A stretch of 63,894 nt of DNA, counting the filler, from Reclinomonas americana ATCC 50394 (taxonomy: Eukaryota): assembly GCA_048213135.1 (NCBI GenBank). It is 12 parts of 9 records of this genome, joined end to end, with 100 filler letters (N's around TTAATTAATTAA, not from the genome) between each part and the next. Parts side by side here need not be neighbours in the genome. Positions count along the whole stretch, not along the records: positions 1 to 13,184 come from AFZH01015965.1; 11 more parts are not named here. One strand, 5' to 3'. How positions within the stretch are numbered: the stretch's first letter is position 1; each line of letters begins with the position of its first letter. Under the pieces are notes generated by a model. It had not been told where the DNA came from. It saw nothing but the letters and a program-made list of their open reading frames with translations, and did no database searches. Positions 1 through 63,894 of this stretch are shown here, piece by piece. Position numbers and translations under genes: made by a program.

Positions 1-1995
1 ACAGTTTCGGTGTTAGTGCCACCTGCTGTGGTGGTGCTGATGGCGGCGATCGCTTCAGTCGCGGGGACGTGGCGGTCGCCGGTCGGACACGCGGTGAATG
101 CAGCGGTGGCCTTGTGCGCGGCTGCGGCTGCTGGTGTGCAGAGGCGGCTGCAGTGGACGGCGTCACCGGGCCGCCTTCGACGATGTCAGGAGAAGCGACG
201 GGGTCGGAGGCTGCCGGTGGCGGTGGTGGTGGCAGTGGCGGCAGCGTCGAATGCAAGTCTGCATCGCTACCACGACGCAGCATCTCCTCTGTCGCGATCA
301 CTGTGGCTTGCACACTCGTAGGTGGTGCGGTGGTGGTGGTGGTGGTGAGGGGTGCAGGCGTCAAGGGTTCATCACGCAGTCCCGTCGCCGAGGCCAACTG
401 TGGTGAAGAGTCGGCCGTGGGTGCCGAAAAAGCTGTGCCCGAGTTGGCCATGGACAGACGCAGTGCCATGCGTGGCGACTGCGTTTGCGACAGCGGCGTT
501 GGCGACGGTGCGACAACGTGCACTGGAGTTGGTGCGGAGGTGGGCACAGGAGACGGTGCTGCCGAGGGCCAAATGATGCGCGGCACTGACGAGTTGTTGA
601 GTGTCGAGATCACCGTCGGAGCTGGCGGCGAGTCGTACAAGTTGGGCGGCGGTGATTGCGACGATCTGTGAGCAGAGATGTTAAAAGAGGCGGTGGATCA
701 GTGTGCGTGCAATCTACGACTCACCCTCGTGACTGTGCCGAAGTTGGTCGCGACGAGGAGGTCGGCGTCCAGTTGGCCAGCATGGCCTCCATCGACGGCA
801 CCAGCGACACGTAATCGTCACGATCGTCCACCTGTTCCGCATGAGACTCACAGAAACAGTGGAATGCAAGCAGCACATAACGCAAAACGCACCTTGCTCG
901 ACGCCCCGCTACGTGCACTGGAGCCGCCCTTGGGCGCATTGAGCATGACCATCAGCGACGACGACGACGATGGATCTCCAGCATTGCGCAGCATGGCGTT
1001 GGCGGTGCGCTGCGGTGGCCCACCACTACCTCTCCGAAACCGAGGATCCATGCCACCACCTGTGCCTCCACCTGCACCGCCACCGCCACCACCTGCGGTG
1101 CCACCGTCCTCGGTACCACTTTGCACCGACGACGACGACGGCGAGGCTGTGGTTCCGCTGCCAGCAGCCGCACCACGTCGCGCACTGCTCATCGTCATCC
1201 CCTGGCTCTCCTTGTTCATCAATCCCAGCAACAGCGGCGTCGAGTGTCTTCTCTGCGACATGCGACTGGCAGCAATAGCCGCCATGCGAGCCAGCTCTGC
1301 CTCATCGTCGTCGTCGTCATCATCATCATCATCATCGTCGCCATCAGCATCACCACCACCATCATCATGTTGGTGATCGCTGGGTCGCGGCGACGGCTGC
1401 GTCACGGCCAGCATCGGAGCTGTGGTGGTGGCGGAGACTCCCAGTGTGCGACCATCCAACTCCAGCGAGGGATGTGCGCGTCGAGTCTCCACACCACCGG
1501 GCACACGTCGCAGTGCGCTCTGAGTGGGCGAAGTGCCTCCGGACGACGACGATGATCCGCGCAAGGGCGACACTGAACACGCAAGGATCAGTAACAAGCC
1601 TCACACGCACAACTGTGCAAAAGAGAGAGAGAGAGAGAGAGCGCACCTGACTTGGTGGCGCGCTCTCGTGACACGCTGAGCATCAGTGATCTGCGTGATT
1701 GAACTGACTCCAACTGTTGTTGTTGTTGTTGTTGTAGAGGTGGCGGAGACGGCTGTGATGGCACGTGTGCGGGTAATGGAGATGGTGGGTGTGCTTGTGT
1801 GGCACGGGAGCTGACCACCGAGTCGGAGGCACTGTGTGGCCGTTGGCGTTGTTGTTGCGTCGTTGGCACAGTCAGCGACACCATCATGGTCATCATCATC
1901 TCTTCGCTGGCGGTGGTGGAGGCGGTGGACGCCGGTGTTGCCACCATCACCAATGGCGGTAGTGGAGGAGGAACGGGGGAGGGTGGCGCCTCCAT
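1..1995 (-). CDS. Multi-exon Ser/Pro/Gln-rich low-complexity protein of unknown function; 3' end runs off the window
   Basis: ATG at 1995 (MEAPPSPVPPP...). In-frame exons are joined by GT..AG introns at about 1646-1576, 891-832 and 724-667. No recognisable domain in the visible part. Confidence 0.55.
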
Positions 1996-2082
1996 GATCG
2001 CCAACCCCTTATTTGGGACGAACGTTCAATGTCCTGTGCGTGAGTTCTTTCATTAAAACACCGCGTTGTGCCGTGCTCAACG

Positions 2083-5000
2083 TTACAGCCCGGGAGCGAG
2101 GCCGAGCATTTGCACGAGGCTGAACAACTCTGCATTGGCGTTTTGCTGCGAAAAAAGACATGGTGAGCGACAACTGGGTGGCAGTGCGGGTTGCTGCCTG
2201 CACATACCTCGTTGCTCACACGGTCGCGCATCTGCTTCTTGACTGCGCGGGCCACGTCGGCCACCTTATGCTCGCAGTCGGTGAGAATCTCCTTCTCAAA
2301 CACATCTGTGTGCGTGTGCGTGGATGAGTGGATGAGAGTGATCGACATTGATCGTCGATGTGAGCGCACACTCACCGAGCTCTCGTGTCGCTCGGGAGTG
2401 CTCCGACTCCAGCTCGTCCAGTCGGCGGCACATCTCCTTGTGCTTCTCCGTGTACAGCGACACTTCACCGACCAGCTTTTGCTGGGTGGCGCGGAAACGG
2501 CGCTGATTGGCTGTGTGCAGGAGATGAGTGCATCCATGCAGCGCGCGCTTCGTGAAGCGGCTGCACGGCACGCAACTCTCCAAGGCCTTGCGCAGCTTGT
2601 CGTACTGCTGCTGGTAGCTGAGCAGCAGCTCGTCGCTGTCTCCCACCAACACGTGAGCGACGAGCAGCAAAACATGGATGGATGGGTGGTGCGGCGCTCA
2701 CCGTCGCTTGTGGTACTGCTCACGTGCCTCGTTGACGAGCACCTCCACCTCGCGTTGCGCGTGCGCCGTCAACTCGACCACGACCTTGCGCTGGTTTGTG
2801 TGACGTTGCAGGATTTGCTGCGTGAGCGCCGACAGTTTCCTGCGTGGGCGGGGCCACAGTTGAGTGACTTGCATCCGCAAGGCGAGGAGACACCAGCAAC
2901 GCAACTGCTCAATGCTCTTGGTGTCGTCCAGGTCGAAGCTGTTCGACTCTTCGCTGGCGGGCGAAGCAGCTGCGAAACATGGTGGTGAGTCACGGTGGCG
3001 GCGGGAGTCTCTAGTGGACGCGACTCACCAAGCATGGCCTTGAGTGGTGTGGGTGGAATCGCCGATGCGGTGGCGGCTGCTGAGCGTCGGCGTGCCGGCT
3101 TGTGCGTCACGGTACTCGAGGCACCGCTGATGGCCGACACTGGACCGCTGACACGCGAGTATGAGAAGCCGTCGACCTGCATTGCATCGTCGTAGTCTTC
3201 GTCCTCGTTTCCCTCTTCCTCCTCCTCCTCCTCGTCCTCCTCCTCGTCGTCGTGGGAGGGGACACGGCGGTAGCGTGTGGCTCGCTTGGCAGCGGTGCTG
3301 TTCAGGCGATCGTCATCGTCATCCATCTCACGGACTCTGTCGTCGTCGCCGTCGTCGTCGGGATCGGCAAATGCCTTGCTGAGCGTCTTGCGTGACCGCT
3401 GCTGCGCTCGTGTTGGTCAGGACGACGATGCCATCACGCGACACACGCATAGCACTCCTTCTCAAGCTCACCGACTTCTTGGTCGACGCCATTTTGACAT
3501 CTGCATCTTCGTCCTCCTCGCTCGAATCGTGCAGCAGGCGCAGGTTGTGGAGGAATCCGGCTGCAACGGTGACGAAGAGTGCATGAGTGAGTGGGCGGAG
3601 AGCCACAGGGCATGTAGAATGACGCAACGTCGTTCACGGGTGGAACGATGACCACCGCCACTACCACCAACAGGGGCGGCGTTGGCGGGACTGAAGATGG
3701 CCGTGGAGAACTCATCCGCATCCTGTGTGTGTGACGGTGAATCGTGTTGAGAAACACGATGCATTCCCGCATGGCTGTGCACACGGTTGTGAACCTGATC
3801 CTCGGGTCGGGCCAGTGGCGGGGGCTTCGGAGAGCGCAATCCAGCAGCCGACCCCGCCGTCGTCCTGACGCCGCTGAGCAGATCCGATGTGGGAGCCGCA
3901 GCGGTGGCAGATGTCGCGCCCTTGGTGCTTCTGTGGGAGTGATTAGTGCGAGTCATGCCGGGCACGCTTGCGGCAGTGCCGTGGACGCAACTTGCGCGAC
4001 GCGGCAGTTTGCTTGGCGGGAGGCTCGTCGGCCTGTGTCCGGCCTCCACCTTTCTGCCGCTTCAGCGGCGGCTCCTCTGTCGTGTCCGTGGTGTCGGTCG
4101 CTCGCTTCTTGCCACCACGCGCACGCTGCGTGATAACAAGGGTAAGGCACCTCGCATTCACGGAGACGGTAGGAAGTTCATGCGTACCGGTTGCAACTGC
4201 TCGGCCTGGTCGGAGGTGCGCTTCCGAGCGCGGGTCGACGGCGTGCGCACACTCTGCAGCGGCGGACTGTCGTCCTTGGGCGGCACGGCTGCCGGCGGCG
4301 GCATGGCATTGCGGGCCTTGCGAGCCTTTGTCACGGCTTCCTCTGCCACGTCCTCCCCGTCCTCGTCGTCATCATCGTTTACCAGGGTGCTTCCGCGGCC
4401 TCGTGGCGCAGCAAGGTCCTCGAGCATGCGACCGGCGGCGGCACGCATTGCCCGTCGCTCGGCGGCCACTTGCTTCTTTCGTTCCTCATCCTCGCGAGCT
4501 CGCTGTGCCGCCTCGGCCTCTGCCGCCTCGGCCGCCTCTGCCCTCTCCTTCTCCTGGCGACGACGTTCGGCCTCGGTCGCCTCCTGGCGTCGACGTCGCT
4601 CCTGCTCCTCCTCTTGCTGGCGACGGCGCCGCTCCTCCTCCTCTTGCGCGGCCTCGCGGGCTGCGCGGCGGCGATTCTCCTCCTGCTGGAGTTGATGGCG
4701 TTCGGCTGCTTCGCGGCTCTTGCGCTCCGCTTCACCCATCTTCTCCACCGGATCGGCAGTTCTGCAGCACAGTGGTATGTCGGGAGTGAGAGGCAAGCAG
4801 CGACGGAGTGCGAGACTGGCGTGTGTGCGTGTTTGCTCGCAACGTTTTGATGACGGGCCGACCAGTCACCTTGGCCGCCAGGGCGGCGGCGGCGGCGTGT
4901 GCACGCGCGGTGCTGTTCTCCTTTTCCGACTCTGGTGGCGCACAGCGTGAGCGATTGCTTGTCGCCACGCACAGTACGAGAGAGGAGGCGGCGTACCGGC

Positions 5001-7206
5001 TGGCATGGGCATGTCGACAATGGCGGTGCTCATCTTTGCGCGGGTCGGTGCCGCGACCACCACGGGTGCATTGACGTCGGGCACGGGCTTTTGCGACAGC
5101 GGTTGTGGTGGCGGCACCTCGTCAACAGCTGTGCGCAGGAAAATGAGTGGAGTGGATGCAGCAGGCAGACTGTTGTGCGACCGTACCGGCGGCAGCGTCG
5201 AGCGCCATCTCCATCTGTTCCGACATGCGCGCCTGCTGCTTCTGATGCTCCTTCCAGGCCGCCATCTTGGGCGTCACCTCGCGAGACAGAAAGGCCATGG
5301 CTGCGTTCAATGAAAGGCAAGGGATGAGTGCACATGGTGGGGATCGATTACGGAAGTGCCACACGGGTACCTTCTTGCGGCAGACGCATGACAATGGTGA
5401 TGTCCGACGTGGCATCGTCGATGAGCTGTGTGCGTATTGGTCAGGTGAAAAAAAAGCACTGTCGTACACGTATCACTCACATTGGCGAGGTCGTGAATGG
5501 TGTGCAGCTGGAGGTGCACCTCGCGGAGCGCGTCGCGCACCTTGGCCGAGCGGATGTTGGGCCAGTTGAGGAAGTACAGATCCTTGTCCTGTTTGCGGTC
5601 CTTGTTGCCGTGAGGGCATTCAGCCAGCAAGCACCAAGTGCAACAAGAAGACACACGTATCCGTCATACCTGCGCCACGTAAAAGCTGATGCCTTCCGGA
5701 CTGAAGTCGACCCAGCCGGGCGACAAGTGGCGAGTGCCGATCTGAATGGACTGCGTAATGTACGAGTACACTCTGCTCGCAAAAAGAATGAGTCGATGGC
5801 CAAAGTACGTGAAGACGGAAGGTGGGAGCAGACACAACTTGCGCTCGCTTCCGAGGACGGCCTCACGGTTGACGGCGTTGAGAAAGTCGCGGACACACTG
5901 CGCGACGACATGTACAACTCGTCAGTCAAACTCCATGATGGAAAAAGAGTGGTGGCGCCACGCAACATCGGGAAAATCGGCTGCAGTGGCGTGCTCCAGG
6001 CGCCCAAAGGCATCCACCAGCGTCTCTCGGTTGCCGAGGATAGCCGGCAGTCGATTGCGCAACGCAGCGCGTTTGCCGGACGGCTTGTACATGACGATGC
6101 GGAACAGCAGCTCGGTGAGGTTGGCTTGCAGCGGGTACTCTGTGCATGTGTTCGCTTGTCAGTGACGTGTGCGTGCGGTGGGTGAGGGAATTGAATGCAT
6201 TATCTCTCACCATTTGCCTCCATGATGCTCTGAAACAGCGCTTTCCTGCGCGCGGTCATGATGTGAGAACTGTGGACACCGGCATCTCATGACAACTCAA
6301 CGCAACAGCTCGTCGAGAATGTGCGCTCGCTTGACCAGTGTCTCCTTGGCCTCGGGACGGTGGGCCAGCAGAAGATTGCCAACCTCGGCGGTCTTGCGCT
6401 GCGCCACGGCCGAGAACGGCGGCCCCGGCGGCCGCACACACAACTCGAACAACTCGCCGAGGACCTCCTCCACGAAATACGCCTTTTCTGTGGAGCCGTG
6501 CGAGGAGAGACCAGCAGTGAGTGCACAGGCAACAGACGCAGCCAAGGCCGCCGCCTCCTGCACGCAACGGCGTTCGTCCTCGGACAAAATGTCCACAATG
6601 GTCAGCAGGCCAATCCACGTGCGCACAAATTGCTGCATGACGCCAAACTCGGGCCACATTCGCACGCACTCACGCAGCAGTCGCACTGTGTACACATGAG
6701 CGCAGTGACACAGAGAGAGAGAGAGAGAAGAAGGAAAATTGACACAAAACACTGACCAACAGTGTGCGCCAACTTGTCAGCGGCCTCATTCTCGCGCTTC
6801 TCTGTGGCGCTGCTCGGCACACCTTGCTCCTCCAGAGTGACAATGAACACGTTGCAGACGACACGCGCATTGGGAAAGTTGGCCGAGTGAATTTCCTGTA
6901 CACACACACACACAAGGCACTTTGATGAGCGGGCAATCGGACTTCAATTGGACCCACCCGCGCACCCCACGCAACCGTGGCCAACATGTCGACCAGCTCC
7001 ACCAACACCTCTGCGGCCACTGGTGCACTGGTCAGTGCAGTGGCCGAGGAGAGAGTGGTGCCTCCATCCGCAAGTGCGTGGTGAGCAACTCCGCCCTCCT
7101 CGCCCTCTGCACTCAGCGCTCGCCGCTCATGTGCAAAGGCCTCCAACAGTGCAAACACACGCGAGCGAGGTGACGCAAGAATGCTCTTCAAGTCGGTGGG
7201 TGGCAT
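2083..7206 (-). CDS. SYCP2/Red1/ASY3-like meiotic chromosome axis protein (ARM-like + PH-like N-terminus, disordered middle, C-terminal coiled coil)
   Basis: Spliced N-terminal region reads EYPLQANLTELLFRI...AFGRLEHATAADFPDCVRDFLNAVN...RKVYSY...GWVDFSPEGISFYVA, matching the SYCP2 N-terminal domain pattern as recalled. A long E/R-rich and S/P-rich linker follows. Coiled-coil exons at 2083-2990 end ...LVQMLGLAPGL*. Confidence 0.7.
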
Positions 7207-7357
7207 GGGGTGTGTGTGTGAGGGGTGGTGGTGCTCTCTCCGCACTTTGCACCCAATTGAACTTGTTCTTTGCTCGCCACACACGTGAAAAAGTGAGCGC
7301 GGGAATGACGTCACGTCGATGTCGACCTTTTTACAATAAAAGAAAAATGGGCAGCAC

Positions 7358-8834
7358 TCACAGGCGCATGCGGGCGGTGCGCTCTCCGTGCTGGTACTGC
7401 ACTTGGTAGCGTGCCTTGTCGGAGTCGGTTTCGATGCCTGGAAGACAGAGTGAGTCGATACATAATTTGCTTGATGTGAAGGTGACAGACCTTCGCCGTG
7501 TCGCTTGTCACGATCCCAGCCGCCCTCTGCAAAGCAACGCGCTTGAGTCTAGTGTTATGGAGGCAGGGACAATCACGGTGGATCGCAACTGTACGCGGAG
7601 CCGTCACGGATCTTCTCCTCGCCCTGGCCGTGCTTCAAATTGTCTTCCCATTCACCCGTGTACACCACCTCGCGATTCGGCAACGCCTCCACTCCGTGTC
7701 CTTGCTTCTTGCCGTATGCCCAGCCACCGTCGTAGCTGAGTCCGTCGGGCCACACCATCAGACCTCGTCCGTGTTGCTTGCCGTCGTGCCATTCACCATC
7801 TGTTTTGTGTGTGCGTGCGTTCAGCCACTTGTACGTGTGAGGGGAGGGGTGGAATGAGCGACCAACCGTATCGCGATCCAAACGGCCATGACATGGTGCC
7901 GTAGCCACTCTTCTTCCCTCGCTCCCACTGCCCGCTGTACCTGTTCATTCAATGCGCGACTGAGTGTGACGCACAGAAGCACCACAGGCCGTTTTTTTCC
8001 TTTGCTCCGAACCGTTCTCCATTCACTTTGCTCTCCACGCCATAGCCGTGCTCGTAATTGTCGATAAACTGCAGCAGTACAAGTCAGTGATGGGCGCGCG
8101 CGCGCGGATTCCGGACAAGCTCGCCATCCACGCAACATCCTACACGCGCGCGAATCGACACCAGCAAGGACACAAGGATCAGTGAGTACAAACACACACG
8201 CGCGCGCAGAGACCAGCGTGCGGACTGCCAACGCAACACCCTGAGCGGACACACGCCATGTAAGTCACTCCACCAGCACAACACGTTCTCGCCCCTTCAT
8301 TGTCAACGCACCTCATACTCGATGGATCCATCGGGGCTCACATAGTGGCCCTTGCCGTGGAACAGACCAGCCTTCCACTGGCCCTCGTATCGACTTCCAT
8401 CGGGAAACTGGCAAGTGCTGTTTGACACAGAGTAGGAGAAAGATCAGTGTGACAGAGACAAGAGCGATGGTGTGTGAGAAGAGACGCAACCCGATGCCAT
8501 CAGGCAGATCCTCCTTCCACCCGCCACTGTACACCATTCCATTGCTCCACTCTGATCACACACACACACACAAAGAGTCAGAGTCAGAGTCGCGCGCGTG
8601 TGCAAGAGTCAGTTGTCTTCTCTCGCAACTCATGACACCATAGCCGAAGCGCTTGCCTGTGTCGTCAATCACGCCATCGTACTCTCTGTGTGTGTGAGTG
8701 TGAGAGTGTGAGAGCACAAAGATGCGATCAGTTGGTATCTTTGTAACACTCTTCCTGTCTCTTTCTCAGTGTCTCTCTCTGTGTGTGTTGCTCATGTGCA
8801 CAACGCACCCCTCGTGTGACTCGAACATTGACAT
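7358..8834 (-). CDS. MORN-repeat protein with two consecutive 3-nt micro-exons
   Basis: Repeated YxGxWxxGxxHGxG units (YSGGWKEDLPDGIG, YEGQWKAGLFHGKG, YDGEWHDGKQHGRG, YDGGWAYGKKQGHG, YTGEWEDNLKHGQG). Stop TGA at 7358-7360; the start is approximate. Confidence 0.85.
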
Positions 8835-9007
8835 GATTCAATCGCTTCTTCTCGATCGTGGCACCAAAACGTCGAAACGGACATGTCCTGTGCCGCAGAA
8901 GATCGCGCGACGTTTGCTCTCCCACTCACCCTCCTTCTTAAAAGTCGCCGGTAAATACATTTACACACTCACACACTCGCTGAAGCTCGCTGTGCAACAT
9001 CAACGGA

Positions 9008-11260
9008 TTAAAAGGGATTCAGCTGACGTCCCAGTCGCAGCATAAAGTCGGGCATCACACGACCGGGCGCACGAGCGAGCTCCGAATCGCCGCAGCGAGT
9101 CAGCAGAACGCTCACATCGCGTGTCAGTGGGCCAATCAGCTTGTAACCGGCTGGGTCCTCGCGTTGCTGTTTTGTGTGCACGAGATGAGTGCTGAGGAGA
9201 CTGACAGAAAGAGAGAGATACGAGATGGCACAGACCTTTTTGAGCTCGAGAACCCCGTATTCCGGTTCCCAGATAAAGGTGCGGAGTACGTCGTGCCACA
9301 CGCGGTAGTCGCCCGCCATGCAACCCTCGATAATAGGATCGGTGTGACCGTACTCTTGGAAGACAGACGCCGACACGGTGACTCCGGCGGCGCGCAAAGC
9401 GTGGCAGAAATCGATTGTCATTCGCCACGGCACACTCGTGTCCTCGATGCCGTGGTACAGAGCGATGCGCGGCAGCTCGGCAGCGACCAGTGGACCACGC
9501 TCGTCGGCCAGCAGGTGACGCGGCGAGTAGAGGCACATGTCGTTGCACATGACTCGGCGCAAAATGTCGCGATCGAGGCCGCGCTGGCGTTTGCAATTGC
9601 GTGAGACGACAACGATAATGGAGTAAGGGAGAAACAGAGAAGAACAAACCGTGTGGAAATGATCGGCCACATTCACCGCGTCAAACATGCCCGACACGCC
9701 GACGTAGCCGAGCAAATCCTTTGGCTTCCACGTGGTCGGCAACTGGCCAGGGTTCGGGCTCGCAAATCCGAGATCACGCTGCGCCATCTCCCACAGCAAG
9801 CACGCGCAGATGTGGGCGCCGGCTGACTGGCCGCACAAAACCACGCGCTTCGGATCGCCGCCGTACAACTCGGCGTTGCGGAGGATCTGTCGAGGAGATG
9901 AGAGGAGAAGGGAGGAGAAAGGGGAGATGAGATGGAAGGAGGGAGACGAGGGAGAGGGAAGGAGAGTGAGAGCGAGAGGGAAGGAGGGCGAGAGCGAATG
10001 AGAGTGAGAGGGAAGGAGAGTGAGAGTGAGAGGGAAGGAGGGCGAGAAGGAGAGAGCGAGAGAGGAGAGCGTGAGAGGGATGGAGAGCGAGGGGGAGAGC
10101 GAGAGGGGGGAGCGAGAGGAGGAGAGCGAGGGGGGAGATGAGAGAGGGAAGACGACAAGAATAACACACTGCACAAGAACAAGCCCAACACCTCACACTC
10201 CGGTCCACCCAGACTCACCCACGACACAGAGTCGCCGACATCATGAATGGAGCCACGGACGTTGGCCTGTGGGAAGTTGCGGTAGTCTGGGGCGAACACC
10301 AGAATGCCCTTGGAGGAGAGCCACCGTGCCACCCACGCGACCCATCCTCGGAAACCAATCACCCAACAGCCACCTGCAGTGCGACAATTAGCACGTGAAG
10401 AAGCAAGGAGACGAGGAAGACACGAGGAAGCAAACCAGTGACGACAATAAAGACAGGCGCGAGGGTCTTGGCGGTGCGCGCAGTCCTCGCCGGCAAGTAA
10501 ATATCCAACGAGTTGCGACTGCGTGGACCATACGCCACTCCTCGCCGCACTCGATTCGAGAACAGCCAATGAAACACGCCCGGCATGTACCCAGGCAACA
10601 ACATAAACACAAAAATGAACAGCCGTGCCGCTCGCACCAGCCACCTGGACACTCGCCTGAGTACACTGTATGCAATATACACGAACAGGCGTCACATATG
10701 CTCACCACAATGTTCCACGACTGAGTGCAAACACCAAGCGGATGGTGAGCCGCGTCAACAGCACCAAGTGCCACATCACATTGTGCCCGGAGAACACAGG
10801 CGACGACTTGGACGCCTTCCCGTCAGCCGCCTGTTCTCTCACAGTGAGTGCGAGGCAGATGCAGGAATCATCCACATGTACGATGCCTCACAGATGCAAC
10901 ACACGCACACAAACAACGAGACACAGAGAGAGAGAGAGAGACACGCACCTCCTGCGCCAACTGCTCGCACAATCGACACCCGATCTCACTGTGCGAAGTG
11001 CGTCTGTGTCTTTTGTGCTCCTCCGGAGATCCCTCATCTCCGGCAGCAGCAGAGGCCGAGTACACACGCGGTGTGCTCTCCACTGAGGATGTGTTGAGAG
11101 AAGATGAGGAGAAGGAGTCGCGCGGAAGTGCGTCATCTTCTTCTTCTTGATCGTTCACGTGTTGCTGTTGCTGTTGTTGTTGTTGTTGACTGTGATGGTG
11201 GTGCTCCATGTCGTCTAGAGAGCGGCTCTTGCCGGTGCTCTCAGCGCGATTGTGAAGCAT
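9008..11260 (-). CDS. Isoprenylcysteine alpha-carbonyl methylesterase (ICME)-like alpha/beta hydrolase
   Basis: YGPRSRNSLDIY, VTGGCWVIG, PDYRNFPQ, GGDPKRVVLCGQSAGAH (GxSxG nucleophile), LYHGIEDTSVPW, GHTDPII, C-terminal NPF*. Start codon uncertain. Confidence 0.85.
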
Positions 11261-11673
11261 AGCACCGGAGTTCTCGCTCTCTCTGTGAGCGATCGATCGG
11301 AGCCGCGCGCTGCGACGTTACAAATCGCAACTTGGGCAGTTCAGTCTGAGTCCGTCGGTGTGCGGTTCGCCGTGCTGCGCGTGCCTGCGTTGCGACGTCG
11401 TGTAAGCAGTTGGCGCTTGCGATTTCTCTCCAAGAACGTCGACGTCGAGCCATATCGATATCTGCCAAGCCATCCTTGATCTTGACCCGTGGCGCATGAT
11501 ACGTTTCGACGTTCTCTCGTACTGCCTCTGCGACGCTTCAGCTTCAGTTTCTGACCCGCGAGCTCACTCGACACTGCGCCGATCCCTGTACACTTGCAAA
11601 ACGCTGCTTTACGTACTCATCTCTCTGTGTGTTATCTCTATACTACGATGCAATCATCATGTTACTTACGATA

Positions 11674-13184
11674 CTACTTCCGTTTCCGGCTGCTACTACC
11701 ACCACTGTCACTGCCGCCGCTGCTCGGGCTGCCGGCCTCCTGCCACGCGCCTTCGTCGTCGCCTGCTGCTGGGTTGGCGACTGCGGCCTGCGTCGTCCAC
11801 TCAAAGTGCACGAGAAGCGAGACGTGGTCCGAGGGGTAGTTCTCGCCCGGCAGCAGCGTGTCGGAAGAGACCTGCTCGGCGTCCAGTGTCGACCACACGC
11901 GGACGGGTGTGACGGCCGGCGAGTGGAACACGTAGTCCTGAGCATGAATGAGAGAAGAGTCTTATTTTTTGCGGCAGGCAGGCACGCACGCATACGCACC
12001 AAGACACACTTCAGCACCGCTCCTTCGTTCACGTACTGCCAGGTGGTCCACGGAGCAACAGCTGGAGCGCCGTCGTCTTCTGGCTGCTGAGTGCCTGCGC
12101 AGCGCAACGAGAGAAGCATGAGTGAAGGCACCAGGTGGTAGATCGGCACGCAATGGTACTGCACCTTCGTCGAGATCGTGAATCAGCTGGCACATCTCCT
12201 CCGTGTCGGCCAGGCTGTACACGCTGCGCATGCGCATCGGGTTCCCGCAAATGACGGAGCGCACGCGGCTTCGCGGAATGGTGTTGAAGTCGCCGCACAA
12301 GATCACCGCCGCCTCTTCACGGTGGCGCTTGCGTGTCCACTTTTGCACTTGCTGCGGGCAGAGAGAGGCGTGTGAGTGGGAGAATGCGGTTGCCAGCGGT
12401 GGTGGTGGTGGTGGTGGTGAACGCACGTGCATCATCTGCTGCGTCTCGAGAACGCGTCGGTCCTCGTTCTCACGACCCGGCGCCGCCTTCAGGTGCGTCT
12501 CGCTGACAAACACAGGGCGACCAGTCGGCTTGTGCACCAGCTCGAGCATGAGGAAGAGCTGGCCGAGTAGAGCCTTCGGGCGACCGGTGTGGTGATAGTG
12601 AAAGCACTTTCGCTTCTTCGGCGCAAACAACTCTGCGCGCACAAAGGCAGTGAGCTGGCCTGCACACATCCACGCGCAGGCACCAACTCACCCTCGCGGT
12701 AGAAGATGGCACACCCGTCCATCGGAGGCTCCCCTTCTGCTCAGCACATCGTGAGAGCAGGCACAGGCGAAAAGCATCGGCTGCTCGCTGCACGTACCTC
12801 CACGTCGCCGGAAGTTCGACTTTGCCTCGAACTCGCCTCGATAACCCAACTCGCCCAGCCGCTGCTCGTACATGCCTGTGTCCTCCAAGCCTCAGGCACA
12901 TAACAAATGCGAACACGTGCCTGCTGCCGCACGTACCAATGTGGTTGACCTCGCACAGGCACAGAATATCGGCCTGTGAGCGCTCCAACTCGGCCAGAAT
13001 CAGCGGAATGCGATACTCCCAGGCCAATGCCGAGGGCGGAGTCTGCAATGCGGACATGAGTCTCAATGAAAGAGAGAGAGAGAGAGAGCACAGTGTGTGA
13101 CACTGAACGCAACGTGTGCCTCAAAGAACGACGTCAACCCGTCGGCCAAGCAGTTCCAGTGCAGCACAGAGAAGCCCGCGTGTT
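11674..13184 (-). CDS. Nocturnin/CCR4-family EEP phosphatase/deadenylase, 5' end at a gap
   Basis: SVLHWNCLADGL, ADILCLCEVNH, DGCAIFY, THLKA, ILCGDFN, LDYVF, NYPSDHVSLL are the EEP signature motifs. Confidence 0.88.
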
Positions 13185-13284
13185 NNNNNNNNNNNNNNNN
13201 NNNNNNNNNNNNNNNNNNNNNNNNNNNNTTAATTAATTAANNNNNNNNNNNNNNNNNNNNNNNNNNNNNNNNNNNNNNNNNNNN
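13185..13284. other. Artificial contig linker (N44-TTAATTAATTAA-N44). The same linker occurs at 16634, 18846, 27124, 34061, 46369, 51563, 54113, 57009, 58640 and 62653.
   Basis: An identical 12-mer giving stop codons in all six frames is centred in 100-nt N blocks. Confidence 0.95.
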
Positions 13285-13347
13285 CGACAGCCGGTCGGCA
13301 CTGCAGAGAGCACACTGAGGTGAGCAGGGAGCAAAAAGGATGAAAAA

Positions 13348-16119
13348 TCAGACAAAGTTGCGCAACTCAGCGCCATGGCCGTCGCGGTGTGCGGCTTCCA
13401 TGGATTCCGCCACCGCGTGCTCGTGTGCCCAGCGCATTTTAGCCACCTTTTTCACCGTGTGCGTGACAGTTTCTGCCAGCGTCATGTCGTTCACCAACCG
13501 CACACTGCAAACAAAAACACACCCCAGTCAACTCAGCAAAAGTTTCACAACCACCTCCCCGCCCTCTCCCTTCTCCAGACGCAACGGACGCAGTGCAGTG
13601 CCCAGCTCATCGCTGACGAGGAAACGGAGGAGGTGCTGGAACGACGTGTGCAGCGCATCGGCCAGGATGGCCGTGTCTGACGACGGCGGCAGATGTGGCA
13701 GGCTGGTCAGATCGACGCGTTGCGTCAGAACGACCAGGCCCCGACGTGGCACCTCGACCGACACATCGGCATCTTCGAACACGGTGCACGGGTCTGTGGC
13801 GCGGCGGTAAGCATATCTTTGTAATGATCGAGCAGCAGCAAGGCCGCAGCGACTCAACAGTGCTCCAGGCCACGCAGCCGCTCGCATCGCGCCACCAGCA
13901 GGAACCACATGACATCAGAGGCGCTTTCGACTCGCTCCTTGTGACTCTCGGGGAATGAGACCTCGGTGACACATTGCAGCACTGCGTCCGTCAGCAGCTC
14001 CTCATCGTCACCGCGCTGCAGGAGCTGCTCGAACTGGCGCGACATGATGCGCTTGCGGAACGCCGGGCGAAGCGGGTCCTTGACTGTGGGTAACAAGACG
14101 GTGAGTACGATCGGCAAACGAGAGACATAACGGGCGTCGATGTGTGTGCGCAACAAAGTTCACGGCTCTCCAGGGGCATGAATGCTGCCACCGTGGCCGG
14201 TGTCGTGGAACTCGATGCAGACGCTGTCGAATCGTTGCCATCTGTTGCGCAAGGCATCGTCAGCGACACACACGCCTGTTGTCATCTCTCTTTCTCCTTT
14301 CCCCCACTCACCGAATCCACTCGGCAACAATCTCCCGCGCAGCACATCAGCCTCGGTCAGCGGCAATCCGCCAATCACGCACAGAGCACCGGTGAAGTGG
14401 CTGCCGACGTCGCACAGTACCGTGCGAGAGCCGAGAAGCGAGTGCGGCGCGTACGCATCGGCCCACTTGCCCTGCAGCTGCATCCATTGATTTGTGTGCG
14501 GGTCGTACATCCACATGGCGAACTTGGTGCGGCGCACGACGCTCTCATCGTCGTCGTCGACTTTCAAGGCGGACACGGCAAACTCGTCGGTCGGCACCCA
14601 CCCAGTCAGCAGAACCATGGGAGAGCGAATCGTCATGAGCGTGGGCGAGAGAATGGTCGGTGGCGGGCGCGGAGTGAATGATGAGTCGGAAAAGTCCGAG
14701 AAGCAGTGCCACGAGTTGGTCGCTGCGCATGGGTAAGCGATCACACATGTCGAGCACATATTCTGTGTTGTGCACGCAACTCAAATCGAGACGCCACAAG
14801 TCATTCAACACGTGCCCAGCAGCATTCACACCGCCATACAAAAACAGCGAATTCTCGACCACCACAGTCTGCACAGCAGCAAAAAGTCGGCTCAGAAATC
14901 AGTAAGATCGTGTATCCCACCGCTGAGGTGCGCAACTGCAGGAGAGCGGCGCGGCTCGGGTTCGTGTGCGGCGCTGGGAATGCGGAAGAAGCGCAGCCGC
15001 ACCGGCGAGCCGTCGTCACGAATCTCCACGTAGAGACGAAGAACACTCAGCACAATGACCGGTTCCCGCTCCTGCTGATTCATGCGGAAGCTGAATCCGC
15101 CCACAATGTACAAGGTCGAGCCGCACACCGTCGTCGAGTGCTCACAGCGGTACAATTCGTACGCGGGAAGCTGTTCGTGCACGCAGCACACAAAGACTGT
15201 AAGACAGTGACGGAGAGACAGTCAGGCATTTGTTCACATACCCCATCTTCAATTGCCTTGAAGTACTCGCACCACTCGAATTGGGTGCACGAGTTGTTGA
15301 GAGCTGCAAGTCGGGGAGAGAAAGCGTGTGTGCTTAATGAGTATCACCAACGAGAGAGCGCTCACGACTGAGACGCACGTCGCATCACTGCCGCCAACGA
15401 GGCCATGGAACCCGCACTCGTGCGCCCTGCGAACCATCACTTTCAGAGATCGCGAGTCGAGGAGTCTCGATTTTTCACCGCAATCACCTCCGTATACAAT
15501 CAGCACATCGGCGACCCAGTCGAGCGTGTGACCGAGCCGCGCACCCGCACTGTGGTTCTTTCCTCGCGGAAATTCGACTTTGCGCCACTGCGCCAATCCT
15601 GGAACCAGCGCAAAGGGAGACGCCGCAGCTTCTGTGGCCGCTGCCGCCACTGCGCGCGTCTTGGCTTTCTTTGCCGCCGCCGCCGCCGCTGCAGCCGCCG
15701 CGGAACTCTGCGCGCACACACTCGGGGGTCAATAGTTGACAAGCATGATGCTTTCTCTGCACCTCACTCACCGACTTGGCCTTGGCGGTGGGAAACAGGA
15801 GAGGATTCCCGGCACCCTTGCGCTTGTTCTTGTTCAGCTCCATCTCCACCTCCGGCTCGGGCGCGCACGACTTGGCGGCAATGGAGATGCCAACTGGCGC
15901 AAACCATATGTCGTCGAGGTAGCGCCCGGCGCTATCGACACCACCATGCACAAAGAGGCGGCAGTGCGACTGCGTCTGGTCGGGTCCACGCGTGCGACAC
16001 CACGTGATGGCGGGAAAGGCGCGCTCTGTAAGCGCAATGAGGGGCGCTGCTGCTCCCGACGACGAGCCGCCAGCATCGGACGACGACGACGACGCCGCCA
16101 ACGACGCAGCGTCCGCCAT
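13348..16119 (-). CDS. Kelch-repeat protein
   Basis: Kelch units RLFVHGGVDSAGRYLDDIW, ARLGHTLDWVADVLIVYGG, RCEHSTTVCGSTLYIVGG and NSLFLYGGVNAAGHVLNDLWRLD. Multi-exon. Confidence 0.8.
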
Positions 16120-16231
16120 GCGCCACTCAGCTCCACACTCAAACAGGAACGGGAACCAACAGAGAGCTGCAGCATATACACGACGGGTTGGTTCACACTG
16201 CGACGCGAGACGAGCACGATTCCACCTCTTC

Positions 16232-17019
16232 TCAACATTCCACTTGCGTCTCGCGCAGTGATCCACCAGCACCCTGCAAGACGGCCAGCCGTTTCGCCAT
16301 TCTCTGCTCAACACAGTCAGTCACACAGCAGTCGCACAACCATCATCATCATCATCAGTAAACAGCACACCTCCTCGGCCGCAGCCATCGACGCCCGCAT
16401 GTGCTCCACGGCGGACATCTTGCCCGCCGCCGGCGACTCGACCTCTCGACTCCAGTCCTCCTCCTCCGCCGGCACTCGTCGCTGCCGATCCCGCGACGAC
16501 GACGCCACCACCGACGCCGCCGCCGCCGACGCAGACACAATCGTGGCGGCCGGTGGTGGCAATCCACGCTGCGCACGGTACTCGGCCTGCAACACATTTG
16601 TCAGATGGATACAACAGTGCCAATTCAAGGCTGNNNNNNNNNNNNNNNNNNNNNNNNNNNNNNNNNNNNNNNNNNNNTTAATTAATTAANNNNNNNNNNN
16701 NNNNNNNNNNNNNNNNNNNNNNNNNNNNNNNNNCGTAACCGGCGCTCACCAGTGTCATTCTCGGCTGCGGCTCCTCCTCCTCCTCCTCTTCCTCATACGC
16801 CTCCTCGTCGTCGTAGTAGTACTCGCCTCCATAGTAATCATGCTCCTCCTCGTCATCGTACAAGTCCGCCTCCTCGAAATACTCATCGGGGTCCATTCGA
16901 TCGCGCCACCCACTCGCCACCTCCGGCTCCACGTATGTCAGCGCAGAGGTTCCCGCCAGTCGCTCAGCAATCTCATCCGAGGCCGACACCAGGCGCTCAA
17001 GAACCGCACCCAAAGCCTG
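16232..17019 (-). CDS. C-terminal fragment of an unknown protein with an acidic Tyr/Glu-rich stretch
   Basis: Exons ALGAVLERLVSASDEIAERL...EEEEEPQPR and AEYRAQRG...AAAEE|RMAKRLAVLQ...VEC* with GT-AG borders. Interrupted by gaps. Confidence 0.45.
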
Positions 17020-17952
17020 AAAAAAGACACGCGTGAGAGAGAGAAAGGAGGGGAGAGGAGAGAGGCAAGAAGTGCGTGCTTGCCTCGGCTTCCTCTGAGA
17101 CTTGACGCTGCAGGGAGAGGGGGNNNNNNNNNNNNNNNNNNNNNNNNNNNNNNNNNNNNNNNNNNNNNNNNNNNNNNNNNNNNNNNNNNNNNNNNNNNNN
17201 NNNNNNNNNNNNNNNNNNNNNNNNNNNNNNNNNNNNNNNNNNNNNNNNNNNNNNNNNNNNNNNNNNNNNNNNNNNNNNNNNNNNNNNNNNNNNNNNNNNN
17301 NNNNNNNNNNNNNNNNNNNNNNNNNNNNNNNNNNNNNNNNNNNNNNNNNNNNNNNNNNNNNNNNNNNNNNNNNNNNNNNNNNNNNNNNNNNNNNNNNNNN
17401 NNNNNNNNNNNNNNNNNNNNNNNNNNNNNNNNNNNNNNNNNNNNNNNNNNNNNNNNNNNNNNNNNNNNNNNNNNNNNNNNNNNNNNNNNNNNNNNNNNNN
17501 NNNNNNNNNNNNNNNNNNNNNNNNNNNNNNNNNNNNNNNNNNNNNNNNNNNNNNNNNNNNNNNNNNNNNNNNNNNNNNNNNNNNNNNNNNNNNNNNNNNN
17601 NNNNNNNNNNNNNNNNNNNNNNNNNNNNNNNNNNNNNNNNNNNNNNNNNNNNNNNNNNNNNNNNNNNNNNNNNNNNNNNNNNNNNNNNNNNNNNNNNNNN
17701 NNNNNNCACGAGGTCAGAACGAACAAGGCTTGCCAGAGACAACAACACCGCAGTCAAACACACGCTCTCTCACACTCTCTCTCACACGCACACACACTTG
17801 CACACTTGCACACACACACACATGCACACTCTAACCTGCAGCAGCGCGTCGTCGGCCATCACACAGTCACGGACAGTCACGGACAGTCGCGGACAGTCGC
17901 GCTCGCAAGTGGATATCTGCGCTTGTTTGTCACCTCCAGTCGAAGAACGCAA

Positions 17953-18845
17953 ATGCGGCCAGTGCTGTGGGCAGCACTGCTGCTACTGGTGAGCGCAAGA
18001 AGTAACAGACGTAGCAGCAGTTGTTGTCACAGTGCTCATTGAATTCGTGCAGTTGTGCACAGTGTGCATGGCAGCGGCAGTGGCAGCTGATGATGAGAGC
18101 GCATCAGGCAAGTGTCTGCCTGTGTGTCTCTCTGTGTGTCTCTTACTAACACACTGCTTGTGTGTGCAGAAGCGGCGTTTGAGTTGCAACAGCACAAGGA
18201 TGAGACGGAGGATTTGAGCGATGCAGTGAGCTTTGCGCAGGATTTGCGACTGCTGGAGTCCCTCGCGCAGCCGTCGTCGTCGTCCGACTATGCGCTGCTG
18301 GCGACAAGTGGCAAGTTGAACATGGACCTGCGTGAGCACCGTCTGCGTGGTGGCAAGAAGGTGCATCGTGAGGCGGAGGAGGATGATGAGCAGGAGGAGG
18401 AAGAGGCGGAAGATGAGGAAGAAAAGGAAGAGGAGGAGAGCCAGGATCTTGTTGAGGTATGCTCTCTCTCTCTCTCTGTGCAGTGGTGGTGGCCACTGTG
18501 TAGTCTGACTGGTTCTGCAGCGTGGTGGCAGTCGCGGTGGTGGCAGTCGCGGTGGTGGCAGTCGCGGTGGTGGCAGCCGCGGTGGCGGCAGCAAGAAGAA
18601 GAAGAAGGGCGGCCTCAAGGGCAAGATGAAGAAGATGAAGAAGAAGGCGAAGAAGATGAAGAAGAAGGCGAAGAAGCTGAAGAAGAAGGCGAAGAAGATG
18701 ATGGGCGGCGACAAGGACGGCGACGACAATCAGGACGGCCAGGATGGCGAGAATGAGGACGGGCAGCAGCAGGGTGCGTGATTCTCTTGGCTCGTTGGTT
18801 GATGGTGTTTGAGTTCCTCATTGCGCGCGCAGATGAGGTGAACCA
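17953..18845 (+). CDS. Putative secreted protein: signal peptide, acidic block, SRGGG repeats, KKKAKK[M/L] repeats; 3' truncated by a gap
   Basis: MRPVLWAALLLL|..CMAAAVAA looks like a signal peptide. Exon 18170-18456 is acidic. After the acceptor at 18520 (CTGAC branch site upstream) it reads RGGSRGGGSRGGG...KKMKKKAKKMKKKAKKLKKKAKKM. Confidence 0.65.
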
Positions 18846-19224
18846 NNNNNNNNNNNNNNNNNNNNNNNNNNNNNNNNNNNNNNNNNNNNTTAATTAATTA
18901 ANNNNNNNNNNNNNNNNNNNNNNNNNNNNNNNNNNNNNNNNNNNNAGGAGAGAGAGAGAGAGAGAGAGGGATGGGTGAAGTGAAGGAGGTGACATATTTC
19001 TCTGTAGCTGTGGTAGAGTGCTAGGGGGGAGGAGAGAGAGAGAGGAGGGGCGAAGTAATGTGTTTCTCCGTAGTTGTCGGGGGACAGATGCAAAGCCTGT
19101 CGCGGAGGGAAGTGTTATGAAATGGTGATGGGTGGAGTGAAGGAAGTGACGCGCGTCTCTACAGTTGTCAGTGGAAGGGAGAAGAGAGGGTGTTCATTTT
19201 CCAAGTGGCAAACACGTGATGACT

Positions 19225-22217
19225 TCAGATCTCCTGCTCGGCAATCTGCTGTCCGGTGATCCACTTGCCGTGGAAGCCGTAGGGCACACTGCATAGACAA
19301 ATCAATGTCAGCAGAGAGAAACAACATTTGCGTCTCTTGCTCAGCAGACGAACCGGCGTGGGAGCTGGATAATGGCCACAGGCTCGTCGCTCATGGTGCG
19401 CGCGTCCCAGACGCGGCAATCCGACATGCTGTGGGCGTTCGCTGATGAGTGCGAGCTCAATAGCACAAGTTGTGAGGTATGATGAACGTAACTTGGTGGT
19501 CTCGTCGTATACAAACGTGATCAGGTATCCGTCGTCCTCCTGCAGGCGCTGCAGATTGCGTGAGTCCACGAGCGACAAATACTGCGGTGCGAGTGCGTGC
19601 AACACTGACCTCCGAGGGGCGACCAGTGCGTGGCACAAAGACGAACTCGCCGGCGGCCATGTTCGGTCCGAGCTTGATCTGCGCATGGTTCTCAGTCACT
19701 TTCTGTTGTCTCTTCTCTGTTCTTAACACAGCTTGCCAACTCACATCCTTCACGGTGTTGTTCACCAAATCAAACTGCGTGGGAGAGAAGATGAGAATCG
19801 TCATTGTCACATTGCACAACTGGGGGAGAATGCACCTTGCAGCAGCCTTGGATCAGAGGCTGCGCAGTGACACAAAATTACACACAGGAAATACTGAAAT
19901 GACAAGTCGCAGAGCGGCAACTCACATGCTCCGGGTCCAAACGGGCGCAGTACACGAAACGACAGCGCCGACCGACCAGACCGGGGTGCACCACTGGGAA
20001 TTCCACGCTGCGCATGGTGGGAAGCGTGAGGGATGTGGCAAAAACCTCTCAAGCAAGCGCAAACAAATGGCACACACACACACCAGCGCTCGCCATCGAG
20101 CGCAGTCTCCTTGACCGCACCGGTGGCCATGTTGAACCGCCACTCGAAGAGATACGAGTCGGCCGCCACCTTGGTCTCGTACAGCGCAATGCCTGGCTTG
20201 CGGCAGGCCAGCAGCACCACCTCGTCGCCATCTTCCCACGCATTGGCAGTGTGGAACACAAAGCTGATCTCTTGCTGGTCAGCATCGGCGAAGGGAAAGA
20301 GAGAGAATAAACGTTTGTTACGCACCAAGCAGGCGCCTCGAACCAGCGAATCTTGTCGGCGTTCTCGGCCATGCGAGGCAGGATGCCAAAGCGGCTCGGC
20401 AGCTCGGCCTCAAACTGGAACGGATGCTCACTGCGCGCCATGCGTGATCCGCTGCGAAGTGGCGAGTGTATGGTTGAGTGGACGAGACACATCATCGCGT
20501 TCCTGATTTGTCGTACGCAACTCAAAGGTGAGTGGCAGATCCTGCGTGTGCCGGGAGAGTGAGTGCGAGGACTGGGAAGTGCATCAGAGGAAGTGTACGC
20601 ACCATGATGATTGAGTAGTGCTCGGTAATGGCAAAGTCGTGCATCTGTACAAAAAACAAGCACACACACACACACACGCACGCACAACACCACCACCAAC
20701 AACAACAAAAACAAACAAGCACACACACAAACATACATGCAGATCAAGAAGTGAGTCTCATAACGACAGCAGTCGTACAGGATCAAACGCAAAGAGAGAA
20801 CCATGACGGGGCGCGGAATATCGACCGGGAAATCGCGCACCAACTTGCCCTCGGCCGACACGACGCTGCTCTCCATCACCACCAATGAGTGCAAAGGGGG
20901 GGAGACGACCAGCATGGAGTGGACAACGCACCCGTAGAACATGTACGGCTTGGCCTGGATGCGGTAGCAGAAGAACACACACTCGCCGGTCACCGGGTCG
21001 ACCTTGGGGTGAGCTGCGATGTCACTCGGAGGTGAGTGAATGGAAGAAAAGCGCACTCACATCTCTCGCAACCTCTCGGCGGCGCACCTGTGAAGGGGTG
21101 GTCGAGCTTGCCGTCAAAATCGACAACACCAATGGTCTCGAGCGTGGGTGCCAGCACCTGCACCGGTTTGTCACTCTCCACGAGCGCCATCAGGCGACGC
21201 GCGTGATATTCGATGCTGGTGTTGCTGGAGCCGAAGTTCATGTCTGTTGGACGCGCTCAGAATCCACACACACTCACGCACGGACAGACACGCAAACGCG
21301 CAACGAGCATAGGTACGCGGGCGGGCACGAGTCGAGGAGAGCGGCGGCAGTTCCTTGACCGACGGCAGCAGCCCGAGATGCTGTGGTGACCATCAGTGAG
21401 TGGACACGTGTTTCGCGCACACAGCTTGCCACGCGGCACACCTTGCGAATCTCGAACCAGGCGATCTTGACAATGCCCATGGGGCCCTCCATCTGCGCAA
21501 TGCGCGGCGCCACCGGCTGCCCGCACATGCGCTCCACCACCAGCCGATCGGTCTCCACCCACTTATTCCGATAGGTGGCCGACCCGTTTTCCAGTCGCAC
21601 ACCGTGACTGCGACGCAGAATGGGTGGTGTTGGAGGCAAGAGACAGGGAGCGGGCGCACAGACAGAGTGTGTGCAGCACGCAACAGCATTCCATCGCCGT
21701 CGAACCAGTGATTGTCGCCGTCGCAGTCGAAGAGCGGGTTGGGTCCATTGCGAACAAACATGCCGTCCAACTCACGAGGAATCGCTCCCGAGACCACTGG
21801 CAGTTGTGCGGCCACCAGCTACGAAGACACAGAGTCAGATAATGAGCATGGTAAAGAGGTGGGTGAGAGGGAGCAAAAAGACCTCATCATGCACGGGACC
21901 AAAGTTGCCATTCAAAAACATGTCTGCCGATCATGCAATCATTCAGTGCGTGCATTGACATGATGCACCATGAAAGGAAAGCACGTACTCTTTGCGGCCT
22001 TGTCGCGCGCATGCAGAGAGGGGAATGCGATGCGCCACACGAGGCAAATGGTTCGCCAGGTCAAGTAGAAGGGCAGAATGCAGAGGCGAGTGGAGAACCA
22101 CAGCAGTGTGCGCATCAGGCGGGGAATCAGGCTCATCAGAGCTGCGGAGGGTGAGGAGGAGGTGGAGGAGGAGGAGGAGGAAGAGGGAGATGCTGTGGGG
22201 CCGTGGCGAGTGCGCAT
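19225..22217 (-). CDS. Carotenoid cleavage dioxygenase (RPE65/CCD family)
   Basis: FLNGNFGPVHDE, GMFVRNGPNP, HWFDGDGMLHGV, FTAHPKVDPVTGE, MHDFAITEHY, FHTANAWE, GEFVFVPR, EDDGYL, VPYGFHGKW. All four Fe-binding His are present. Confidence 0.93.
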
Positions 22218-22924
22218 GGTGGAGATGTGACGGAGATGAAAGGCGAATGGGACAACTCCGGATTACGGGCTCTGCGTTTCTCATTCCGCAACCGACGCCA
22301 TTCGAGGAAAGGAGGAAAATTCGCGTCATGAGCCTTCTCTTGGATGAGCACACTGCGGATCGGGACTTGTTGGGTTGTCTGTTGAAGTCTTCCTTCGACA
22401 AGAACAACATGGACAATGCATTCACCAACAACAGGCATGCGCAACACTTGTCTTGATGAAGTCCAACCATACATGTATCTTCCTCTTTCTTCTCGTACTT
22501 TTCCAGCTTCCTGTTCCTCTTTTTCTTGTTCATTTCCTTCGCAGTCCGCCACCTTCTTATTGTTCTCCACGTGCTTAAGCTTCTTCTTGTACTTGTTCTG
22601 CGACCTCCAGCTTCCTGCTCTTGTTCTTCTCCTTTTTCTTCTTGTTGTTGTTCCCCCCTTTTGTCTTCCCCCACCACGTTCGTCTCCTTTCCATCTTGTT
22701 GTTCTTCTCTCTATTTGCTTTTATCCTTTGCCTTCCCCCACCTCGCACTTCTACTTCTCCATCTCGTTCTTCTTCATCCTTCTCTTCCTCTTCCCTCTCC
22801 ATATCCTCCTCCCTCCCATCCGCTCATCAACTTATTCCGCCACCATCATTCACTTACGAATTCCGCGGTATACATGTGCACCACGCCAACACACCTCTCT
22901 TCTCCCTCCCTCCCTCTCTCCCCC

Positions 22925-25900
22925 TCAGGCGATCAAACGGTACCGGCGCAACTCCAGCGCAATGGCATCGCGATCGTTCGACTCGAGAATCGCCTGCACA
23001 TTCTCCCAGCTAGTCACCAGCTCCGACACGAGGGTGATGCTGTTCTGTTGCAGCATCTGTGATCGGGCATGGAGGTCAGCGGAGGAGATTACAAAGACAC
23101 AGAAGAGAGCCGCACGCACATCGGCAAGGCCACTTGAACGCATGTCGTCCCACTCCAATCGCTCGCCAATCTTGGTGATGAATGATCGCACGCTCGTGTT
23201 GCCAGTCACCACGCGATCTGCATGGGGTGTGTGGCAGCTTAGAAGAGGAGGAAAGGAGAAGCGTGACGGGAAAGCGCTGCGAACCTTCGAGGTATTGCAC
23301 AACAACGTGCAGCAGGGCCAGATTGTTGCTGGTGAAATCGGCGGGACCCACAACACCGTCCTTGTCACTGCATGGCAAGTGCAGTGAGCCAACATGCATG
23401 ACAAGCGCAGATAAGAATTGGAAACATGGTGCTTCTCCTCACCCGTCAATCTCTGTCCAGATCTGCAAAGAATGAAGGAGTGAGATTTGATTGACGAGTG
23501 TGGGCTTTACTCACCGCCAAGCGCACAAGCACAGATACACTGTCACAAACAAGCACACCCCACAAACACACGTACATAAAAAGACAATCAGACGCGCAAA
23601 GACACAAATACAAACGTACACACCCAGATAACCCGACACGCGCAAAAGGACACACACATACACACCGACAGGCAGAACACAGACAAGCACACATGCACAA
23701 GCACTCACAACTAATACATTCACACACATTTCTCGTACTCTCTCACCTTCTGGATCCGAACATCCCGCCACTGCGGTGGGAGGAGGGCGGCGCAACCATC
23801 GACGAGCAAGTGAAGCACCGGGATGAGGAAGCGAACGAGTTCCTGCTCGGCAGAGCGACTGAGTGCGAGGGTGAGCGACTCCATCTCTCACCGACACAAC
23901 ACACACCTTCAGTCCGGCCACTGTTTGCTCCTGCGTCAGAGTCTGTTTCGATATGCAGTCAGTGAGAAGAGTGGTCAAACAGCAAGTCCGCGCTCACGAA
24001 AGCACACAAACACACCCTGCCGTTGCCAAACACGTCAAACAGGAACTGGACGAAAAAGACCACACGATTGGCCTCCTGCACGCGGTCGAATGCGTGCAAG
24101 AAGCGCAACACCAGCTCAGCCGAGGCCTCGGTGATCGAACCCTCGTGCTGTTTGAGATGCAGCAGTGAGGTGCGTGGGAAGTCCACTAAGGCGCCTTTCT
24201 GTCTCTTTCTTTCTTTTTCTCTGTCAGTCTGTCTGCCTGTCTCTATCTCTTTCTCTCTCTCTCTCACCTCTCTCACTTTCTTTCTCTCAGTCCGTCTGTT
24301 TGTCTCTCTCTAACTCTCCCTCTCATGCACACCTTGCGATCCATCAAGTTGAAGAGCGCCTCGGCCACGGCCGGCATGCGCTGGTCGACCACAGCGGGCA
24401 ATAACTCGCACGAGAGGGCCACCAGACCCTTGAAGTCGGGCGACAGGTGACCACCAAACATCTCCTCCGTCTGGCCACCAGTCAGTACACACGTCAGCAC
24501 ATGGAAAGATGTCGATATGATGAGAAAGAAAGGCATCGCAACGAGTCCGGNNNNNNNNNNNNNNNNNNNNNNNNNNNNNNNNNNNNNNNNNNNNNNNNNN
24601 NNNNNNNNNNNNNNNNNNNNNNNNNNNNNNNNNNNNNNNNNNNNNNNNNNNNNNNNNNNNNNNNNNNNNNNNNNNNNNNNNNNNNNNNNNNNNNNNNNNN
24701 NNNNNNNNNNNNNNNNNNNNNNNNNNNNNNNNNNNNNNNNNNNNNNNNNNNNNNNNNNNNNNNNNNNNNNNNNNNNNNNNNNNNNNNNNNNNNNNNNNNN
24801 NNNNNNNNNNNNNNNNNNNNNNNNNNNNNNNNNNNNNNNNNNNNNNNNNNNNNNNNNNNNNNNNNNNNNNNNNNNNNNNNNNNNNNNNNNNNNNNNNNNN
24901 NNNNNNNNNNNNNNNNNNNNNNNNNNNNNNNNNNNNNNNNNNNNNNNNNNNNNNNNNNNNNNNNNNNNNNNNNNNNNNNNNNNNNNNNNNNNNNNNNNNN
25001 NNNNNNNNNNNNNNNNNNNNNNNNNNNNNNNNNNNNNNNNNNNNNNNNNNNNNNNNNNNNNNNNNNNNNNNNNNNNNNNNNNNNNNNNNNNTCCCACCCA
25101 CTCGCTTACTCATTTTTAGGGGAACGGTGTATTTGATTCGTGCCTGTGAGCTCACTCCATCTCTTTGTGCAAGTCTTGGTGTCTTGTCTTGGTAGAGTGC
25201 GAACTCTACAGCTTCTGCCACACGCATACTCCTTCGTAGAGACAACACGTACCTGGTGAGCGTACTCGGCAGCAGTCGCCACAACATCCCGGAAAATCGT
25301 CAGCATATCCTGAACATCAAGACACGTCAGACAGAACGCAGATGCGCAGAAGCAGCAGCACATCACTTTCTCTCTCGCACACACACAGACAAAAGAGCAG
25401 CACATTACAGACACACATACCATTTGCAGTCTCCCTGTCCTCCTCCTTCTCCTCTCTTCTTCTCTCTCCCTCCCTCTTTCTCTCCTTCACATCCACACAC
25501 CTCCTGACTGAACACGCCATCCCCATCAATATCGCTCAGCACGTACAAGCGCTGCCAGTCGTCCTTGAGCATGTCGGAGAACACATCCACAATCTGCAAC
25601 GCGACATGAGCCGGCGACGGACAACAAACAACACATGCCAGCTCGCCCCTCACCGACGCCTCGTCGAGGTAGCCATTGCCGGACTTGTCAAACAGCTCAA
25701 ACAGCTGCATTCATGTGAGTGGTGTGAACGACAAAGCAGGGAAAAGCAAGGGCGTCACAGACCTTGCCAATGGAGATCTGAGAGGTTGTGCGAATGGAGC
25801 CAATGGCCGCGTCCAGTGCCGCGTCCATGCGAGCTGCCTGTCGCATACCTGCGGAAGGGCAATGAGTGAAGAGTGTTCGGGGAAATTGACAAGGTGTGAA

Positions 25901-26073
25901 TGAGCAGTGTGTGCATGAGAGCGGGAGAGAGGGAGAGAGAGGGAGGGAGGGAGAGGGAGTGAGGGAGAGGGAGAGAGTGTCTCTCACTGGTGGCTGTTCA
26001 TCTTTGAGTGACACTGTCTGTCGTCTCTTACGTTCTCTTTCTCTGTCTTGTGCGTACTCGTGTGTGCATCAGC

Positions 26074-26114
<41 letters not shown>

Positions 26115-26180
26115 NNNNNNNNNNNNNNNNNNNNACATTATCTGTCTTTCTTCTCTCTCTCTCTCTGTCTTGTGTCACCT

Positions 26181-26218
<38 letters not shown>

Positions 26219-26490
26219 GTGCGTGTTTGCACCCACCTCCGGGGATCTTCGAGAGCAACTTGGAGAGGCCGACACGCACCAGCTTGTTGGCAATGCATTG
26301 CACAATCGTGTGGAACTCTTCGCGTTCCACGTTGCCATCGCGAGTCACCTGAGAGAGAGAGAAGGAGTGTGAAAGAGTGACAAAGAGCCTCTCATGTTGT
26401 TGTCTGTGTGCAAACCTCGCAGACAAAGGCGACGGGGTCGGGCGACACATGCAAGATGCGGTCCCACAGAGCACGTTGCGAGTCTTCCAT
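22925..26490 (-). CDS. Multi-EF-hand calcium-binding protein
   Basis: EF loops FDKSGNGYLDEA, SDIDGDGVFSQE, IDGDKDGVVGPADF and TRDGNVEREEF. ATG at 26490 (MEDSQRALW), stop at 22925. Internal gaps. Confidence 0.72.
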
Positions 26491-26864
26491 TGTTTGTGTG
26501 TGTGACTGCGTGCGAGAGCGAAAGCGAGAGACAAACGATCACAAACAGCCACGCGACGCGTGACAAAAGAGTTATTTTCGCTCGACGTTTTTTCTGCATG
26601 TCATGTTGCGCGCGCCTGGCTACGTGTCACTTGCAAAGTGCGCTTATTCGCGATGTGAACAGAGATGCAGTCGTTTGTGCGGAACGGAGCGCAGCTGGGC
26701 AGAGAGAGCGCTGTGTTCGGAAAATTTGAGGTAGAGAGAAACTGATTGCTACTCTGGTGCTGTCAAGGGTCAAGGTGGTCTCTCGCACTATCGCAGCAAG
26801 CGAGAGCTTAATCCAACAAAACGCTGTCGCAGGGGTCGGCATCGCACGACGGTACATTACAAAC

Positions 26865-37436: not shown

Positions 37437-39580
37437 CTCTCTCTCTCTCTCTCACTCACACTCACACTTACTCAGGGTTCGAGAACGATGAGGCACCTTC
37501 TGATCGACGTGAGCGATTCGGATGGTACTTGTACGACTTTGGATCGGCCGTGTTTGTGACCTCAGTCATCACTGCGTTCCTTCCACCGTTGCGTAACAGA
37601 CACACAGAGAGAGACACAGAAAAATCGGAGAAATTAAGCAACAACTCACTCTGTCTGTGTGTTGCATGCTCGTGCAGCTATCTGACGCACGTGGCCGACA
37701 AGTGTGGTGATGGCAAATACGTGTATCTCGGCTCATTGCCGATCGCCAACGATTCGCTCTTTACATATGCAGTGTCAGTGTCGGTGTTCTTTCAAGTTTC
37801 GCGCGCACAGTGGTTGTTTTGTCTACCCTCTGACCGCCGTGCTCACTACTCGCTGGCAGGTGATTGTGTTCATTCTCACTGGTGCACTGGCCGATTACGG
37901 GCGATTGCGCAAGACGCTGCTGGTGTTCTTTACGTTTATGTGCGCGGGAACGACCATGTCCATGATCTTTATCGATCCGTCGCTGTGCACGTGGTGGCTT
38001 GGCGCGTTGCAGATCATTGTCGGCAACGTGTGCTATGGTACCGCGATTATCTTTTACAAGTTGCGTTGCTGGCTGCTGCTGCACTGCTGGCTCCGCACAC
38101 TCACTGTTGTTGTCGTTGCAGTGCGTATCTCCCGCTAATGTCGCGCAATCACGAGGATGTGCTGAAGATCACCGGGGGCGATGGCGACGAGGGCATCAGC
38201 AATGCGCGGTTGATGGCCACCACCGACACGCTGTCGGTGGCGGAGCGCATCGAGAAGGCGCGGACGGGCGCGGAGAACACGATTTCGTCGCTCGGCTATC
38301 TCACTGGCTACCTGGGCGGCCTGGTGATGGTCATCATCGACGTGGGTATTCTGTTCCTGTTTAAGACGTTCTCGGAGAGCCTCGGCTACCAGGTCATTCT
38401 GGCGGCGGCTGGTGGATGGATCTTGCTGTTTGCGCTGATCGCCTTCCCCATGTTGAAGTCTCGACCGGGCCCTCCGCTGCCACCGGGCTCCAGCTACATC
38501 TCGTTTGGGCTGAAGCGCGCCGGCAAGACAATCGGCAAGGCCAAGCACTTGAAGGTGTGTGGTGCATGCTGCGCAAGGGGAGAGAAAGAGGGAGAGAGAG
38601 GACTTGTGCTCACACTTTTCTGCGCCCGCAGCACACGTTCCTCTTCCTGCTGTCGTACTTGTTGCGTGGCGCGCCTCCCAAGTCGCTCCTCTTCGTCTGC
38701 TCACACACTGTGTTCTCGCTTGGCGCAGCATTTACTCGGACGGCTATCAGGTGTGCTTTCGTGTGACTTCTCTCCTCGAACACACTTTTCGCTTCTTTTC
38801 TCACTCTGTTGCTTCCCTCGCAGACGGTACCCATATCGCCCTTCCGCACAACATGTGCCTCTCTCTCTCTCTCTCTCTGACTCCTTTCTCCACCACCACA
38901 GATCTCGTACTGCGCCACCATTTTCGCGTCAGAAGTATTGCAGTTCACCGCCCTTGAGATCGCCTACCTCATCGTGGAGGTGCAAGTGGTCGCCCTGCTC
39001 GGCTGTTACCTCTGGCTGTGGTTGAACCGACGCGGCATGCGTGCAAAGACCATCGTGCTCACCAACTTGGTTTGCGCTGACCTGCTTGTCTGTTTTACTG
39101 CACTCCTCGGCTAAACGGCTGTCCCCCGCGCAGGTGATCATGCTGGCGCTTCCATGCTACGGCTACGCCTTCCTCACCTCCAAAGCCGAGCTCTACATCC
39201 TCGCCGTGGTCTACGCCGCCAACCTCGGCTCCGTACAGAGCTTCTCGCGCTCCATCTTCTCCGAGATGTTGCCGCGCGGCTACGAGGCCGAGTTCTTCTC
39301 CTTTTACGCCATCACCGACCGCGGTACGAGCTGGATGGGCCCACTGGTCTTTGGCCTTGTCAACCAGTCCACCGGCTCACCTCGTGTGGCCTTCTTCTCG
39401 ATCGCGGCCTTTTTCGTGGTCGGCGGCCCCATTCTGCTCTTTGTCGACGTTCGAAAGGGCAAGCACGACGCGGAAAAGTTCGCCGAGTCGACGCCGGCCT
39501 CGGGAGAAACCTCTGTGCCTGTGCCCATGACGGAAGTGCGTTCAACGGGCACCTCAGAGGAGGAGGAAGAGGATGTTTGA
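37317..39580 (+). CDS. Atg22/UMF1-like MFS transporter, paralog 2
   Basis: RERFGWYLYDFGSAVF, GALADYGRLRK, KSRPGPPLPPG, SYFIYSDGYQ|T|ISYCATIFA, GSVQSFSRSIFSEMLPRGYEAEFFSFYAITDRGTSWMGP. Several intron positions are shared with paralog 1. Confidence 0.9.
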
Positions 39581-39909
39581 GTGCATGAAAAAAAAGGGGA
39601 GCGAACGTCGCAAAAGTGTGTCATGCAAACCCCATTTTCCGCGCAAGTGTGTGTGAGAGAGAGAGGAGAGTGTAAGAATGCAGGTGTGTATGTGCACGTG
39701 TGTATGTGTGTGTGTGTCTGTGAGTGTGTGCGAGTGAGTGAGAAGCAACAGAACAGAGAGCATTCGCTTCTCACGCACTTTCTCTCTTTCTCACACGCAC
39801 ACACGCGCACACTCACATGCACACAGACTGTGCTCTGATGTCGTGACACTCTCGTCCACTCACACTCTCAACTCTGCATGTTCGCATCTTTGCATCATCA
39901 TTTTTTTTC

Positions 39910-42900
39910 ATGCAAGTGTTATTCTCCTCACATTCTCAATCTCACTCACTCACTCACTTTCTCACACGCGCACAGACCACTGGAGACTATGTTACTGCGC
40001 TGCGACAGGCTGCTGATTACATTCATGAGCGACTGGGCGATCGTGCTGAAGTCGCCATGGTGCTTGGCAGTGGACTCAGCAGCTTTGCCGATCGCCTGCA
40101 GGATCGCCAGGTCACTCACTCTGCTCCCTCTTCCCCCCTGCCTCCCTCTTCCTCTTCTTCATCCTCTCTCCCTCTCCTCTCCCTCTCCTCTCCCTCTCCT
40201 CTCCCTCTCCTCCCTCTCTTGCTCCTCCTTCTCTCGACCTTGTTCTCTTCGTCCTCCTCGTTCTCCTCCTTCTCCTCCTTCTTTCTCCTCCCCTCCTCCT
40301 CCTCCTCCTCCTCCTCCTTCTCCTCCCCCTCCTTCTCCTCCTTCTCCTCCTTCTCCTCCTCCTCCTCCTCACTCGTATGCATCCCTACGCAGGAGATTGA
40401 ATACGCCGATATCCCGCACATGCCGGCGGTGTATGTCGTCGGCCACGTGCCGAAGCTCGTGTTTGGACGCATCGGCAATCGCAAGGTCTTGCCTTGCACT
40501 GTCTGTCCTTCTCTTGTTGAGCTTTCTCACCGCGCACGCCAGTTGTACTGCTTCGCCGGTCGGTTCCACTCGTACGAGGGCAAGCAGTTTGCCGACGTGT
40601 GCTTCCCTGTGCGCTTGTCGGCGGCGCTCGGCTGCAAGGTGGGAGTTCTTGATGGCGCACTGTGTCAGCGATCGCTGCACTCACCGTCGTGCGCGTGTGC
40701 GTGCACAGGCGTACGTGTTGACGAATGCGAGCGGCGGAAGCGCGCCGGGCATGAAAGCCGGCGATTTCATGCTCATCACCGATCACATTCGCTTCTCGCA
40801 CCGTGATCCCACTATCGGTGAGCTTATGTGCGCGCGCACGCGTGTGTGTTCCATGGTTGCTCACTCGGGTCGTGCTGCAACAGAGACAAACGACGATGAG
40901 CGACTTGGCGTGCGCAATGCCGTCATGAACAACTGCTGGAGGTCTGAATCCTCTCCCTCCCTCTCCCCCGTCTGTGTGCCCACCTGCTCACTTATTCGCA
41001 TCACAGCCTGCGACTCAGCGACCAGATCCGCAGCATCGCCGCAGAGATGGAGCTGCGACTCTTCGAAGGTGGCGCCCTCTTTCACCTCTCTGTCTCCGTC
41101 CCCGCCGGAGTGCTCATGTTTGCGTGTTGCAGGCGTGTACGGCTGGACGCAAGGACCGGCGTACGAGACGCACGAAGAAGTGCGCTTTGCCACGTCGCTC
41201 GGTTCGTCATCGTTGTCTTCTCCGTTGTCGCGTCACCTCCTCCCACAATTCTAATCTCTCGTTTGTAGGCGCGTCGTGCTTCGGCATGAGCACTGCACCA
41301 GAGGCAGTTGTGGGTGCGGCTCTCGGCATTGAGGTGGTCGGCGTGGCCGTCATTACCAACGTTGCCGCCGGTCTCTCCGAAGGCCACTTGAATCACCACG
41401 AGGTCTGTGTGACGCAGCAACACACGAACGATCTCCTGCCTGTGTGCGAGCTCGCTGATCAATCTGCGCAGGTGACAGAGGTCGCCAACACGCAGGGCCC
41501 GCTGTTCCAGCATCTCATGTCTACGTTTATCGAGCGCATGGATGTGGAGCCGGAGAGGCATACAGCCGAGCGCTTCCGCGGACCGCCACCCCCTCGCGAT
41601 TTTGCCATGGCATCGGTGTGCAACAGCCACTGCGCACATGTGTGTGCGCGTCGCCGCCACCTTGCTCACACTTGCGCTGTAGAAATTCACAGCACACACG
41701 TACACCGAGGCCGACGTGGAGCCGGCGGTGGCATATTTGCGCGACCTTGTTGGCGTTCCACACAGTGCTGTTGCGTTGGTCACGATCATTCCCCCGGCAC
41801 TCGAGTCCGCCATTCACGAAATATCTTCTCTTTGTTGCAGCTGGTGGTGTGTTTCGGCGCCGACGCCTTCCAACAACACGTCGATCAAGTGACGATTGTG
41901 CGCCTCAGCGACATTCCCAACTTTCCACAAGTCAGTTTGGCTGGTGCGAGGGGCTCAGTTGCACGCCCTCTTGTTAACTTTCGTGCTCACCAAAGATGTG
42001 CGGGCAGAGGTTGAGGGTCAGCTTGTCGCCGGTCGCCTGCGCAACGGCGAGCTTGTTGTGTGTTTCGAGTCACGCAGCCTGCAGGGTCGGTGGTGATTCT
42101 TCGCAGTCGATCACCTGTGCCGCGTGCTCATTTCGTGCACTTTCCAGGATTTGTACGACATGAAGCCTCGTTCCTTGGTGTCCTGCTCCACCGCCTCGGC
42201 GTGCGACGCACCTTGGTGCAGCTGACGGCCGGTAAATGCCCCTCGCATCGCTTGTTGTGATAAACTTTGGCTTTCTTGTTTCTGTGTACTCTCCTTGCCC
42301 ACTCACTCACTCTCTCTTTCTCATTCTCTCCATCTTATATCCTCTCTCTCCTTTCCCGACTCTCTATATTCCTTTGAGATTTCCTACGCTGATTCACACT
42401 TCACAAACACACAGTGTCGCTCACCTCGGCGCCGGAGGATGCACACACCGCCGACGTCACCGACTACCTCAACTACGCGTCAGTCCCGCCGGTGACGGCA
42501 CTCGGTGGATACCCGCCGCCACGCGGCTCCGACTGCTTTGCGCTGTTGCCGCAGCCGTTGGGCAGCCCGGGAACGGCCGAGTTGCGCCCCATACACCAGT
42601 TTTCCATTTTCCTGCGTCTCTCACTCATCCACATTTGCAGCATGGTGTACGTGTACTACGGTGGACCGTCGTTCTGCACGCGCGCCGAGTCACAGCTGTA
42701 CGTCAAGCTCGGCGGTCACATTGGCGGACCGACCTCCATGTTTCGTTATTTCGTCGTCGTGAGCGTGTGCCATGCCCGCGCTCACCATCCGCACAGAGAA
42801 ATCATGTACCCGCTCCGTGCGTTGCAAGTGCTGACCAGCGCCGTGGCTCTTGTAATTGGTGGCTTCGACGATGTGAGCAAGCAGCAGCTGCATACCCCGC

Positions 42901-44307
42901 GATCTCAGACATCGCCCGTGGAATGCGCGCGCGAGGCAGCTCCTCAGTGGGTCGAGTACGCCCTGCAGCAGTTGTTGGCGGTGTGTATGTCTGTGTGTGG
43001 TCGTGCCCAGTTCACTTGTTTGCTCATTTCTCCGCGCGGTAGATTGTGCTGGTGGATGAGACCAAGTCGCCGGTGCTGCCCAGCACGTACTCGTTCACCC
43101 AGCAGATTCGTATCCCATTGATTGCCACCGCCGCCAACTACGTCAACGTTTCGTACAGTTCTCCTCTCCGTCTGTCTGTTGTCGAATTCGTCGCTGACAT
43201 GTCGTGCGATGCAGGTGGCCGAGGGCGTGCAATACTTGCAAGAGCAGGTGCCGCACAGCGTGGCCTCTGGCCCACATCTGTGCGTCTTTGACTGCGGCAT
43301 TGACGCTGACTGGCCGTCGGTGAGTCCTGCCGCCTCTCGTGCTCTCGCTCATTCCATGTCGTTGCTAATCGTGTCTTGGTGGACGTCTAGGTTTTGAATA
43401 TCTGGAAGACGGTCCCGACGCGCGATGTGCCGCACACGACGGTGATGGATGGCACCATTTACTGCGGCACCTTCAAAGGTCTGTCTGGCGGCAAGAGTCT
43501 GATCCCCTGTCTCCACTCACCCTGCTTGCACCCCAGGCACTACACTTCCGGTGATGGTCTTCTCTCGCCCCAGCCGACACGATGTGCACACGTGGACGTT
43601 CTTTGTGCGAGTTGCGTTGCCGCCGTCGTTCATTCGTCACTTCTTCGTTGTATTGTTGCTGAATGCGTGCACTGTGTTGTACAGATGATGGCCTTCTCCA
43701 AGTGGATCAATGTGGCTCTCATCTGCGGCACCGCTGCCTCGATCGGACCAAACGTCGAGCCGCTCGTCCTCGTGAACGATCACGTCAACTTTACGGGTTT
43801 CTCGGCACTGACGGGCCCGAATGAGGAGTCGTGGGGTCCGCGCTTCTTTGACCTGTCCGACGCGCACAACAAGCACTTGCGCGATTGCATCTTGCAGGGA
43901 GCGAGGGTGAGTGCGATGTCCGAGATACTTGAGCGTGCGTACCATGTGTACTGACGTCTTCCGTGCGGGCAGGCGCTGGAGCTGACAGTGGGCGCCGGCA
44001 TTGCCCACTACACCATGGACTACAGATCCATGACCACTGCCGAAATCGGCAGCCTCGTGCGCTCACGCGCTCACGTTGCGTTTTTCTTCTCTTACCTTGG
44101 GTTGATATGCGCACGTCTCAGACTTGTGTGTTTACCACGGATGCACAGATTGCTTGCGACACCATGATCCAGGAGACACTGGTGGGCCATCACATGTCGG
44201 TGCCGTGCTGCTCCGTGGCGATGACCAGCCCAACGGGTCGCGACATTTTGCTGCAGCTGCTGCCGACGATTGTTCACGTGGCTGCCGAGTGCCCGCATGG
44301 ACATTAA
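39910..44307 (+). CDS. Purine nucleoside phosphorylase (trimeric PNP-I family) with three tandem PNP domains, one intact and two degenerate
   Basis: Domain 1 (to about 41540): VLGSGL, VVGH, GRFHSYEG, TNASGG, GPAYET, GMSTAPE, ITN, NHHEV. Domain 2 (about 41683-43060): LSDIPNFP, GQLVAG, GPSFCTRAE. Domain 3 (about 43215-44307): NDHVNFTGFSALTGPNEESWGPRFFDLSDAHN. Single stop at 44305-44307. Confidence 0.82.
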
Positions 44308-44448
44308 TCGAGTCTGGCGGAATCCATTACACACACCCCCTGTGTGCAGCAGTGCAACGACGATGATGATGATGACAGCGCTCTGCCGCAGTGTAGCCTT
44401 TATGAATCACACAATGATGATGTCCTCGCCATGTTTGCACTCATTTAT

Positions 44449-45977
44449 TTATGCACCAACCGATGAAGTGGGCACGTTTTCAATTAGCGCGTCGGTGGAC
44501 GGCATGCTGGCGGGCGCCTTCACCGCCGATGGCGGTCTGTACGGCTCAAAGTCGGAATCCTCTTGCATAATCAGTCGCACATCAACTGGGTGGTAAACAC
44601 CGACCGACACGGTGGAGCGCGCATGCAGATGCGCCTCGGCTTGCGGGTGATGGTGATGGGAATGATGCTGCTGTTGTTGTTGTTGTTGTTGGTGATGGTG
44701 GTGCTGGAGATGATGGTGGTGGTTGTGTGACTGGCCGGCGGTACCCGCCGATGCATTGTGGTGGTGGGCTTGCTCGTGCTGCTGCGCCTCGCTAATGGCA
44801 CGAGCTCTCTCCTCCTCCTCCCCGTCAAGCGCATCGGCCAGTCGCCGCAGCAGCGGCAGCAGGTCCAGCAACACACGATCCTCCTGAATGTATCCGAGAT
44901 CCACCGACTGCCGCACCTCGAAACGCGGCACCAGAATACCGTTCAGCGGCTGCGGCACAAACGAGCGCGCCATGTCGTCGACCTGCACACAGCAACTCAG
45001 TGAGCATGCACGTTTGCGACCGGCGGCGTGGTGATCCACAAACACACACACACACCAGCACACACGAGCGCAGCTCGGCTCCCGGAATGACGAGCAGATC
45101 CTTGCCGTAGCCAGGCATCTTGCACTTGTCGCGCGCAAAGATTGAGAACTCGCCGGTCTTCGGGTCACGCGCAAAGAACTGCGCAATGGAAGAAGAAGAA
45201 GAGTGGTACGCGTTGAGCCAGTCACCAACGGCTCTCCGCCACTCGCTTGCAGCGCCCTCTCACCTCGCCACGCGGATCAATGCTCCGGACCGCTCCCAGT
45301 GCGTAGCCGTACGTGGCCGCCGAGTACACATGAATCTCGGCAAACTCGGACAGCTGGCGCAAAAACGTCTCCAGATGTGGCCTGAACCACACCGGCCGGT
45401 GCTTCGTCGGCTCATTGTGCGTCGAGTACACCAAGTGTGCATCCTTTGCAGAAGCGAGTCAGTCAGCCACACACACACATCACACAGTGCAGTGCACACC
45501 GAGCTGTGCATGGTAAGACAGACCGGGCGAGGCAGTGCAGCAATGAGCTCCCCATCTTCTCGTTCCGAAAGCGTGTTGAGCAGTGTGTGATCCAAGTCGA
45601 GAACGACAATCAGTCGCTTCCGACGAATGCGCTGTCCGTCTGAGACAACTGCGCATGAGAGAATGTCTCTGTGTGTCTGTGATGTGAGTGAACATGCGCA
45701 ACTGGGAGTAGTCGGGGGAGTGTTGTTGCTTGTCTTGGGAGAGACAGAGTGCTGAATGTTGTTGTTGTTGCTATTGTTGGAGCCGAATGCGAGCGAGTGT
45801 GCGTGGTGCACTTGATTCGCGCGTCGACTCGACCAGGCGGCAGTGAGTGCCGCAGCACACCACACCGTCGTCCAACGCATGTGTGTTGTGCTGAGTCGGC
45901 GCCTGTGTCTGACTGTGTGGGAAGAAAATTCGACGTGGGACACGCATGGAGAGGAGTGCATTCTGCGCATTCTGCAC
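44449..45977 (-). CDS. FCP1/NIF-like HAD phosphatase (CTD phosphatase family); start uncertain
   Basis: RKRLIVVLDLDHTLLNT (DxDxT), FRPHLETFLRQLSEFAEIHVYSAATYGYA, VDD...PQPLNGILVPRF, EDRVLLDLLPLL. His/Gln-rich tail. Confidence 0.85.
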
Positions 45978-46468
45978 CCGAGCGTTGCGCAGGTCGTACG
46001 CTGTTATGTGAACATGAAGTCACCAAGTGCAGCTTTCGAGGCTGCCAACTGCGAAACGTCGACGTCGCGAGTTTCCGTTACGATCGAGGGCGGGAGATTT
46101 TGTCAAAGTCAGGCGAGAGAACTCATGGCGGATCTGGACTTTGTGATCCCGCTTGATCCCGACGTGTTGTTGGAGCCCAATGCCTCTGGTGCCTACTTTG
46201 TGCAAGATGTGGCGCGTGGAAGCAGCGTGGAAGATCAGCCAGCGGATGAATTGTTGGCCACGATCGCTGGTGAGGATGAGAGAGACAGGGGAGAGAGAGA
46301 GAGAGAGAGGCTTGGCTCGGGCGACGACTCACTTCACGCTCCTGTCGCAGAGGTGCGCGATCGTCTGCNNNNNNNNNNNNNNNNNNNNNNNNNNNNNNNN
46401 NNNNNNNNNNNNTTAATTAATTAANNNNNNNNNNNNNNNNNNNNNNNNNNNNNNNNNNNNNNNNNNNN

Positions 46469-47679
46469 AACTTGGTTTTTGCTTTCGCCACAGGCACCTC
46501 ATTGTCGCTGCTCTCTTCCTCTTCTTCCTCGTCGTCATCGTCATCGTCCTCCTCTTCCTCGTCACTCTTGCTCGCCGCTCCAGCATCTCGGTTCGACACC
46601 GGCGCAAGCGATTGCTGCAGCTCACCATGCGCCAGCTCCTGCAAACGATCAACAAAGAGTGAGCCACACACATCCTCTCCGGAAAAAATCAACAAGATGT
46701 TCGCACCTCGCTCAGCATCGTGTCCTCAACACTCTGCTGCGTCGCTCGCTTCAACGCCTCACGCATGGCCTCCTCTCGCTTCCGTGTGGTCCACGAGTCC
46801 TCATCGGGTCGCCGCTTGAACAACGAAATGTACTTCCACTCCAACGGGTAATGCTGTACACAGACAGACAGACAGACAGTCAGTGAGACAGCGCAGACGC
46901 CGACAATCCACCAGCACGACACGAAACTCGAATGTACAACAGATACGAGTGCCACTTGTCGAGATCATCCTGCACCTTGGTTCGCTCCTCCTGCGCCGCC
47001 GGATCAGTCGCCCCATCCAGCGCCTTCAGTGCCTTCATGCAGTGCTCGATCTTGCGCACGACTTTCCGCCTGTGTGTCGCACCATAAGCCTCGGGCGACA
47101 GCTGAAGGACAGCGCCTGGCACGTACCTCTCAAAGAACTTGACTTGCTTGTACCGCTCTCGGTTCTCCACTGCACGATGCACACGTCGCTTCTTCACGTC
47201 CTTGGCCTCCAGCACCTTCAGCTCCGCCAACTTGGTCTCACGAACCGCATCCGGCAGCGTCTGCTCACTCGCAGTCAGTGAACCAGTGTGTGTGTGTGTG
47301 TGTGAATGTGTGCACGAGCGTATGTGTGACTGACTCCCACTCATAGTGAGCAACGCAACGAGCTTCAACAGGCGCTTCAGTGATCGAATGCGTGTGCGCA
47401 CACTGCGATACTTGGATGACTCGCCCTCCTCTTGCTGCTGCTGCTTTTGCTTGTGCTTCTTCCTGCGCACGGCCTCATTGCGATCATAGACAAAAGGCTG
47501 AGGACCATCGGCCTTCTTCTTCTGCGGCTGCTGCTGTTCGCAGAGAGAGAGTGAGGACATGTGCAGATTCACACACTCACGCAAGCACTCACACACGCGC
47601 GCGCTCACGAAACTTTCTTGCCGCCTGCAGTGCGCTGCTTAAAGGCAGTTGCGCGACGCTCGCGGTTGGTGTGTGGCAT
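46469..47679 (-). CDS. EFG1: rRNA-processing protein Efg1 (DUF2361); 3' end at a gap
   Basis: RTRIRSLKRLL, RYKQVKFFERRKVVRKI, YLLYIRHYPLEWKYISLF and an acidic tail. Confidence 0.82.
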
Positions 47680-47747
47680 GGCGACGCTCTCCCTCGCTGA
47701 CACAACACGAGACACAAGCGAGCCACTGTCTCTGTCTCTGTCACACA

Positions 47748-49725
47748 ATGTCAGGCGCACAGGCAGCTGCTCAGGCGGCACGTCGTGCGTTTCTGCAGTT
47801 GTGCGGGTCTACAGCTGCACAACGCGATCAGGTGCACGCGTTCACCCTTTCCCGGCTTTCACTCGGTCTTTCTCACTGTTTTGTAAGCAGGCATTGCGCG
47901 AGGTGGCGCGCTTGTTGGCCAGCGACACTGAGGATCGAGTGGCAGTGGAGCGCGCCAATGCAGAGGATATGCGGGTTGGGCAGGTCGAGGTCGATGGAGG
48001 TTGGGAGACTGTTGATTGATTTGCAAGGATGATGATGATGATTCGTTGCTGATGGATCGATTGTTAAAGGGCGTCTGGCGGCCTCGTCGTACAAACGGTT
48101 GGACTTATCGAGCAAGTGGGACACGGTGTTGGCCGGGCTTGAGCAGGTGGCATCGCTACCGGACCCAGTTTCGTTGCTCTTTTGTTGCAGCAGCAGCAGC
48201 ACTTTGCGAGTGTGCCGACTTGTCTGCGCAGTTGATTCGCGTGTCGATGGCTCGTGAGTTGGCACCTGGTCTTGACTTGTATCGCGTGGCGTGCCCGATT
48301 GGTGTGGTGTGTGTGATCTTTGAGGCGCGGCCGGATGCTGCCGTGCAGATTGCGTCGTTGTGCTTGAAGACGTCGAATGCGGTGATCTTGAAAGGGTGTG
48401 CTGGCGCGCGTCGCTCTCTTTTTGCTTCTCCGTCGATGGTCTCACTCACAGTCGCGCCAGGGGCAAGGAGGCTGTGCGCACCAACACTGCACTGGTGGAG
48501 GCCATCCGCCGGGCACTGGCCATTGTCGGACTGCCACAAGACGCCGTGCAACTGGTGTCCACTCGCGAGGTGCGTGCATCTGGGGGGAAGTGGTTGTTGG
48601 CGCACATTGTTTTTTCATGCACTGTGCGCCGCAGGATGTCAACGAACTGCTCAAGATGAACCAGTACGTCGACTTGATCGTGCCGCGTGGCTCCAACGCT
48701 CTCGTGCGATTCTGCCAGGAGAACAGCACCATTCCGGTGCTCGGCCATGCCGACGGCATCTGCAGTGGTGTGTGTGCCTGTTGCTACACGTGCGCATGCA
48801 TACACGCACTCTTCTCATCGAGTGATCATGCACAGTGTATGTGGATGCATCGGCCGACGCGGAAAAGGCCGCAGCGATCGCCGCCGACTCCAAGGCGCAG
48901 AATGTGTCCGTTTGCAATGCGATGGAGACCCTGCTGCTGCACCGAGACACTCTCGCGCGCGTGTGGCCGGCGGTGGCACAGGCACTCGTCGCCAAGGTCA
49001 TATTTTCGTCTCATGCCACCAGTGGCATGCTCCCCTCACGCCTCTCTCTGTCTCTCCCTCCACGTTGCAGAAGGTGCGCATGAAGATCGATGAGCGCGCA
49101 CGCGAAGCGCTGCTGGAGGCCGGACTGGAGGATCTGGTGGGCTCGCACACGGAGCCAGTCGCGGCTGCCGACTACAGCACCGAATTCCTCGACTACGTGT
49201 GTGCCGTCCGCACAGTGGACTCACTGGAGGAGGCCGAGGAGCACATCAACACACACGGGTCGAAGCACACTGATGTGATTGTCACCGAGGACGCCGCAAA
49301 TGGTGCGTAATGCGCGACTCGCTTCCTCTGAATCTCCCTCCCTCACACGCATGCACGTGCGATGGTCAGCGGAGCACTTTTTCCGCATGGTCGACAGCGC
49401 AGGCACGTACTGGAATGCCTCCAGCCGTTTCGCCGACGGTTTCCGCTACGGTTTCGGTGCCGAGGCGAGTACGAATCGCTTCACCACCACACACACGCAC
49501 TCTCTCTCTCTCTCTCTCACCCTCGTTCCACAGGTCGGCGTATCAACCAACAAGACACACGCGCGCGGTCCGGTCGGCGTAGAAGGTCTGGTCACCTACA
49601 AGTACCGCCTGTACGGACACGGGCAGGTGGTGGCCGACTTTGTCGACGGGCACCAGTCGTTCACACATCGCGAGCTGGATGCCACTGATCTTGCTGCATT
49701 GGCCGCCGATCGAGGAGACAAATGA
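47748..49725 (+). CDS. PRO2: Gamma-glutamyl phosphate reductase (stand-alone ProA/Pro2)
   Basis: [59 protein letters not shown] (catalytic Cys), [43 protein letters not shown]. Confidence 0.95.
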
Positions 49726-49874
49726 AAAGAAGGGCAGAGAGGTGACACGAGTCGATATGACGGGCCCGGCAATTGCATGACTCAACACCGGTCCTGCAAA
49801 ACTCACATCATCACCTCTCGAGTGGAGCGGTCGTTAGTCGCTCGTCTTATCTATCTGAGTGAGCGTGTGTGTGA

Positions 49875-63894: not shown

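Follow-up and report, generated by a model that had tools for sequence, protein, structure and literature searches.

When an internal exon is very short, it is harder for the acceptor and the donor on either side of it to be bound at the same time. In recursive splicing, one gap between two exons is removed stepwise; the AG and GT of a ratchet point abut, and nothing of it stays in the mRNA. Ratchet points and recursive exons have been described in Drosophila Ubx and in long introns (bioRxiv 10.1101/290007). Single exons of 3 nt have been reported in mouse Ncam, Drosophila TnT and homothorax (hth), and human cytohesin-1, RPS24 and MAP4K5 (PMC8042270); reports on cytohesin-1 speak of diglycine and triglycine variants, and an account of RPS24 gives three micro-exons in a row, one of them of 3 bp. 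Exons of a single nucleotide are reported for the plant genes APC11 and VPS55 (PMC8831610) and for Fusarium CYP621A (PMC12940212), while adjacent micro-exons of 5 nt and 12 nt, RNA-verified, are reported for a peptidase M1 gene in rice, Zygnema and land plants (PMC8831610, PMC11096116). Our limited full-text search of open papers returned no pair of consecutive 3-nt exons.

Here we describe a candidate for such a pair, encoding Gly and Asp, in a MORN-repeat gene of Reclinomonas americana ATCC 50394. The gene lies in a 63,894-nt stretch of DNA from assembly GCA_048213135.1, all of which was analysed and which we refer to as the window. Its pieces are joined by 11 linkers of the form N44-TTAATTAATTAA-N44 with stops in all six frames, the first at 13185-13284, and further runs of N of 20-583 bases occur within it. 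The site of interest is inside the uninterrupted piece at 1-13184, and no assembly gap is involved.

Compared with the animal 3-nt exons, the candidate exons are alike in comprising one codon each, in being flanked by GT-AG introns and in adding one residue in frame. The animal exons are lone, situated between long introns and usually regulated as cassettes, whereas those of the MORN gene, in a protist-like genome, stand back to back between introns of 68-98 nt and look constitutive. With the plant 5-nt and 12-nt pair and the 1-nt exons they share being ultra-short or consecutive, being missed by annotation and being recognised by the protein motif that they restore; at 6 nt in sum, the 3 + 3 pair is shorter than the 5 + 12 pair of peptidase M1. 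The plant and Fusarium cases were confirmed by RT-PCR or RNA-seq and are deeply conserved, whereas the MORN pair is a prediction from sequence. On these comparisons, the pair is probably an extreme variant of a known feature and not a new mechanism.

The MORN-repeat part of the host gene occupies 7348..8834 on the minus strand, with an ATG at 8834-8832, and comprises nine MORN repeats in 11 exons. Joined by reading frame, the exons measure 26, 56, 61, 106, 3, 3, 56, 74, 210, 36 and at least 90 nt from the ATG onward, and the ten introns between them measure 123, 78, 73, 71, 98, 68, 72, 67, 63 and 53 nt. No frameshift interrupts the model, which stays open across all nine repeats and 11 exons, and the predicted protein consists of nine consecutive MORN repeats, 23-24 residues each; repeats 4 to 6 have 23 residues each when both single codons are included. 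The initial annotation had held that each intron around the micro-exons is of a size typical for the window, which agrees with the 53-123 nt spanned by the other seven introns of the MORN part.

The 70-aa MORN exon gave 11 generic MORN proteins at 32-49 % identity among 41 candidates of the protein collection. In the metagenome contigs 15 loci matched, again generic MORN throughout, with 39-59 % identity across short segments; no ortholog or paralog covering the micro-exon site was found in either collection. Three plus-strand open reading frames (ORFs) and one other minus-strand ORF over the same region gave no Pfam family at E <=0.1, and neither Rfam nor tRNA scans found anything in the window. 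The host gene runs on downstream to ~6100, where no Pfam family was convincing (the best was Tctex-1, E = 0.061, below the cut-off). Inside an apparent long C-terminal exon, the segment at 6488-6568 on the minus strand may be an 81-nt in-frame intron (GTTGCGTG ... CCACAG, without a stop), and its translation is Ala-rich and of low complexity. The C-terminal piece 6306-6683 had 0 matches among 2008 candidates when compared with longer proteins; this piece probably contains an in-frame intron, in which case the query would be an exon/intron chimera.

All elements of the stretch under study lie on the minus strand. The upstream exon (8312..8417, 106 nt) carries MORN repeat 3 together with residues 1-2 of repeat 4, Tyr-Glu, and ends in TAT GAG. 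Following it are intron A (8241..8311, 71 nt; donor GTGCGTTG, branch-like motif GTGACTTAC, acceptor CTCAG), micro-exon 1 (8238..8240; GGT, Gly, MORN profile position 3), intron B (8140..8237, 98 nt; donor GTTGCGTT, branch-like motif CACTGATC, acceptor TGTAG), micro-exon 2 (8137..8139; GAT, Asp, profile position 4) and intron C (8069..8136, 68 nt; donor GTTGCGTG, branch-like motif CACTGACT, acceptor CTGCAG). The downstream exon (8013..8068, 56 nt) starts with TTT ATC and supplies the rest of repeat 4 from aromatic position 5 (Phe). Every coordinate and string that the initial annotation had given for the three introns and for GGT and GAT was reproduced from the minus-strand sequence. Within the 243 nt between the flanking exons, the AGs that lie at least 45 nt after a donor are, as read from the sequence, the three acceptors only. 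Intron A has an in-frame stop at its third codon, so read-through of this intron is impossible. The frame is kept with zero, one or two codons included (243 = 81 x 3), and frame therefore gives no discrimination among these forms.

The register of the MORN profile bears directly on the two codons. Pfam MORN (PF02493; cut-off 22.5 bits) matches the upstream exon on 8312-8386 with 35.4 bits (7.5e-09; profile positions 2-22), the longer segment 8312-8443 with 43.5 bits (2e-11) and the 210-nt exon with 69.9 bits. The downstream exon alone reaches 16.4 bits, under the Pfam cut-off, with residues 2-19 of the 8015-8074 translation aligned to profile positions 4-21. In this register the first residue of the downstream exon (Phe) falls on position 5 and the last two residues of the upstream exon (Tyr-Glu) fall on positions 1-2, from which it follows that exactly two residues are missing, at positions 3 and 4. 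Position 3 is occupied by the hallmark Gly of the MORN motif.

We scored repeat 4 with a script-built HMM made from 78 repeats of 11 database MORN proteins, which is not Pfam's own model. Column 3 of these repeats is Gly in 76 of 76 non-gap cells. The profile is not fully independent of the gene, as the search for the database repeats was seeded with the host gene's other repeats, in each of which position 3 is Gly. Of the 77 non-gap cells in column 5, 74 hold Trp, Phe or Tyr, and Asp stands in column 4 of 6 of the 78 repeats. Repeat 4 scored 12.0 bits with both codons (profile 1-16), 3.9 bits with neither (4-16), and 2.8 and 2.9 bits with GGT only and GAT only, respectively. The gain of ~8 bits is thus obtained solely with both codons in, and the Y-x-G-x-aromatic motif is in register only in that form. 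The earlier proposal that both micro-exons complete the MORN motif, and that skipping them deletes the conserved Gly, is borne out for the predicted protein by the Pfam register and the profile scores. Even when complete, repeat 4 is the second weakest of the array (19-40 bits for repeats 2, 3 and 5-9; 9.8 bits for repeat 1), so a degenerate repeat is conceivable.

Both micro-exons, a term applied here to internal exons of up to 30 nt, are bounded on each side by GT-AG introns that follow the local donor consensus, with donors GTGCGT, GTTGCGT and GTTGCGT and acceptors CAG, TAG and CAG. Most introns carry the branch-like motif YTGAY, often with a T after it. Introns B and C have YTGAY, whereas the motif of intron A, GTGAC followed by TTAC, departs from it at the first base; the distance from the branch A to the AG is ~24 nt in intron A, ~39 nt in intron B and ~15 nt in intron C. 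The window contains 41 copies of GTTGCGT; dinucleotide shuffles give 13.5 +/- 3.5, and none of 100 reached 41. Among nine introns placed by frame or homology, without use of the donor sequence (the seven other MORN introns and two carotenoid-oxygenase introns), four start with GTTGCG and two with GTGCGT. The donors of introns B and C are in the commonest local class and the donor of intron A, which is of the same class as that of the first intron of the MORN gene, is in the second. The host gene contains GTTGCG eight times on its sense strand, and the six occurrences outside the site in question all stand where an exon must or may end: those at 8629, 8490 and 7589 are fixed as exon ends by the MORN frame, and those at 6975, 6568 and 6306 are only consistent with the ORFs as exon ends.

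The commonest donor of the window, GTTGCG(T), can be described as GT with an extra T before GCGT and is far from the usual GTRAGT; minus-strand examples include 21684 and 21072. Our literature search found no splicing paper on a GTTGCG donor consensus. The 72-nt intron after repeat 4 (7941-8012, minus strand) needs a weak donor, GTTCGG, for the 23-residue MORN register. A strong-looking GTGCGT lies 38 nt into this intron, 34 nt before its acceptor, and its use would break the frame. It seems to be an unused decoy, and unused donor-like sites therefore do occur within introns. Elsewhere in the window there also seem to be introns of ~150-240 nt, so that size alone does not exclude one intron of 243 nt.

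Two described arrangements invite comparison. Recursive splicing resembles the present case in that one exon-exon gap is removed in successive steps. At the MORN locus, by contrast, three bases lie between AG and GT, and these are predicted to stay in the mRNA; the exon-GGT and exon-GAT junctions make no GT donor, and the locus thus lacks the features of a recursive splice site. Nor does it have the build of a stwintron, as introns A, B and C each have their own uninterrupted donor, branch-like motif and acceptor.

How readily such an arrangement arises by chance depends on what is counted. The 12-mer pattern YAG-NNN-GTTGCG occurs three times in the window, with 1.85 expected and three or more reached in 32 of 100 shuffles, and is not enriched. 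Two of these three matches, however, are 101 nt from each other, both in frame on the sense strand and within one gap of one gene; by arithmetic from the window rate, the chance of two in a given 243-nt stretch is ~6e-6. We also counted complete intron units, defined as one of three strong donors with YTGAY and YAG, against 60 first-order Markov simulations. Five pairs of complete units lie <=15 nt apart in the window (simulated mean 0.23, maximum 2), and one lies exactly 3 nt apart (mean 0.017 per simulated window); the pair formed by introns A and B is left out of this count because the branch motif of intron A fails the YTGAY pattern. Among the other close pairs are those around the conserved 11-, 14- and 10-nt exons of a tandem gene family described below. 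The total of complete units was weakly above the simulations, at 73 against 52 +/- 8, so the informative statistic is the adjacency of units, and the pattern is too loose for calling single introns.

Along with the MORN gene, the window holds a second instance of very small coding blocks. At ~29070-32420 on the minus strand, a small gene is present in four tandem copies, with a Gly-rich N-terminus after the ATG, a conserved C-terminal exon and a fragmented middle. Read by eye, the family has blocks of 11, 14 and 10 nt, the second of which is 11 nt in copy 4, and every block has YAG before it and GT(TGCG) after it. The blocks are conserved among the copies while the sequence between them diverges, and in our own reading most differences within blocks affect the third codon position of a single frame. 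Copy 4 has an apparent need for an extra 5-nt exon. With canonical GT-AG boundaries, its coding length is a multiple of 3 and those of copies 1 and 2 are one base short. This shortfall points to a 1-nt piece missed between the second and third exon, or to a boundary there that is non-canonical; in copy 3, the interval between these exons contains a gap of 20 N. Given these conserved tiny blocks, consecutive tiny exons seem normal for this genome, and this evidence is independent of the MORN gene.

The best explanation of the locus, and one that we consider likely, is that GGT and GAT are two real single-codon internal exons of a spliceosomal MORN-repeat gene, with both codons probably included in the mRNA. 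The splice sites, the MORN register, the ~8-bit gain and the other tiny exons in the window all lend indirect support to the proposal of two real 3-nt exons with which the initial annotation began. The pre-mRNA, from an intron-rich and GC-rich genome, would contain three independent short GT-AG introns of 71, 98 and 68 nt. Each would be recognised across the intron, that is, by intron definition, as suggested by the short and uniform size of these introns. Their removal would join Tyr-Glu, Gly, Asp and Phe in sequence and so complete the fourth MORN repeat. A 3-nt exon would be too small to hold an acceptor complex and a donor complex together, so the introns are most likely removed one after another. 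Removal could run 5' to 3' during transcription or 3' to 5'; either way, a tiny exon would first fuse to an exon of normal size. After removal of intron A, GGT would form the end of a 109-nt exon before the donor of intron B, and after removal of intron C, GAT would form the start of a 59-nt exon behind the acceptor of intron B. Intron definition or ordered splicing, as put forward in the initial annotation, is a reasonable inference from the size of the exons.

The main rival is a single intron of 243 nt (8311-8069), followed by alternative use of the micro-exons. If the 243 nt were removed in one step, the internal sites would be decoys and repeat 4 a degenerate repeat, two residues short. 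Such an intron would preserve the frame, and a degenerate repeat would be in keeping with a repeat that is weak even when complete, in an array whose first repeat is irregular too. Against this, the two skipped codons would by accident encode the invariant Gly and restore the exact profile register. An apparent decoy GTGCGT is present in another intron of the host gene, but no other inferred intron of this gene has an internal GTTGCG, and removal in one step would require a single intron to contain two perfect GTTGCGT donors, both of them 3 nt downstream of a YAG with its own branch-like motif ahead of it (~6e-6). Similarly, the chance-level frequency of YAG-NNN-GTTGCG alone across the window is in its favour, but adjacent complete units at a gap of 3 average 0.017 per simulated window. 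There appear to be longer introns in the window, and yet 243 nt is twice the largest other intron of the MORN part (123 nt). We consider a single 243-nt intron unlikely on this balance.

That GGT and GAT are alternative cassette micro-exons, with isoforms containing both, one or neither coexisting and tuning or inactivating repeat 4, has precedent in animals, where many 3-nt exons are described as alternative (Drosophila TnT and hth, cytohesin-1 and RPS24; PMC8042270). All four combinations would keep the frame, and the compound introns left by single inclusion, of 172 and 169 nt, are within the window range. Single inclusion nevertheless scores below skipping both (2.8-2.9 against 3.9 bits); with the lowest scores of all, the one-codon forms look like errors and not like products. 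All sites match the strong local consensus, moreover, with no weak site of the kind usual for regulated exons, and we regard coexisting isoforms as improbable. It would be very surprising, finally, if the locus were not a working gene at all but a decaying copy or an assembly artefact whose arrangement has no consequence. The draft nature of the window, with its 11 six-frame-stop linkers and other N runs, could be taken that way, but the gene is inside an uninterrupted 13-kb piece, its splice signals are intact, and the model is open from the ATG through nine repeats and 11 exons without a frameshift.

Two real single-codon exons could also be part of a wider pattern. In a broader and still tentative reading, which has a fair chance of being right but on which we would not rely, the pair is constitutive and belongs to an extreme fragmentation of exons throughout the genome, in which GTTGCG is the commonest donor, introns are piled at neighbouring codons, and exons of 3-14 nt are routinely joined by strictly sequential, intron-defined splicing. 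Were this true, no shorter pair of consecutive spliceosomal exons would be on record, and the locus would lend itself naturally to measurements of splicing order.

Confirmation in RNA would mean that the spliceosome can define and join two successive one-codon exons, which would set a lower bound for the size of tandem exons. Stepwise removal of introns would then be forced, with its order readable from partly spliced intermediates. The locus is also a warning for annotation: a standard gene finder or read aligner would report a single 243-nt intron here and silently drop the conserved Gly, and the reading frame of a small gene family elsewhere in the window likewise relies on exons of 5-14 nt. 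The value of the MORN locus would be that of a limiting case of tandem exon size, of a site that itself reports the order of splicing, and of an illustration of what annotation misses.

Introns A, B and C, all of phase 0, occupy three codon boundaries in succession, which makes the locus an unusually dense example for studies of intron gain. Duplication of a single intron in tandem was considered as their source and set aside, as introns A, B and C have 61 % column identity, mostly in signals and GC/GT runs. Compared with the window by blastn-short (64 kb searched), the three introns gave low-complexity matches of 17 nt or less only, and no copies of the kind expected of introner-type repeats were found within the 64-kb window. 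The introns are not copies of each other or of other sequence in the window, and we therefore see no trace of their origin. An RNA structure that brings the sites together was likewise rejected: the 283-nt stretch is less stably folded than its shuffles (z = +2.47), 200 of 200 of which did at least as well.

Two further minus-strand features of the window were recorded. At 63614-63820 there is another pair of complete intron-like units, 11 nt apart, with upstream sequence that looks coding; it may be due to chance. A mere hint of a plastid-bearing host lineage comes from a carotenoid cleavage oxygenase gene at ~19240-21960 (Pfam PF03055 among its matches), split into at least 10 exons: the matches listed for its ORF are mainly, and the named ones all, proteins of cyanobacterial type, over 12-42 % of the query.
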